Assembly (NCBI GenBank): GCA_964361825.1
Contig: CAYICB010000003.1
Location: 2,643 to 66,642 of the forward strand
Length of the DNA stretch: 64,000 nt
Source of the DNA: an uncultured Candidatus Saccharibacteria bacterium
Lineage (GTDB): Bacteria > Patescibacteriota > Minisyncoccia > Phycocordibacterales > JACOZG01
Reading direction: 5' to 3'
The notes under the pieces are model-generated. The model was not told the DNA's origin and made no database searches. It worked only from the letters and a program-made list of their open reading frames with translations. Both the position numbers and the translations under genes were made by a program. Positions 1 through 64,000 of the stretch are shown in pieces (position 1 is the stretch's first letter; each line of letters starts with the position of its first letter).

Positions 1-21
1 ATTTTAATGCAACTTGCCAAA

Positions 22-1551
22 TTAGCGAGCATATTCGATGGCCCGAGACTCGCGGATGGCCGTGATTTTAATTTCTCCGGGATATTTGAGCTCTTTTTCA
101 ATGCGGAGGGCGATCTCGCGGGCGATTTTGCGGGTTTCAATATCAGAAATTTCGCCCGGGCGCACAAAAACGCGTAATTCCCGACCAGCCTGAATGGCGT
201 AACTCTTATCGATTCCGGGGAAAGAGTTGGCGATATCTTCTAGATCTTTAAGCCGCTTGAGATAATTCTCGAGACTATCACGGCGCGCGCCGGGCCGACC
301 ACCAGAAATGGCGTCAGCCACCTGCACAATGATCGATTCGATGGTTTCGTAGGGATATTCTTCATGATGCGAGCGCATCGCCTTCACAATTTCTTTACTG
401 ACGCCAAATTTTTCGAGAATTCTGATGCCAATTTCCACATGAGTGCCGGGCACCTCATGATCGACTGCCTTACCAATATCGTGTAAGAGGGCGCCAGCGC
501 GCGAGACTTGTGGGTCGGCCCCCAATTCTTCGGCCAACATGCCCGCTAGATGCGCCATTTCTACCGAGTGTTGAAGCACATTTTGGCCATAACTAGTACG
601 GAAGTGGAGGCGGCCTAGGATTAAGATGATTCGCGGATCGAGGTTAAAGACACTCGCTTCGTAAGCCGCTTTCTCGCCCTTTTCCTTAATTAAGTTATTG
701 ATATTAGTTTTGGCTTTTTCTGTTACCTCCTCAATTCGCGAGGGGTTAATGCGACCATCGCTAATTAATTCTTCAAGCGCGGCCTTGGCAATGTGGCGGC
801 GCACGGGGTCAAAAGATGATAACACAATCGAGCCCGGTGTATCGTCAATAATTAGTTCCACGCCGGTGGCTTTTTCGAAGCTGCGGATATTTCGTCCCTC
901 TTTACCAATAATTTTACCCTTGAGATCATCGGAGGGGATTTCGACCAAGGTCGACATCACTTCTGGCACAGATGAATTGGCCAATCGTTGAATGGTGGTG
1001 GCCAGAATGTCGCGCGCTTTCCGTTCGAGCTCGGCTTGGCCATCATTTTCTAGTTTTCGGATGCGGACCAAGAGATCAGCCTCATTTTCTTGAGTAATGA
1101 GTTTAAATAATTCTTCTTTGGCCGCCTCTTGTTTTAAGCCGGCGATTCGTTCTAGTTCCGTCCGACGGTTATTCTCTAGTGCCTCAACCCGATCTTTAGT
1201 TTGATTAATTTCCAACACCTTCTGGCGCAATTCTTCCAGATCGCGATCAAGGTCAGTTTGGCGTTTATCTAGGGCGTCCTCCTTTTTCTCTACGCGCTCC
1301 TCGCGCTTTTTGAGATCCAGGTCTTTTTCTCGTTCTTTTTCTTTTACTTCTTTGAGAATAGTGTCGGCATCCGTTTCGGCCTTCTCGACAATTTTTTGGG
1401 CCTGATCCTTAGCCTCAAGCATTACTTGCTTGATGGTGACCTCCATGGACCCCTTTTGGCTCAAGGTAATTAACCAGCGGAGAAAATAGCCAAAAATCAA
1501 ACCACCCGCGGCGGCGGTACCGGCAATAATAATAAGCAGAGTGAGGTTCAC
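22..1551 (-). CDS. rny: ribonuclease Y
   Basis: N-terminal TM helix, long coiled-coil, KH motif (GKIIGKEGRNIR), HD domain (LLHDIGK..HH). Confidence 0.9.
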   Translation of the reverse strand: MNLTLLIIIAGTAAAGGLIFGYFLRWLITLSQKGSMEVTIKQVMLEAKDQAQKIVEKAETDADTILKEVKEKEREKDLDLKKREERVEKKEDALDKRQTDLDRDLEELRQKVLEINQTKDRVEALENNRRTELERIAGLKQEAAKEELFKLITQENEADLLVRIRKLENDGQAELERKARDILATTIQRLANSSVPEVMSTLVEIPSDDLKGKIIGKEGRNIRSFEKATGVELIIDDTPGSIVLSSFDPVRRHIAKAALEELISDGRINPSRIEEVTEKAKTNINNLIKEKGEKAAYEASVFNLDPRIILILGRLHFRTSYGQNVLQHSVEMAHLAGMLAEELGADPQVSRAGALLHDIGKAVDHEVPGTHVEIGIRILEKFGVSKEIVKAMRSHHEEYPYETIESIIVQVADAISGGRPGARRDSLENYLKRLKDLEDIANSFPGIDKSYAIQAGRELRVFVRPGEISDIETRKIAREIALRIEKELKYPGEIKITAIRESRAIEYAR

Positions 1552-1555
1552 AAAC

Positions 1556-2137
1556 TTAACTTTGAGTTTTAATAATACCGTCGATTAAGCCGTAATCTTT
1601 GGCCTCATCTGCCGACATGTAGTAATCACGGTCGGAGTCTTTTTCAATCTGCGCTAGGGTTTTGCCGGTCTGTTTGGCCAAAAGTTTATTGAGCCGATCT
1701 TTAATCTTGAGAATTTGTTTGGCGGTAATCGCAATGTCAGACGCCTGACCCTCGGTGCCACCGAGCGGTTGATGAATCATGATTTCGGCATTAGGCAAAG
1801 CAAAGCGCTTACCTTTAGCCCCCCCAGAAAGCACGATTGCTCCCCCCGAGGCGGCCAGCCCCACGCAGACAGTAGAAATATCAGACTTCACATAGTTCAT
1901 TGTGTCAAGAATGGCCATGGTCGAGGTTACTGATCCCCCGGGTGAATTGATATACATCGTAATATCCTTCTTTGGTCCCTCGGATTCGAGGAAAAGCAGT
2001 TGGGCAATAATCAGATTGGCCGAATGGTCATCAATGGGGCCACCAAGGAAGATGATGCGCTCCTTTAAGAGGCGAGAGTAAATATCGTAGGCACGCTCGC
2101 CAAAAGGCGACTTTTCGATTACGGTCGGTATTAACAT
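1556..2137 (-). CDS. clpP: ATP-dependent Clp protease proteolytic subunit
   Basis: ClpP family sequence (INSPGGSVT..., catalytic Ser/His region MIHQPLGG). Confidence 0.92.
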
Positions 2138-2172
2138 GATAATTTAAATTTAAAATGAGTAATTCTGTATTA

Positions 2173-3159
2173 TTAAACATTTTCGAGTTTTTGCCAAGCG
2201 AGCGAGATTAAGAGCTCCTGCTCGGCGTAAGCTTCAATTTTTGCCTGTTCCAGTTCGGGATAATGACTTTTTAGGTGCTGAACCAGTTTTTCTTGTTCTT
2301 TTTGATCCACGGTGAGGGTTTCTGCTTTAATAATCGCCCCCAAGAGGAGGTGGATCCGGACGCGCTTCTCAGCCTCGGGACGATTGTGGAGACGCAAATC
2401 AGCCTCGGTCTTTTTGAGGTGGTTTAAATAATCTTCAAACTTTAAACCAAAACGCTCCAAACTAGATTTTAGTTCGTCCATCAAGCGATCGGCTTCGCTG
2501 TCGATCAAAATGGCGGGTAATTCGAAAGGGGTTTGCTTGATTAGTTCCTCGATGATCACGAGCCGTCGTTTTTCTTTGGCTTCTCGAGTCCGGTCACCCT
2601 CTAATTGAGCGCGAAGCTTGGTTTTGAGCTCCTGTTTGTCGGCTAGTTCCGGCGCCTTGGGGTTTTTGATCTCTAAATCGGTAATAATCTTGGTGATTTC
2701 TTCTTCGGTTACTGGCAGAGGAGCAATTTTGGTTGCCGCGACGGTTTTAATTTTGGCCCGGTAATCACCCAAGCTAAAGGTGGGCAGAACCGCCGTTTTG
2801 ATGATCAGACCGAGAGGGTTACCCTTAGCCAATTTAGTGATGGTAACTTGGGGCGAGCCCAAAGCATCAATTTGTTTGGCTTTGAGTAATTTGGGATAGA
2901 AGTCATTTACCGCCAATTCGGCCATTTCTTGGAGAATAGAGGCTTCACCCAAGTGGCGCTCTAGGGTTTCTTCTGGAATGTGGCCCGAACGAAAACCGGC
3001 CAAATTAGTGTTGGTATTTAGCCTTTTTAGCGCCGCAACCCGAAACGAGGCAAAATCGTCAGTTTCGATTTCGCCCCTAATTTCGATTTCAGAATTAGCT
3101 AAAGACTTAACTTGCCAATTATTGAATGAGTTCTCCTTCGAGTTGGTTGAAACTGTCAT
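2173..3159 (-). CDS. tig: trigger factor (short form, apparently lacking a full PPIase domain)
   Basis: ribosome-binding signature GFRSGHIP (GFRxGxxP); sits upstream of clpP as usual. Confidence 0.75.
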   Translation of the reverse strand: MTVSTNSKENSFNNWQVKSLANSEIEIRGEIETDDFASFRVAALKRLNTNTNLAGFRSGHIPEETLERHLGEASILQEMAELAVNDFYPKLLKAKQIDALGSPQVTITKLAKGNPLGLIIKTAVLPTFSLGDYRAKIKTVAATKIAPLPVTEEEITKIITDLEIKNPKAPELADKQELKTKLRAQLEGDRTREAKEKRRLVIIEELIKQTPFELPAILIDSEADRLMDELKSSLERFGLKFEDYLNHLKKTEADLRLHNRPEAEKRVRIHLLLGAIIKAETLTVDQKEQEKLVQHLKSHYPELEQAKIEAYAEQELLISLAWQKLENV

Positions 3160-3442
3160 CGGTTTCGCTAAAAGTGGCGGGATTATTAAGTTCGGCTTCT
3201 AGTTGATTGAGTTCGTCAGCCTCATTTGGTGTGGTTGGGTTGGTGTTGAGCACGCCTTCACCGGTGGCGGGGGTTTCTCCGGGAGTGAGATCGGTGGCAG
3301 GGGCCGAAGATCGAGAAGCTAAGAGATAAATTACCGCTAAGACCACAATTAGAATCACCACAATGGTGCCGACCATCGAGCTTTTGCGTTCAGGAGCATT
3401 CATTCCCGGTTGAAACATATTATTTGGTTGATCGCCGTTCAT
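3119..3442 (-). CDS. small single-pass membrane protein, hypothetical
   Basis: ORF with one hydrophobic helix and acidic low-complexity tail; overlaps tig start. Confidence 0.35.
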   Translation of the reverse strand: MNGDQPNNMFQPGMNAPERKSSMVGTIVVILIVVLAVIYLLASRSSAPATDLTPGETPATGEGVLNTNPTTPNEADELNQLEAELNNPATFSETDDSFNQLEGELIQ

Positions 3443-3467
3443 GTTTTTGTTTTAAGTTAATGATTAA

Positions 3468-3968
3468 TTAATTGGTAGTTTCTGTTGCCCGCACTAGTTT
3501 AATTGCTTCCATCAAGGTGGTATGAATCGTGCGGAGATTGGTGCGGATCTTCTCTAGTTCTGGACGGAGGGTTTGGAACGAGGTTTTGAGCTCGGTGGCC
3601 GATAAGGCGGTGGCGACCTTGGGGATTAGGGCGGCTAAAGTGCTTTTGACTTCGGCATTTAATTTGGCCGCTTCTTCTACTTTAGTTTTGGCCGTGGCTA
3701 GATCTGCTCCTGTGGCGGTTTTTCGTTCAAGGTGAGCCGATAAGCGGGTAATAGTTTCGTCGAAGCGGTTAGAAAGTTTGGTTAAACGCTCAATTATCCG
3801 CTGGCTGATGGTGGTTAAACGCTCTTTGCGTGTGGCCACTCGTTCAGCCACTCTTTCTTGAACCGCTTCTGGGGCAGTGCGGAGCGGGGTTTCTTGAGCT
3901 CGGCTGGCCGCTAGAGGAGAGAGGGCCAAGCCTAGGGCTAAAACGCCTAAAAGTTGGTTTTTCGTCAT
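3468..3968 (-). CDS. secreted coiled-coil protein, hypothetical
   Basis: signal peptide (LALGLALSPLAASRAQ), Ala/Glu/Lys-rich helical repeats. Confidence 0.5.
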   Translation of the reverse strand: MTKNQLLGVLALGLALSPLAASRAQETPLRTAPEAVQERVAERVATRKERLTTISQRIIERLTKLSNRFDETITRLSAHLERKTATGADLATAKTKVEEAAKLNAEVKSTLAALIPKVATALSATELKTSFQTLRPELEKIRTNLRTIHTTLMEAIKLVRATETTN

Positions 3969-4010
3969 TTAATTATAATTTTTTAATTTTTAATACCTTC
4001 CCGCCTTATC

Positions 4011-4535
4011 TTAGTGTGCTGGTCGCTCCTTGTAAAGTTGGCAACCGCGCTCGAAGACGGCTTCGGCCTCGGTGCGGCCAGAAAAGCCCTTGACCACCAC
4101 CTCTTTATTTTGCAGTTTTTTATAAGTGGAGTAGAAGTGTTCAAACTCTTTTAGGGTGTGAGAGTTAATGTCGGCCAAATCTTGGACTTTGGACCAGCGC
4201 GGGTCATCAAGCGGGACGGCAATCAGCTTATCATCGCCCTCGCCGCCATCGGTCATGTGCATCACCGCCACGGGTCTTACTCGCACCAAGATGCCGGGGA
4301 GGAGGGGGTAGGTGGTGAGAATAATCACATCTACCGGATCATTGTCTTCCCACAAGGTTTGGGGCACAAAACCATAGTCAGCTGGGAAGTCTTGGCTGGA
4401 GTGCATCACGCGGTCAAGGGCAATCAGGCCAGTGGCCTTATCTACCTCATATTTGTTTTTGGAGCCCTTATTAATCTCCACTACCACATTGATCGCTGAT
4501 TTCTCACCAGCGGGTAAATCATGCCACAGGTTCAT
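4011..4535 (-). CDS. ppa: inorganic pyrophosphatase
   Basis: family I PPase motifs (DPVDVIIL, NKYEVDK). Confidence 0.9.
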   Translation of the reverse strand: MNLWHDLPAGEKSAINVVVEINKGSKNKYEVDKATGLIALDRVMHSSQDFPADYGFVPQTLWEDNDPVDVIILTTYPLLPGILVRVRPVAVMHMTDGGEGDDKLIAVPLDDPRWSKVQDLADINSHTLKEFEHFYSTYKKLQNKEVVVKGFSGRTEAEAVFERGCQLYKERPAH

Positions 4536-5640
4536 GGTTTTTATTTTCTACTTGATTAGGTCCAATAATATCGATATTCCAACCGGTGAGCTTGGCCGCT
4601 AGGCGGACATTTTGCCCGCCTTTACCCACCGCCAGCGAGAATTGATCGGGTTCTACTTCTACTTTTACCGTGCGATTGATGCCATCCAGAATCATGCCTT
4701 TAATTTTGGCCGGGGAGAGGGAGTTTTGGATAAAAACTTCTGGATTATCGGACCATTCCACAATATCAATTTTCTCTCCGCCGAGCTCGCTGATTACGGT
4801 ATTGACGCGCACTCCACGCTGGCCGACACAAGAACCCACCGGATCAATTTTGCGGTCTTTAGACGCCACGGCCACCTTGGTGCGGGAGCCGGCCTCTCTG
4901 GCCACCGAACGGAATTCTACCACGCCGGAAGCAATTTCTGGCGCTTCGAAGGAAAAAAGCTTTTCCACAAACTTAGGGTGAGCGCGGGAGAGTTTAAGGT
5001 TAATGCCGCGCGGCGTTTCTTCTACCGCATAGAGATAAGCCCGCAGGCGTTCGCCTTGGCGATAATGCTCACCCGGAATTTGCTCTTCGTAGGGGAGAAT
5101 CGCGGTGGTGCGGCCAAGGTCTAAGAAGACATTGCCGCGTTCCATCTTTTGCACCTTACCCGAGATCACTTCGCCTTGTTTATCGGTATATTCGCCCAGA
5201 ATCGAGGTGCGCTCGGCCTCGCGGATGCGTTGCACAATTACTTGCTTGGCGGTTTGAGCGGCAATACGGCCAAAATCGTCTTTGGTTTCAAGTGGGAAAA
5301 TAAGTTCCTCGCCCACTTGGGCCTCGCGTTTAATCTTCTTGGCATCCTCCAGCATAATATGATGCTCTTCGTCGAAGACCACGCGCTCATCGCCCTCGGC
5401 CACCTCTTCGTCTTCGGTTCTTAGCTTATTTTCATCTACCACAATCCGCACTTGGTAAAACTCGGTTTTGCCACTATCGAGATCAAACTGGGCGCGGATA
5501 ATCTGGCCGCGCTTACCAAAATCCTTTTTATAAGCGGCGGTTAAGGCATCGCCAATCGCCCCAAGGATTTTTTCCTTAGGGATACCGCGTTCTTCCTCGA
5601 GTTGCTCGAGGGCCGACTTTAATGTTTTTAAATCAATCAT
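4519..5640 (-). CDS. nusA: transcription termination/antitermination factor NusA
   Basis: N-terminal domain, S1 and two KH domains; typical NusA length. Confidence 0.9.
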   Translation of the reverse strand: MIDLKTLKSALEQLEEERGIPKEKILGAIGDALTAAYKKDFGKRGQIIRAQFDLDSGKTEFYQVRIVVDENKLRTEDEEVAEGDERVVFDEEHHIMLEDAKKIKREAQVGEELIFPLETKDDFGRIAAQTAKQVIVQRIREAERTSILGEYTDKQGEVISGKVQKMERGNVFLDLGRTTAILPYEEQIPGEHYRQGERLRAYLYAVEETPRGINLKLSRAHPKFVEKLFSFEAPEIASGVVEFRSVAREAGSRTKVAVASKDRKIDPVGSCVGQRGVRVNTVISELGGEKIDIVEWSDNPEVFIQNSLSPAKIKGMILDGINRTVKVEVEPDQFSLAVGKGGQNVRLAAKLTGWNIDIIGPNQVENKNHEPVA

Positions 5641-5677
5641 AATTTTTTAAGAAAAATGTCCGGGCGGGAAGCCGGAC
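5641..5677 (-). terminator. hairpin GTCCGG/CCGGAC followed by U-run on minus-strand RNA, between the TA pair and nusA
   Basis: perfect 6-bp stem, 8-nt loop, then A/T-rich run in the transcribed direction. Confidence 0.35.
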
Positions 5678-5738
5678 AGGACTGCTAAGCGGACACTAGT
5701 AGTCTACTATGGAAGTTATCAAGAAGCAAATTATGGTC

Positions 5739-6056
5739 TCAATCTTCAGAAAATCGTCCTTTGATGTGCTGGGCGGTATGGTAAACACGAATTAATTCGA
5801 ATCGAGTTGGGGTGTATTTGTAAAAGATAAGATAACGGAAACCCCTTAATGGATGCCACCTAACCTTTTTCAGTTTAGGTTCGTTATAGATCCACAGAGT
5901 GCCTATTTCGGGCATTGAGGCCAAGGTTTTAATCGTTTGAAAAAGAGTGTCTAAAAACCGCTGAGCGGTTTCGTTGTCGGCGTGTTTAATTAAGTAAGCT
6001 GTTTGCGAATCTATTTCTCTTTGAGCGATTGGACGGACAATGACTTCTCGATTCAC
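5739..6056 (-). CDS. type II toxin, ParE/RelE family
   Basis: ~100 aa, ParE/RelE-like C-terminal region (WHPLRGFRYLIFYKY..ELIRVYH); preceded by a small antitoxin-like gene. Confidence 0.7.
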   Translation of the reverse strand: MNREVIVRPIAQREIDSQTAYLIKHADNETAQRFLDTLFQTIKTLASMPEIGTLWIYNEPKLKKVRWHPLRGFRYLIFYKYTPTRFELIRVYHTAQHIKGRFSED

Positions 6057-6064
6057 GGTTCGAT

Positions 6065-6262
6065 TTATTTTTTTTCGAGAAGGCGATAACGATCTTTAAG
6101 CCAAGCTTTAGTCATTTTCACCGGTTTGCCACTATTAAGAGAAGCCAACAAACTATTTTCGATTTCTCGATGCAGGTGCTGTTTTAAGTCTTCCGAAACT
6201 ACTTTATTTTGCACCCAAGCTTGTGTTTCTTTTGGTAAGGATATTTTTAACGCTGTTTTCAT
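6065..6262 (-). CDS. type II antitoxin, ParD/RHH-like
   Basis: 65 aa; N-terminal KISLPKETQAWV resembles ParD ribbon-helix-helix; 9 nt upstream of the toxin gene. Confidence 0.5.
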   Translation of the reverse strand: MKTALKISLPKETQAWVQNKVVSEDLKQHLHREIENSLLASLNSGKPVKMTKAWLKDRYRLLEKK

Positions 6263-6318
6263 TGTTTTTCAGTTTAACATAATTTTAGGAGTTATCAACA
6301 ATCAAGCGCTCTTAAAAT

Positions 6319-6663
6319 TTGCTATCATTTAGCCATATGATTCGCCAAGAAGATTTGCCACCGGTCAAAACCCATCATCCGGTAATTATTACGCTGATTA
6401 TTTTAATTTTACTAGTCGTTATTGCCATTACTTTGGGCTATTTTGGTTTGTGGTCTCCGGCCGAGCCATCGGCCTCTGGCCTTACCGCCGAGCAGAAGGC
6501 GCGGATTTTAGAATCGCTCAATGCACCCGCCAATCAGCCGGAGCTTACCACCGAGCAGAAGGAACGCATTCTCAAATCGCTCAATGCGCCGGTAAACCAG
6601 CCCGAGCTCACCACCGAGCAAAAGGCCCGGATTTTAGAATCGCTTAATCGGCCAGTGAATTAA
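6319..6663 (+). CDS. membrane-anchored protein with 3 tandem 21-aa repeats (LTxEQKxRILxSLNxPxNQPE)
   Basis: N-terminal TM helix, then three near-identical in-frame repeats. Confidence 0.55.
   Translation: MLSFSHMIRQEDLPPVKTHHPVIITLIILILLVVIAITLGYFGLWSPAEPSASGLTAEQKARILESLNAPANQPELTTEQKERILKSLNAPVNQPELTTEQKARILESLNRPVN
6481..6660 (+). repeat. 63-bp tandem repeat x3 (coding)
   Basis: direct near-identical 63-nt units at 6481, 6544, 6607. Confidence 0.85.
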
Positions 6664-6692
6664 ATTAATAAATAAAAAATTAAATAAAATTT

Positions 6693-7790
6693 ATGAATAA
6701 AATTATCGATTACGCCAAAATTATTGCCCTTGCCCTTGTTTTGATGGCTGGTGTTGCCACGGTCCGTGCTTGGGATCCGCCACCCGACGACCCACCAACC
6801 TGTCCAGCCGGCACGCCGGGGTGTTTACCGCCAGTAAATGTGAGTGCGATAGATCAAACAAAACCGGCTCGCCTCACTTTGAATAGTTTAGCCGCGGTTT
6901 TTGCGAAATTGACGAATGGTAACGATAGTTATCAATTACTAAACAACTTGGTTTTGGGTGTAAATGGCAAGGTGGGAGCAGACTCATACTGCACGGCAGA
7001 TGGTGCTATTTGCACATCAGCCGCCAATCTGGGCAGTGGTCCGGATGGGGGGGTGGCCAGTTTGTCTGCTCTCAATGGTGGTGGGGTTCATTTTAACGGA
7101 GGTGGTTCTTTTGGACCATTCACTGGCGCCGTGACCACGGCACTAATCCCTTGTCCAGCAAATAAGATTTTGAAAGCGAGCGGTCCGGTGGGTTGGAGTA
7201 ATAATCCCGGGTGGACATGCGCCGATGACTTAACAACTGGAAATGTGGGTGGAGTTTCGCAATTGCTCGCCGGAGATAATATAACTCTTAGTCCTGAGGG
7301 TGGTACCGGGGTGGTAACTATCACTGCCACCGGTGGTACGGGCGGGGGGGATATTATGGGGATAAACACTGATGCCAGTGGGGGGTTAAGTGGTGGGGTT
7401 AATGCTGGGACGGCTAGCTTGAGAATCAAGGCTTGTACAGCGGGTCAAATTTTGAAATATCACAATACGGAAGATGAGCTTGGTTGGTATTGTGAAGAAG
7501 ATGAGAGTGCGAGCGTAAATGCCTCTGTCACATCCCCATATATGGCCACCGACAACACCGAGAACAATAGCCCGGTTTCTTTAACCATTGGTTCGAATCC
7601 GGAATTTTGTGCTTTAAACGAGGTTAGACTGACGCTTGAGGACGGTTCTTATATCACTGAGGACGCGCCACCAGGCAGATGCAGTGTGTATAAAAACAAT
7701 GTTGGTGAGTGGAAGGTTGAAGCAGATTTGGCTGGTGCCAACAGTAATGCATCATTGTCTTGCACGGCCCTCTGTCTTAATTTGCAATAA
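6693..7790 (+). CDS. secreted Gly/Thr-rich protein with conserved N-terminal W-PPP..TC..PGC..NVS..QTK module
   Basis: signal peptide; N-terminal module shared with the 8079 protein; Cys pairs. Confidence 0.6.
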   Translation: MNKIIDYAKIIALALVLMAGVATVRAWDPPPDDPPTCPAGTPGCLPPVNVSAIDQTKPARLTLNSLAAVFAKLTNGNDSYQLLNNLVLGVNGKVGADSYCTADGAICTSAANLGSGPDGGVASLSALNGGGVHFNGGGSFGPFTGAVTTALIPCPANKILKASGPVGWSNNPGWTCADDLTTGNVGGVSQLLAGDNITLSPEGGTGVVTITATGGTGGGDIMGINTDASGGLSGGVNAGTASLRIKACTAGQILKYHNTEDELGWYCEEDESASVNASVTSPYMATDNTENNSPVSLTIGSNPEFCALNEVRLTLEDGSYITEDAPPGRCSVYKNNVGEWKVEADLAGANSNASLSCTALCLNLQ

Positions 7791-7844
7791 TCTTGACCCC
7801 AGCAAGAGCCACCCTTCCGGAGTTTAAATGATATTATAAATATT

Positions 7845-8066
7845 ATGACCAAAGAGGATCAGTTTATTAAATTTTTTCAAGAAGCGTCGGAAGACCGTAA
7901 ACAGTATCGGCGTGATGTGGTGGCGATTCATGAGGAAAACAAAGAGAATATGAAGGTGTTGCTGGGACGCTTCGAATCAATGGAAAAAAAATGGAAACAG
8001 CACGATGAAAAACTGGACACCATTATCGAAACAGTGGGTGAAATTAAGGTGGAGTTAATTAAATAA
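7845..8066 (+). CDS. small charged hypothetical protein
   Basis: 73-aa ORF between two paralogous secreted-protein genes. Confidence 0.3.
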   Translation: MTKEDQFIKFFQEASEDRKQYRRDVVAIHEENKENMKVLLGRFESMEKKWKQHDEKLDTIIETVGEIKVELIK

Positions 8067-8078
8067 TTTTTATAAAAC

Positions 8079-10196
8079 ATGTCTCTCGAACAAAAATCTA
8101 AGCTAATCCAAACCGCCAAAACCCTCTCTCTCGCCCTCATCCTCACCCTCGGCGCCCACCTCGCCATGGCCAACTGGACCCCACCACCCAATGCTCCTAC
8201 AACTTGTGATAGCAATCCCAGTTCGCCAAATTATGAGCCGGGTTGTGCGCTACCGATTAATGTTTCGGATATCCCACAAACCAAGACGGGGTTTTTACAG
8301 GTTGGTAAATTGATTTCTAATACCAATTTAGAATTTTTTGGAGAAATAATTCCCCCCACTCCTGGAACTGGGGTTGGTGGTGCCTGTGTCGAGGGTCAAA
8401 CAATTAAAAAGAACGACGATACTGGTGAATGGGAATGTACATATCTTGCTCCAGGACTTTGGGTATTTGATGGGATAGGGAGCATTAGACCTGCTGCGAC
8501 GGTTTTTGATGAAGTTCGAGCGGTTAAATTGCGTTTTGAGGGGGAACTTTTACCAGGCGTTCCTGGTACCCCCGCTTGTAATCCTAACCAAACTATTTTT
8601 AAATACGCCCCTAATGATTGGAGGTGCACCTCATTTGCTCCCGGCTATTGGATACTTGATGGAGGTGGACCGGGGCTTACCACAGATAGCGCAAGAGATG
8701 TTAAGATGCTAAAGAATATTCTTTTGCCGAATACTGATCCGGCCGGTACGGGGGGGGTGATAAAGTTCGGCGGACAGGATTTTATTCATAATAGGGGTTC
8801 AGACCAAAGTTTACTGATCAACACTTTTATTGGTGCTGGTGCTGGTGTTGGCACCGGAGATGGTGGTTTAGGAAATGTTGGTGTGGGGACGGAGGCTTTA
8901 ACGGCCGATAATATGACTGGTTTACGTAATATTGCGATTGGTTACGCGTCTCTAAGTAGTTTGACTGGGGGGAATAATAATATTGCCATAGGTTATTCGG
9001 CCGGTGGTAATCTTGGAGCCGGAGGAATTACTGCTAGCCACAACAACATCGCGATTGGTAAAGAGTCTTTGTATCTTGGTGATGGTGGTGATGAAAATGT
9101 TTTAGTCGGCAATGATACCATGAGGGAAAACACAAATACAACATCTGATTACAATGTTGGGATAGGGCAGGCAGCGCTTAGGGTTAATGTTGCGCCCGGG
9201 TTGGTGGCGGTTGGGAAAAATGCGCTAACCTCAAATACTTCAGGCGTGGCGAATGTTGCGGTTGGTTACGGTGCTTTGGCGGCCAATATTACCTCTGCAA
9301 GTAGTACTGCGGTTGGTTATCAGGCTCTAGCTAACAGTACGGCGGGTTTAAATACTGCTATTGGTAGTCAAGCTCTCCGTTCTAATACTGCGGGTACTAG
9401 TAATACTGCTATTGGTTGGCGCGCCCTGTATGAATTAGATGGTGAAGCTTTGGATGATAAAAATACTGTTATTGGGGCCGAGGCGAGCGATTATTTTGAG
9501 GGTGATAGCAACACAATCATCGGTTTTAATGCCGTCTCTAACCCACTTTCACGTCAAGCCAGAGGTAATGGTAATGTGGTGGTGGGAGCGGTGGCTGCGC
9601 AACAATTAGGAGACAATGCTTCCGCTGGCTCTACTGCTACTAGTTACGGTAACAATAATACTATTGTGGGTCACAATGCCGGCCCCACCCTTGTTTCTGG
9701 GGATAGTAACACATTGCTTGGTAATGGCGCCGATGTTACTGCGAGTGGTGTAATAGATGCGGTTGCTCTTGGACAAGGCTCACTTGCCAACAGTACTTCG
9801 ACGGCGGTTGGTCGCAATTCTAACGCTGCTGGTTTTAATTCCGTTGTGATTGGGGCAAATGCTTTTGCCACAGGAAACAACTCTGTGGTTATTGGCACGA
9901 ACGCGGCCTCCGGTGGAAGTGATGTGTTCATTCTTGGATCATCTGCTACCAAGGTCGGCATCAGAAACACTCTTCCTATTAGTCCTTTTCAGCTCGGTTC
10001 GCCTAGTAGTGCGGGTACACCCACCTACGGTCAAATGGATGTTGAGGGTGTTGTTGGAAATTTGAGCGACTGCAATGACATGACAGAAGCCGGGCGTTTT
10101 TATCTTAGTACTAGCACCATACCAAATCGTATGTATGTTTGTGCTATGGTCACGGCTTCTACATACAATTGGAGATATTTGACTCTTTCTCCGTAA
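8079..10196 (+). CDS. large secreted fibre/beta-helix repeat protein (NxAIGxxAL-type repeats, phage tail-fibre / YadA-head-like)
   Basis: signal peptide; same N-terminal W-PPP..TC..PGC..NVS..QTK module as the 6693 protein; >15 degenerate repeats N(T/I)A(I/V)G..AL..NT.G. Confidence 0.65.
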   Translation: MSLEQKSKLIQTAKTLSLALILTLGAHLAMANWTPPPNAPTTCDSNPSSPNYEPGCALPINVSDIPQTKTGFLQVGKLISNTNLEFFGEIIPPTPGTGVGGACVEGQTIKKNDDTGEWECTYLAPGLWVFDGIGSIRPAATVFDEVRAVKLRFEGELLPGVPGTPACNPNQTIFKYAPNDWRCTSFAPGYWILDGGGPGLTTDSARDVKMLKNILLPNTDPAGTGGVIKFGGQDFIHNRGSDQSLLINTFIGAGAGVGTGDGGLGNVGVGTEALTADNMTGLRNIAIGYASLSSLTGGNNNIAIGYSAGGNLGAGGITASHNNIAIGKESLYLGDGGDENVLVGNDTMRENTNTTSDYNVGIGQAALRVNVAPGLVAVGKNALTSNTSGVANVAVGYGALAANITSASSTAVGYQALANSTAGLNTAIGSQALRSNTAGTSNTAIGWRALYELDGEALDDKNTVIGAEASDYFEGDSNTIIGFNAVSNPLSRQARGNGNVVVGAVAAQQLGDNASAGSTATSYGNNNTIVGHNAGPTLVSGDSNTLLGNGADVTASGVIDAVALGQGSLANSTSTAVGRNSNAAGFNSVVIGANAFATGNNSVVIGTNAASGGSDVFILGSSATKVGIRNTLPISPFQLGSPSSAGTPTYGQMDVEGVVGNLSDCNDMTEAGRFYLSTSTIPNRMYVCAMVTASTYNWRYLTLSP

Positions 10197-10331
10197 AGGC
10201 TTGCGGCAAGGTTTAAAGCCCAAGGCCTACTGCAAGGACTCTCCTCCCAGCCACAAAGTCCAGCAAAGGCTTGGGTTTCTCTTTGTCCACAGATGTCAAG
10301 GAAAGTCCTTGCCAAAGTTTGCTAGAATTGA
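10197..10331. repeat. REP-like imperfect palindromes upstream of the IS200-like gene
   Basis: GCAAGGACT ... AGTCCTTGC inverted repeat plus related CAAGG/CCTTG motifs. Confidence 0.35.
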
Positions 10332-11015
10332 GTGATGCAAAGAAAGGTGGCTTTTGCTCCAGACGAGTTTTATCACCTATATAATCGCGGGAATGACAAA
10401 AGGACGATTTTTCTTGATCAAAATGATCAACTGAGATTTACTCTACTCCTTTGTGTGTCCAACAAGAAACAGACCGTTCACTTGAGTGATCTCTCCAATT
10501 GGCAAGGAGAGTCCTTGACAGCAATTTGGGGCAAAGATTTTGGTGAAAGTTTGGTTGATATTGGCGCTTATTGCTTAATGCCAAACCATTTTCATCTTTT
10601 GGTGCGAGAAAAAACAGATAACGGTATTTCGTTGTTTACTAAAAAACTGCTTACGGGGTATTCGATGTATTTTAACAAGAAACATCAACGAACGGGTAAA
10701 TTATTTGAAGGACCTTTTCGTGCCGAGCGTGTTGCTGAAGATCGACACCTCAAATATTTGTTTGCTTATATTCATCTAAATCCCGTAAAAATTACTGATC
10801 CTAAAAATTGGGAGAGAAAACTTATTCCTGATCCAGAACAGGCAAGGAAATTTTTGAATACCTACCGCTTTTCAAGCCATTTGTATTATGCGGGTCAACC
10901 AAGACCAGAAGATGTAATTCTTAATCCGGTGGCTTTCTCAGAATATTTTCAAAATAAAAAAGAGTTTGGCGAGTTTATCAACGATTGGCTAACATTTGAA
11001 GCCACAGAAAATTGA
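10332..11015 (+). mobile_element. IS200/IS605-like Y1 HUH transposase homologue (RAYT-like)
   Basis: HUH motif in CLMPNHFHLLV, IS200-like fold, conserved Tyr-containing C-terminal region; 227 aa. Confidence 0.7.
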
Positions 11016-11036
11016 TCATCGTGCTATAATTTCCCC

Positions 11037-12788
11037 ATGTGGTTAGACTCGGGGAAAGTCAAACAATTTCTCGTTGACTCTGATTTGGTTAGTGCCAAAG
11101 ATTTTACTGAAGCGGAGGCGGAGGCGAGTCAGGACAATAAATCATTGGAGGAGGTTTTGCTCAATTCCGGCAAAGTCTCGGAAGAAGATTTCCGTCGAAT
11201 GAAGGCTTATTTGCTCGGCATTCCGTATATTAGTTTGTCTAAGCTCAAGGTTGACAAAGAAATTTTGTTTTTGGTGCCCGAGCCAATTGCTCGCAAGCAT
11301 AATATTGTGGCTTTCGCGAGAAGTGATAAGGGTCTAGAGGTGGCGATGCTTGATCCGGAGGATCTCCAAGCGATTGAGTTTATTAAAAAAGGGGTGGGGC
11401 TCAAGATTTTGCCTCGGCTAACCGATACCGAGTCAATAAAAACCATTCTCTTGCAGTATCAGAAGAGTTTGAAGGCCGAGTTTGGCGATATTATTAAAAC
11501 CGAGGCAGGTAAAATTGGGTTAGTGCCCGAAGAAGCGGGCAAAGAGGTGGGTGAGGGTGAGCTTAAGAAATTAGCCGAAGATTTGCCGGTGGTGCGAATT
11601 GTCGACACCTTGCTCTCGCATGCGATCACCCAAAAGGCCTCTGATATCCATATTGAGCCCTTCGAAACCGAGGTGGTGGTGCGTTATCGGATTGATGGCG
11701 TTTTGCACGATGCAATGATTTTACCCAAGAATGCTGGTTCGGGCATTACGGCGCGGATCAAAATTTTGGCCAATTTGCGCTTGGACGAGAAGCGTTTGCC
11801 CCAAGATGGCCGGTTTAAGATTGAAGCGGCGGGGAATAAGGTGTCTTTTCGCGTTTCGATTTTGCCGACCTATTTTGGGGAGAAAATTGTGATGCGTTTA
11901 CTCCCTGATTCTTCGCGCGGACTTACCCTAGAGCAAGCGGGCTTCCACGGTTTAGGTTTGGAGCGAGTGCATGAGGCAATGCGGGGCACGGTGGGGATGA
12001 TTTTGGTCACTGGCCCTACCGGTTCGGGTAAAAGCACCACACTCTACACTATGATGGATATTCTTAATACGCCGGATGTAAATATTTCGACCATTGAGGA
12101 TCCAATTGAGTATCAGATGCCGCGGATCAATCAAACGCAGGTAAAACCAGATATTGGCCTCACTTTTGCTGCCGGCTTGCGCTCGCTGGTGCGCCAAGAC
12201 CCCGATATTATTATGGTCGGTGAGATTCGTGATAAAGAAACGGTGACGCTGGCCATCAATGCCGCGCTCACTGGCCACTTGGTACTCTCTACCCTCCACA
12301 CCAATTCGGCCGCCGGCACGATTCCGCGTTTGCTAGATATGGGAGCCGAAAGCTTCCTCATTATTTCTACGGCTAAGTTGATTGTGGGTCAGCGCTTGGT
12401 GCGTAAATTATGGCCGAGCAAAGAGGCTTACACCCTTTCGGAAGCTGAGCTTAAGAGTTTGGCGGCTAAGGTGGATCTTGATCGGATGCTTGAGCTTTTG
12501 CGGGCGGAAAGGGTGGTGAAGGAGAAGGCGAATTGGAAAGATATTCCTTTTTACCGCGCGAAGTCGGTGCCCGATTGCCTAGAGGGTTTCCAAGGTCGAG
12601 TGGGAATCCATGAGGTGCTGATGATGTCGTCCTCACTTAAAGAGTTGGTGATTGCCGGAGCTACCGCCGAGAAAATTGAGGCTCAAGCCAAAAAGGAAGG
12701 GATGATTACCATGCTCGAAGACGGCGTGTTTAAGGCGGTGAGTGGCGTGACCACCCTAGAGGAGGTGCTCCGCGTGGTTTCGGAGTAA
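11037..12788 (+). CDS. pilB: type IV pilus assembly ATPase PilB / GspE family
   Basis: GSPII_E N-terminal domains, Walker A GPTGSGKSTTLY, Asp/His boxes. Confidence 0.9.
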   Translation: MWLDSGKVKQFLVDSDLVSAKDFTEAEAEASQDNKSLEEVLLNSGKVSEEDFRRMKAYLLGIPYISLSKLKVDKEILFLVPEPIARKHNIVAFARSDKGLEVAMLDPEDLQAIEFIKKGVGLKILPRLTDTESIKTILLQYQKSLKAEFGDIIKTEAGKIGLVPEEAGKEVGEGELKKLAEDLPVVRIVDTLLSHAITQKASDIHIEPFETEVVVRYRIDGVLHDAMILPKNAGSGITARIKILANLRLDEKRLPQDGRFKIEAAGNKVSFRVSILPTYFGEKIVMRLLPDSSRGLTLEQAGFHGLGLERVHEAMRGTVGMILVTGPTGSGKSTTLYTMMDILNTPDVNISTIEDPIEYQMPRINQTQVKPDIGLTFAAGLRSLVRQDPDIIMVGEIRDKETVTLAINAALTGHLVLSTLHTNSAAGTIPRLLDMGAESFLIISTAKLIVGQRLVRKLWPSKEAYTLSEAELKSLAAKVDLDRMLELLRAERVVKEKANWKDIPFYRAKSVPDCLEGFQGRVGIHEVLMMSSSLKELVIAGATAEKIEAQAKKEGMITMLEDGVFKAVSGVTTLEEVLRVVSE

Positions 12789-12797
12789 AATTAAATT

Positions 12798-14003
12798 ATG
12801 CGCTTTCGTTATCGAGGCAAAACAGCAAACGGTGAGGAGACTGAAGGCTTGCGCGATGCCAAAGACAAGTTTGAATTATCGCGCGAGATGCGGAATCAGG
12901 GCATTACTTTAGTTTCGGCCGAGCTCGTGGTAGAGGAGAAGGGGTGGTTCAACCTCAATTTTTCTGGTCGGGTAAAAATGAAGGATAAGATTGTGTTTGC
13001 TTCTTCACTCGCCTCCATGATTTCGGCGGGGCTCTCGCTCGCGCGAGCGCTCAATGTAATTGAGCGGCAAACTAAAGCTAAGGGTTTTAAAGAAATTATC
13101 AAAACGCTGGAAGAAAAGATCAAAAATGGCGAGAGCTTTAGCGCGGCGCTGGCCACTTTTCCTAAAGTTTTTCCGCCGGTATTTGTGGCCATGACCTCGG
13201 CGGGTGAAGAATCGGGTAAATTGCCGGCGGCGCTCCAAACGGTGGGGGAGCAAATGGCCAAGAGTTATGAATTGCGGCGCAAGGTAAAAGGCGCAATGAT
13301 TTATCCAGCAATTATTATTGTGGTGATTATTATTATCGCCATTTTGATGATGATCTTTCTGGTGCCCAATATCACCTCGCTCTTTAAGGAGATGAATGTG
13401 GAATTACCACTCTCCACGCGCGTGGTGATTTTTACCAGCGACCTTATTAGCGGCCACCCGATTTTATTTTTTGCTGGTTTGCTGGCGCTGGTTTCGGGGT
13501 TTGTGTCGCTGACACGAAGTAATTTTGGCCATCAGCTAATCTCGCGGGCGGTGTTGCGCCTACCCCTGTTTAAAGTGATTGCAAAACAAATGAATTCGGC
13601 GATGACCATGCGCACCTTATCTTCTTTGCTCTCGGCGGGCGTGGGAATGGTTGAAGCCATCAATATTACTGGGAAAGTGGTGCAGAATCCGGTATATCAA
13701 AAAGCGTTGACGGAAGCGGCGGCGGCTATTTCTAAGGGCGAAGTGTTGTCGAACATTTTTAAGGCCAAAGAAGATATTTATCCGGTGTTGGTGGGAGAAA
13801 TGGCCGAGGTGGGCGAGGAAACCGGTAATTTAACCGGCATGTTGGAAAAAGGCGCCACGCTTTATGAGGAGGAGGTTAATCAAGCTACTAAAAATCTCTC
13901 CACCATTATTGAGCCCGTGCTCATGATTATTATTGGGATTGCGGTGGGCTTTTTTGCTGTTTCGATGATGGGGCCAATTTACTCTTTGAGTAATCAAATC
14001 TAA
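12798..14003 (+). CDS. pilC: type IV pilus platform protein PilC / GspF family
   Basis: two GspF repeats, polytopic membrane protein. Confidence 0.85.
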   Translation: MRFRYRGKTANGEETEGLRDAKDKFELSREMRNQGITLVSAELVVEEKGWFNLNFSGRVKMKDKIVFASSLASMISAGLSLARALNVIERQTKAKGFKEIIKTLEEKIKNGESFSAALATFPKVFPPVFVAMTSAGEESGKLPAALQTVGEQMAKSYELRRKVKGAMIYPAIIIVVIIIIAILMMIFLVPNITSLFKEMNVELPLSTRVVIFTSDLISGHPILFFAGLLALVSGFVSLTRSNFGHQLISRAVLRLPLFKVIAKQMNSAMTMRTLSSLLSAGVGMVEAINITGKVVQNPVYQKALTEAAAAISKGEVLSNIFKAKEDIYPVLVGEMAEVGEETGNLTGMLEKGATLYEEEVNQATKNLSTIIEPVLMIIIGIAVGFFAVSMMGPIYSLSNQI

Positions 14004-15824
14004 ATGAAAGCAAAAGGCAAAAGGCAAAAGGCAAAAGTGGCGGGGGGGTTCACCCTGGTCGAAACTTTGGTGGGCGTCTTTTTATTTTCGATGTTGGCGC
14101 TCGCGATTTATCAGGGGTATTTGGCGGTGTTGGCGCTCTCGCGCTCGGCGCAATATAAGAGTTTGGCTACTTTGGTGGCTAATGACCAAATTGAATGGAT
14201 TAGAAATGTCGAGTATGAGGATGTGGGTATTTTAAACGGTTTGCCGGCGGGAGTAATTCCGCGCGAGGCTACCAAAACGGTTAGCAATATCACCTTTGAT
14301 CTCACTACCACGATTCGCAATATCGATGACCCCTTCGATGGGACGATTGGTGGTAGTCCCAACGATCTTTCTCCGGCTGATAATAAATTGGTTGAAGTGG
14401 AGGTGGGGTGTAGCACTTGCCCCAATTTTTCTCCGGTGATTATTACGACCACGGTGGCGCCAAAAAATCTGGAGACTACCTCGGGGAACGGGGCGCTTTT
14501 TGTGCAAGTGTTGGATGCCAGTGGCTTGCCAATCACCGAGGCGGAAGTAACGGTAGAAAATGCTTCGGCGATACCGCCCCTTACTATTCAAGATGAAACC
14601 AATAATTCGGGCATGTTGCAATTGGTGGATGTGCCACCCGGCGACTTGGTTTATGAAGTTACCGCCACCAAAGACGGTTATTCCGTAGCGCAAACTTATG
14701 CCATTGATCCCGCCACCAACCCTAACCCGATTCCGCCCCATGCCACGGTGGTGGCGGGTCAAGTAACGCAACTTAGTTTGGCGATTGATCGAGTGAGCGA
14801 GTTTGAGATTGGCACCAAAACCAGTACTTGCAGTGCGGTGCCAAGCGTGACCTTCAACCTTCGGGGTAATAAATTAATTGGCACTTTGCCCGATATTTTT
14901 AAGTTTAGTCAAAATTACACCAGCGATAGTGGCGGGAAGAAAACGGTGGGTGATTTGGAGTGGGATACTTATAATTTTACTTTAACTGGTGGCACTTATG
15001 ATTTAGCGGGGACGATCCCGCTTTTGCCTATCGCTCTCACCCCCGACACTACTCAAGAGGTGTCTCTGGTTTTGCGCGCCAAGGACCCCAAGGCCTTGAT
15101 GGTGACGGTAAAGGATGCGGTGACGGGTTTGCCACTATCAGATGCTTCGGTGCATCTCACCGGCAGCGGGGTTGATGAAACCGAGGTAACCAATCGCGGT
15201 TTTTTCCGTCAGACTGATTGGTCCGGGGGCGAAGGGCAGGATGTTTTTACCGTCAATAATCGTTTTTTTGCCACGGATGGCAATATTGATTTTGACACCC
15301 AGGTGGGAGACCTTAAGTTAAAAAATATTTTGGGTACTTATGTGGTGGATGGCTATTTAGAATCTTCAGCCTTCGATACTGGCGGCAATCAAGCGACTTA
15401 TTACAATTTAAGTTGGAGCCCGGGCACTCAACCGGTAGAAACTGGCGCCGACAGCATTAAGTTTCAGGTGGCCGCCTCTAGTTCACCCGCTGGACCTTGG
15501 GATTATACTGGACCAGATGGCACGGCGAGCACCTTCTATACCGCGAGCGACACCAATATCTCCAATGTGGTTTATAATCAACGCTATCTGCGTTATAAGG
15601 TTTTTTTGAGTACCACTGACCCCCTGTTTACCCCAACGATTTCTGATGTCGCGATTACTTATGGCACGGAGTGTTTACCTTATGGCCAAGTCCTGTTTAA
15701 TAATTTAACGGCCAATAGTTACAATTTAGATATTACGAAAACCGGCTATCAAGCTTATAGTGATAATGCCGTGAGCACCGCCGCCGAGTGGCAAAATTGG
15801 GAAGCCTCGTTACAACCAAATTAA
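14004..15824 (+). CDS. large prepilin-type protein (pseudopilin, 606 aa)
   Basis: N-terminal class III signal GFTLVETLV plus hydrophobic helix. Confidence 0.75.
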   Translation: MKAKGKRQKAKVAGGFTLVETLVGVFLFSMLALAIYQGYLAVLALSRSAQYKSLATLVANDQIEWIRNVEYEDVGILNGLPAGVIPREATKTVSNITFDLTTTIRNIDDPFDGTIGGSPNDLSPADNKLVEVEVGCSTCPNFSPVIITTTVAPKNLETTSGNGALFVQVLDASGLPITEAEVTVENASAIPPLTIQDETNNSGMLQLVDVPPGDLVYEVTATKDGYSVAQTYAIDPATNPNPIPPHATVVAGQVTQLSLAIDRVSEFEIGTKTSTCSAVPSVTFNLRGNKLIGTLPDIFKFSQNYTSDSGGKKTVGDLEWDTYNFTLTGGTYDLAGTIPLLPIALTPDTTQEVSLVLRAKDPKALMVTVKDAVTGLPLSDASVHLTGSGVDETEVTNRGFFRQTDWSGGEGQDVFTVNNRFFATDGNIDFDTQVGDLKLKNILGTYVVDGYLESSAFDTGGNQATYYNLSWSPGTQPVETGADSIKFQVAASSSPAGPWDYTGPDGTASTFYTASDTNISNVVYNQRYLRYKVFLSTTDPLFTPTISDVAITYGTECLPYGQVLFNNLTANSYNLDITKTGYQAYSDNAVSTAAEWQNWEASLQPN

Positions 15825-15825
15825 T

Positions 15826-16416
15826 ATGCATCAAAAAACCCAAGGTTTTGGCTTGCTTGAGTTGCTCGTTAGTTTGAGTATTTTTGTGGGTATTTTGTGG
15901 TTGCTGGGCAATTTTCAGGTCAATGTTTTTTCGCAAAATAATTTTATCGGCAGTGGTTTAAACGCCGAATTCGAGACCCGCACTTCGCTCAAAAAGTTGA
16001 TTGCCGAATTGCGCGCCGCCGTCATCTCCGACACCGGCACTTACCCCATTGCTTTGGCCACGGGGTCAGCGCTCACTTTCTATAGTGATCGGGATGGTGA
16101 TGGCTTAGTGGAGCAAATCCGTTTTTATGTTTCGGGAAATAAAATTTATAAAGGCGTCATTAAACCCACCGGAGCGCCTTTGAGTTACGTGGCGGGAAAT
16201 GAGAAAATTACTACGGAAGTAAATTTTATTACCAATCCCACGACCGTGTTCACTTATTTTGATGCGAATACGGCGCAATTAAATGAGCCGATCAATTTAC
16301 CCGAGGTGCGCTTGATTAAAATTACTTATACTGTGGACGAGAACGCTAGCCGCCCACCCGCTCCGCTAACGCTAAGCGCTCAAGTGAGTGTGCGGAGTCT
16401 TAAATTTCAACAATGA
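15826..16416 (+). CDS. prepilin-type minor pilin
   Basis: N-terminal GFGLLELLVSLSIFV cleavage/methylation motif. Confidence 0.7.
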   Translation: MHQKTQGFGLLELLVSLSIFVGILWLLGNFQVNVFSQNNFIGSGLNAEFETRTSLKKLIAELRAAVISDTGTYPIALATGSALTFYSDRDGDGLVEQIRFYVSGNKIYKGVIKPTGAPLSYVAGNEKITTEVNFITNPTTVFTYFDANTAQLNEPINLPEVRLIKITYTVDENASRPPAPLTLSAQVSVRSLKFQQ

Positions 16417-17882
16417 AGAATTTACGCGGCTATATTGTAATTCAGGCTTTAGTCTTTGGTGGCATTGGCGTGTTGCTAATTGGCGCCTTGGCTGGTTGGG
16501 CGAAGGTGAGTATTGTGGGTGCGCGCCAATTAACCGACCGCGAGCGCGCCTTCCAGATTGCCGAAGCGGGGATTGAGTATTATCGCTGGCACTTAGCTCA
16601 TGCCGCCACCGATTATCAAGATGGCACTGGTGGTTCGGGGCCATACCTGCATGATTATGAAGATAAGAATGGCGAGGTGGTGGGTAGTTTTACGCTCACC
16701 ATTACCCCGCCGCCCATTGGTTCTACGGTGGTGACGGTTTTATCGGAGGGGCGAGTCTTGAGTAATCCCGCCGCGGTGCGCAAGATTGAGGCTAAACTCG
16801 CGATTCCCTCCATTGCTAAGTATGCTTTTGTGGCCAATTCGGTAATGCGTTTTGGTTCGGGAACAGAAGTTTTTGGACCCATTCATTCTAATGATGGCAT
16901 TCGTTTTGATGGCTTGGTGCATAATTTAGTCACAAGTGCCAAGAGTGATTATGATGATCCGGATCATACTGGCAACAATGAGTTTGCGGTGCACACGCAT
17001 GTGACCGCGCCGCCCGGCTCGGGAGTTAATGACAGCTTTCGTTCTCAAGAGGCCCCACCCACCAGTCCGGTGCCCACGCGCAATGATGTGTTTTTGGCGG
17101 GTCGGCAGTTCCCGGTGCCGGCGGTGGATTTTGTGGGTTTTACCAATGATATGGCGACGATGAAGACTGATGCTCAAACCGGCGGCTTTTATCGGGGCGC
17201 TTCCGGCGGCAATGGTTATCGAGTGGTTTTGCGTACTGATGACACCTTCGATCTCTATCGAGTCAATAGTTTGCGCAATCCCCCGAGCGGCTGCAGTGCT
17301 TCTAGTCAAACGGGTTGGGGTACTTGGAGTATTGGCACTAGTGGCAGTTCGCAAACCAATTTGGGCCGGCAAAGTTTGCCGGCCAACGGCCTAATTTTTC
17401 TCGAGGATCATGTGTGGGTGGAGGGTCAGATTGATAGCGCGCGAGTAACCATTGCCTCGGCGCGTTTCCCCGAGAATCCTTCTACTTATACTAGTATCAC
17501 GGTTAATGAGGATCTCAAGTATACCAATTATGATGGCCAAGATGTGTTGGCGCTAATCGCCCAAAACAATATCAATATCGGTTTGTTTAGTGATAATAAT
17601 TTACAAATTGACGCCGCCTTAGTGGCCAAAAATGGCCGAGTGGGCAGGTATTATTATGAAAGTGATTGTCGTTTGAGTGGGACCAATTGGTATATTAGAA
17701 GCACGATTACTTTGTTTGGGATGATTGGCACCAATTTGCGTTACGGTTTTGCTTATACTGATGGCACTGGTTATCAAACGCGCAATATCAATTACGATGC
17801 CAACCTTCTCTACGGCCCACCGCCCTCCTTCCCTCTGACCTCCGATCAATACTCCACCATCTCCTGGCGCGAAGTGCCTTAG
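16413..17882 (+). CDS. pilus-associated protein (PilX-like, N-terminal TM anchor)
   Basis: N-terminal hydrophobic helix; translationally coupled to the upstream minor pilin. Confidence 0.45.
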   Translation: MKNLRGYIVIQALVFGGIGVLLIGALAGWAKVSIVGARQLTDRERAFQIAEAGIEYYRWHLAHAATDYQDGTGGSGPYLHDYEDKNGEVVGSFTLTITPPPIGSTVVTVLSEGRVLSNPAAVRKIEAKLAIPSIAKYAFVANSVMRFGSGTEVFGPIHSNDGIRFDGLVHNLVTSAKSDYDDPDHTGNNEFAVHTHVTAPPGSGVNDSFRSQEAPPTSPVPTRNDVFLAGRQFPVPAVDFVGFTNDMATMKTDAQTGGFYRGASGGNGYRVVLRTDDTFDLYRVNSLRNPPSGCSASSQTGWGTWSIGTSGSSQTNLGRQSLPANGLIFLEDHVWVEGQIDSARVTIASARFPENPSTYTSITVNEDLKYTNYDGQDVLALIAQNNINIGLFSDNNLQIDAALVAKNGRVGRYYYESDCRLSGTNWYIRSTITLFGMIGTNLRYGFAYTDGTGYQTRNINYDANLLYGPPPSFPLTSDQYSTISWREVP

Positions 17883-17890
17883 CTTAAACT

Positions 17891-18676
17891 TTGTTTCCGG
17901 TATGCTATACTCTCGGCGTGAAAATAGTGGTGGCCAATTGGAAGATGAATCCGCTCGCGCCAAGCGAAGCAAAGAAGCTTTTTGCGGGGGTCAAGAAGGC
18001 CACGGCTAAACTTAAGCGAACCAAAGTGGTGGTGTGCCCGCCGGCGGTTTTTTTACCTTTCTTTGCGGAGGCGAAAGGCGGGTTATCTCTGGGGGCCCAA
18101 GATGTTTTTACTGAAAAAGTTGGGGCTTATACCGGCGCGCTCTCGGCCGAGATGCTTGGTTATGTTGGGGCGAAGTACGCCCTTATCGGTCATTCAGAAG
18201 TGAGAGCAAGGGGCGATAATAATGAGGTGGTGAACAAGAAGGTCAAAGCGGCTTTGCGTGCCGGCCTTAAAGTAATTCTGTGCGTGGGCGAACTAGTGCG
18301 CGATGAGTCTGGGGAATATTTAGATTTTTTGAGATTAGAACTGGAGTCGGCGCTTACTGGTTTGCCACGACGATTGTTTAGTCAGATTATTGTGGCCTAT
18401 GAGCCTGTGTGGGCGATTGGTAAGAGTGCCGCCGAGTCAGCGACGCCGGCCGATTTTCTCGAGAAGAAACTTTTTTTGCGTAAGCTCTTGGTGGGACTTG
18501 CGGGCAAACCAGAGGCCGCGGCGGTGCCAATTCTCTATGGTGGTTCGGTGGAAGAGAAAAACGCCCTTGATTTTTTGCAAGCGGGAGAAGCGGACGGTCT
18601 CTTGGTGGGCCATACCTCTTTGCGGGCCGATAAATTTAGCGAGTTATTAACTATTGTTGACCATGGACGGAATTAA
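17891..18676 (+). CDS. tpiA: triosephosphate isomerase
   Basis: NWKMN, IGHSE, CVGE motifs. Confidence 0.9.
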   Translation: MFPVCYTLGVKIVVANWKMNPLAPSEAKKLFAGVKKATAKLKRTKVVVCPPAVFLPFFAEAKGGLSLGAQDVFTEKVGAYTGALSAEMLGYVGAKYALIGHSEVRARGDNNEVVNKKVKAALRAGLKVILCVGELVRDESGEYLDFLRLELESALTGLPRRLFSQIIVAYEPVWAIGKSAAESATPADFLEKKLFLRKLLVGLAGKPEAAAVPILYGGSVEEKNALDFLQAGEADGLLVGHTSLRADKFSELLTIVDHGRN

Positions 18677-19784
18677 ATTAGCCAGTGATTTAACGGCGGC
18701 TGATTTGCGAGGGAAAAAGGTTTTGGTTAGAGTGGATCTTAATTTGCCTTTGCAAGACGGAGAAGTGAGTGATGACTTTCGTTTCCAGAAAACTTTACCC
18801 CTGCTTCAGTTTTTGCTCAAGCAGGAGGCAAAGATCATTTTGCTTAGCCACCTTGGTGGCGCGGCGGGCTCGCTTTTGCCCGTTTCGCGCTGGTTGCAAA
18901 AGTTTTTACCCCATGTTTTTGTGGAAAGTTTTGATGCGGTGGCGGTGGAGCGGGGGCTCGCCGAAAAGCCGGTGGTTTTGCTAGAGAATTTGCGGCGTGA
19001 TCGCGGAGAAGAAAATAATCTATCCGAATTTGCTGAACGCTTGGCTAAATTTGGCGATTTGTATATTAATGAAGCGTTTTCTGTTTCCCACCGCGCACAT
19101 GCCTCGGTGGCGGCTTTACCCAAACTCTTACCTCATTATGTGGGACCACGGTTTAAACAAGAGTATGAGCAATTATCAAAGGCTTTTACGCCCGAGCACC
19201 CCTTCATTTTTATTTTAGGCGGCGCCAAGTTTACCACCAAGGTGCCGGTGCTTAAGAAGTTTATGTATTTAGCCGATCAAATTTTTATCCACGGGGCTTT
19301 GGCCAACGCTTTTTTTAAGGAGTTGGGTTATCAAACGGGGACATCGCTAGTAGATGAGCAAAGTGACCTAGCTCGACAATTTTTAAAGTTTGAGAAAATT
19401 ATTTTGCCCGTTGATGTGCGCGTGCGCCGAGGGACCGAAGTGAGTATCAAGAAACCAGATGAGCTTAATAAAGAGGATGAGATTATTGATGTGGGCGTGG
19501 ATTCGCTTGAGCAATTGGGCGAGGCGGTGGCCACGGCCAAGTTTGTGTTATGGAATGGTCCGGTGGGCCGCTTTGAGTTTGGTTTTAAGGGCGGCACCGA
19601 TGCAGTGGCCAAGATGGTGGCCGAAGCCGAAGCCTATTCTATTATCGGTGGCGGTGATACTTTAGCGGCGATTCGTGATCTCAACTTATTAGACAAATTT
19701 GATTTTATCTCTACGGCCGGTGGCGCGATGCTCGACTTTCTCGCCGAAGGCACCCTCCCCGGAATTGAAGCGTTGAAGGCTTAA
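18654..19784 (+). CDS. pgk: phosphoglycerate kinase
   Basis: PGK N- and C-domain motifs (RVDLNLP, GGGD, AGG). Confidence 0.9.
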   Translation: MLTMDGIKLASDLTAADLRGKKVLVRVDLNLPLQDGEVSDDFRFQKTLPLLQFLLKQEAKIILLSHLGGAAGSLLPVSRWLQKFLPHVFVESFDAVAVERGLAEKPVVLLENLRRDRGEENNLSEFAERLAKFGDLYINEAFSVSHRAHASVAALPKLLPHYVGPRFKQEYEQLSKAFTPEHPFIFILGGAKFTTKVPVLKKFMYLADQIFIHGALANAFFKELGYQTGTSLVDEQSDLARQFLKFEKIILPVDVRVRRGTEVSIKKPDELNKEDEIIDVGVDSLEQLGEAVATAKFVLWNGPVGRFEFGFKGGTDAVAKMVAEAEAYSIIGGGDTLAAIRDLNLLDKFDFISTAGGAMLDFLAEGTLPGIEALKA

Positions 19785-20764
19785 TACTCGCCGGTTTGTT
19801 TGGGTCTAATTTCTCCACCTTGATTAATATCGAAGACCTTGGTGCTTTGATAAGCGGGGTCATCATCGTCCGAGCCGGTGAGATCGCTCTCGTCGACATC
19901 AAAAGAGTCATCAACCGTTTGGTCGAAGTGATCACCATCAGAATCTTGGCCGCTAATGACATAAGTGACCAAATAAGTTCCGGGTTCGGTAATATTAGAA
20001 AAGATGCCAGTGTAAACGCCCGGTGAGACCTCGATAAGATTAACAGTAAACACTTGACCACTAGGTGAGGTGATAATAGCGATTACCGAGGCACCGGTAA
20101 TGGGGATCGTGACATTAAGACCAATGGTTTCTTGAATCGTGATGGTGAGGGTAGCATTGCCACCACTGATTGTTTCTTCACTGCCACCGTTGTCGTCCTC
20201 TTCTGAGTCATTGGAACCTGGCGTGCTCTCAATGTCTTCATCGGTCGACACATTAACGGCAAAGTTACTAGAAGTGTCATTGCTATTATTGGTCACCACA
20301 ATCTCAAAATTTCCGCTACTGGTGCCATTGGGGTTAATTTGGAAAAAGGTGGCCACGCGACCGGTGTCGGGATCAGCGATTACGGTTTTGGTAATAGTAA
20401 AATCATTGGGATTAGTGCCCGGAGCGGGGATAATGGTGGGAGTGAGCGCGGCCGAGTCGCTAACGACCTTAATGGTGGTGTTGCCATCTATCCCAAGCGC
20501 TTCTTCATAATGAGCGTTTGGTTGCAGGGCTTGCAGGAGGGCGCCCGAGAGACCGGCTTCCCAGATGAGGCGGCTTTTTTTGGGAGCGGTTTTTTGGAGG
20601 GTTTCTGTTTGGTTTGATTCTGGGGTGGGGAGCGCTTCGCCACCGGTAAGCCACCAGAGGGTTAAACTGGTGGCAATGAGTACCACTAAGCCCAAAACTA
20701 AGGGAACATTAGCTAAACCGTGATTTTTCATCATGCTATAATCATAGCCCATTGTGACCGACAT
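19781..20764 (-). CDS. secreted acidic Ser/Thr/Asp-rich surface protein
   Basis: signal peptide/TM (LVLGLVVLIATS), low-complexity acidic regions. Confidence 0.5.
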   Translation of the reverse strand: MSVTMGYDYSMMKNHGLANVPLVLGLVVLIATSLTLWWLTGGEALPTPESNQTETLQKTAPKKSRLIWEAGLSGALLQALQPNAHYEEALGIDGNTTIKVVSDSAALTPTIIPAPGTNPNDFTITKTVIADPDTGRVATFFQINPNGTSSGNFEIVVTNNSNDTSSNFAVNVSTDEDIESTPGSNDSEEDDNGGSEETISGGNATLTITIQETIGLNVTIPITGASVIAIITSPSGQVFTVNLIEVSPGVYTGIFSNITEPGTYLVTYVISGQDSDGDHFDQTVDDSFDVDESDLTGSDDDDPAYQSTKVFDINQGGEIRPKQTGEY

Positions 20765-22436
20765 CGTAAATCAACTCTTGGCGCGGCGGGGGATAACTAC
20801 GGAAGCGGCGCGCGAGCGCTTTTTGCGACCAAGTTATGAGCGCGATCTCCACGACCCTTTTCTGTTCTCGCAGATGAACCAAGCGGTGACAAGAATTTTG
20901 CACGCGCTAGAGAAAAACGAGAAAATCACGATTTTTGCCGATTACGATGCCGATGGGGTGCCGGCGGCCGTGATTTTGAGTGAATTTTTTAAAAAAGTGG
21001 GTCATGCCAATTTCGACGTTTACATCCCCGACCGGCATGAAGAAGAATTTGGGCTCAAAGAATTTGCGGTGCAAAAAATTGCGGCGACTGATACCAAGCT
21101 CGTGATTACGGTCGATTGCGGCATCACCGATCTGCCCGGCGCGGCCTTACTCGCTTCGCATGCCATTGATCTTATTATTACCGACCACCATTTGCCACCA
21201 GAACAATTGCCGAAAGCAGTAGCGATTATTGATCCCAAGTTGCTCGGCGATGAGTATCCGGAGAAAATGTTGTGTGGCGCTGGGGTGGCTTTCAAACTCG
21301 TGCAGGCTTTGATCAAAATTTTGAGCCAGAGGACCGTCCTTAAGAACCCAAACCCAAGGACGGTCCTCGGGGACATCGCGCCCGGTTGGGAAAAGTGGTT
21401 GCTCGACCTAGTGGCGATTGCGACCGTTAGTGATATGGTGCCGCTCACGGGCGAGAATCGGGCTTTGGTTTACTTCGGGCTTAAGGTCTTGCGTCAGACG
21501 CCGCGACTCGGCTTGCGCGCCCTCGCTCGGGTTTTAAAACTTGATCCACAATATCTCACCGAGGATGATATTGCTTTTTCCATCGGGCCGCGGATTAATT
21601 CGGCGAGCCGAATGACGCATGGTCGCGAGGCATATGAGCTGCTTGCTACAACCGATCTTGCCCGAGCCGAGGCTTTGGCTAAGCATTTAGACTTGAAAAA
21701 TCGCGAACGGCGAGACGAGGTACAGAAAATTATTGATAGTGTGGGGGTGATGACCGAGAGGGCCTTGCCGCCGGTGCTGATCTTTGGCCATGAAGATTGG
21801 TCGCTTGGGGTTTTGGGTTTGGCGGCTTCGAAATTGGTAGAACAATTTTCTCGAACAGTTTTCATCTGGGGGAAAAATGGTAGCGGTTTGATAAAAGGTT
21901 CTTGTCGCGCCGCGCCCGGAGTGAATGTGGTGGCGCTGATGGGTGCCGCTGGGCCAAATATTTTTTCCAACTTCGGTGGCCATGCAGCTTCGGGCGGATT
22001 CTCGCTGGTGCCAGAAAAATTGCCTAAACTCGAAGCTGGTTTGTTGGCGGCTTATGAACTGGCACCGCGAGGCGAGGGGGCGGTGGCGAAGGAGCCCGAT
22101 CTTGACTTACTGCTCGATGAGATCACTGAAGATTTTTGCGCCAACTTGCATCAATTGGCGCCGTTTGGTTTAGGGAATCCGAAGCCGCTACTCTCTTTCC
22201 GCCACGCGCCATTGATGCAGAAGAAAACTTTTGGTTCAACTCATCTCGAATTACAATTTTCTCGCGAGTTCAGCCGACCAATTAAAGCGATTAAATTCTT
22301 CGCCGCAGAATTGGCCAAGAACGATGACTTGGTGCCGGGGGCGATAATTAATTTGCTCGCCAATTTAGAAAAGTCATATTTCCGCGGTCGACCCGAGCTC
22401 CGCTTGCGGATTGTCGATCTCACGCCGGTGCGTTAG
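20754..22436 (+). CDS. recJ: single-stranded-DNA-specific exonuclease RecJ
   Basis: DHH motifs (ADYDADGV, DHH), DHHA1 region. Confidence 0.9.
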   Translation: MTDIVNQLLARRGITTEAARERFLRPSYERDLHDPFLFSQMNQAVTRILHALEKNEKITIFADYDADGVPAAVILSEFFKKVGHANFDVYIPDRHEEEFGLKEFAVQKIAATDTKLVITVDCGITDLPGAALLASHAIDLIITDHHLPPEQLPKAVAIIDPKLLGDEYPEKMLCGAGVAFKLVQALIKILSQRTVLKNPNPRTVLGDIAPGWEKWLLDLVAIATVSDMVPLTGENRALVYFGLKVLRQTPRLGLRALARVLKLDPQYLTEDDIAFSIGPRINSASRMTHGREAYELLATTDLARAEALAKHLDLKNRERRDEVQKIIDSVGVMTERALPPVLIFGHEDWSLGVLGLAASKLVEQFSRTVFIWGKNGSGLIKGSCRAAPGVNVVALMGAAGPNIFSNFGGHAASGGFSLVPEKLPKLEAGLLAAYELAPRGEGAVAKEPDLDLLLDEITEDFCANLHQLAPFGLGNPKPLLSFRHAPLMQKKTFGSTHLELQFSREFSRPIKAIKFFAAELAKNDDLVPGAIINLLANLEKSYFRGRPELRLRIVDLTPVR

Positions 22437-22446
22437 GATTTAGTCT

Positions 22447-23406
22447 ATGATAAGAGATTTTGATCGGTGGAATAAACGGAAAAAAGAAATTCAAACAGCC
22501 CTTCCAAAAGGAAACTTTTTCTATAAAGAAGGTGAAATTTGGTGGTGTGGACTTGGTGTGAATCTTGGAGTGGAAACGGACGGGAAGCATGATAACTTCG
22601 AGCGACCGGTTTTAATTATTAAAGTTTTTAATCGAGAGATGGTTTGGGTTTTGCCAGTGACTAGTGTTTTTCACCAAGCGCCATTTTATTACAAGTTTGA
22701 TCATGGTGGAGAGGATCAGTGGGTGGTCTTATCTCAAATTAGAACAGTAAGTACAAAAAGATTGTTTAGGAAAATCAGGGTATTAGACGAAACTGATTTT
22801 GAAAAAATTAAAGTTTTAGTAATTGATTACCTTAAAAAACGAAACCCCGCCGTGAGGCGGGGAATCTCGGAGCCCGAAGGCAATAATGGTTCTAGTCTAA
22901 TCGATGAGAAAGAGCTTGTCAAGCCGGTTATCCCCAATCAGCCTAAAATTATTCTCTATACCGATGGTGGTTCGCGGGGGAATCCGGGTATCGCTGGGGC
23001 CGGAGCCGTGATTACTGATGAGGCGGGGAAAGTGATCAAAGAAGCGTCGAAGCCGCTTGGGATTACGACCAATAATGAGGCTGAGTATCAAGGGGTAATC
23101 TTGGGTCTCGAGACAACTAAGAAACATTTTGGCCCGTCTATGGGCCGGGCAAGTAAAGAGAAAATTCGCGATTTAGACATTACGCTCAAGCTCGATAGTG
23201 AACTGGTGGCCAAGCAATTGCGGGGCGAATATCAGATTAAAGAAGATAATCTTGGTAAACTCTTCCTCAAAATTTGGAATGCCCGCGTCGCCGACTTCCC
23301 TAAGCTCACCATTACCCATATCCCGCGCGAACAAAACTCCGCCGCCGATTGCCTCGCCAACGAAGCGATGGATGCCCAAGAAAAAGCCCCAAAACCCTTA
23401 TTTTAA
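22447..23406 (+). CDS. fusion protein: N-terminal MazF/PemK-fold domain + C-terminal RNase HI domain
   Basis: N-terminus GEIWWCGLGVNLGVETDG..RPVLII...LSQIRTVSTKRL matches MazF/PemK; C-terminus ILYTDGGSRGNPG..TNNEAEY..D is RNase H. Confidence 0.75.
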   Translation: MIRDFDRWNKRKKEIQTALPKGNFFYKEGEIWWCGLGVNLGVETDGKHDNFERPVLIIKVFNREMVWVLPVTSVFHQAPFYYKFDHGGEDQWVVLSQIRTVSTKRLFRKIRVLDETDFEKIKVLVIDYLKKRNPAVRRGISEPEGNNGSSLIDEKELVKPVIPNQPKIILYTDGGSRGNPGIAGAGAVITDEAGKVIKEASKPLGITTNNEAEYQGVILGLETTKKHFGPSMGRASKEKIRDLDITLKLDSELVAKQLRGEYQIKEDNLGKLFLKIWNARVADFPKLTITHIPREQNSAADCLANEAMDAQEKAPKPLF

Positions 23407-23678
23407 GCCATATTTTAGCCTACTTGACAAATGGCTGCCAACTATGCTAAGCTATTGGGTAGGAAGTGAAGACAGGACCTTGAAAACTGAATAGCGAAGT
23501 ATAGGAAAACAATCGTTGAAAAACGACAATTGTTATTCCTCTTCGTCTCACGGAGGGATACGGGATAAATAACCGTTAAGCCTCGGTGCGACAAGAGGGA
23601 TCGCAAACTTTCGCAATGGGCGAGAGGGTGATCCAAAAGTGAGTTTTTTCCTGAGAAGATCGGGAGAAGGAGATAGTT

Positions 23679-24188
23679 ATGTTTAGCGTTAGTGATCCTT
23701 GCGTCATCGGATTTTATCGGGGAATGGCCATCACCAGCCAGAGCGATCTGGCTGACCAGCCGGAGGGATCGTACGTAAGTACGGTCTACCCGGCTTGGGT
23801 GGCGGCGAGCATGTTGGAAAACATGCTCGGGGCCACTCAGGCGGACCTTCGCCTTGCGGCGAAGGTCAAGGCCGTGGCCCGGCCCCTCACGGAGGAGGAG
23901 CTCGAAGAAATCGGCAACAAGGTTGTTGCCCGACTGAACAACCTTCCCCACATGGAGGTGGGGGAGGTCGAAGACGTGGAGGAGGTCGTCAACATCTTTT
24001 TTGAGGTCGTTGACTTCCTCTCCGTTGCCGGAGAGAGGGAGGCGGTGACGGAGGTCGTACGATTGGCGATGGAGAACGCTCAAAAGGGGTTGTTCTCCCC
24101 AGCCGCCGTTCAGGCGGCGGCAATCGCCGAAAGGGCGACCGATCGGAGGATCTTGGGGATTGTGAAGGAGGTAATCAACAACAATTAG
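23679..24188 (+). CDS. hypothetical acidic protein (GC-rich islet gene A)
   Basis: strong SD GGAGAAGGAG 7 nt upstream; GC-rich codon usage; opposite-strand ORF judged to be a GC artefact. Confidence 0.5.
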   Translation: MFSVSDPCVIGFYRGMAITSQSDLADQPEGSYVSTVYPAWVAASMLENMLGATQADLRLAAKVKAVARPLTEEELEEIGNKVVARLNNLPHMEVGEVEDVEEVVNIFFEVVDFLSVAGEREAVTEVVRLAMENAQKGLFSPAAVQAAAIAERATDRRILGIVKEVINNN

Positions 24189-24203
24189 AAAAAACGAGTT
24201 TCT

Positions 24204-24236
24204 GGAGATTTATCGTTATCAAATCTCCACTTTGTT
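24204..24236 (+). terminator. hairpin GGAGATTT/AAATCTCC + T-rich tail
   Basis: perfect 8-bp stem, 9-nt loop, then ACTTTGTT. Confidence 0.45.
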
Positions 24237-24294
24237 CAGCTAATGACTTGGGTCGTTGGCTGATCGGGTTAACCCAAAGAAAGGTAGTGCGAAC

Positions 24295-24489
24295 ATGATG
24301 TCTGAATCGGATATGAATCGGATCATGAAGAGGGTCGAGGACGACATGAATTTTTTGGCTGGATTACCGGCCAGAAAGGAGGAAGAGGAACGGCTCGGGC
24401 GTCCCTGGGGGGAATGGACCATTCAGGAAATGATGGCATGGATGGACAGGGCTCTCCCCCTCTTTGCGGAAGCGCCACCGCAAAACTAA
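24295..24489 (+). CDS. small hypothetical protein (islet gene B, ~64 aa)
   Basis: ATG with AAAGAAAGG SD-like upstream; the ORF-track TTG start lies further 5'. Confidence 0.4.
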   Translation: MMSESDMNRIMKRVEDDMNFLAGLPARKEEEERLGRPWGEWTIQEMMAWMDRALPLFAEAPPQN

Positions 24490-24614
24490 ATGGCGCAAAA
24501 GGGAACGCGATTCGCTACGGCAATCACGTTTCCCTTCTGATTGAACCCGTAAACATGTGCTTGTGGGTTCAATGGAAGATTTTTTCCCGAGAAGATCGGG
24601 AGAAGGAGATAGTC

Positions 24615-24812
24615 ATGTTTATCGTCACAGTTCATGCGCAAGAAGGAAACGGGGACCATGTGCTTGGAACAAGCGGCGAATTCGCCACTTGTTCCTCGGA
24701 GGTGGCCGTGGCGGGGTTTGCCACGGCCGAGGCTGCCGTTGCCGCTGGAATGGCGGCGGTGAATCGCTTTGGGGCAACCCCCAAAGCGGTCGAGGTCCGC
24801 ACCTCGTTCTAA
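24615..24812 (+). CDS. small hypothetical protein (islet gene C, 65 aa)
   Basis: preceded by a ~40-nt leader near-identical to that of gene A, including GGAGAAGGAG. Confidence 0.5.
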   Translation: MFIVTVHAQEGNGDHVLGTSGEFATCSSEVAVAGFATAEAAVAAGMAAVNRFGATPKAVEVRTSF

Positions 24813-24824
24813 AGCGGTGGGCAC

Positions 24825-24858
24825 AGGAGAAGGCCCAAACAAACTTCTCCTACTTATT
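24825..24858 (+). terminator. hairpin AGGAGAAG/CTTCTCCT
   Basis: 8-bp stem, 11-nt loop after gene C. Confidence 0.4.
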
Positions 24859-24939
24859 GAGTTCATCACAATGGGTGGTGGATTCATGGGTAGAACATTA
24901 AAAATTTAATGGGGCTTCGGCCCCAGAAAGGAAGTGTTT

Positions 24940-25965
24940 ATGACACTTCAGTTTGCAATTCTCGACCCCCGCAACATTCCGACCGCCGCGGAGGCCAACG
25001 ACAAGGTGTTCGCAAATCCGGTTTACGGAATCGAAGTAACGGTGCCCGCGCTCGCAAAGCGCTGCATCGCGAATCTCGACCCGCAACACACCGGTGGCGA
25101 TGCCAATCGCGCGGCCATCGAAGACGCGCTGACGGCCGAGCTCCCGACCGAGGGTTCCACTCTCGCGACGGTTCGCGCCGATCTGGACGCCGTCGGCGCG
25201 ATGGTTGTTTTCGGCCTTAGATTGAGAGGCCGAATGATAGAACCCTCTGCATGGAGGGTTTGTTCAATTTGTGGGGCGGGGCTACAATCTTGCTTTTTTG
25301 TTTGCGGCCACTGCGGTTGGGTGGTTGGGAGCCACTCTAACGAAGCAGTGGCGACCAGATTTCAACAGGTGGCCGCTGCCGACAAGTTCGCGCGTGGTGG
25401 CTGGTTGGGCCCCAAACCGTTACCAACCAAGGAAAACCCTTGGCCGAGCGAGGGGGCAGCGGATTCGACTCAATCGCTCGCGGCAATCGCCGCGGCGGTT
25501 ACGGACTTCAAGGTCCCGATGGCCGATCGCGTCGCCACGATGGAGAAGTGGCTACTGACGGGTGAAGAGCCCAAGCAGTACCGCGACTCCGTCGAGAAGG
25601 AACGGCTCGACATGATCGCTGCCCTCGAAAGCGGAGCGATCAGGTGCGAGACGCGCTCCGGCGGCAAGATCGCGGTCGTCGAGAGCACGCACCGAGCGGC
25701 CACCAGCGTGGGGTACTCACTCGCGCCAGTCGTGGTTGCTCGCAATCCGGCCTTCAAGCTGGGCGGTGGTGAGGCTCACGCGAAGTACACGGTTTGTGCC
25801 TTCGAGGCAGGCAAGTTTGCGGACATCAAGTCCGCGCTTGCCGAGCTCGCGACGATCGAAGCTGGTTGGGGCGGTTCGCCCGTCATCGGTGGTAGCCCCC
25901 AGGGTGTGAGTTCCGCCTTGACGATCGATCAGGTCGTCGAGGTGGTTGAGAAGCATCTTAAGTAA
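24940..25965 (+). CDS. hypothetical 342-aa protein with central Cys cluster (CSICG..CGHCG)
   Basis: SD AGAAAGGAAG; GC-rich; no family recognised. Confidence 0.55.
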   Translation: MTLQFAILDPRNIPTAAEANDKVFANPVYGIEVTVPALAKRCIANLDPQHTGGDANRAAIEDALTAELPTEGSTLATVRADLDAVGAMVVFGLRLRGRMIEPSAWRVCSICGAGLQSCFFVCGHCGWVVGSHSNEAVATRFQQVAAADKFARGGWLGPKPLPTKENPWPSEGAADSTQSLAAIAAAVTDFKVPMADRVATMEKWLLTGEEPKQYRDSVEKERLDMIAALESGAIRCETRSGGKIAVVESTHRAATSVGYSLAPVVVARNPAFKLGGGEAHAKYTVCAFEAGKFADIKSALAELATIEAGWGGSPVIGGSPQGVSSALTIDQVVEVVEKHLK

Positions 25966-26002
25966 ATGAGATGCTGGCCACCGGAAACGGCCGAGGAAGA
26001 GT

Positions 26003-26036
26003 TTCCGAAAATTGGACAAACAAGCTCTGCTGAAAG
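26003..26036 (+). terminator. rho-independent terminator
   Basis: AGCTCTGC-TGAAAG-GCGGAGCT followed by TTTTTCTTTTTT. Confidence 0.65.
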
Positions 26037-26149
26037 GCGGAGCTTTTTCTTTTTTGCTGGACAAGATTTGGTAAGTGTGCGAGAGTGGGGGCGGAATAGT
26101 ATTGTCTTCGCGAGGCGGAGACTCGCTGGGTTATTGAAAGGAGTGAGCC

Positions 26150-26380
26150 ATGTTAGTGTTATCTAGGAAGCGGGATGAGAGCATTATGATCGGCGACGAT
26201 ATTGAGATTACCGTCGTTGACATCCGTGGCGACAAGGTGCGACTCGGGATCGCGGCACCGCGTCCGGTGCAGGTTCATCGCAAAGAGGTGTATGAAGATA
26301 TCCAACAAGGGCAAATGAAACTGCCCTATATGGATGATCGGCCAGCCAGCAAGAATGGAACAGCCGATTATCAGGTGTGA
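26150..26380 (+). CDS. csrA: carbon storage regulator CsrA
   Basis: [45 protein letters not shown] aligns across the whole CsrA fold. Confidence 0.9.
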
Positions 26381-26411
26381 TATTTGATCGTCGGCAGGAG
26401 GTCGGGGGAGG

Positions 26412-26451
26412 GGGAGCTATTCACCAAGCGGGTAATAGCTTCCCTTTTTTT
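26412..26451 (+). terminator. terminator hairpin GGGAGCTATT/AATAGCTTCCC + T7, overlapping speH stop
   Basis: ~10-bp stem then TTTTTTT. Confidence 0.5.
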
Positions 26452-26830
26452 ATTTGCGGAAGAAGTGAAGGGTTTTGGCCGATTTAGCCTCGAGGAAGTT
26501 TTGGCAAAACTTTTCGGCCGTTTCTGGTTCAAAGAATTTGCAGGAGAACACATCAATGAAAGCGCGACTTTTGCCCTCGTCGAAGTGCATGGTGACGGAA
26601 GATGTTTCAATAAACTGAAAGGCAGAATAACCCTCCAGTGGCCCCTCGGCAAAGCGTTGGATCATGGGCTCACCATAACGCTTCATTTTTATTTCTTCAC
26701 ACAAGCCCTCAATAAGGACCCGAATTTTTTCCGGATCTTTGATAAACTGGGGATGGCAGTCATAGAGGTCAATTGAGGCCACCATCCCCCAACACTGGTT
26801 CTCTTCGTACTCGGTTTGAAGTTTGTTCAC
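26450..26830 (-). CDS. speH: S-adenosylmethionine decarboxylase proenzyme (class 1b, SpeH-type)
   Basis: self-processing site region FIETSSVTMHF, IDVFSCK motif. Confidence 0.85.
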   Translation of the reverse strand: MNKLQTEYEENQCWGMVASIDLYDCHPQFIKDPEKIRVLIEGLCEEIKMKRYGEPMIQRFAEGPLEGYSAFQFIETSSVTMHFDEGKSRAFIDVFSCKFFEPETAEKFCQNFLEAKSAKTLHFFRK

Positions 26831-26888
26831 TCGCGTAAAATTAATTAGTTTCTAATAAAACGTTTTCATTATAAGTAAACTGTCAAGG

Positions 26889-28325
26889 ATGACAATAGTG
26901 CATAACTTATTTGCCTTCTTCTTGAGCTTTGGACTGGGGGTGGTGGCCCAGTTTTATTGGGCTTTGCCTTGGCCTTTTTTGGTAGGCCTCACCTTTTTGA
27001 TTTTGATCTTTTTATTCTATTATCATTTTTCTCGCGCGGTTCCATATCTTTTGGCGGCGATTATTCTCTTTGGTTTTACCTTGGGGGTCGGTCGTTTGTG
27101 GTTAACCGAGAGTTTGCGCGATCGGGAATTAGATCAGTATTTGGGCCAAGAGATCACCTTTCAGGGTCACCTCATTGCGCCGCCCGATGAGCGCGAGGTA
27201 TTTACGCGAGTGGTGGTGCGTCCGGAGGGGTGGCGGGTGGCGATTGCTTTTGACTTGCCGCGGGGCGATGAGTGGCACTATGGCGATTTGGTGCAGGTCA
27301 CTGGTTTACTCGCACCCCGAGCTCGCGGGGCGAGTTTTACGCTTGATTATGAACTCAAATCAGCCGAGGTAGAGATTTTGCCTAGCCAAAATTTTAGCTT
27401 CCGGCGGAGCCTGTTTTGGCTTAAAGACCAATTTCTCGAAAACCTTAAACAACTTTATCCGGAGCCGGCGGCTGGTCTGGTGGCCGGCCTTCTCTTTGGC
27501 GAGAAGCATGCTTTGGGCGAAAAGTGGTCCGAGTATTTCCGTGCCGCTGGCCTTTCTCACATTGTGGTGCTCTCGGGTTATAACCTCACCTTGGTGGCCA
27601 CGCTAATTTTGAGCTTTTTTGCTTGGTGTCGAGTGTCTTTGCGCCCGCGTTTAATTCTGGGAGCCATAGGAATTATCGCTTTTACCTTGATGACTGGCGC
27701 TTCGGCCGCTACCGTGCGCGCGGCAATGATGGCTTTGGTGGCTCTGCTCGCTCGAGCGGCGGGTCGAGAATATGCGGCGGGCACGGCCCTGTTTCTGGCT
27801 GGTTTCTTGATGTTGCTGTATGAGCCGCGGTTATTGGTTGGTGACCTTGGCTTCCAATTATCCTTTTTGGCTACTTTTGCTTTAATTTATTTTTCTCCCG
27901 TGATGGAAAGAGTTTTTGGTTTTTGGCCCAAAACGCGACTAGCTCTCTGGCGCGAAGTAGCCATTACCACCCTCGCGGTACAAATCTTTCTGGTGCCTTG
28001 GCTTTTATATAAATTTGGTACTGTTTCTCTTCTTGGTTTACCGGCTAATATTTTGGTTTTACCGCTGGTGCCACCAGTGATGCTCTTGGGTTTTGGCGCG
28101 AGCTTGCTCGGATCAATTAGTTCGCTTTTAGCTTGGCCGGTGATGGCTATTTCTTATCCGATTATTGCCTTAATGCTTTGGCTCGCCAAGCTTTTTGCTA
28201 CGCCAACCATGGCCACCTTTGAGGTCACAAACTTTTCTGTTTCCACCGTGATAATTTGTTATTTGTTTTACTTCGGAATCATTCTGTGGCATAATCGGAA
28301 AGGATGGTTGCTGGTGGGCCAGTAA
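26889..28325 (+). CDS. comEC: ComEC/Rec2 family competence membrane protein (channel domain only)
   Basis: DUF4131-like N-terminus and competence domain (GLSHIVVLSGYNLTL), polytopic. Confidence 0.8.
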   Translation: MTIVHNLFAFFLSFGLGVVAQFYWALPWPFLVGLTFLILIFLFYYHFSRAVPYLLAAIILFGFTLGVGRLWLTESLRDRELDQYLGQEITFQGHLIAPPDEREVFTRVVVRPEGWRVAIAFDLPRGDEWHYGDLVQVTGLLAPRARGASFTLDYELKSAEVEILPSQNFSFRRSLFWLKDQFLENLKQLYPEPAAGLVAGLLFGEKHALGEKWSEYFRAAGLSHIVVLSGYNLTLVATLILSFFAWCRVSLRPRLILGAIGIIAFTLMTGASAATVRAAMMALVALLARAAGREYAAGTALFLAGFLMLLYEPRLLVGDLGFQLSFLATFALIYFSPVMERVFGFWPKTRLALWREVAITTLAVQIFLVPWLLYKFGTVSLLGLPANILVLPLVPPVMLLGFGASLLGSISSLLAWPVMAISYPIIALMLWLAKLFATPTMATFEVTNFSVSTVIICYLFYFGIILWHNRKGWLLVGQ

Positions 28326-28487
28326 CCAATTGGGCCATAGCGAAGGAGTGCTCGGCGTGTTTCATCTCGATTCTTCTTATTTTGGCGTGATGGGTTGTAT
28401 TGCGGTGGCGATTGCGTTGGCAGTGATTGTGGCGGGGCGTGTTTTCGACAAGAGGCGAGATTAGTGCTGATCGGGCGGGGTAGCTTG

Positions 28488-28530
28488 TTGCCAGTTTGGT
28501 TGAAAAACCGCTGGCAACTTTTTTGTTTTC
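28488..28530 (+). terminator. rho-independent terminator
   Basis: TTGCCAG...CTGGCAA stem + CTTTTTTGTTTT. Confidence 0.55.
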
Positions 28531-28548
28531 TCGCGATAATTTGGCTTA

Positions 28549-29415
28549 ATGATCAAATTGCTTCGCACGCACTACCTTTGGTTTTTGACCCTCTTTTTTC
28601 TGTTGGCAAATCTTTTGGTTTGGCCCAAGGTTTTGGCCGAGCGCCAAGCTTTACTCAAAGTCGCCTTTCTTGATATTGGTCAAGGCGATGCGATTTATAT
28701 TGAGGCACCCAATGGCAATCAAATTTTGCTTGATGGTGGCCGGGGGCGGCAAGTGCTCGCGGCGCTTGGCGAAGTGATGCCTTTCTCTGATCGTTCGCTT
28801 GATTTAGTGATTGCTTCGCATCCCGACGCTGACCATATTGGTGGTTTGGTGGATGTGTTTGATCGTTATGAAATTGGTGGTTTTATGGAGTCGGGAGTAG
28901 CGGCCGAGACCGAGGTTTACGGTTTTTTACAAGAGCGAGTGAAGGCAGAGGGAGCTAAACCAGTTTTGGCGCGGCGAGGAACCATTATTACTCTCGACGC
29001 CGCGCGCCAAATTTATCTCACGGTGCTTTTCCCCGATCGCGACACCACTGGCATGGAGACCAATGAGGCTTCCATTATCGCCAAACTTACCTACGGCGAG
29101 TCTGACTTTTTGCTCACTGGTGATTCACCGATGAAAATTGAAGAATATCTGACCGGTAGTGACGCCGAGAGTCTTGCGAGTGAGGTGCTCAAGCTGGGGC
29201 ATCATGGTTCCAAGACTTCGAGTAGCGCCGAATTTCTCGCCGCCGTTAAGCCGGCGTATGCCATTATTTCTGTGGGTAAAAATAGCTATGGTCACCCGAG
29301 CCCAGAGGTGCTTGATCGTTTAGAAAAGGCTCAAATTCCCTCTCTCCGCACCGATGAAGAAGGGACCATTATTTTTGAAACCGATGGCAAAAAAATTACT
29401 TGGCGCTCGATTTGA
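28549..29415 (+). CDS. membrane-anchored MBL-fold hydrolase (ComEC C-terminal beta-lactamase-like domain as separate gene)
   Basis: N-terminal TM; MBL motif HPDADHIGG, DIGQGDA. Confidence 0.75.
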   Translation: MIKLLRTHYLWFLTLFFLLANLLVWPKVLAERQALLKVAFLDIGQGDAIYIEAPNGNQILLDGGRGRQVLAALGEVMPFSDRSLDLVIASHPDADHIGGLVDVFDRYEIGGFMESGVAAETEVYGFLQERVKAEGAKPVLARRGTIITLDAARQIYLTVLFPDRDTTGMETNEASIIAKLTYGESDFLLTGDSPMKIEEYLTGSDAESLASEVLKLGHHGSKTSSSAEFLAAVKPAYAIISVGKNSYGHPSPEVLDRLEKAQIPSLRTDEEGTIIFETDGKKITWRSI

Positions 29416-29599
29416 GTTGGCGATTTTGCTTGAGGCAGGAGGTGCAGACTTTGATTCTGCCGCCACCGGGTAAAGCGGCCCATTGGAGATTGGGATATTT
29501 GCGCTTCATGCCGACGGGGTTAAACTTGGTCGCGCGGACGCGATTAGAATATTTCCCGGCCATGATCGTGCCTTTATTGCAGGTTGGGCAGACTTTCAT
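29396..29599 (-). CDS. rpmB: 50S ribosomal protein L28
   Basis: Cys4 zinc ribbon (CPTC...CTSC) and SNRVRATKFNP..NLQ core motif. Confidence 0.75.
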   Translation of the reverse strand: MKVCPTCNKGTIMAGKYSNRVRATKFNPVGMKRKYPNLQWAALPGGGRIKVCTSCLKQNRQLKSSAK

Positions 29600-29630
29600 T
29601 TCGGAGGTATGCTAACATGCTGGTTTAATT

Positions 29631-30230
29631 ATGACAATTACCTTTGTTTTCAGTTTAGCGATTCTTATTATGTCGGTGGTGATTCACGAGGTGGCCCATG
29701 GTTATGCCGCCGAGGCGCTCGGCGACTCCACCGCGCGCTTGCAAGGGCGACTCACGCTTAATCCGCTGGCGCATCTCGATTGGTTTGGTTCGGTAATTTT
29801 ACCGCTGATGCTCTCGCTTTTACCGGGCGGACTCGTTTTTGGCTGGGCCAAGCCGGTGCCGTATAATCCGTATAATCTCCGCGGGGGCAAATGGGGTCCG
29901 GCGTTGGTAGCCGCGGCTGGGCCAGCATCTAATTTATTCTTAATGGCGTTTTTTGCCCTCTTTTTGCGCCTTTTTGCTTGGTCGGGGCCAGTAATTTATT
30001 TGGCGAGTTCCATTGTGCTCGTTAATCTCGCCCTCGCTATTTTCAACTTAATTCCTGTTCCGCCACTCGATGGTTCTAAAATTCTTTTTGCTATCCTGCC
30101 ATACCGTTTGCGCTCCCTCGAGAACTTCCTCACCACCTATTCCCTTTTCTTCGTTTTCCTTCTCCTTTTCGTCCTTTGGGATTTTATCTCACCGCTCGTC
30201 TTCACCATCTTCACCTGGCTGGTGGGGTAG
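29631..30230 (+). CDS. site-2 protease family zinc metalloprotease (M50-like)
   Basis: HEVAH motif within TM helix, polytopic. Confidence 0.75.
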   Translation: MTITFVFSLAILIMSVVIHEVAHGYAAEALGDSTARLQGRLTLNPLAHLDWFGSVILPLMLSLLPGGLVFGWAKPVPYNPYNLRGGKWGPALVAAAGPASNLFLMAFFALFLRLFAWSGPVIYLASSIVLVNLALAIFNLIPVPPLDGSKILFAILPYRLRSLENFLTTYSLFFVFLLLFVLWDFISPLVFTIFTWLVG

Positions 30231-30280
30231 CGACTTGCGTCTTTGGGGGAAACATATTAAAGTGGTAGCTCACAAGTTTT

Positions 30281-30700
30281 ATGCCGACAGTTAATCAATT
30301 AATTAAGAACCCTCGCCGGGCCGTGCGCGTGAAGAGCCGCACGGTTGGCTTGGCGAATGGCTTCAACACCAAGAAGAGCCGCCCCATTTTTTACCCCTCA
30401 CCATTTAAGCGGGGAGTTTGTGTGCAGGTTAAAACGACGACACCGAAGAAGCCAAACTCCGCGGTGCGGAAAATCGCTCGGGTGCGCCTCTCTAATGGGA
30501 TGGAGGTCACCGCCTATATTCCCGGTATTGGTCACAATCTCCAAGAACACTCGGTGGTAATGATTCGTGGCGGTCGGGTGAAGGACCTTCCCGGCGTGCG
30601 TTATCATATTGTGCGTGGTCGATATGATTCATCCGGCGTAGATAAGCGGATGAAGGGCCGCTCGCTCTATGGAGCCAAGAGACCAAAGAAAGGCAAATAA
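30281..30700 (+). CDS. rpsL: 30S ribosomal protein S12
   Basis: PTVNQLI..PKKPNSA motif. Confidence 0.95.
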
Positions 30701-30706
30701 TTAAAC

Positions 30707-31201
30707 ATGAGACGCAAAGTTAAAAATCGAATTAAACTCCAACCAGATTTGGCCTACCAATCGCTCAAAATTGCGAAACTAATTAACTATGTGATGGATT
30801 CGGGTAAAAAGAATACCGCGCGTAAGGTGGTGTATGGCGCCCTTGACCAGATTAAAGAAAAAACCAAACAAGAGGCCTTAGAAGTTTTTGAAGAGGCGGT
30901 TAAGAATGCTGGGCCAGCCATGGAGCTCCGTTCGCGCCGGGTGGGTGGTGCTAATTATCAGATTCCTCACGAGGTGAGCCCAGAGCGCCGCCTCACGCTT
31001 GCCTTGCGGTGGATGGTAGAAGCTGCTTCGAGCAAAAAGGGGCGACCGATGGCCCAGAAATTGGCCGAAGAGATTGTGGCGGCGGCAAAAAATGAGGGTG
31101 AGGCGGTAAAAAAGCGCGAGATGATTCACCGGATGGCCGAGGCCAACCGCGCCTTTGCTCACTTTGCTCGGACACAAAATAAGCCTAAGGTTGTTGCTTA
31201 A
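30707..31201 (+). CDS. rpsG: 30S ribosomal protein S7
   Basis: S7 family sequence. Confidence 0.95.
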
Positions 31202-33343
31202 ATGAATCGCGATTATCCGCTCGAGAAGGTTCGGAATTTTGGAATTATTGCCCACATTGATGCGGGCAAAACTACGGTGAGCGAAAGAATCCTTTTCTAC
31301 ACCGGCGTCTCACACAAGATTGGCGAAGTGCATGAGGGCGATACGGTGATGGACTGGATGGAGCAAGAGCGCGAACGCGGGATTACGATTACCGCCGCGG
31401 CCACCACCTGTTTTTGGACCCCAAGTTATGCAGCCGGCGACCTCACCAAGAAGCATCGTTTTAATATTATCGATACGCCCGGTCACATTGATTTTACGAT
31501 TGAAGTAAAGCGTTCTTTGCGCGTGCTCGATGGTGCGGTGGTGGTCTTCGACGGCGTGAGCGGCGTCGAGCCGCAATCAGAAACCAATTGGCGCTATGCC
31601 GATGAGGGTAAGGTGCCTCGCCTATGCTTTATCAATAAACTAGACCGGATGGGCGCCTCCTTCGAATTTTCTTATGGCACGATTCTCGATCGGCTCACCA
31701 AGCAGGCGGTGCGTTACCAAATTCCGATTGGGCTTGAGGAAAACTTTGCTGGTGTGATCGATCTTTTGCAGAAAAAGGCTTATGGCTTCGAGGGTGAGAA
31801 GGGCCAAACGATTAAAGAAATTCCGATTCCCTCCGATTTGCAAGCCGAGGTTGATAAATATCATGCTGAATTAGTGGAACGCATTGCCGAGACAGACGAT
31901 GCGCTCATGACCGAGTATTTAGAGGGCAAAACGATTGCTCCTGATGTGCTTAAGGTCGCCCTGCGGAAGGCGGTGATTGCTAATAAGATTGTGCCGGTTT
32001 TTTGTGGTTCGGCGCTTAAGAATAAGGGGGTTCAGCTTGTGCTTGATGGAGTGGTGGATTATTTGCCTTCGCCGCTCGATATTCCGCCAACAAAAGGAAT
32101 TGATGAGCGCACGGGTGAAGTGGTGGAGCGCTTGCCTTCTGACGAGGCGCCTTTTGCCGCTCTCGCTTTCAAAATTCAAACTGATCCTTTTGTGGGGCAA
32201 CTCGTTTTCTTCCGGGTTTATTCGGGCAAGATTGAGGCCGGTTCATATATTTATAATACCCGCACGCGAACCAAAGAGCGGGTGGGTCGGATTGTGCGTT
32301 TGCATGCCAATGAGCGAGAGGATGTGAAGGTGGTTTATGCCGGAGAAATTGCCGCGACCGTGGGCTTGAAGGATGTGAAAACCTCCGACACTTTTTGCGA
32401 TATTGATAATCCGATTATTCTTGACCAAATTGTGGTGCCGGAGCCAGTGGTCTCGATGAAGATTGAGCCGAAGACTAAAGCCGACCAAGAGAAAATGGGC
32501 ATGGCGATGAAGAAGCTCTCCGACGAAGACCCAACTTTTAAAATTAAATCTGATCCAGAAACTCTTGAGACTATTATTTCTGGGATGGGTGAATTGCATC
32601 TTGAGGTGCTGGTAGAGCGGATGAAGCGCGAATTTGGCGTGGAGGCTAATGTGAGCAAACCACAAGTGGCTTATAAGGAAACAATTACCGCCGAGGCCGA
32701 AGCCGAAGGGAAGTATATTAAGCAAAGTGGTGGCCGTGGTCAGTATGGTCATGTGCGTTTGCGAGTGAAGCCGCTTAAACCGCTCGAGGAAGGGGCGAAG
32801 ATTCCGAAGAATGTGACCCGCGAGCCCGGTTTCGAATTTATCAATGCGATTAAAGGTGGCGTGGTGCCACAAGAATATATTACGCCGGTGGAGAAGGGGG
32901 TGCGTGAGGGGATGGAGCGTGGCGTGGTCGCCGGCTTTTTGCTCGTCGATATCTCGGTCGAGCTTTATGACGGCTCTTATCACGAGGTGGATTCTTCAGA
33001 AATGGCCTTCAAGATGGCGGGCTCGATGGCTTTGCAAGAAGCAGCGCGGCGCGCTAAACCCGTTCTTCTAGAACCTATTATGAAGATAGAAGTGATTGTG
33101 CCGGAGAAGTTTATGGGTGATATTACCGGGCATCTCAACTCTAAGCGCGGGCAGATTGAAGGGATGGAAGATCGCGGTAATGCCAAGGTTATTCGCGCTA
33201 AAGTGCCACTGGCCGAGATGTTTGGTTATGTCACCACTCTCCGCTCGCAAACCGAAGGCCGCGGTTCCTTCAATATGGAATTTGCCGAATACGCCATCAT
33301 TCCCAACAATGTGGCGCAGAAGATTGTGGAAGCGCGGCAGTGA
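31202..33343 (+). CDS. fusA: elongation factor G
   Basis: G-domain [17 protein letters not shown]; 713 aa. Confidence 0.95.
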
Positions 33344-33351
33344 TTTAATTT

Positions 33352-33978
33352 GTGATTAGCAAATGGCTTAAAAAGTTGTTTGCTTGGCGTTTATCTGGGG
33401 CCCGAAGGGAGAAGTTTGAAATAAAAGTTAGACCGTTTAAAGAAAAAATCTTTCGTGATTTGTTGGGCAAAGAAATTTTGGAACTCGGCGCCGGTGCTGG
33501 GGTAAATGTGCGTTATTATGCTGGTGCCAAGTTTGTTTATTTGGTTGAACCCAACCTAGAGATGAGATCTTATTTAGAGAAAAGATGCCAAGCCGAGAAA
33601 TTGCCAAGCAAAATTTTAACTGACCAAGCAGAAAATTTATCTCTCCCAGATCAATCGGTGGAGGTAGTGATCAGCTCTTTTGTTCTCTGTAGTGTGAAAA
33701 ATGTGCCTAAGGTGTTAACTGAAATTGCTCGAGTCCTCAAGCCCGGCGGGAAGTTTATCTTTGTAGAACATGTGGGAGCTAAGACGGGAATAAGGGCCAC
33801 AATGCAAAGAGCGATAAGGCCACTCTGGCGTTTTTGGTCTGATGGTTGTGATTGTTGTCGAAACACCGAGATCTTGATTCGTCAGGCGAATTTGTTTTCA
33901 AAAATTGAGTTACAAGAATACCATCAAGTTCCTAGCTTTATCGCTCGACCATGGATTTTGGGTGTAGCTTTTAAATAA
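33352..33978 (+). CDS. class I SAM-dependent methyltransferase
   Basis: motif I LELGAGAG, VLKPGG motif; inserted between fusA and tuf. Confidence 0.75.
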   Translation: MISKWLKKLFAWRLSGARREKFEIKVRPFKEKIFRDLLGKEILELGAGAGVNVRYYAGAKFVYLVEPNLEMRSYLEKRCQAEKLPSKILTDQAENLSLPDQSVEVVISSFVLCSVKNVPKVLTEIARVLKPGGKFIFVEHVGAKTGIRATMQRAIRPLWRFWSDGCDCCRNTEILIRQANLFSKIELQEYHQVPSFIARPWILGVAFK

Positions 33979-33984
33979 TACAAA

Positions 33985-34044
33985 CCACGAGGGTTCCCCT
34001 CGTGGGGAGAAAAAAAGAACCGCCGGGGATTTCCTCGGCGGTTC
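33985..34044. terminator. pair of hairpins between convergent genes
   Basis: CCACGAGGG/CCCTCGTGG and GAACCGCCGGGG/CCTCGGCGGTTC. Confidence 0.5.
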
Positions 34045-34060
34045 TTGGGGGCTGTGATTT

Positions 34061-34444
34061 TTACAACCAATGGATCTGTCCGTATTCGTCGGTTCGGTGG
34101 TCCTTGGTCATTGTGCCGAGCGCGGGGACCTTTTGGAGATTGCAGAAGCCTTTTTGGAGTAAAGCACGAGCCTTTTCTTTATCGGAAAGTTGATAGGTTT
34201 CCAAGACTTTCCTCATGGTTCGATTGCCACAATCCGCGCATTGAATGATTTCGTAATCGCGCCTGTTTCCCGGCTTGAGGTCGTCGGCATAAATGATCCA
34301 GTTTTGCTGTCTCTCAAATCGCCTTTCGCACCCCGGGCAACAATTGGGAACAAATCTCTCCACCCCGTACATCCACTTTCCCCCCTGCTCAATTATCGCT
34401 TGTTGTAGCCGATCAAGTTCTATCGCTGCCGGTAGCGTCATCAC
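34061..34444 (-). CDS. zinc-ribbon protein, hypothetical
   Basis: CCPGC and CADCG cysteine pairs. Confidence 0.45.
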   Translation of the reverse strand: MMTLPAAIELDRLQQAIIEQGGKWMYGVERFVPNCCPGCERRFERQQNWIIYADDLKPGNRRDYEIIQCADCGNRTMRKVLETYQLSDKEKARALLQKGFCNLQKVPALGTMTKDHRTDEYGQIHWL

Positions 34445-34519
34445 ATTTCTCCTAAAAAGGTGAACTATTTACCCTGTGGGGGAGTTAAGCATAAAAGTGT
34501 TACATTTGCTACTGTACTC

Positions 34520-34548
34520 ACTACATATATTTGACGCCCCCAGAGTGG
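34520..34548 (+). promoter_or_regulatory. sigma70-like promoter for tuf operon
   Basis: TTGACG - 17 nt - TAGTAT. Confidence 0.4.
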
Positions 34549-34666
34549 TTTGCTAGTATTCTAGGGCGCTTTGGGCGCGTCGGTTTTTCTCTAATTTCAA
34601 TCCTAAATTCGCCACAGGCGAATCGGACAAGAAAATTATTAGTTTAGTAAATTTAATTTAAAAAAT

Positions 34667-35872
34667 ATGGCAGTAGATAAATTTGATCGTAATAAGCCCC
34701 ATGTGAATGTGGGCACCATTGGTCACGTTGACCACGGCAAGACCACGCTCACCGCGAGTATTTTGCATGTTCTCGACCTCAATAAAGACAAGGGCTATGG
34801 CGCTCGAGTTGAGGGTATTGACGGTATCGATAATGCTCCCGAAGAGAAGGCTCGAGGTATCACCATTGCCCTCCACCACTCGGAGTATTGGACGCCAAAG
34901 CGTCACTATGCCCACATTGATGCGCCCGGTCATGCCGATTACATCAAAAACATGATTACCGGTGCCGCCCAAATGGATGGCGCGATTATTGTGGTGGCCG
35001 CTCCAGATGGCGCGATGCCGCAAACGCATGAACACATTTTGCTGGCTCGCCAAGTGGGTGTGCCAAAGATTATTGTTTTCCTCAACAAAGTAGACATGGT
35101 CGACGACAAAGAGTTGGTTGACTTGGTAGAAGCCGAGGTTCGCGAACTCTTAACTAAACACGGTTATGATGGCGCCAATACGCCCATTATCCGCGGTTCT
35201 GGTCTTAAGGCCCTAGAAGCCAAGAGCGCTGATGATGAATATGCTAAGAAAGTCCTTGAGCTTGTTGACACCCTCGACACCTTCATGCCTGATCCAGTGC
35301 GGGAGACTGATAAGCCCTTTTTGATGCCGATCGAAGACATTTTCTCGATCGAAGGTCGCGGTACGGTGGTTACTGGTCGGATTGAGCGCGGTCGGGTAAA
35401 AGTGGGCGAAGAAGTCGAGATTGTGGGTATTAAGGATACGGCCAAAACCACGATTACCGGTATCGAAATGTTTAATAAGCAACTCGATGAGGGTCTGGCT
35501 GGCGATAATGCCGGTATTCTTCTTCGGGGTACCAAGAAGGAGGATGTAACTCGTGGTCAGGTGCTCGCTAAAACTGGTTCGGTTACACCGCATACTGAAT
35601 TTACGGCTGAAGTTTATATTTTGAAGAAAGAAGAAGGTGGCCGTCATACGCCATTCTTTACGGGCTATAAGCCACAGTTCTATATTCGAACCACGGATGT
35701 GACGGGTGAAGTAACGCTCGATGAAGCGGTAAAGATGGTCATGCCCGGTGATACCGTTACCTTTAAGGTTAAGCTGGTGGCGCCAGTGGCTCTTGAAGAA
35801 AAGCAACGCTTTGCGATTCGTGAGGGTGGCAAAACCGTAGGTGCTGGCGTGGTCACTAAGATTACTGCCTAA
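34667..35872 (+). CDS. tuf: elongation factor Tu
   Basis: [18 protein letters not shown] motifs. Confidence 0.95.
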
Positions 35873-35875
35873 AGT

Positions 35876-36280
35876 TTGTCTGATAGCTTGGCCCCAATAA
35901 CCAACATGAGTTCAGAAATTACTAAAGAAAAGCCAGCTAAGTCTAAGGTTAAGGTGGCGCCTAAGGATGGTTTACCGCAAAAGATTAGAATTCGTGTTTC
36001 GGCTTACGAAAACAAGGTTTTAGACGCTAGTGTGAAGCAAATTATAGACACCGCTAGTCGTTACGATGCGGTGGTGCGTGGCCCGGTGCCTCTCCCAACC
36101 GAGATTAAGAAATATACGGTTAACCGCAGTTCTTTTGTTCACAAAAACGCGCGAGAGCAGTTTGAGATGCGAGTTCATAAGCGGTTGATTGACATTCTTA
36201 ATCCTTCGGGCAAGATTGTGGAACATCTCACTAATTTAAATTTGCCTTCAGCGGTAAATATTGATGTCAAAATGTTATGA
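35876..36280 (+). CDS. rpsJ: 30S ribosomal protein S10 (N-terminal extension; alternative ATG start at 35906)
   Basis: S10 core KIRIRVSAYE..; 3 nt after tuf stop. Confidence 0.88.
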   Translation: MSDSLAPITNMSSEITKEKPAKSKVKVAPKDGLPQKIRIRVSAYENKVLDASVKQIIDTASRYDAVVRGPVPLPTEIKKYTVNRSSFVHKNAREQFEMRVHKRLIDILNPSGKIVEHLTNLNLPSAVNIDVKML

Positions 36281-36723
36281 AAACCGTTTTAGTTACCAAG
36301 CAAGGCATGACCCAAGTGTTTACGGACTCGGGAGAGGTAATTCCGGCCACGGTGGTTTTGCCGGTGGTAACTAAGGAGGGCGAAGAGCTTTTTGGTGGTT
36401 TGGTGGTTGGCGATAGGGTCAAGGTGAGTGGCGTGACCAAGGGTAAGGGATTCCAAGGCGTGGTTAAGCGCCACGGCTTTAAGGGTGGCTCGCGCACTCA
36501 TGGTCAGAAGCACTCCGAACGCGAACCCGGTTCGATTGGTGGTGGTTTGCGCACTCGTATTCCTAAAAACATGCGAATGGCCGGTCGCATGGGTGGCAAT
36601 CGAGTGACGGTGGCCAATTTGTCGATCGTTGCCCTCAATGAGACAGAGAAGTCTTTGTTAATTTCTGGAGCAGTTCCTGGTCGACGGGGCACCAAGCTTG
36701 AGATCAAAACCAATGAAAACTAA
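36277..36723 (+). CDS. rplC: 50S ribosomal protein L3 (short form)
   Basis: KGKGFQGVVKRHGF motif; operon position. Confidence 0.85.
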   Translation: MKTVLVTKQGMTQVFTDSGEVIPATVVLPVVTKEGEELFGGLVVGDRVKVSGVTKGKGFQGVVKRHGFKGGSRTHGQKHSEREPGSIGGGLRTRIPKNMRMAGRMGGNRVTVANLSIVALNETEKSLLISGAVPGRRGTKLEIKTNEN

Positions 36724-37372
36724 AGTCTACAACCAAGAAGCCAAAGAAATTGGCCACTTTGATTTGCCCGAGCAACTTTTTGGGGCTAAGTGGAACGCTG
36801 ATTTGGTCCATCAAGTGGTCACTTCGGCTAATACTAGTCGTCGAGCTAATACTGCTCAAGCTAAGGATCGTAGCGCGGTGCGGGGTGGTGGCAAAAAGCC
36901 GTGGCGACAAAAGGGTACTGGGCGAGCGCGCCATGGTTCCACTCGGTCGCCTTTGTGGCGTGGTGGTGGAATTACCCATGGTCCTACTACCGAACGGAAT
37001 TATGATCGAAAAATAAACAAGACGATGAAAAATCGGGCTCTGGCCGCGGTTCTTTCTCGTAAGTTGCGTGATGGCGAAGTGGTGTTACTCGATAGCTTGG
37101 CTTGGCCAGAAGTAAAGACCAAACAGGCAATAGCGATGCTTAATCAGTTTGCCACTAAACCAGAATTCAAGAAGATCAATTATCGTTCTGGTAAGAGGGC
37201 CTTGCTGGCTTTACCCGAAATTAATCCCGAGTTGGTAAAAAGTTTTCGGAACATTGCCAGTGTGCAGGTGGCCGAAGCGAGAAACTTGGGTCCAGTTGAG
37301 GCTTTGGCCTATCGTTATATTTTGTTTGTTAAGCCAGAGGTGAGTCTGCCGATTTTGGCCAAACGTTTTTAA
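36713..37372 (+). CDS. rplD: 50S ribosomal protein L4
   Basis: KPWRQKGTGRAR motif. Confidence 0.9.
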   Translation: MKTKVYNQEAKEIGHFDLPEQLFGAKWNADLVHQVVTSANTSRRANTAQAKDRSAVRGGGKKPWRQKGTGRARHGSTRSPLWRGGGITHGPTTERNYDRKINKTMKNRALAAVLSRKLRDGEVVLLDSLAWPEVKTKQAIAMLNQFATKPEFKKINYRSGKRALLALPEINPELVKSFRNIASVQVAEARNLGPVEALAYRYILFVKPEVSLPILAKRF

Positions 37373-37375
37373 ACC

Positions 37376-37675
37376 ATGTCTAAAGTAAATAAATTATCCC
37401 CAGACGCCGTAATTCTTAAACCGCATCTTACCGAACGGGCGGCTTTGGGCGAGGCTTTAACTAAGCCGGTGTACACCTTTGTGGTAGCCTCTCGCGCCAC
37501 TAAACCGGAGATTTCGCGCGCGATTAAAACCCTTTATCAAGTAACGCCCCTCAAGGTAAATATTCTTCGGGCTAAACCCAAGCGCTTTGTTTACCGTGGT
37601 CGTGGGGGCAAAACTGCTGGTTTTAAGAAAGCCCGAGTTTTTTTACCAGCGGGTACTAAAATTACTTTGCTCTAA
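37376..37675 (+). CDS. rplW: 50S ribosomal protein L23
   Basis: L23 family, operon position. Confidence 0.9.
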   Translation: MSKVNKLSPDAVILKPHLTERAALGEALTKPVYTFVVASRATKPEISRAIKTLYQVTPLKVNILRAKPKRFVYRGRGGKTAGFKKARVFLPAGTKITLL

Positions 37676-37677
37676 AA

Positions 37678-38505
37678 ATGAAAACTTATCGCCCTACCAC
37701 CAAAAGTCGCCGTCATACTATTACGATCAATTATCGGGCGGTTTTAACGGCGGCTGAACCGCACAAACCCCTCACTTTTGGCCGGAAGCGTTACATGGGT
37801 CGAAACAAGGCTGGCCGCATTACCGTGCGACACAAGGGTGGCGGGTCAAAGCGGTTATATCGAGAAATTGATTTTCGTTACGACAAAATCAATATTCCGG
37901 CGCGAATCGAGACCATTGAGTATGACCCCAATCGTTCTGGTTTTATTGCTTTGGTGCTTTACGCTGATGGTGAGCGGCGTTATGTTTTGGCTCCAAAGGG
38001 TTTAAAAGTGGGCGATTCTTTAATGGCTTCAGCGGAGGCTGATCTGACCACCGGAAATCGTTTACCCTTGGCCAAGATTCCTGTTGGCTCCTTTGTTTAT
38101 AATCTAGAAGTAAAGCCGGGCGGTGGCGCTAAATTGGTGCGTTCGGCCGGTAATTTTGCGCAAGTTCTCTCTAATGATGCGGGCTACACCTTGATTAAGA
38201 TGCCATCGAGCGAAACGCGGAAGATTGATGATCAGGCCTGGGCCTCAATTGGCTCGGTCTCTAATGAAGAAAATAAATTGATTAAGCTTGGTAAAGCTGG
38301 TCGCTCGCGCTGGCTGGGGATTAGGCCAACCGTGCGGGGTAGCGCCATGAATCCGGTCGACCACCCCTATGGTGGTGGTGAGGGTCGCCAAGGTCGAGGG
38401 ACGCGTCGGCCCAAAACGATGTGGGGTAAAATCACTGGTGGTCGGAAGACCCGCCGCCCCAAGAAGTATTCTAACCATTTGATTATTTCTCGCCGTTCTG
38501 GTTAA
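37678..38505 (+). CDS. rplB: 50S ribosomal protein L2
   Basis: L2 motifs (GGG..R, HKGGGSKR). Confidence 0.95.
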   Translation: MKTYRPTTKSRRHTITINYRAVLTAAEPHKPLTFGRKRYMGRNKAGRITVRHKGGGSKRLYREIDFRYDKINIPARIETIEYDPNRSGFIALVLYADGERRYVLAPKGLKVGDSLMASAEADLTTGNRLPLAKIPVGSFVYNLEVKPGGGAKLVRSAGNFAQVLSNDAGYTLIKMPSSETRKIDDQAWASIGSVSNEENKLIKLGKAGRSRWLGIRPTVRGSAMNPVDHPYGGGEGRQGRGTRRPKTMWGKITGGRKTRRPKKYSNHLIISRRSG

Positions 38506-38520
38506 CTCAAGCCCGCCACC

Positions 38521-38883
38521 ATGACAAGATCGCTTAAAAAAGGCCCATTTATTGACCCAAAGCTCCTGAAGAAAATTTCGGGTAAAAAACCGATGGAAGC
38601 GGGGGTGATTAAAACTTGGTCACGAGCCAGTGAGATTAGTCCGGAGATGGTCGGTTTTACCTTCGGTGTGCATAATGGCCGAGATCATGTGCCGGTGTTG
38701 GTGGCGGAAGAAATGGTCGGACATCGTTTGGGAGAGTTTAGTCCAACCCGGAAGTTTATTCGCCATGGCGGTAAGATGCAGAAAGAAATGGAGCAGAAGA
38801 AAAAAGAAGCCGAGATTGCGGCAGCTAAGGCCGCCAAAGAGCCGGCCGCCGCGACTGGTGCCGCCACGGCCCCTAAAAAATAA
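38521..38883 (+). CDS. rpsS: 30S ribosomal protein S19 with Ala/Lys-rich C-terminal extension
   Basis: S19 core ([15 protein letters not shown]). Confidence 0.9.
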
Positions 38884-38898
38884 TTAATTAGAAAAAAC

Positions 38899-39240
38899 AT
38901 GAAAGCTGCCCTTTATCGTTATCGTCAATCACCACGCAAGGTTCGTTTGGTGGCTAATTTGGTGGCCGGAAAAAGGGTGGCTGAGGCGCTAAAGCAACTT
39001 GAGTTTTTGCCCAAGAGAGCGGCTTTGCCTCTGGCTAAATTAATTAAGTCGGCCGTGGCGAATGCGGTTAATAATTTAAAAATGAGCGCCGATCACCTGA
39101 TCGTTAAGAACTTAACGGTCGATAAGGATGTGGTCTTAAAGCGTTTTCGACCTCGAGCGCGAGGTTCGGCCAGCAGAATCAATAAACGCACCAGTCAGGT
39201 GCGAGTGATTTTGGCCGAACAGGTGACGAATAAAAAATAA
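38899..39240 (+). CDS. rplV: 50S ribosomal protein L22
   Basis: L22 family, operon position. Confidence 0.9.
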   Translation: MKAALYRYRQSPRKVRLVANLVAGKRVAEALKQLEFLPKRAALPLAKLIKSAVANAVNNLKMSADHLIVKNLTVDKDVVLKRFRPRARGSASRINKRTSQVRVILAEQVTNKK

Positions 39241-39241
39241 T

Positions 39242-39907
39242 ATGACGCATAAAGTTCATCCTTACGCTCATCGTTTAGGCCTGCTCACTGATTGGCGGTC
39301 GCGCTGGTTTGGCGGCCGAGACAATTATCAGGCCTTTTTGCGCACCGATGTGTTGGTGCGAGAATTTTTAGAAAAGAAATTGCGCGGTTTTTATGTGAGC
39401 GCGGTAGAGATGGAGCGCGGGGCTAATTATTGGCGAGTAATTATTAAAACTTCTCGACCGGGAATGGTTATTGGTCGTTCGGGTGAGGGGGCCACGAAAT
39501 TGCGCCAAGAGGTTTTGGCCTATGCCAAAAAAATCGAAGGGGTTATCCCGCGTGATTTCAAAATTGATATTGAGGAAGTAAAAAACCCTGATGCCGATGC
39601 CGCTATCGTGGCCTTCAATGTGGCTGAAGGTTTGGAGAAGCGTTTGCCCTTTCGCCGAGTGCTAAAGCAAACGACCGAGAAGGTTCTGGCCGCGCGCGGG
39701 GTGGACGGGGTGAGAATTGATGTTTCTGGCCGCTTGGGTGGCGCAGAGATTGCGCGTAAAGAAAGTTTGAAAAAGGGTCGCTTGCCGTTGCAAACTTTGC
39801 GCGCCAATATCGATTTTGCGCGCGAGAAAGCCTACCTTTCTTACGGAGTAATTGGGGTCAAGGTGTGGATTTATAAGGGGCAAGTTTTTGACGAAATTAA
39901 AAAATAA
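39242..39907 (+). CDS. rpsC: 30S ribosomal protein S3
   Basis: KH domain and S3 C-terminal domain. Confidence 0.92.
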   Translation: MTHKVHPYAHRLGLLTDWRSRWFGGRDNYQAFLRTDVLVREFLEKKLRGFYVSAVEMERGANYWRVIIKTSRPGMVIGRSGEGATKLRQEVLAYAKKIEGVIPRDFKIDIEEVKNPDADAAIVAFNVAEGLEKRLPFRRVLKQTTEKVLAARGVDGVRIDVSGRLGGAEIARKESLKKGRLPLQTLRANIDFAREKAYLSYGVIGVKVWIYKGQVFDEIKK

Positions 39908-39910
39908 ACC

Positions 39911-40327
39911 ATGTTGCTCCCGAAAAAAGTAAAATATCGCAAATGGCATACCATGCGGCGCAACCCCAAAAAGGTGATGGTGGAGACACGCGGCCTAACC
40001 TTAGCCTTCGGTTCTCATGGGTTAAAAGCTGAAACTGTTGGTCGGGTGCGCTCGAATCAAATTGAGTCGGCGCGTAAAGTGATTGTGCGCGAAATTAAGA
40101 AAGGCGGAAAACTTTGGATTAGAATTTTCCCCGATAAACCCTACACGGCTAAACCCGCCGAAGTGGGTATGGGTAAAGGTAAGGGTGATCCACAGGGTTA
40201 TGAGTTTGAAGTCAAACCCGGTCGAGTTATCTTTGAGCTTGATGGTTTGCCCGATGAACAAGCAAAAGATGTTTTGCGCCAAGCGGGCAGCAAATTACCC
40301 CTTAAAACCAGAGTGATTAGTCGATAA
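39911..40327 (+). CDS. rplP: 50S ribosomal protein L16
   Basis: L16 family sequence. Confidence 0.95.
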   Translation: MLLPKKVKYRKWHTMRRNPKKVMVETRGLTLAFGSHGLKAETVGRVRSNQIESARKVIVREIKKGGKLWIRIFPDKPYTAKPAEVGMGKGKGDPQGYEFEVKPGRVIFELDGLPDEQAKDVLRQAGSKLPLKTRVISR

Positions 40328-40331
40328 AAAC

Positions 40332-40526
40332 ATGGCCAAAGATAAAACAAAAATTTGGATTGATAAGAACCCGAGTGATTTGAAAAAACTCGTGACGGAG
40401 CGGGTGGCTAAATTACGCACCTTTCGCTTTAGTGTGGCCGGAAGCAAAATTACCAATGTGAAGGAGGGGAAAAAATTGCGTCGAGAAATTGCCCAGGTTC
40501 TTACGGCACTACGAAACACTAAATAA
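40332..40526 (+). CDS. rpmC: 50S ribosomal protein L29
   Basis: 64 aa, operon position. Confidence 0.85.
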   Translation: MAKDKTKIWIDKNPSDLKKLVTERVAKLRTFRFSVAGSKITNVKEGKKLRREIAQVLTALRNTK

Positions 40527-40527
40527 T

Positions 40528-40752
40528 ATGACCAAAGGTAAAATGTTGACGGGGGTAATCGTTTCGACCAAAATGGCCAAAACCGCGGTGGTGGAAGTTT
40601 CGCGATTGGTTAAACATCCTAAATATGGTAAGTTCTTGCGGCGGAGCAAGCGCTATTTGGCCCACGATGAGGCTGGGCACCAAACGGGCGAGAAAGTTAC
40701 CATCGTCGAAACCGCCCCGCTCTCTAAACGCAAACACTTTCGAGTAGTGTAA
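40528..40752 (+). CDS. rpsQ: 30S ribosomal protein S17
   Basis: S17 motif GVVVS.KM.KT; start set at ATG after rpmC stop. Confidence 0.9.
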   Translation: MTKGKMLTGVIVSTKMAKTAVVEVSRLVKHPKYGKFLRRSKRYLAHDEAGHQTGEKVTIVETAPLSKRKHFRVV

Positions 40753-40768
40753 ATTATTTAATAAAACC

Positions 40769-41140
40769 ATGATTCAACCGCGTTCGATTGTGAAGATTGC
40801 TGATAATACCGGAGCTAAGCTTGGGCGCGTGTTTAAGGTGCTTGGCGGTTCTAAACGGCGCTATGCTCGGCTTGGTGATTTGGTGGTGATCTCGATCCAA
40901 ACCGCCGAACCGCAAAAAGCGGTTAAGAAAAAAGAAGTTTGCCGCGCGGTGGTGGTGCGCAGTCGCGAGGCGCATCGTCGGGCTGATGGTTCTTATGTTC
41001 GCTTTGATGAAAATGCTGTGGTGCTTTTAGAAAAAGATAAACCAGAGCCACGCGGGGGGCGTATTTTCGGACCAATTCCGCGCGAAATTGCTGATCTTGG
41101 CTATCAGAAAATTGTTTCTTTAGCGCCAGAAATTGTTTAA
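40769..41140 (+). CDS. rplN: 50S ribosomal protein L14
   Basis: MIQ..S.L.VADNSGA-type N-terminus. Confidence 0.95.
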   Translation: MIQPRSIVKIADNTGAKLGRVFKVLGGSKRRYARLGDLVVISIQTAEPQKAVKKKEVCRAVVVRSREAHRRADGSYVRFDENAVVLLEKDKPEPRGGRIFGPIPREIADLGYQKIVSLAPEIV

Positions 41141-41145
41141 GAATC

Positions 41146-41454
41146 ATGATGAAACTCAAGAAAAACGATGAGGTGGTGGTGATGACGGGCAAAGATCGCA
41201 CTAAGCGGGGTAAGATTTTGCGCGTTTTGCCCAAAGAGTATCGGTTGGTGGTAGAGGGGGTAAATGTGCGTAAGGTGAGAGAACGAGCGCGTAAGGCTGG
41301 CGCCAAGGGTCAAGTGATTGAGCGACCTTCTCCGGTGGCCATTTCTAATGTTTTGCTTTATTGTGCCGCTTGTAAAAAGGGGGTGCGCGTGGGGAGTAAA
41401 TTACTTAAAACCAAGAAGGTGAGAATTTGTAAACAGTGTGAGAAAGAAATTTAA
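41146..41454 (+). CDS. rplX: 50S ribosomal protein L24
   Basis: KOW motif (KKNDEVVVMTGKD). Confidence 0.9.
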   Translation: MMKLKKNDEVVVMTGKDRTKRGKILRVLPKEYRLVVEGVNVRKVRERARKAGAKGQVIERPSPVAISNVLLYCAACKKGVRVGSKLLKTKKVRICKQCEKEI

Positions 41455-41459
41455 AAAAC

Positions 41460-41993
41460 ATGATTCCGGTTAAAGAAAAATTAAAACAAGCTCGACCGGC
41501 GCTTAAAGAGGCGCTAAAAATTACTAATGATCTAGCCGCTCCGCGGCTTCTAAAGGTGGTTTTGAGTTCTGGTACGGGTAAGGCTAAAGATAAGAAGCGT
41601 AATGAGCTAGTGGCGAATCGTCTGGCCAAAATTACAGGGCAAAAAGCCTCACCCCGAGGAGCAAAAAAGGCTATTGCCTCGTTTAAAACTCGTCAGGGTG
41701 ATGTGGTTGGTTTTGCGGTGACTTTGCGGGGTGAGCGAATGTATCACTTTTTAGACCGTTTGCTTAATGTGGCTGTGCCTCGGATTCGCGATTTTCGTGG
41801 TTTTGATGATAAAAGCGTGGATGAGATTGGCAACTTGACCATTGGAATTCGCGAGCACACCGTTTTTCCTGAAACCGCTGATGAAGATCTCAAAGATGTG
41901 TTTGGTTTTGCGGTGACGATTGCCACTACAGCCAAGAATCGCGCCGAGGCCCTCGCCCTCTTTCGTGGCATCGGCTTTCCATTTAAGAAGTAA
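41460..41993 (+). CDS. rplE: 50S ribosomal protein L5
   Basis: L5 family sequence. Confidence 0.95.
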   Translation: MIPVKEKLKQARPALKEALKITNDLAAPRLLKVVLSSGTGKAKDKKRNELVANRLAKITGQKASPRGAKKAIASFKTRQGDVVGFAVTLRGERMYHFLDRLLNVAVPRIRDFRGFDDKSVDEIGNLTIGIREHTVFPETADEDLKDVFGFAVTIATTAKNRAEALALFRGIGFPFKK

Positions 41994-42046
41994 GAGCCCC
42001 GATTGACTTAAGGTTGGGCTCTTGCTAGCATGGTGACGCTTTCTTT

Positions 42047-42232
42047 ATGGCAAAAACATCAGTCATTGCGAGGGCAAAAAAGCCCCCGAAGTTTAGTACT
42101 CGCCTCGTGCGGCGCTGTTTTCGTTGTGGTCGTAAGCGGGCCTTTATGCGCTCTTTCGAGCTATGCCGAATTTGTTTTCGGGAGCTAGCTAATGAGGGCA
42201 AGATTCCCGGGGTAAAGAAATCTTCTTGGTAA
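42047..42232 (+). CDS. rpsZ: 30S ribosomal protein S14 type Z (zinc-binding)
   Basis: 61 aa, CxxC..CxxC. Confidence 0.9.
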
Positions 42233-42233
42233 T

Positions 42234-42626
42234 ATGAACACCGATCCCATTGCTGATTTTCTAATTCGTCTACAAAATGCCGCCGGCGCTGGTAAGGTGG
42301 CGGTAGATGTGCCGTTTTCTAATTTTAAATTAGCGATTGCTAAGTTGTTAGAAGAAAATAATTATCTCAAAATTGTGCCGGCCAAGAGTAAGACCGGCCG
42401 CAAGATTTTGCATCTGGAATTAGTCAAAGATGGTTCACGCTTTAAGTTGCAAGGCGTGGAGCGGTTATCTAAGGTTTCTCGTCGGGTGTATGAACCGGCG
42501 AGCAATCTCCGTTTGGTCAAACGCGGCCACGGCCTCTTGGTGGTCTCCACCTCGCAAGGTTTGATGACCGGCACCAAGGCGCGTCAAGCCGGTTTGGGTG
42601 GCGAGCTTTTATTTAAAATTTGGTAA
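42234..42626 (+). CDS. rpsH: 30S ribosomal protein S8
   Basis: S8 family, operon position. Confidence 0.9.
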   Translation: MNTDPIADFLIRLQNAAGAGKVAVDVPFSNFKLAIAKLLEENNYLKIVPAKSKTGRKILHLELVKDGSRFKLQGVERLSKVSRRVYEPASNLRLVKRGHGLLVVSTSQGLMTGTKARQAGLGGELLFKIW

Positions 42627-42627
42627 T

Positions 42628-43164
42628 ATGTCACGCCTAGTTAAAAAACCGATTAGTTTGCCACCTAAGGTTGAGTTTAGCCAAAATGGTGAGACGATAA
42701 CTGTTAAGGGGCCGCTCGGCACGCTTAGTCGTGATTTTAGGAATTTGATTGATTTTGCTCTCGAGGAGGGTGGAGTTAAACTAAGTGCCAAGCGGGAGAC
42801 CTTGGAAACAAAAACTCTTTTGGGTACATATGCTTCGCACCTCAAAAATATGGTTTTGGGTGTCAGTCAAGGTTTTACCAAAAAGTTAATTTTGGAAGGG
42901 GTGGGCTTTAAGGCCAATGTGGCTGGTAATAAACTCGCGCTTAGTTTAGGCTTTTCTCATCCGGTAGAAGTGGCAATTCCGGCCGAGCTTAAAGTGACGA
43001 GCGAAAAGAATTTGGTGACGGTCACGGGAAACAATAAGGAGACGGTCGGCCAATTTTCGGCCAACCTTCGGTCTCTGAAGAAGCCGGAACCGTATAAAGG
43101 CAAAGGCTTTCGTTATGAGGGTGAGGTCATTTCTCGCAAACAGGGTAAGAAGGTGGTCGCTTAA
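42628..43164 (+). CDS. rplF: 50S ribosomal protein L6
   Basis: two L6 repeats; start set at ATG after rpsH stop. Confidence 0.9.
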
Positions 43165-43166
43165 AC

Positions 43167-43547
43167 ATGCTTAAACTTAAAACCAAAAACGATCAGCGCC
43201 AGCATCGACACCGCAAAATTCGGACCAAAATTAGCGGGGATGAAACACGGCCACGGTTGGCAGTTTTCCGGTCTAATCGGCATATTTATGCTCAACTCAT
43301 CAATGACCAAGTGGGTAAAACCTTGCTGGCCGCGAGTGATGCTGATATTAAGGGTCTAAAGCGTGATGGTGAAGCGGCTAAGCTTTTGCCCAAACAGGGC
43401 GATGCCTTTTTGGTGGGGCAATTGCTGGCCACTAAGGCTTTGGGTTTGCGCGTTAAAGACATTTCTTTTGATCGGGGGGGCTACCTTTTTAGTGGTCGAG
43501 TGAAGGCGCTGGCTTTGGGCGCGCGCGCTGGAGGACTTAATTTTTAA
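43167..43547 (+). CDS. rplR: 50S ribosomal protein L18
   Basis: L18 family sequence. Confidence 0.9.
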
Positions 43548-43554
43548 AATATTT

Positions 43555-44040
43555 ATGGCTAGACCAGAACATCAACATCGCGGCCGCGGCGGACGACAAA
43601 CCGAAAAGCCGGAATTTGACCAAAAAACGATTACGATTCGTCGGGTAACTCGGGTGGTTAAAGGTGGGCGCCGGTTTAGCTTCTCGGCAGTGATTGCCGC
43701 GGGCGATCGCCTTGGTCGGGTGGGTCTTGGGGTCGGCAAAGCGGCTGATGTCTCGCTTGCGATTGAGAAAGGCTTCAAAGATGCACGTAAACACATGTTT
43801 AAATTGGCGCTAACCAAAGATTCTTCTTTGCCTTACGATGTTTCGGCCAAGTTTTCTAGTTCACAAGTACGCTTGGCGCCGGCGCCCGGCCGGGGTTTAT
43901 CGGCCGGTTCCGCTGCCCGAATTATTTTAGAACTGGCGGGCGTGCGTAATGTTTCGGCCAAATTTATTTCGCGTAGTAAAAATAAGCTCAATAATGCTCG
44001 AGCGGCCATGAAGGCGTTGGAGCATTTTGTCCAAAAATAA
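43555..44040 (+). CDS. rpsE: 30S ribosomal protein S5
   Basis: dsRBD-like N-domain and S5 C-domain. Confidence 0.92.
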   Translation: MARPEHQHRGRGGRQTEKPEFDQKTITIRRVTRVVKGGRRFSFSAVIAAGDRLGRVGLGVGKAADVSLAIEKGFKDARKHMFKLALTKDSSLPYDVSAKFSSSQVRLAPAPGRGLSAGSAARIILELAGVRNVSAKFISRSKNKLNNARAAMKALEHFVQK

Positions 44041-44473
44041 TATGCAACTTCAAGATTTAAAACCTCAACACTCGTGGGCAAAGAAGAAAACGGTGGGTCG
44101 GGGCGGTAAACGCGGGACCACGGCCGGTCGCGGTACTAAGGGGCAAAAGGCGCGTGCTGGTCATCGGATGCGCCCAGAATTGCGTGATATTATTAAAAAA
44201 TTACCCAAGCAGAGAGGTTATCACTTTAGTTCGATAAATACGCGACCGGCGGTGGTAGATTTGGCGGTGATTGCTAGCAAGTTTACCGCTGGAGAAATAA
44301 TTTCCCCCAAAACCCTAGTGGCTAAGGGTTTGGCCAAGATGGTTGGCGGTTATTTACCTAAGATTAAGATTTTGGGGACAGCTGAACTCAAGACTAAACT
44401 GATCATCAATGATTGCCTCTTTTCGAGCGGGGCGCGCGAGGTGGTGCAAGCGGCTGGCGGCACGATTAAATGA
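44027..44473 (+). CDS. rplO: 50S ribosomal protein L15 (directly after S5; no L30 gene)
   Basis: Gly/Arg-rich N-terminus typical of L15. Confidence 0.9.
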   Translation: MSKNNMQLQDLKPQHSWAKKKTVGRGGKRGTTAGRGTKGQKARAGHRMRPELRDIIKKLPKQRGYHFSSINTRPAVVDLAVIASKFTAGEIISPKTLVAKGLAKMVGGYLPKIKILGTAELKTKLIINDCLFSSGAREVVQAAGGTIK

Positions 44474-45741
44474 ATAATTTTCTCCACAAACTAAAAGTAA
44501 TTTGGAGTGATCGGAGTTTGCGACGCAAAGTGTTGTTTTTGGTTTTGGCCCTAATTCTTTTCCGTTTAGGGGCGGCGGTGCCGATCCCCGGAGTTAATCA
44601 TGAGGTGCTAAATCGTTTTTTGGCGAGCAATCAATTTTTCGGTTTGCTCAATATCTTTTCTGGTGGCGGCCTTTCTAATTTGTCGGTGGTGATGCTAGGG
44701 GTTGGTCCATTTATTACCGCTTCCATTATCATGCAGTTGCTCACCATTATGGTGCCGGCGCTTAAGGAGCTTTATCATGAGTCGGGGGAGTTGGGCCGCC
44801 GGAAATTTGCCCAATACTCACGCGTGCTTACGGTACCGCTTGCCATGTTGCAAGGTTTTAGTTTGCTAATTTTACTCGAGCGGCAAGGAGCGCTTTTGCC
44901 CTTATCCATTTTTGATCGCTTGACCAATGTTTTGGTAGTAACCGCCGGATCAATCATTTTAATGTGGCTTGGTGAGTTGATTAGCGAATATGGTATTGGT
45001 AATGGGACTTCGCTCCTGATTTTTGCCGGTATTGTGGCGGGGATTCCTTCCCAGTTGAGTCAGGTGATTGTGAACTTTGAGCCGGCGCAAGTGCCAATTT
45101 ATTTGGCCTTTGTACTGGTGGCGATTATTACGATTGCGGGAGTGGTGGTGGTCACCGAGGCTGAGCGCCCGGTGCCGATTACTTATGCTAAGCAGGTGCG
45201 GGGCAATAAGGTGTATGGCGGTGTTTCCACTTATTTACCCTTGCGGCTTAATCAGTCGGGAGTGATGCCGATTATTTTTGCCTTATCACTTCTTTTGTTT
45301 CCGCAAATGATTGCCCAGTTTTTAACCAATGTTTCTAGTGATTTGGTGCGGGCCATGGCGAGCTTAATTTTAGAATTGCTCAATAATCAGTGGGTTTACG
45401 GCGTGTCTTACTTTGTGTTGATCTTTTTGTTTACTTATTTTTATTCAGCGATCACTTTTGACCCAGAAGCGATTGCGAATAATTTGCAAAAAGGAGGCGC
45501 TTTTATCCCCGGCGTTCGACCCGGCATACCCACGCGCGACCACCTTAATCGCACGGTTAATCGTTTAACCTTGGTGGGAGCAATGTTTTTGGGGGTGGTA
45601 GCGATTTTACCTCTAATTATGCGCGCGGTCACGGGGATGCAGTCTCTCGCGATTGGTGGCACCGCCCTTTTGATTGTGGTCTCGGTGTCGCTTGATCTGA
45701 TGAAGCAACTTGATGCCCAAACCACCATGCGGGAGTATTAG
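44470..45741 (+). CDS. secY: preprotein translocase subunit SecY
   Basis: 10 TM segments, SecY motifs. Confidence 0.95.
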   Translation: MNNFLHKLKVIWSDRSLRRKVLFLVLALILFRLGAAVPIPGVNHEVLNRFLASNQFFGLLNIFSGGGLSNLSVVMLGVGPFITASIIMQLLTIMVPALKELYHESGELGRRKFAQYSRVLTVPLAMLQGFSLLILLERQGALLPLSIFDRLTNVLVVTAGSIILMWLGELISEYGIGNGTSLLIFAGIVAGIPSQLSQVIVNFEPAQVPIYLAFVLVAIITIAGVVVVTEAERPVPITYAKQVRGNKVYGGVSTYLPLRLNQSGVMPIIFALSLLLFPQMIAQFLTNVSSDLVRAMASLILELLNNQWVYGVSYFVLIFLFTYFYSAITFDPEAIANNLQKGGAFIPGVRPGIPTRDHLNRTVNRLTLVGAMFLGVVAILPLIMRAVTGMQSLAIGGTALLIVVSVSLDLMKQLDAQTTMREY

Positions 45742-45763
45742 TTTGTGTTAAAATAGGCTTACT

Positions 45764-45955
45764 ATGTCACAAATTGTTTTTAACCCCGACGACAGAGAGT
45801 ATCGTCGGGCGGGGCGCGGTGTTGGGCGGGGCGGTTTGGTGGGGCTAGTGATGCGCTTGGGGGCGCGGAGCGAAGCGTCCGCCAATTTTATTTTATTAGT
45901 TTCAGCGCTAGCCATCTTCGTTTTAGCCGGTATTATTTTCTTTTTTAATTCATGA
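45764..45955 (+). CDS. small Arg/Gly-rich membrane protein, hypothetical
   Basis: 63-aa ORF with C-terminal TM helix between secY and adk. Confidence 0.3.
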   Translation: MSQIVFNPDDREYRRAGRGVGRGGLVGLVMRLGARSEASANFILLVSALAIFVLAGIIFFFNS

Positions 45956-46563
45956 ATCAACCAGAAAATAAGTTTCAAGCTTTTATCTTGATGGGTCGAT
46001 CGGCGTCGGGTAAAGGGACACAAGCCGTGCTCCTTCGAGATTTTTTAAAACAGCGCGAGACTTCTACCCCTGACCCTGTTCTCTATATTGAAACCGGGGC
46101 AAATTTCCGTGAATATATCAAAGCCGATAATTACTCTAGTGGTATTTCACGCCAGATTATGACCGATAGTGGTCTCCAGCCAGCCTTTTTGGCTAATTGG
46201 TTGTGGGCTGATCTTTTGATCAAAAATTATCGCGGTGAGCAACATTGGGTGGTGGACGGCACGCCACGCACTTTGGCCGAGGCTTTAACCTTCGACTCTG
46301 CCCTCAAGTTTTATGGTTTTAAACGACCAACGGTGGTCTTGCTCGATATTCCCAACGATATCGCCCATGATCGCTTGCTAAAGCGGGGTCGTTTTGATGA
46401 TTTGCAACACGAGGGTAATGAAAAGAGGTTGGCTTGGTTTGAGACTGAAGTAATGCTTGCTGTCGACCTTTTTCGTCAGCATCAGGAATATTATCGTTTT
46501 GTAACCCTAGATGGCACGGCGGGTATTGAGGTAATCCATAAACAAATTTTGGCTTTGGTATGA
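45952..46563 (+). CDS. adk: adenylate kinase (short-LID type)
   Basis: P-loop GRSASGKGTQA, DGTPRTLAEA (DGFPR motif), R..RGRFDD. Confidence 0.8.
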   Translation: MNQPENKFQAFILMGRSASGKGTQAVLLRDFLKQRETSTPDPVLYIETGANFREYIKADNYSSGISRQIMTDSGLQPAFLANWLWADLLIKNYRGEQHWVVDGTPRTLAEALTFDSALKFYGFKRPTVVLLDIPNDIAHDRLLKRGRFDDLQHEGNEKRLAWFETEVMLAVDLFRQHQEYYRFVTLDGTAGIEVIHKQILALV

Positions 46564-47321
46564 CGATTAAAAGTCCAGAAGAGATTGCGCTTTTGCGTTT
46601 GGGTGGTCAGCATTTATCACGGATTTTGGCTCAAGTGGCAGAAGCTACTAAGGCGGGGGTAACCACCGGCGAGCTTGATTTGTTGGCCCGGGATTTAATT
46701 AAACAGGCTGGCGCCTACCCCGCTTTTTTGGGTTATGCCCCAGAGGGAGGCAAAACTTATCCAGCAGCCCTTTGTGTTTCAATTAACGAGGAGGTTGTGC
46801 ATGGCTTGCCGGGCAAAAGGAAAATTGCTAATGGTGAGGTGGTCAGTCTCGACCTGGGTTTGCGTTATGAGGGCTTGTATACCGATATGGCCACTACCAT
46901 AATTGTGGGCGAGGTGGCGGCGGCAGTAAAAAATTTGGTAGCAAAGACCAAAGAGGCTTTACTCGCTGGCGTGGCCACGGTAAAACCGGGGACCACCTTG
47001 GGTGATATTGGCGCGGCGGTGGCGCGAGTGGCCGAGCGAGAAAAACTGGCGATTATTCGCGAGCTTGGTGGTCACGGAGTGGGTTATGCGGTGCATGAAG
47101 AGCCGCTAATTCCTAATTATGGCACTCCGGGTAAGGGGCCCAAGCTTATTGCTGGAGTGGTGATTGCTATTGAGCCGATGTTGGCGCTGGGTAAGGGTAA
47201 AGCCAAATTGGCCCCAGACGGTTTTACTTATATCACTCGCGATGGTGGCCTCGCCGCCCACTTTGAAGCCACGGTGGTGGTGACCGAAACCGGAGTTGAA
47301 GTTTTAACAGCAATAATTTAG
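46560..47321 (+). CDS. map: type I methionine aminopeptidase
   Basis: metal ligand pattern D..D..H..E..E. Confidence 0.9.
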   Translation: MTIKSPEEIALLRLGGQHLSRILAQVAEATKAGVTTGELDLLARDLIKQAGAYPAFLGYAPEGGKTYPAALCVSINEEVVHGLPGKRKIANGEVVSLDLGLRYEGLYTDMATTIIVGEVAAAVKNLVAKTKEALLAGVATVKPGTTLGDIGAAVARVAEREKLAIIRELGGHGVGYAVHEEPLIPNYGTPGKGPKLIAGVVIAIEPMLALGKGKAKLAPDGFTYITRDGGLAAHFEATVVVTETGVEVLTAII

Positions 47322-47331
47322 ATTTAGAGAT

Positions 47332-47916
47332 ATGATCCACCCAAAAGAGGAAAAGACATTTTTGATGGTTAAGCCGGACGGCGTGCGTAAGGGGTTGATT
47401 GGCGAGATTATTAAGCGTTTAGAACAGCGCGATTTGAAAATTGTAGCCTTGGAAATGTTCCAAGCCACTAAAGCCCAGGTTGATGGCCACTATCCTAAGG
47501 ATGAAAAGTGGATTCGGCGTTTGGGCGAGAAAACCCTCGCGACTTATGAGAAGTATGGCTATGATCCCAAAAAAGAAATTGGGACTACCGATCTAATGAA
47601 AATTGGGAAAAATGTGCGGGGCTGGTTAATTGATTTTATGGTTAGTGCGCCCATGGTTAGAATGGTGGTGCAGGGGGTGCACGCGGTAGATATGGTCAGA
47701 AAAATTGTGGGACCGACTCTGCCTTATTTAGCTGATATGGGAACCATTCGCGGTGATTTTTCGGCGGATTCACCCGCTTTGGCTAATAAAGAAAAGCGCG
47801 CGGTGGCCAATTTGGTCCACGCTTCAGAAACGGCCGAAGAAGCGGCTCACGAAATTAAGTTTTGGTTCAAGGATCAAGCCGTTTTTACTTACAAAAGATT
47901 TGGGGTTGATGAGTAG
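47332..47916 (+). CDS. ndk: nucleoside diphosphate kinase (with ~45-aa insertion)
   Basis: ERTFIMVKPDGV-like N-terminus, NLVHASET (active-site His). Confidence 0.85.
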   Translation: MIHPKEEKTFLMVKPDGVRKGLIGEIIKRLEQRDLKIVALEMFQATKAQVDGHYPKDEKWIRRLGEKTLATYEKYGYDPKKEIGTTDLMKIGKNVRGWLIDFMVSAPMVRMVVQGVHAVDMVRKIVGPTLPYLADMGTIRGDFSADSPALANKEKRAVANLVHASETAEEAAHEIKFWFKDQAVFTYKRFGVDE

Positions 47917-47940
47917 TGAAATACGGTGTACGCTAAATAG

Positions 47941-48192
47941 ATGACCAGCCAAGTGGTATTCAAAATTGATAGTAAGTTGAAGCGCGCGGCTCAAAGCCAA
48001 GCTAAAGCCAGCGGTTTAACCTTGAGTGAGTGGTACAAACAAGCCACAGAATCTTTCTTGACCGCGCCAGAAATTCCGAATGCGAAAACCGCTCGCTCGC
48101 TTAAATCGGCCCTGAAAGATGTGAAATTAGGCCGGAACTTTTCCCCGTCTTTTGATAATATTGACGATATGATTGCGCATCTCGAAAAATGA
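47941..48192 (+). CDS. type II antitoxin, DinJ/RelB family
   Basis: 83 aa, RHH-like N-terminus; immediately precedes and overlaps a YafQ-like gene. Confidence 0.7.
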   Translation: MTSQVVFKIDSKLKRAAQSQAKASGLTLSEWYKQATESFLTAPEIPNAKTARSLKSALKDVKLGRNFSPSFDNIDDMIAHLEK

Positions 48193-48449
48193 TTGTTGAC
48201 TATCATCGCCTTTTTAAGAAAGATTGGAAACATTTACAACCTAAAGTTAAACAAGCATTTCGAGCGCGATTTCAAATTTTCAGGACCAACCCTTTTAATC
48301 CCATTTTAAGTAATCATAAACTCCAAGGATATTATGGTGGTTGTCGTAGTATTAATGTCACTGGTGATTACCGAGCAATTTTTGTTGAGGAAATGGATTC
48401 AATAAAGTTTTTACGGATTGGCACTCATGCTGAATTATATGGGAGATAA
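48189..48449 (+). CDS. type II toxin, YafQ/RelE family mRNA interferase
   Basis: HKLQGYYGGCRSINVTGDYRAIF..FLRIGTHAELYG aligns with YafQ. Confidence 0.8.
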   Translation: MIVDYHRLFKKDWKHLQPKVKQAFRARFQIFRTNPFNPILSNHKLQGYYGGCRSINVTGDYRAIFVEEMDSIKFLRIGTHAELYGR

Positions 48450-48468
48450 AAAACAAAAATTTTAAGAC

Positions 48469-49341
48469 ATGGAAGACCTTTTCGATCCAAGGAAGATAGA
48501 AAAAACTTGGGCATTAGAAAATGTAACCCAAGAAAGAGTTTTGCAACAAAACGAAGACCGATTGGTGGTTTTGTTTAACTCCGATCAAGGAAAGTTTGTT
48601 TGCAAAACAGCTAGTCCTTGGAAGACGGCCGTAGCACTTGAGAAAGACACTACTGTTTTCCAATTTTTACTGGAGCAAAATTTTTCTCATGCTCCTAAAT
48701 TTTTGTTGACCAAAAGCGGAAAAAGGTTTGCGGAACTAGACAGCAGGCTTGTTTATCTAATGGAATATGTCGAGGGGAAGAAGCCGGAAGCGACCGTCGA
48801 GACTTATCAGAAACTCGGGGCGATGACGGCGGAGCTGCATTTGCTAGAAAACTATCCCCATAAAACAGATTTCGATCCCGCAATAATTATTGCTACTAAT
48901 TTTCCCGATAACGCTAAGAAACCACCTTTTGGTGAAGAATATTTGAAAGTTGCGGCGACCTTGCCTAATTTTAGTGTTTTTTCTCAAACTCTTATTCATA
49001 CTGACATTGCTCCGGCCAATGCGATCGAGAAAGCAGACGGCTCTCTGACGCTTATTGATTGGGATGATGCTGGTGTTGGTTCGGCGGTGCTTGATTTGGG
49101 TTACCCCTTACTGTCTCAATTTACAACCGAAGATTTGGAGTTGAGGCCAGAATTAGCACGAGCCTTCTACGGAGCCTATCTGGCTAAACGAGAAATCACA
49201 GCCACAGAAAAGAAAGTTTTGTTTTCGGCCGGTTTATTTTTTGCTCTGATGTATCTGATTTATGGTGATACTACTAAGCGCTGGGAGAGACTCAACTGGG
49301 CGCTAAAACATCGAGAAGAGATTGAGGGGATGATTCCATAA
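48469..49341 (+). CDS. aminoglycoside/choline-kinase-like phosphotransferase (APH family)
   Basis: HTDIAPANAI (Brenner motif) and IDWDDAG. Confidence 0.75.
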   Translation: MEDLFDPRKIEKTWALENVTQERVLQQNEDRLVVLFNSDQGKFVCKTASPWKTAVALEKDTTVFQFLLEQNFSHAPKFLLTKSGKRFAELDSRLVYLMEYVEGKKPEATVETYQKLGAMTAELHLLENYPHKTDFDPAIIIATNFPDNAKKPPFGEEYLKVAATLPNFSVFSQTLIHTDIAPANAIEKADGSLTLIDWDDAGVGSAVLDLGYPLLSQFTTEDLELRPELARAFYGAYLAKREITATEKKVLFSAGLFFALMYLIYGDTTKRWERLNWALKHREEIEGMIP

Positions 49342-49554
49342 CAGTGGATAAGTAACTTGCGAGGGGGGTGAGGAGAGTTATAATAGATGGGAGGTTATTT
49401 GGAAGTGATCTAAGTTAATTTTTTAGGGAACTCACATAATTCTAGGCCGTGGTCTAGGATTGAGAGATCCCCCTTGGGTAAGCATCTCTTCCAATTAACC
49501 CCCAGAAGTTAAGCCCCGACGCGAGTCGGGGCTTAACTGTGTTAAAATGGCTCA

Positions 49555-50919
49555 ATGAAAATCACTTTTTGTGGTGGCGCCGGCACAGTCACCGGGTCCA
49601 ATTTTTTAGTTGAAGAATCGACGGGTGAGGGCAAGAAGTTTTTAGTGGATTGCGGTTTATTGCAGGGCGGCAAAATTTGCGAAGAAGACAATTTCAAACC
49701 TTTTGCTTATGACCCCAAAGATATTACGGCCATTTTTATTACTCACGCCCACATCGATCATATTGGCCGTTTGCCGCGCTTGGTGAAGCAAGGTTTCCGT
49801 GGCCAGATTTATTCTACGGCGCCCACCAAGGCGATTGCGGAATTAAATTTGCTCGATAGTTTGGGGGTGTTCCAAAAAGAGGCGCGGAAGAGTGGCCGCG
49901 AAGAATTGCTCTATCAAGAGGTTGATGTGGTTGAAACAATTAAACACTGGCAGACGGTAGAGTATCACGAAGCGATCAAATTTGCTGACCTCACGATTAG
50001 CTTGCTTAATGCGGGCCATATTTTGGGCTCGGCGATGGTCGTTTTTTCTCGTGGCGGCAAAAAATTGGTGTTTACTGGTGATTTGGGCAATTCTCCTACG
50101 CCGCTTTTACCAGATACGGAAATTATAAATGATGCTGACTATTTGGTAATGGAGAGTGTGTATGGTGACCGACTTCATGAGGCTAAAGCGGAGCGTAAGC
50201 GGCGCCTAGAGGCGGTAATTGAGGAGGTGGTGGGGCGGGGTGGAGTGCTGGTGATCCCCGCCTTCTCGATTGAACGCACCCAAGAACTATTATTTGAAAT
50301 TGAGGAGTTGATTGAACGCTCGCGGGTGCCGGTGGTGCCCGTTTTTCTCGACTCACCGCTTGCGATTAAGGTCACTCGGGTTTACCGCGATTATCTCGAT
50401 TTTCTCAACCTTTCCGCCCAAGAAAAAGATTCTTTGAGCGACGGCATTTTCCGTTTTCCTAATTTACACCAAACTTTAACGACCGAGGAATCCAAGGCCA
50501 TTTTGGGCTTACCGGATCCAAAAATTATTATTGCCGGTTCGGGGATGAGTAATGGCGGAAGAATTCTTCATCATGAGCGCCATTATTTGGGCGACCAGAA
50601 AAACGCTCTGCTTTTGGTGGGTTATCAGGCAGGAGGGAGTCTGGGGCGCTTATTGCTTGAGGGCGCTCGCTCGGTAAGAATTATGGGTGAGGAGGTGATG
50701 GTGGCGGCGCAAATTATTAATCTCACCGGCTATTCGGCCCACCGTGATTCTGATGGCCTATTTAACTTTGTGCGTCAAAGTGCCGACACCTTAAAACGGG
50801 TTTTTGTGGTTTTGGGTGAGCCCCGCTCCGCTTTGTTTTTGGTCCAGCGCTTGAGAGATTACTTGGGTCTTGAGGCCAGCGCGCCCCAAGCTGGCGAAAG
50901 TGTGGACTTGCCCTTATAA
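49555..50919 (+). CDS. MBL-fold beta-CASP ribonuclease (RNase J / CPSF-like)
   Basis: HAHIDHIG, beta-CASP motifs; 454 aa. Confidence 0.75.
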   Translation: MKITFCGGAGTVTGSNFLVEESTGEGKKFLVDCGLLQGGKICEEDNFKPFAYDPKDITAIFITHAHIDHIGRLPRLVKQGFRGQIYSTAPTKAIAELNLLDSLGVFQKEARKSGREELLYQEVDVVETIKHWQTVEYHEAIKFADLTISLLNAGHILGSAMVVFSRGGKKLVFTGDLGNSPTPLLPDTEIINDADYLVMESVYGDRLHEAKAERKRRLEAVIEEVVGRGGVLVIPAFSIERTQELLFEIEELIERSRVPVVPVFLDSPLAIKVTRVYRDYLDFLNLSAQEKDSLSDGIFRFPNLHQTLTTEESKAILGLPDPKIIIAGSGMSNGGRILHHERHYLGDQKNALLLVGYQAGGSLGRLLLEGARSVRIMGEEVMVAAQIINLTGYSAHRDSDGLFNFVRQSADTLKRVFVVLGEPRSALFLVQRLRDYLGLEASAPQAGESVDLPL

Positions 50920-50925
50920 TTTATC

Positions 50926-51513
50926 TTGATGAATAATCTTAAACACGCGCATCTCAAACTAAAGTTATGTGTTTCTGGCGCGGCCGAAACGGGTCACTGC
51001 GGTGAGGGGGCGATGGTTAAGGCCAAAGAACTCGGGCGAGAAATTGTGCGTCAGGGGGCAGTGATCGTTACCGGGGCGACTACCGGCTTTCCCTTGTGGG
51101 CGAGTATTGGGGCCAAAGAGGAGGGCGGAGTTTCGCTTGGTTTATCGCCCGCGATGAGCGAGCGCGACCATGTGAAGAATTATGGTTTGCCTCTCGATTA
51201 TCTTGATTTGGTAATTTATACCGGTGCGGGTTACTCGGGGCGTAATTTGCTGATGACGCGATCTTCAGATGCGGTGTTGGTGGGTTGCGGGCGGGTGGGC
51301 ACGATCAATGAGTTCTCGGTCGCTTTTGAAGACAAAAAGCCGATTGGTGTCTTGCAGGGGGCGTGGGAGACCGATGAGGTGATCCGCGATATCATGCAAA
51401 AAGGCCACCGCACCAATGAGTTGGTGGTCTTCGATAGTGACCCCAAGCATTTGGTGGAGAAAGTAATTAAACTAATTCAGACTAATAAGTATAAAGATCA
51501 GCGAATTTTATAA
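50926..51513 (+). CDS. Rossmann-fold protein, TIGR00725/LOG-like
   Basis: Gly-rich Rossmann motif and PGGxGTxxE-like region. Confidence 0.45.
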   Translation: MMNNLKHAHLKLKLCVSGAAETGHCGEGAMVKAKELGREIVRQGAVIVTGATTGFPLWASIGAKEEGGVSLGLSPAMSERDHVKNYGLPLDYLDLVIYTGAGYSGRNLLMTRSSDAVLVGCGRVGTINEFSVAFEDKKPIGVLQGAWETDEVIRDIMQKGHRTNELVVFDSDPKHLVEKVIKLIQTNKYKDQRIL

Positions 51514-51521
51514 ACGAGAAA

Positions 51522-51866
51522 TTATTTTACCGAAGCCACAATTTTTTCAAAAATGGCGGGGTGATTCATGGCAAAACCAGATAAGATTTTGCGATCAAGA
51601 GCGATGTTTTTGACCTTGAGAATATTGATAAAGCGCGAGTAAGTGAGGCCGAGCGGACGGAGGGCGGCATTAAGTCTAATGGTCCAAAGGCGGCGAAAAT
51701 CATTCTTTTTATCGCGCCGGTGGGCAAAGGCGTGTTGGCCGGCCTTAAGGAGCGCCGTGCGCGCCTCGCGCTCTTTCTTAGAGCGGCCAAAGCGAAAGCC
51801 CTTGGCGTCTTTTAGCACTTGGCGCCGGCGTTTATTGGCAATCGTTCCGCGTTTTACTCTAGGCAT
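51522..51866 (-). CDS. rplT: 50S ribosomal protein L20
   Basis: MPRVKRG N-terminus. Confidence 0.95.
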   Translation of the reverse strand: MPRVKRGTIANKRRRQVLKDAKGFRFGRSKKEREARTALLKAGQHAFAHRRDKKNDFRRLWTIRLNAALRPLGLTYSRFINILKVKNIALDRKILSGFAMNHPAIFEKIVASVK

Positions 51867-51878
51867 AGTGGTTATAAA

Positions 51879-52070
51879 CTACCTTACGGGGAGCATCCGC
51901 GTCAAGGTTTTGCGCTTAATTTGCACTTTGATTGGCCGCTTGCCCGCTAATTGCTTGGAGCGACTCGCCTTGGCATTGAAGTGGTCTTGACCCGACTTGC
52001 GACCCAGCACCTTGCCGTTCTTGGTAAATTTTAGCCGTTTACTAAAGGATTTATTGGTTTTGATACTCAT
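51879..52070 (-). CDS. rpmI: 50S ribosomal protein L35
   Basis: 63 aa, basic, operon position. Confidence 0.9.
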   Translation of the reverse strand: MSIKTNKSFSKRLKFTKNGKVLGRKSGQDHFNAKASRSKQLAGKRPIKVQIKRKTLTRMLPVR

Positions 52071-52100
52071 GTTTATTTTTTTTATGGTAAATTCGTCGAA

Positions 52101-52613
52101 TTATTTAGCTCTTTCGATAATTAAACTGGGGCCACGCGGACCGCTTTGGATTGGCGAGGCAATTTGGTAATTCTCGGAAATAAAGCGGAGCAAGCGCCCG
52201 AGCCTTTCTTCTAAAAACTTTTTATCAAAGTATTTGGCCCGACCAGAGAGGAAGAGTTCTACCTTCACGCGGTGACCCTCGCGCAGGAATTCCGAAATTT
52301 TGCCCGCTTTAATCTCTAGATCATGATCGCCAGTGCCAATTTTGGCCTGAATCGATTTGACCTCGCCGCTTGCTCCCTTGGGCTTAGTCTGCTTGGTTTT
52401 TTTATTTTCGAGATACTGATACTTGCCGAAGTCCATAATTTTGGCCACGGGCGGATTGGCCGTGGGTGAGATCTCAATGAGATCAAGGCCCGAGGCATCA
52501 GCTTGGCGCAGGGCTTCGCTAAGAGAGATGACCCCAAAATTATCACCATTCTCTCCGATGACTCGGAGTTCCGGTGACTTGATTTGATGATTAATTCTAA
52601 TCCGGTCTTTCAC
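52101..52613 (-). CDS. infC: translation initiation factor IF-3
   Basis: RINHQIKSPELRVIGENG.. N-domain and C-domain. Confidence 0.9.
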   Translation of the reverse strand: MKDRIRINHQIKSPELRVIGENGDNFGVISLSEALRQADASGLDLIEISPTANPPVAKIMDFGKYQYLENKKTKQTKPKGASGEVKSIQAKIGTGDHDLEIKAGKISEFLREGHRVKVELFLSGRAKYFDKKFLEERLGRLLRFISENYQIASPIQSGPRGPSLIIERAK

Positions 52614-52737
52614 TCGTTAGTGCTGGTATGGTAATCGGTTTTGCCACAAAAGTCAAATCTTGCTAGGCTGGGTATGGCTATTGGTTCTCTGAGGCAAAAT
52701 TGCTCTTTATAATCATCAAGAAAGGAGGTGATTTAAG

Positions 52738-52953
52738 GTGGTTAAATTCTGGAACCCTAAAACCGAATGGGAAGAAGCCAAAAAGTATTATGGCTTTACT
52801 GATGAGGAGGCCGCAATGTACTTCTACAGCCAGAGCCTGCTTCCGGAGGGCAAAAAGCGTTTCTTGCCTTCTGTTGGGCAACGGGCCGAGGTTTGGGAGC
52901 TAGCTCAGGCTAGAATTAGGCGCAAGAGACCGGGAGGTGGCGTCGATGATTAA
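52738..52953 (+). CDS. hypothetical 71-aa protein (GTG start, SD AAAGGAGG)
   Basis: good SD; 3' end lies in the left copy of the direct repeat. Confidence 0.4.
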   Translation: MVKFWNPKTEWEEAKKYYGFTDEEAAMYFYSQSLLPEGKKRFLPSVGQRAEVWELAQARIRRKRPGGGVDD

Positions 52954-53018
52954 GGGGCGAGTGAAGAAGAAAAAAAGCCGTTTGTTGGTTAACCCCCAAC
53001 CTACGGCTTTTTGATTTT
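52931..53018 (+). repeat. direct repeat, left copy (SD + 22-codon Lys-rich ORF + terminator hairpin)
   Basis: 53-nt identical core GAAGAAAAAAAGCCGTTTGTTGGTTAACCCCCAACCTACGGCTTTTTGATTTT shared with 53697-53751. Confidence 0.85.
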
Positions 53019-53640
53019 TATGACAGACAAATCAAATGTGGACACATCACTAAGGTCGTCTTGGTTGGGCACAACAAGATCGATCGTGGTAGCATTGAAT
53101 AACTTCAAAAAAATGACTGTCGCTTTATCACTCATCCCTCCCGAACGGATCGAGAAAATAATTTTGGTAATCCGCAACCAACGAGTGATTATCGATACTG
53201 ATCTGGCCGCCCTGTACGGGGTAACCACCAAGCGACTCAATGAACAGGCCAAGCGTAACCGTGATCGTTTTCCCGCCGATTTCATGTTTCATTTGACCGT
53301 TAATGAGTGGGCCAACTTGAAGTCGCAATTTGCGACCTCAAGTGCTGACCATGGTGGTCGTCGTACTCTTCCGTTTGTGTTTACCGAACATGGCGCTATC
53401 ATGGCTGCCAATATTCTCAATAGCCCCGTGGCGGTCAAAGCGAGCATTCAGGTTGTGCGCGCCTTCGTCCGTCTACGGCGAATGCTAATTGATAACGCCG
53501 AGCTCGCGAAGAAGCTGTTTTCCCTCGAAGCGAAGTACGATGACCAGTTCAAGGTCGTGTTCCGGGCGATCCGTGAGCTGATGACGCCACCACCGGAGCC
53601 GGATAAGCCGAAAATTGGGTTTCGGGTGGATAATAAATAG
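53011..53640 (+). CDS. ORF6N-domain protein (phage/mobile-element-associated, KilA-N-related); alternative start at 53113
   Basis: VIIDTDLAALYGVTTKRLNEQAKRNRDRFPADFMFHLT..ATSS..GGRR matches ORF6N domain. Confidence 0.7.
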   Translation: MIFMTDKSNVDTSLRSSWLGTTRSIVVALNNFKKMTVALSLIPPERIEKIILVIRNQRVIIDTDLAALYGVTTKRLNEQAKRNRDRFPADFMFHLTVNEWANLKSQFATSSADHGGRRTLPFVFTEHGAIMAANILNSPVAVKASIQVVRAFVRLRRMLIDNAELAKKLFSLEAKYDDQFKVVFRAIRELMTPPPEPDKPKIGFRVDNK

Positions 53641-53660
53641 TTGGCCATTTGGGAAAATGC

Positions 53661-53751
53661 AAAGGAGGAAAGGTGATGACCCGGGCGAAGCGAGTTAGGA
53701 AGAAAAAAAGCCGTTTGTTGGTTAACCCCCAACCTACGGCTTTTTGATTTT
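53661..53751 (+). repeat. direct repeat, right copy (SD + 23-codon Lys-rich ORF + terminator hairpin)
   Basis: same 53-nt core plus weaker upstream similarity; stem AAGCCGT/ACGGCTT then TTTTTGATTTTTT. Confidence 0.85.
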
Positions 53752-53815
53752 TTGTGGCAAGGCTTAGCCTTGTTGAGATGACTTGAATTGCCCGATTTAA
53801 TCAATGTGATCAATA

Positions 53816-55435
53816 TTAATCCCCAATGTATTCTACCGAATTACTAAACAGATCGAACGCGGATTCAATCTGCCCTCTCGAATTAGTTGTATACCCGCCA
53901 ACACTAATTGAAACGATCTTATTTGGAGTAGCAAAATCAAATGAGCGAACTAGCCAATCGCCCTTACTGGTTGTGAGTGTGTTCCAATATGAAACAAAGG
54001 GTACTTCTGTGTCTAGATTTATCCCACTCTCATCCTCAATAAACTCTATGTGCTCACTCGATTTTTGAACGATTTTTGTTAAATCATCGAGTGTTGCATG
54101 CTTGCTTTCTGGTAGATTAATAAAACTAATTAGATAGCGAAAACCGTCATTACTATACACATCATAAAAAACAAAGTTTTCATTCTCGGTACGCACGGGT
54201 TTATCAGGAAAACCAACGCTCCACCCCTCTTTTAAACTATAAGTTTTCCACCCCACAGACCCATGGTTCTCTGTTTGGTCTAAATCTCCTTCGGTAGAGA
54301 TGTGTTTAATTTCTCCAAAGTTATTTCCAAGAATGTTTTCCATTTCTGACAATGCCTCCTCCTGTGCCCTGACCGTTACGTCGGCAACAATAATTACTCG
54401 CTTTTCGTTACCCCTCTGGTCGGTGAATGAAAGGTATGGCAAACCTACCGGTTCGTCACTGAAAAATTTTGATAAGTAGTCATTGAGTTCACGGGAATTA
54501 TTACAGGAATCAGATTTAACAACGAAATTTGATTTGTAATTCTCTATGTCTAGTTCCCTCACAATATTGCACTGTTCTAGGTTTTCTAAACGAGTTATTA
54601 CCCCAAGTTTGTCTGACAAAATAACAACGCTATAGTAGTAACTACTCTGATTAATCCGTGCAACAATACCCAAATATGCAATATAACCAGAAACGCCAAG
54701 TAATAGTATCAGTATAATAGTGAGTAGGGTCGTGTTTTTCGGCCTTTCGGGTTTTACAGTCAGTTGTTCTTCCTTAGAAACATTGTGTGGCAAAGTATAT
54801 TCCTCATTTTTAAATTTATAAAACAGATAGATTGACCCAGCAACGGCCAAAACTAGTGTGGCTAGACCGAACTCAACATTCGTAATATCTGTCACATGTA
54901 GCGAAATGTTAAATAAACTGTGAACAAGTACTGCCAAAATAAATCCTTTGAAAAATAATTTAGTTCTCTCTTTCTCGCCTCTAAACCATAATAATCCCCA
55001 GTAGAAACCAAAAATACCTGAGGTTGCCAAATGCATAAGTGTTGTGGCAATCGCGCGAAGGCCAAATGTATTCAATACATCTGTCCAAATAAATATAGAA
55101 TTGAACCCCAAACTATGGTTCATTTGATAGGACTCATAGAAGTATTTGAAATTCTCAACAAAAGCAAAAGCTGCTGCCGCTACCACCATATAAATGATCC
55201 CGTCAACAATTTGAGTAAAATACTTTTTATTCCTTTGAACGACCGTTTTAGCAATCCAGTACTTAACAAATTCCTCGATCGGAGCAACAAGAAAAAACGT
55301 TGAGATAACGCTCAGCCAAATTAATTTCGCAGTAGTGTCTGGTGAACTAAATAAATACTGCTCCCCAATACTTTCTGCAATATATGTCACTGGGAGTGCC
55401 AGAATTACGCCGAGAAGAAAGATCTTCAAAAGCAA
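53816..55435 (-). CDS. PrsW-family intramembrane protease fused to a large extracytoplasmic domain
   Basis: PrsW motifs EEFVKY, FAFVEN, H..G in the TM region; AT-rich codon usage unlike neighbours. Confidence 0.65.
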   Translation of the reverse strand: MLLKIFLLGVILALPVTYIAESIGEQYLFSSPDTTAKLIWLSVISTFFLVAPIEEFVKYWIAKTVVQRNKKYFTQIVDGIIYMVVAAAAFAFVENFKYFYESYQMNHSLGFNSIFIWTDVLNTFGLRAIATTLMHLATSGIFGFYWGLLWFRGEKERTKLFFKGFILAVLVHSLFNISLHVTDITNVEFGLATLVLAVAGSIYLFYKFKNEEYTLPHNVSKEEQLTVKPERPKNTTLLTIILILLLGVSGYIAYLGIVARINQSSYYYSVVILSDKLGVITRLENLEQCNIVRELDIENYKSNFVVKSDSCNNSRELNDYLSKFFSDEPVGLPYLSFTDQRGNEKRVIIVADVTVRAQEEALSEMENILGNNFGEIKHISTEGDLDQTENHGSVGWKTYSLKEGWSVGFPDKPVRTENENFVFYDVYSNDGFRYLISFINLPESKHATLDDLTKIVQKSSEHIEFIEDESGINLDTEVPFVSYWNTLTTSKGDWLVRSFDFATPNKIVSISVGGYTTNSRGQIESAFDLFSNSVEYIGD

Positions 55436-55551
55436 TTTGCGCGGTTCAGGTTCTCGGTAGTCCTTTCTTAGAAATATAATGAGCCAAAATAAACTGGGCA
55501 GGAGAGCTAAAATTAGAAGAAAAAAATTGTCATTGTTATATTATAATCCTA

Positions 55552-55857
55552 TTACTCTGACCTTTTTCTGTTTGATATTCCCTCCTCGTGTTGTTTTACG
55601 AGCTTCTTGTAAATAAAGTGATTGGCTACAAGGATAAGAACTATGACCACAACAAGAGCTGAGGCATTATCAATAATTGTAATATCATTGATGTTTATTC
55701 TTTCAGACCCGACATTGTATCCGTAAATTAAACCTACAATGAAAGACAGTACCCAAGCAATGGGCTTAAAGAGGATTATTACTACTAAATATTCTTTCCA
55801 CGAATTTCCAAAGGTTATCTTAGGTTTCCAGCCATCACTTGCTCTATATTTTTTCAT
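55552..55857 (-). CDS. small two-TM membrane protein, hypothetical
   Basis: 101 aa, AT-rich, two hydrophobic helices. Confidence 0.4.
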   Translation of the reverse strand: MKKYRASDGWKPKITFGNSWKEYLVVIILFKPIAWVLSFIVGLIYGYNVGSERININDITIIDNASALVVVIVLILVANHFIYKKLVKQHEEGISNRKRSE

Positions 55858-56145
55858 ATTAATTTTTTATTTTGCCAACAAACACAAAAAGCCCACCGCC
55901 AGGCGACAACCTTTCGGTCGTCCACACCTCTTTCGAAGCGTGACCAATCACGGTGAACCTAGACGATGGGTTCTTTACCCGTGATTGGTTTTTTAAGCCA
56001 TGCCCAACTAAACAGTTGGGTTTAGGCCATTATTAAATTGTGCTTACAATTTAGCATTAAATTCGCACAGAGAAAACAACCCGTATCAATTATATGATCG
56101 AGTGGTTTACCATGAGCGAGTTCGTCTTTCAACGAACGAGTCGAA

Positions 56146-56524
56146 TGGAGATGCCGGGAATCGAACCCGGGTGCAGAAAGAGATCTCAAGTAGGTCTACA
56201 AGCGTAGTTGGTTTGGTGTTGTCGGGAGTGGCATAGAAAGCCAACAAAAACGCACACCCCGTAGCTCTAGGTTTTCGTCTCTCGCCTCGAGCGCGGGCGG
56301 GAGCTTATTCCGAATTTATGACACCACTTTGATCTTATCGGAAGTCAGACCAAGTGATGTCGCTTAGGCTAAAGCGTAAGCGAAAGGAAGAGGATATGGC
56401 GAAGCCACACCTTCTCCCTCGTTAGATAAGTTGGCACTTATCAGTGTGCCGCGGTTTTACGAGTGGGCGGCAACTCGGCTTGCATAGCAAGAGAGTGATC
56501 CTTCTGTCGAAGCCAATCATCCCC
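56146..56524 (-). ncRNA. ssrA: tmRNA (SsrA)
   Basis: 5' GGGGATGATTGGCTTCGACAG; 3' T-arm CCCGGGTTCGATTCCCGG + acceptor CATCTCC with G3:U70 (Ala identity); internal frame ends ..PFAYALA-TAA; immediately downstream of smpB. Confidence 0.88.
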
Positions 56525-56533
56525 TTATGTAAA

Positions 56534-56980
56534 TTAACTTTTCAATGATCTTTCGATCTGTCTTTTGGCCTCGCGCTTTTTAATGCTTTCGCGCTTGTCG
56601 TGCGTTTTTTTGCCGCGAGCGAGGCCAATTTCCAGCTTGAGCTGGTTCCGCTTACTATACAGTGATAATGGAATTATTGTCAAGCCGCGTTCATTGGTTT
56701 TGCTGGCCAGTTCCTTCAATTCTTTCTCATTGAGAAGCAATTTGCGTCGTCGCTCGGGCTTATAATCCTCGGGTGTATTGCCGGGCTGATAGGGGGCGAT
56801 GGTGGCGCCCACCAAGTAAGCTTCGCCGTTTTCGAAACTGATATAACTGCCGGCCAGCGAGGCGCCGCGACCGCTTTTAAGCGATTTGACCTCAAGGCCG
56901 AGCAAAACCAAACCCGCCTCCCATTTCTCAAGGATTTCGTAGTCGAAAGTGGCTTTTTGATTGCGAATCGCGGTGGCCAT
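56534..56980 (-). CDS. smpB: SsrA-binding protein SmpB
   Basis: SmpB family sequence (IAENRKA.., basic C-terminal tail). Confidence 0.9.
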   Translation of the reverse strand: MATAIRNQKATFDYEILEKWEAGLVLLGLEVKSLKSGRGASLAGSYISFENGEAYLVGATIAPYQPGNTPEDYKPERRRKLLLNEKELKELASKTNERGLTIIPLSLYSKRNQLKLEIGLARGKKTHDKRESIKKREAKRQIERSLKS

Positions 56981-57026
56981 TGTCAGATTCTAGCATTTTC
57001 TCTAACTTTCATTATAATCAGGTCGC

Positions 57027-58946
57027 GTGATGAAAAAGATGTCAAAATTGAATAAAACCAGTCCGCGAGGCTTTGGTCAATTTGGTCGCCAAATTGCTTC
57101 CACGGTCTTGATTTTTCTCGTTTTGCTCGGAATCTATTCTGCGGTGACCAGCAATCAGCAAACCGCCAAAGAGCTAACTTTATCAGAATTAGCCCAAGCG
57201 ATTAATCAGGGTGAGGTGGCCAAAATTGTGATTCAAGGCGATGCTTTAGCTGTGACCCTGCAAACCGGGGAAGAGCTTCGGTCGCAAAAAGAGGCCGAAA
57301 CTTCGCTCTCCGAAAGTTTGGCTAATTATGGCGTTTTGCCGACTAGTTTGGGCGGGGTTTCGGTGGCGGTGGCTAATCCCTCGGGCCTTACTTTTTGGTT
57401 GCTCAATTTATTGCCTTTTATTTTACCAGCGATTTTTGTACTTCTGATTTTTTGGTTTATCTCGCGCCAAGTGCGCGGGGCTTCGGTGCAAGCGTTCTCT
57501 TTTGGTCAATCGCGCGCGCGAGTAATTGACCCCAATGATCAGTCGCAGAAAATTACTTTCAAAGATGTGGCTGGCGTAAAGGAGGCCAAAGAAGAATTGT
57601 TAGAAATTGTCGATTTTCTCAAAAGTCCAAAAAAGTTTTTAGACATTGGCGCCAAGATTCCCAAGGGTGTTTTGCTTATTGGTGCGCCGGGGACCGGTAA
57701 AACTTTGTTGGCGCGCGCGGTGGCGGGTGAAGCGGGTGTGCCCTTCTTTTATCTCTCGGGTTCGGAGTTTGTTGAGATGTTTGTAGGCGTGGGCGCTTCG
57801 CGCGTGCGCGACCTCTTCAAAATGGCCAAGAAAACGGCCCCAGCGATTATTTTTATTGATGAAATCGATGCCATCGGTCGTCATCGCGGTGGCGGCATGG
57901 GTGGCGGCAATGATGAGCGCGAGCAAACACTTAATCAAATTCTCGTGGAGATGGATGGCTTCGAGCCTAATGAAAAACTGATTGTAATGGCGGCCACCAA
58001 TCGGCCTGATGTGCTCGATATCGCGCTTTTGCGCCCCGGTCGCTTTGACCGTCGCGTGGTGCTCGATAAGCCGGATCTTAAAGATCGTGAAGAAATTCTT
58101 GGCATTTATGCCCGCAAGAAACCGCTCCACGAGGATGTGAACTTGCGCGTCATTGCTCAACGCACGCCCGGTTTCTCTGGCGCGGATCTCGCTAATGTGA
58201 TGAATGAAGGCGCGATTTTGGCGGCGCGCGAGAATCGCAAGCAGATTACGCAATACGATCTCATTCGCTCGGTGGAGAAGGTAATTCTTGGTCCGGAGCG
58301 CAAGAGTCATATCTTGTCTGAACGAGAAAAGAAAATCACGGCTTACCACGAGATGGGCCATGCGCTCATTGGCTCGGTTTTGCCGCATTCGGATCCGGTG
58401 CACAAGGTCTCGATTATTTCTCGCGGGCATGCGGCGGGCTACACGCTTAAATTGCCGTTCGAAGACCGCAAACTGGAGTCGAAGAAAGAATTCTTGGATG
58501 AAATCGCGGCGCTCCTCGGTGGTTATGCCGCCGAGCAACTGATTTTTGGCGATATTACTACCGGCGCTTCTAATGATCTTGCGGTGGCGACCTATACGGC
58601 GCGTAATATGGTCACCAAGTATGGTATGAGCGAGAAGCTCGGGCCGGTGGCCTTCGACACTGGCGGCGAACGCCACTTGGTGAGCGGCGGGCAACTAGTG
58701 GAGAAGGCGTCATCGGAGGCGGTGTCGGCGCTCATTGATCAAGAAATTTCTAAAATTCTTAGCGAAGGTCTGACGCGCGCTAATCAAGTGCTTACCGATT
58801 ACCGCGCCGCTCTCGACGCGATGTCGGAAGAACTGATTAAAGTCGAAACCATCGATCGCGAAGACTTCGATAAACTGCTTATTTTGAACGGCATCAAGCC
58901 GAAGGAGGATACTAATAAGGTTGTGGATAACTTATCGGCCCGGTAG
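57027..58946 (+). CDS. ftsH: ATP-dependent zinc metalloprotease FtsH
   Basis: two N-terminal TM, AAA Walker A/B, SRH, HEMGH zinc site. Confidence 0.95.
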
Positions 58947-59006
58947 GATTCGAACCTACAACCAGCCGTGTATAAGACGGCGGCTCCACCATTGAGCTAC
59001 GGGCCG
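58935..59006 (-). tRNA. tRNA, anticodon UAU (Ile, AUA-decoding), no encoded CCA
   Basis: cloverleaf: acceptor CGGCCCG/CGGGCCG, D GCTC..GAGC, anticodon stem GCCGT/ACGGC with loop CTTATAC, T-arm GTAGG-TTCGAAT-CCTAC; overlaps ftsH stop by ~11 nt on the opposite strand. Confidence 0.7.
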
Positions 59007-59088
59007 GAAGGTGTTACCATAATAATGGCCAAAATATACTGACTGGTCAATCTCAAGTTTTTGGCTTTATTACTTAATTTTTCTTTAA

Positions 59089-59841
59089 ATGAACAAATCT
59101 CTTATTAGTTTCTTTTTGGTGTTTGCTTTGGTTTTGGCGCCAGTTTTTACTGTTAGTGCTAAATCGGTCAATGAGAAAAAAAGTTTGCTTTCGCGTTTAT
59201 TGGCGCGTTTTCAGCGAGTAGAGAAAGTGGAGCGCGTGGTATTAGAACCGGTGGTGGAGATTAATCAGCCCGCGATCAATGCCGAGAGTTTATCACTGGT
59301 TTCGAGTAATCCGCCGTCTGGGGCCATTAGAACTGGTCAACCATCTAATCCTGATGGCACCGGCTTTTGGGATCCTAAAGGCGCTTGGCAAACCATTGAG
59401 GTGATAATGAGTGGTAATACCGCTTCGGTGGCGCCAGAAATGTTTGAGGTTAAGGGGACTTCGGCCGATACGCCTAAGGTCACTGGTATTATGCCGAGCG
59501 AGAAGGCGGGAGCGGTTACGCTGGTTTTAAGTCACCCGATTCAAGTTGGTTGGACCACGATTGTTCTAAAATCAAGTGGTCAAACTATTAATCTGGGTTA
59601 TTTACCCGGAGATGTGGATCAAAGTGGCGCTTTTACTGCTGCTGATTGGCTAAAGTTAATCGACGCTCTTAATGGAGTGGCTGATTTGCCTCTCTACATG
59701 ACCGATATCGATAATAGCGGTGTTTTTACCCCGGCTGATCTCTTGCGTTTAATCGACATGATTAATGGCGCAGACCATTTTGTGGCCCTCAACCTTTTTG
59801 GCGCTTCGATCCCTGCCTTGCCAGAGGTAAGTCTTAATTAA
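59089..59841 (+). CDS. secreted protein with C-terminal dockerin-like Ca-binding repeat pair
   Basis: signal peptide; DVDQSGAFTAAD and DIDNSGVFTPAD loops each followed by LxxLIDxxNG. Confidence 0.55.
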   Translation: MNKSLISFFLVFALVLAPVFTVSAKSVNEKKSLLSRLLARFQRVEKVERVVLEPVVEINQPAINAESLSLVSSNPPSGAIRTGQPSNPDGTGFWDPKGAWQTIEVIMSGNTASVAPEMFEVKGTSADTPKVTGIMPSEKAGAVTLVLSHPIQVGWTTIVLKSSGQTINLGYLPGDVDQSGAFTAADWLKLIDALNGVADLPLYMTDIDNSGVFTPADLLRLIDMINGADHFVALNLFGASIPALPEVSLN

Positions 59842-59845
59842 ACTG

Positions 59846-60832
59846 ATGAAGAAGCGCCTTTTTGCTTTTTTGTTGGTTTTGGTTTTTGGCGGTGTTTTAC
59901 CCTTAGGAGCTTCGGCCGAAGGCTTTTTAACCGAGACGATTGCTGGACTTAAGGCGCAAATTGCCGAATTGGAAGCGCGGTTAGCTCAACTCCAAGGTTT
60001 AGAAGTTGGCGAAACGGAGCAAGGCTTTCTCAACCGAAATTACCAATTGGGTGAAACTGGACCAGAGGTCATTGCTTTACAAGACTTCTTACGTGCCAAA
60101 GGTTTTTTTAGTTTACCCCAGTCCACTGGTTATTTTGGCGAAGTCACGCAAAAGGCGCTTCGGGCTTACACAGAATCTTTGAGTAAAACAGTTACTCCAG
60201 TAACAACGGTAATTACTACTACCATTTTAGCTACCTCTACGCCCACCACTACGCCGTTGGTGGTAGAGAAGCCACTTCCCGTTACCGGCTTTGGCTTTAA
60301 GGCGGTTAAACCACCAGCTGAAGCCATTGATGCTCGGAGTCCGGTTTCGCTTGAGCCAAACAGTAAAGAGATTTTTGGCTGGCAAGAATTTGAGTTTGCT
60401 TTTACTCCTGATCCCAAAACTAGGGCAAAAAAGCCAGTTTTGGCCGATTTTAGCGTGGAAACGGCCAAACCAGATTTCGATTTGAAAGTGGTGGCGGTGG
60501 TGGCTAGCGATCCGGTGGTGGTGAAGCTAAGTCAACCCATTCCGGCCGGAGTGTGGACCAAGGTTATCCACAAGCCCACACAAACCACCTTCCGTTTTGG
60601 TTACCTTCCGGGGGATGTTAATCAGGACGCTTTAGTGAGTTATGAGGACCTGCTTTTATTGATTGATGTGGTAAACAAGGTTAAATCTGCCCCAGATTAC
60701 ACGGCAGATATCGATCGTAATGGTTTGGTGAATCGGGCTGATCAGCTCGCTTGGCTTAATTTGGTTAAAACTGGCGAGGGAGAAAGTTCTTGGCATCGAC
60801 ACTCCTTGCCAAGCGAAGTCATCCCAAGTTAA
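59846..60832 (+). CDS. secreted protein: coiled-coil, peptidoglycan-binding domain, C-terminal dockerin-like repeats
   Basis: PG_binding_1-like LGETGPEVIALQDFLRAKGF..GYFGEVTQKAL; DVNQDALVSYED / DIDRNGLVNRAD. Confidence 0.55.
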   Translation: MKKRLFAFLLVLVFGGVLPLGASAEGFLTETIAGLKAQIAELEARLAQLQGLEVGETEQGFLNRNYQLGETGPEVIALQDFLRAKGFFSLPQSTGYFGEVTQKALRAYTESLSKTVTPVTTVITTTILATSTPTTTPLVVEKPLPVTGFGFKAVKPPAEAIDARSPVSLEPNSKEIFGWQEFEFAFTPDPKTRAKKPVLADFSVETAKPDFDLKVVAVVASDPVVVKLSQPIPAGVWTKVIHKPTQTTFRFGYLPGDVNQDALVSYEDLLLLIDVVNKVKSAPDYTADIDRNGLVNRADQLAWLNLVKTGEGESSWHRHSLPSEVIPS

Positions 60833-60841
60833 AATTTAGAC

Positions 60842-61666
60842 ATGAAAAAATTATTCATTCTTTTGCTTATTAGTTTAAGTTTGCCATTTTTGGCGCAAGC
60901 GCAAGTGGCGAGTAATCCTGCCGCCAGAATGCAGGTGACCCAGCTTATCGAGGCGCTGAAAAGTCGCGGTCTCACACCGATAAGGCCAAGCGCGGTATCC
61001 GCAGTTTCTCCCATGACCTATCAACCAGTGGCCGTGCCACGGCTGATGCGTAACTTGACAGTGGGTGATAAGGGCGAAGATGTGCGCTCACTCCAGACCT
61101 TTCTTAAGACCAAAGGTTACTTTAAGGATGAGGCCACCGGCTTTTTTGGACCAATGACGGCCACGGCGCTGACTGATTGGCAAATGGCCGAAAAAATTAT
61201 TACCAATCGAGCTAATGGTGGGGTGGTGGGCACCTATACTCGTAGCAAATTGGATTCATTAGCGGGGAGTAATCCGATGGTTAGCGCGACAATGGTTAAT
61301 AAGTTGCCCGGTAGTCGCGTGGGCGTAAAATTTGGGGTAACTAATCCGCTCCCTGATAGTGAGTTGAAGCGCGGTGAACGCTTCTCGATTACTTGGCGCC
61401 TGGCCAGAACCTTGGCTACGCCACTAGTAGACACCGAAACAGAAACAGTGACCAATGAGGTGCCGGCCCTTGATGCCGCGCCAGAGGTTAATATTATCCT
61501 TTTGCCAGTTTCTGGCCAGCCGATTGCTTTGATAAGTAATTTGGCTAATAAATCTTTTTATCACTGGACGCCGGCGAACACCATTTTGCCCGGCAAGTAT
61601 CGCGTACAAGTGGAGTCTACCGATCGGGCAATCTCGGCTACCAGCGAAATTTTCACTCTCAAATAA
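60842..61666 (+). CDS. secreted peptidoglycan-binding-domain protein
   Basis: signal peptide; LTVGDKGEDVRSLQTFLKTKGYF..GFFGPMTATAL. Confidence 0.55.
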   Translation: MKKLFILLLISLSLPFLAQAQVASNPAARMQVTQLIEALKSRGLTPIRPSAVSAVSPMTYQPVAVPRLMRNLTVGDKGEDVRSLQTFLKTKGYFKDEATGFFGPMTATALTDWQMAEKIITNRANGGVVGTYTRSKLDSLAGSNPMVSATMVNKLPGSRVGVKFGVTNPLPDSELKRGERFSITWRLARTLATPLVDTETETVTNEVPALDAAPEVNIILLPVSGQPIALISNLANKSFYHWTPANTILPGKYRVQVESTDRAISATSEIFTLK

Positions 61667-61684
61667 GTAAGAAAGCGTGGTGGT

Positions 61685-62212
61685 TTGCGTCTCCAACTAA
61701 TGTCGCTCAATCCACAGCAAGAACTTTTAGAGGCTCATGAGGCTTGGGCGGAGGCTATTTTTCGTCACTTGTTTTTTCGGCTTAGTGATCGAGAGCGAGC
61801 TTTAGAATTGGTCCAAGAGGTTTTTCTGCGGGTGTGGCAAACCCTTGTTCGGGGGGAAAGGGTCGAGAACATGCGCGCTTTTCTTTATCGGATTGCCCAT
61901 AATTTGATTATTGATGAATATCGCAAGACTAAAAGTTCCTCCCTTGAGGCCTTAAACGAGGAGACGGGTTTTGAGCCAGTGGGCGGTGATGAAAATGATT
62001 TGGTGGCTGAATTAGAGAGGGTCGAAATTATCGCCCAATTGCACCAAGTGCCGACCCCCTATCGTGAGGCGCTAGTTTATCGTTATGTGGATGATTTACC
62101 GGTCAAAGAGATTGCCACCTTGCTCGGTGAGACCGAAAATGTGATCTCGGTGAGAATTCATCGCGGTTTGGGTAAATTACGCCAATTAATTTTGCAACAT
62201 GGAAACGCTTAA
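61685..62212 (+). CDS. ECF-type sigma-70 family RNA polymerase sigma factor
   Basis: region 2 (LVQEVFLRVWQ) and region 4 HTH (LPVKEIATLLGETENVISVRIHRGL). Confidence 0.8.
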   Translation: MRLQLMSLNPQQELLEAHEAWAEAIFRHLFFRLSDRERALELVQEVFLRVWQTLVRGERVENMRAFLYRIAHNLIIDEYRKTKSSSLEALNEETGFEPVGGDENDLVAELERVEIIAQLHQVPTPYREALVYRYVDDLPVKEIATLLGETENVISVRIHRGLGKLRQLILQHGNA

Positions 62213-62678
62213 ACAAGCGCTCAATCGGGCGAAAAGTGAGGTGAGTTTGACCCCGGGCGAATGGGCGAGTTCGCGTCGGGCCTTAGAATGGAAAATCGGT
62301 CAAGGTGAACAATCAGTAAGAATTCCCGAAGACTATCGTCATCAAGCTTGGTGGCAGGGTTCACCCCTTTGGCGGGGGTTGGCCCTAGTTTTGCCACTTA
62401 TTGTCATTTTTATTGCCGCGCGTCAAGTGGCGGCACCGGAACCAATTTTACCCCTGACCGTTCCGGCGCCGCTTGTGTCTCCGGAAGCGCCGGTGAGATT
62501 GAAGCGGTTGCCAGCGCCAGAATTGCCGGTGGCGCCGGTAGTGCCCCAAGTTCCATTAATGATGCCGTCGGCTGGTGGCCCGGTGTCTGCTCCAGCCAGT
62601 GAGACCAACTTATTACGCGCCACCTCCACAGCCACCACTTCAGTAGACGAATTACCAGAAGACAGTTATAATAATTAA
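62199..62678 (+). CDS. putative anti-sigma factor (single TM, Pro-rich extracytoplasmic tail)
   Basis: overlaps the sigma gene stop; one TM helix. Confidence 0.45.
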   Translation: METLKQALNRAKSEVSLTPGEWASSRRALEWKIGQGEQSVRIPEDYRHQAWWQGSPLWRGLALVLPLIVIFIAARQVAAPEPILPLTVPAPLVSPEAPVRLKRLPAPELPVAPVVPQVPLMMPSAGGPVSAPASETNLLRATSTATTSVDELPEDSYNN

Positions 62679-62679
62679 T

Positions 62680-64000
62680 ATGAAAAAATTTAATATTTGG
62701 TTGATGGGTTTTGTTTTTCTCGGAATTTTGGCAGCTCCGGCGATTACTCGAGCCCAAGTGGAGACAAAATTTAAAATTGGTGATTTTGGTCAATATGTGA
62801 AAGAACTTCAAGAAAAACTCCGCGCCTCGGGCGACTTCACTTACCCTCAAATCACCGGTTATTACGGTAAAATTACCGACGAAGCGGTGAAGAAGTATGA
62901 GGCGAGAACGAAAGAGAAAATCCTCAGACCTATCCCTCGGCCATTACCCGTACCTCCGGTTGGTAATATGCCTATTACTGTTATTTCACCGAATGGTGGG
63001 GAAAGGGATTGGCAGACAGGCGCAGTAAGACAAATCAATTGGACATTGGGAGGAGGTTTTAGTCTCGGTGTCTACACGGTAGACATTAATTGGGTTCCAG
63101 CCGTTATTCCAATGATTTATTGTGCTCAAGAGGATGATTCCCGGTGTGATTTCTCAAAGAAAATTGTTTCTGGTGTACCAATGACCAGTTATGTTGGTGC
63201 GGGTTTTAGTGGTAATGGCGGGGGTTCTTATAATTGGAAGGTCGGGACATTTGAAGATGGTTCAAATTTTGCTACGAACTCTGATTTTGAAGGTAGAATT
63301 CGTGTTTGCTTGTCTGGTACTAAGACATGTGACTACAGTGACTCCCACTTCACCATCTCTTCTAATAACACCATTCCTTACCCTCAACCTGTTGGCAATC
63401 AACCGCCAGTAATTCATGGTGTGTCTGGTCCGACCCTGCTTAAGGTTGGCGAGATGGGTGAGTGGTCCGTGAAGGCGAGCGATCCCGAGAACGGTAGTTT
63501 GAAGTACGCTATTGATTGGGGTGACCGCAACGCTTCGGCTGGGGCGGCTGGGTTGCCGATGATGTCTGGTTTAACCTATGACACCACACAAAACAGCACC
63601 TTTACTCATAGTTATAGCTCGGCTGGCACTTACACCGTGACCTTCGCCGTGAGCGACAATTTGGGTAGTGTGAACAAGTCGAGCATGAGTGTGCAGGTTG
63701 GTGGCAGCGATATTCCTCGGGATATTATCCAAGTTCTTTCGCCGAATGGCGGGGAGCGTTGGCTTGTTGGTTCAACTCAGTCAGTTCAGTGGCGTTGGTC
63801 GGGCCCTTCTAACCCTCACTACCCACAATATAAGTCAACCAACTTGAATATCTATTTGCTCGGTGAGTACGGTTCCAAGCGTCCTTTAGTTCAGGGGGTG
63901 GACAGTCGTAACGGAGGAGGGTTTTCGGTAAAAGTTCCTTCTTGGGCACCCGCAGGGAATTACCGTGTCGGTGTGTGTGATGATTATCTTTCGGATGCTA
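62680..64000 (+). CDS. secreted peptidoglycan-binding / PKD-like repeat protein (partial; runs off window)
   Basis: signal peptide; FKIGDFGQYVKELQEKL..GYYGKITDEAV; repeated SPNGGER.W modules; no stop before 64000. Confidence 0.5.
   Translation, partial: MKKFNIWLMGFVFLGILAAPAITRAQVETKFKIGDFGQYVKELQEKLRASGDFTYPQITGYYGKITDEAVKKYEARTKEKILRPIPRPLPVPPVGNMPITVISPNGGERDWQTGAVRQINWTLGGGFSLGVYTVDINWVPAVIPMIYCAQEDDSRCDFSKKIVSGVPMTSYVGAGFSGNGGGSYNWKVGTFEDGSNFATNSDFEGRIRVCLSGTKTCDYSDSHFTISSNNTIPYPQPVGNQPPVIHGVSGPTLLKVGEMGEWSVKASDPENGSLKYAIDWGDRNASAGAAGLPMMSGLTYDTTQNSTFTHSYSSAGTYTVTFAVSDNLGSVNKSSMSVQVGGSDIPRDIIQVLSPNGGERWLVGSTQSVQWRWSGPSNPHYPQYKSTNLNIYLLGEYGSKRPLVQGVDSRNGGGFSVKVPSWAPAGNYRVGVCDDYLSDA

Follow-up and report, generated by a model that had tools for sequence, protein, structure and literature searches.

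We found that the 64,000-nucleotide stretch of DNA analysed here (the window) encodes a tRNA-Ile whose anticodon is UAU already in the genome, and we estimate at roughly 85% the probability that it is a functional, ancient and vertically inherited tRNA of the Paceibacteria (Parcubacteria/Minisyncoccia) reading AUA. The case for a functional and selected decoder of AUA as isoleucine comes from covariation among orthologues, from an almost invariant anticodon loop and from the alignment of AUA codons with isoleucine in a neighboring protein gene. The placement of the ultra-small host in the Paceibacteria/Parcubacteria part of the CPR (Patescibacteria) follows the relatives of its FtsH protein, which are found in MAGs labelled Vogelbacteria, Nomurabacteria, Taylorbacteria, Kaiserbacteria and Paceibacterota. 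The gene content agrees with this placement, as the window has a compact cluster of ribosomal protein genes, genes for type IV pili and, next to ftsH, SmpB and tmRNA. ENA contigs that match the window's proteins exactly were obtained from groundwater of the Hainich well H43, in the 0.1-µm filter fraction.

The gene and its anticodon lie at the following positions:

58935-59006, minus strand: tRNA-Ile(UAU) gene, 72 nt (ARAGORN, Rfam, MFE cloverleaf and the 70-member orthologue alignment).
58974-58972, minus strand: anticodon U34-A35-U36, within the loop CUUAUAC at 58970-58976 (read from the sequence; ARAGORN anticodon position 33).

Besides this tRNA-Ile(TAT), the only RNA gene that ARAGORN reported in the window is a tmRNA. 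The covariance-model check proposed in the first-pass annotation gave a match of 58935-59006 to the tRNA family RF00005 over its full length (model positions 1-71), with 67.9 bits against a gathering threshold of 29 and E = 1.2e-12. The cloverleaf is also the MFE fold of the 72 nt, all its stems consist of Watson–Crick pairs, and no alternative fold puts a different triplet at the anticodon position. The acceptor stem has 7 bp (C1-G72, G2-C71, G3-C70, C4-G69, C5-G68, C6-G67 and G7-C66), the D stem 4 bp (GCUC/GAGC) closed by a short loop of 7 nt, the anticodon stem 5 bp from G27-C43 to U31-A39 (GCCGU/ACGGC), and the T stem 5 bp (GUAGG/CCUAC) after a variable loop of 5 nt. The anticodon loop reads C32-U33-U34-A35-U36-A37-C38 and thus shows what is expected of an AUA-reading tRNA-Ile: UAU at positions 34-36, seven nucleotides in all, U33 and a purine at position 37. 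The description given by the first-pass annotation, a minus-strand cloverleaf with a 7-bp acceptor stem, a 5-bp anticodon stem and a CUUAUAC loop with the anticodon UAU, is therefore reproduced by ARAGORN, Rfam and the MFE fold alike. Its statement that the gene lacks an encoded CCA holds as well: the discriminator A73 is position 58935, and the bases that follow are TAA.

We aligned 70 tRNA-Ile(UAU) orthologues, the window's gene included. In this alignment, 99.7% of the cloverleaf cells were paired, in comparison with 70% in column shuffles and 29–46% in slid controls; compensatory changes affecting both sides were seen in 16 of the 21 pairs, and the covariation score was 0.728 versus 0.173. 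Of the anticodon loops, 68 read CUUAUAC and the other 2 CUUAUAU, so that all 70 retain CUUAUA(C/U) and, like the folding of the single sequence, leave no place for another anticodon triplet. The tRNA-Ile(UAU) is thus well formed and under strong structural purifying selection, with a loop that is nearly invariant. As CCA is encoded in only 9 of the 70 orthologues, its post-transcriptional addition is the norm in the lineage.

The same alignment shows which positions relevant for aminoacylation have been retained. A73 and U12:A23 are present in all 70 sequences and C4:G69 in 57, while C29:G41 is found in only 25. Work by Nureki et al. in 1994 is said to have placed the identity elements of E. 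coli IleRS at, among others, A73, C4:G69, U12:A23, C29:G41, A35-U36-A37 and A38, and we take A73, C4:G69, U12:A23 and A35-U36-A37 of the orthologues to correspond to these. The window's tRNA has A73, C4:G69, U12:A23 and C29:G41, with C38 and not A38 in the loop, as judged by E. coli rules that may not transfer to the IleRS of CPR bacteria. The replacement of the A38 recognised by the E. coli enzyme counts against our main reading of the gene.

To place the gene among its relatives, we used a comparison set of 80 ftsH loci, each from a separate GTDB species, with FtsH identities of 59–74%, and scanned these for tRNAs. A tRNA-Ile(TAT) was found near or downstream of ftsH in 69 of the 80 species loci, and in the 11 loci without it the sequence stops 2 to 4,505 bp past ftsH. 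Wherever the sequence extends 5.5 kb or more past ftsH, which is so in 47 loci, the gene is present. Judging from these loci, tRNA-Ile(UAU) is the rule in the host's lineage and would be the normal reader of AUA there. The first-pass annotation had called a genomically encoded UAU anticodon rare in bacteria. At the level of the domain this is borne out by the literature, as the tRNAscan-SE 2.0 survey found bacterial tRNA-Ile(UAU) in 17 genomes, including Bifidobacterium and Neorickettsia (PMC8450103), tRNADB-CE lists it for 19 bacterial species (PMC4013482) and a 2026 preprint speaks of "rare cases"; within the lineage, in contrast, the description fails, given its presence in every informative locus.

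The arrangement around the gene varies. Among the 70 loci including the window, the tRNA lies on the same strand as ftsH in 49 and on the opposite strand in 21, the window being one of the latter, and the distance from the ftsH stop to the tRNA ranges from −12 nt in the window and −10 nt in one same-strand case up to +5,246 nt. The order ftsH(+)-tRNA-recG(−) is seen in 49 of the 70, and in 17 of the loci recG is at most 300 nt from the tRNA. We read this pattern as placing the ancestral site where ftsH and recG converge, in a gap within which the tRNA has been inverted repeatedly. The closest relative found (L084, FtsH 89% identical) differs in the genes that follow ftsH and lacks a tRNA in the 10 kb after it, and the linkage of ftsH and the tRNA is therefore not absolute. 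In the host, the tRNA and recG are ~6.4 kb apart, and the intervening block codes for secreted PG-binding proteins, an ECF sigma factor and a PKD/dockerin protein; together with the differing genes of L084, the block indicates that the 3' junction of ftsH is prone to rearrangement. Beyond the window, the source contig, both ends of which were reached (74.7 kb), contains HU, alanine racemase, tRNA-Gly(UCC), a PKD protein, recG and HicAB.

On its other side, the tRNA gene meets ftsH:

57030-58946, plus strand: ftsH, ATP-dependent zinc metalloprotease, 638 aa (TIGR01241 FtsH_fam, 791.7 bits; ATG at 57030, TAG at 58944-58946).
58935-58946, both strands: convergent 12-bp overlap, in which ftsH TCG-GCC-CGG-TAG (stop) is the complement of tRNA positions 73-62 (ORF end 58946, tRNA end 58935).

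The 638-aa product that begins with this ATG has an exact match among recorded proteins. The overlap consists of the final three codons of ftsH and its TAG stop; the earlier estimate of ~11 nt was essentially right, the ends of the ORF and the tRNA giving 12. An independent ENA assembly from a replicate sample (L082) contains the tRNA with the same overlap onto ftsH, and this rules out an assembly artefact. FtsH homologues align only up to about residue 627-636, which leaves the overlapped C-terminal tail outside the conserved part of the protein. The most likely reading of the 12-bp overlap is that of an incidental extreme of a variable spacing. We considered a regulatory meaning and rejected it, as the gaps in relatives range from −12 to +5,246 nt with the tRNA on both strands, and only the unconserved tail is touched.

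The sequence upstream of the tRNA has one match to a promoter consensus:

59022-59050, minus strand: sigma-70-like promoter consensus TTGACC-17-CATTAT, its end lying 16 nt upstream of the tRNA's first nucleotide (one match, with 1.0 expected by chance in the region).

We regard it as a possible, weak candidate for the tRNA's own promoter. No terminator for the tRNA was found in the region scanned for the promoter.

The tRNA can be set against the codon it is predicted to read. Across 49 ORFs of the window, AUA makes up 43 of 14,986 codons, or 2.9 per 1,000 and 4.5% of the Ile codons. The genes with AUA include fusA (EF-G), rplD (L4), rplO (L15), secY and map, so that the suggested look at the ribosomal proteins does turn up the codon, in L4 and L15; ftsH of the window is without it. 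AUA is rare in the host, and the demand for tRNA-Ile(UAU) is low there. For the meaning of the codon we turned to ftsH of 81 genomes, where the residues aligned to 825 AUA codons are I in 58%, V in 15%, L in 13% and M in 3% of the cases. The reference codons AUU/AUC give I in 61% and M in 2%, whereas AUG gives M in 63%. The profile of AUA is thus the same as that of AUU/AUC and unlike that of AUG, which indicates that AUA is decoded as isoleucine. In ftsH of several relatives AUA is even the majority Ile codon, for example in L017 (33 of 59) and L006 (31 of 49), and this is so even at moderate GC. These alignments show AUA in use for isoleucine across the whole lineage.

Two explanations that would deprive the gene of its role or its ancestry were weighed against these data. 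The tRNA could be decaying or mis-assigned, either as a pseudogene or through charging with Met, in which case AUA would mean Met. The pair C1-G72 is unusual among bacterial elongator tRNAs, and with C38, the overlap with a protein-coding gene and the rarity of AUA in the genome it could be taken as a sign of this; yet the cloverleaf is perfect and scores 67.9 bits, compensatory covariation and invariant functional positions extend over 70 species, C1-G72 is itself kept in 42 of the 70 orthologues, and AUA aligns with Ile and not with Met. We consider this explanation extremely improbable, and the covariation and the alignment of AUA with Ile effectively refute it. That the tRNA marks the insertion site of a mobile element, or arrived horizontally with a phage or an island and left the ftsH overlap as a scar, is very unlikely too, if less so. 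It would account for the synteny breakpoint after ftsH, where ~6.4 kb lie between the tRNA and recG here versus at most 300 nt in 17 relatives, for the other genes and missing tRNA after ftsH in L084, the closest relative, and for the flips of tRNA orientation among relatives. Against it, the tRNA is orthologous and syntenic (ftsH-tRNA-recG) over dozens of species, and no integrase or recombinase was seen in the ~6.4-kb block.

Telling AUA from AUG is a well-known weakness of the genetic code. According to textbooks and recent papers, nearly all bacteria manage it with lysidine, made by the essential enzyme TilS, and tRNA-Ile(UAU) is treated there as an oddity of a few reduced genomes. We searched for TilS among ORFs no shorter than 70 aa from the window and 83 loci (0.99 Mb), using the PP-loop regular expression SGGxDS and a TilS HMM of three sequences together with phmmer. 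No tilS-like ORF was found in this material, the sole match being GuaA-like, nor was tilS found on the remainder of the 74.7-kb source contig. Similarly, no tRNA with a CAU anticodon was seen in the window, the 74.7-kb contig or loci L001-L086, which represent a small and non-random part of each genome. In many phyla tilS often lies directly upstream of ftsH or of hpt-ftsH; here, 0 of 81 loci have a PP-loop or TilS-like ORF beside ftsH. The window and the ftsH loci also contain no class I aaRS ORF (HIGH/KMSKS) that could be the IleRS. In a TilS profile search against a database of 5.8 billion proteins, the matches listed (at least 120) were all near the E. coli and Aquifex queries (Enterobacteria and Aquificae); the predicted model of the Aquifex TilS has a pLDDT of 93.5. 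The supplementary tables of CPR genomics papers gave no tilS/K04075 entries, and the literature searched contained nothing tying lysidine, tilS or tRNA-Ile(TAT) to Patescibacteria, CPR or Parcubacteria.

Our analysis gives somewhat better than even odds that tRNA-Ile(UAU) is the sole decoder of AUA and has taken the place of tRNA-Ile2(CAU) and TilS-made lysidine, as it has in Mycoplasma mobile and Bifidobacterium; the different, TilS-independent strategy that the first-pass annotation drew from the anticodon is plausible. For a sole decoder we counted the universal retention of the gene, its invariant loop, the heavy use of AUA in relatives and the lack of TilS and CAU tRNA in 0.99 Mb, and against it the prevalence of TilS in bacteria, the lactobacilli with both systems and the limitation of the search to ftsH neighborhoods and the contig. 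The latter points feed a competing explanation, a serious one though we would put it at clearly less than an even chance, by which tRNA-Ile(UAU) is a redundant or auxiliary decoder beside a TilS and a tRNA-Ile2(CAU) encoded elsewhere and the decoding strategy is unchanged. Such coexistence has precedents: the Firmicutes Lactobacillus plantarum and L. casei have a tRNA-Ile(TAT) as here, but documented together with tilS (PMC3575796), and TilS is present in 98.18% of surveyed bacteria and has been called evolutionarily stable (PMC6063277). The inspection, moreover, covered ~75 kb of the host genome plus the ftsH neighborhoods of relatives. If the gene were redundant, its distribution should be patchy; all 47 informative loci, however, carry it with its invariant loop. 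AUA being a major Ile codon in many relatives also speaks against mere redundancy, as does the lack of TilS-like ORFs at all ftsH loci despite the linkage of tilS and ftsH that is common in other phyla. A wider claim would be that the whole Paceibacteria/Minisyncoccia class, among the largest of bacterial radiations, dropped TilS and lysidine and reads AUA solely by a tRNA-Ile(UAU) with invariant C32...C38 and often C1-G72; we hold it tentatively, at only a little under an even chance.

As we picture its function, the tRNA-Ile(UAU), located in the convergent ftsH-recG gap and here directed at ftsH with 12 bp shared, would be transcribed from the minus strand, and a promoter of its own ~16 nt upstream may drive this. 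RNase P would generate the 5' end, and because no CCA is encoded, 3' trimming followed by post-transcriptional addition of CCA would be needed. A37 would carry t6A, IleRS would charge the tRNA, and AUA would be read through Watson–Crick pairing of U34 with the third-position A; more speculatively, the C32/C38 loop context may tune codon affinity. Should tRNA-Ile(UAU) be the sole decoder, AUG could be avoided in the M. mobile way, by adaptation of IleRS and the ribosome with an unmodified U34, or alternatively in the way of Bifidobacterium and Neorickettsia, by an IleRS of type 2, or by a modification of U34.

Bacterial tRNA-Ile(UAU) is known from M. mobile and other Mollicutes (PMC3575796) and from haemoplasmas and 'Ca. 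Spiroplasma holothuricola' (PMC5861454). The tRNA of M. mobile resembles the present one in being a bacterial tRNA with a genomic UAU that reads AUA as Ile and in having A37, the t6A site, after U36. In M. mobile, however, the lack of tilS, the unmodified U34, the IleRS adaptation at Arg865, the counterpart of W905 in the E. coli enzyme, and the ribosomal rejection of AUG have been shown experimentally. The Mollicutes with this tRNA are sporadic species in a TilS-bearing class, whereas the gene described here is conserved across a class-level clade of the CPR and has C38 in its loop. Bifidobacterium and Neorickettsia likewise have a reported tRNA-Ile(UAU), there instead of tRNA-Ile2(CAU), and in Bifidobacterium it is genus-wide and thus a lineage-level trait (PMC3575796; PMC8450103); these lineages have no tilS, and their IleRS is of the eukaryote-like type 2. 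The canonical pair of tRNA-Ile2(CAU) and TilS performs the same task, reading AUA as Ile and avoiding AUG, and its tRNA is similar in A73, C4:G69 and U12:A23. The tRNA of the window differs in having U34 and not C34, for which reason it cannot be a TilS substrate, and no tilS accompanies it beside ftsH. Eukaryotic genes for tRNA-Ile(UAU) usually contain introns. The eukaryotic cytoplasmic tRNA uses UAU for AUA as here, but its anticodon is modified to pseudouridine (PMC11947777), and in the archaea Nanoarchaeum equitans and Korarchaeum cryptofilum, also with UAU for AUA, the tRNA replaces a system based on a modified C, agmatidine (PMC8450103).

The gene of the window belongs to an already known kind, while its class-wide conservation appears to be under-appreciated. 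Taniguchi et al. 2013 described 371 unique tDNA-Ile(TAT) sequences of unknown origin in metagenome data (PMC3575796), for which CPR bacteria are a plausible source. The tRNAs of the lineage are callable by any annotation pipeline. Taken alone, the window provides the correct annotation of an expected, lineage-typical gene, and the interest lies at the level of the lineage: a tRNA-Ile(UAU) is fixed, syntenic and strongly selected over dozens of Paceibacteria species, several of which use AUA more than the other Ile codons. Should TilS really be missing from these bacteria, what has counted as a rare exception would be the norm for a major share of bacterial diversity, and the use of TIGR02432 as a universal marker would be affected. 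If the class-wide loss is true, this would be by far the largest bacterial clade with such decoding and would imply that IleRS, the ribosome or both have co-adapted throughout the clade, and the clade would then offer many natural variants of IleRS, ribosome and tRNA for studying how misreading of AUG is avoided.

Across the alignment of 70 tRNA-Ile(UAU) orthologues, which includes the gene of the window at 58935-59006 (minus strand), the first base pair is C1-G72 in 42 sequences and G1-C72 in the remainder, and C38 is found in 68 of the 70. Both C1-G72 and C38 are atypical among bacterial elongator tRNA-Ile. These features may be linked to RNase P processing, recognition by IleRS or tuning of codon affinity.

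The closest relative found, with an FtsH 89% identical to that of the window, is on record in NCBI/Logan as a single 716 kb contig. Downstream of its ftsH (locus L084; also L084:11909-11979), the place of the tRNA and recG is taken by a peroxiredoxin together with an extensive Peripla_BP_6/ABC transporter array. The tRNA-Ile(UAU) of this relative, if present, is located elsewhere.

Two further genes of the window were noted:
30281-30700, plus strand, ribosomal protein S12
33352-33978, plus strand, class I SAM-dependent methyltransferase ORF of 208 aa (Methyltransf_11, E = 3.6e-20)
The methyltransferase ORF is interposed between fusA (31202-33343) and tuf (34667-35872) in the str operon. Compared with the E. 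coli S12, the protein of the window has roughly 15 extra residues inserted near its N terminus (segment of 22 letters, not shown). Its decoding-site loops, PNSA and a stretch of 11 residues (not shown), are retained; changes in S12 and 16S have been put forward as a means of AUG rejection by Taniguchi et al. (PMC3575796).

Several further features were found in the window:
22447-23406, plus strand, single ORF with PemK/MazF toxin (residues 27-122) and RNase H / RVT_3-like (residues 167-307) domains
49555-50919, plus strand, beta-CASP metallo-beta-lactamase ribonuclease
55905-56028, minus strand, LOOT RNA (RF03000; Rfam 92.7 bits, gathering score 46.4)
56143-56524, minus strand, tmRNA gene
The beta-CASP protein scores 409 bits against the archaeal aCPSF1 model and 288 bits against the type VII CRISPR Cas14 model, both below cut-off, and these models are closer to it than RNase J. 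It adjoins a SLOG/LDcluster4 gene, a pairing kept in the closest relative, and it is possibly an RNA 3'-end processing enzyme. On the same strand as the tmRNA gene, the LOOT RNA follows it after some 115 nt; among nine related ftsH/tmRNA loci, none had a detected LOOT RNA.

In four related Paceibacteria, the ftsH loci include a tRNA-Ser with the anticodon ACU (A34):
L013:10173-10259, minus strand, tRNA-Ser(ACU)
L015:11470-11554, minus strand, tRNA-Ser(ACU)
L018:12260-12346, minus strand, tRNA-Ser(ACU)
L025:11748-11834, minus strand, tRNA-Ser(ACU)
Rfam gives these genes 54-56 bits, and in each locus a tRNA-Ser(GCU) lies about 70 nt away in divergent orientation. In L013 and L025, where Rfam reported this neighbour, it scores lower, at about 44.5 bits. 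Bacterial tRNA-Ser with A34 is extremely rare, with three in tRNADB-CE (PMC4013482). The tRNA-Ser(ACU) would mean either that A34-to-I editing extends beyond tRNA-Arg or that A34 decodes in unmodified form.
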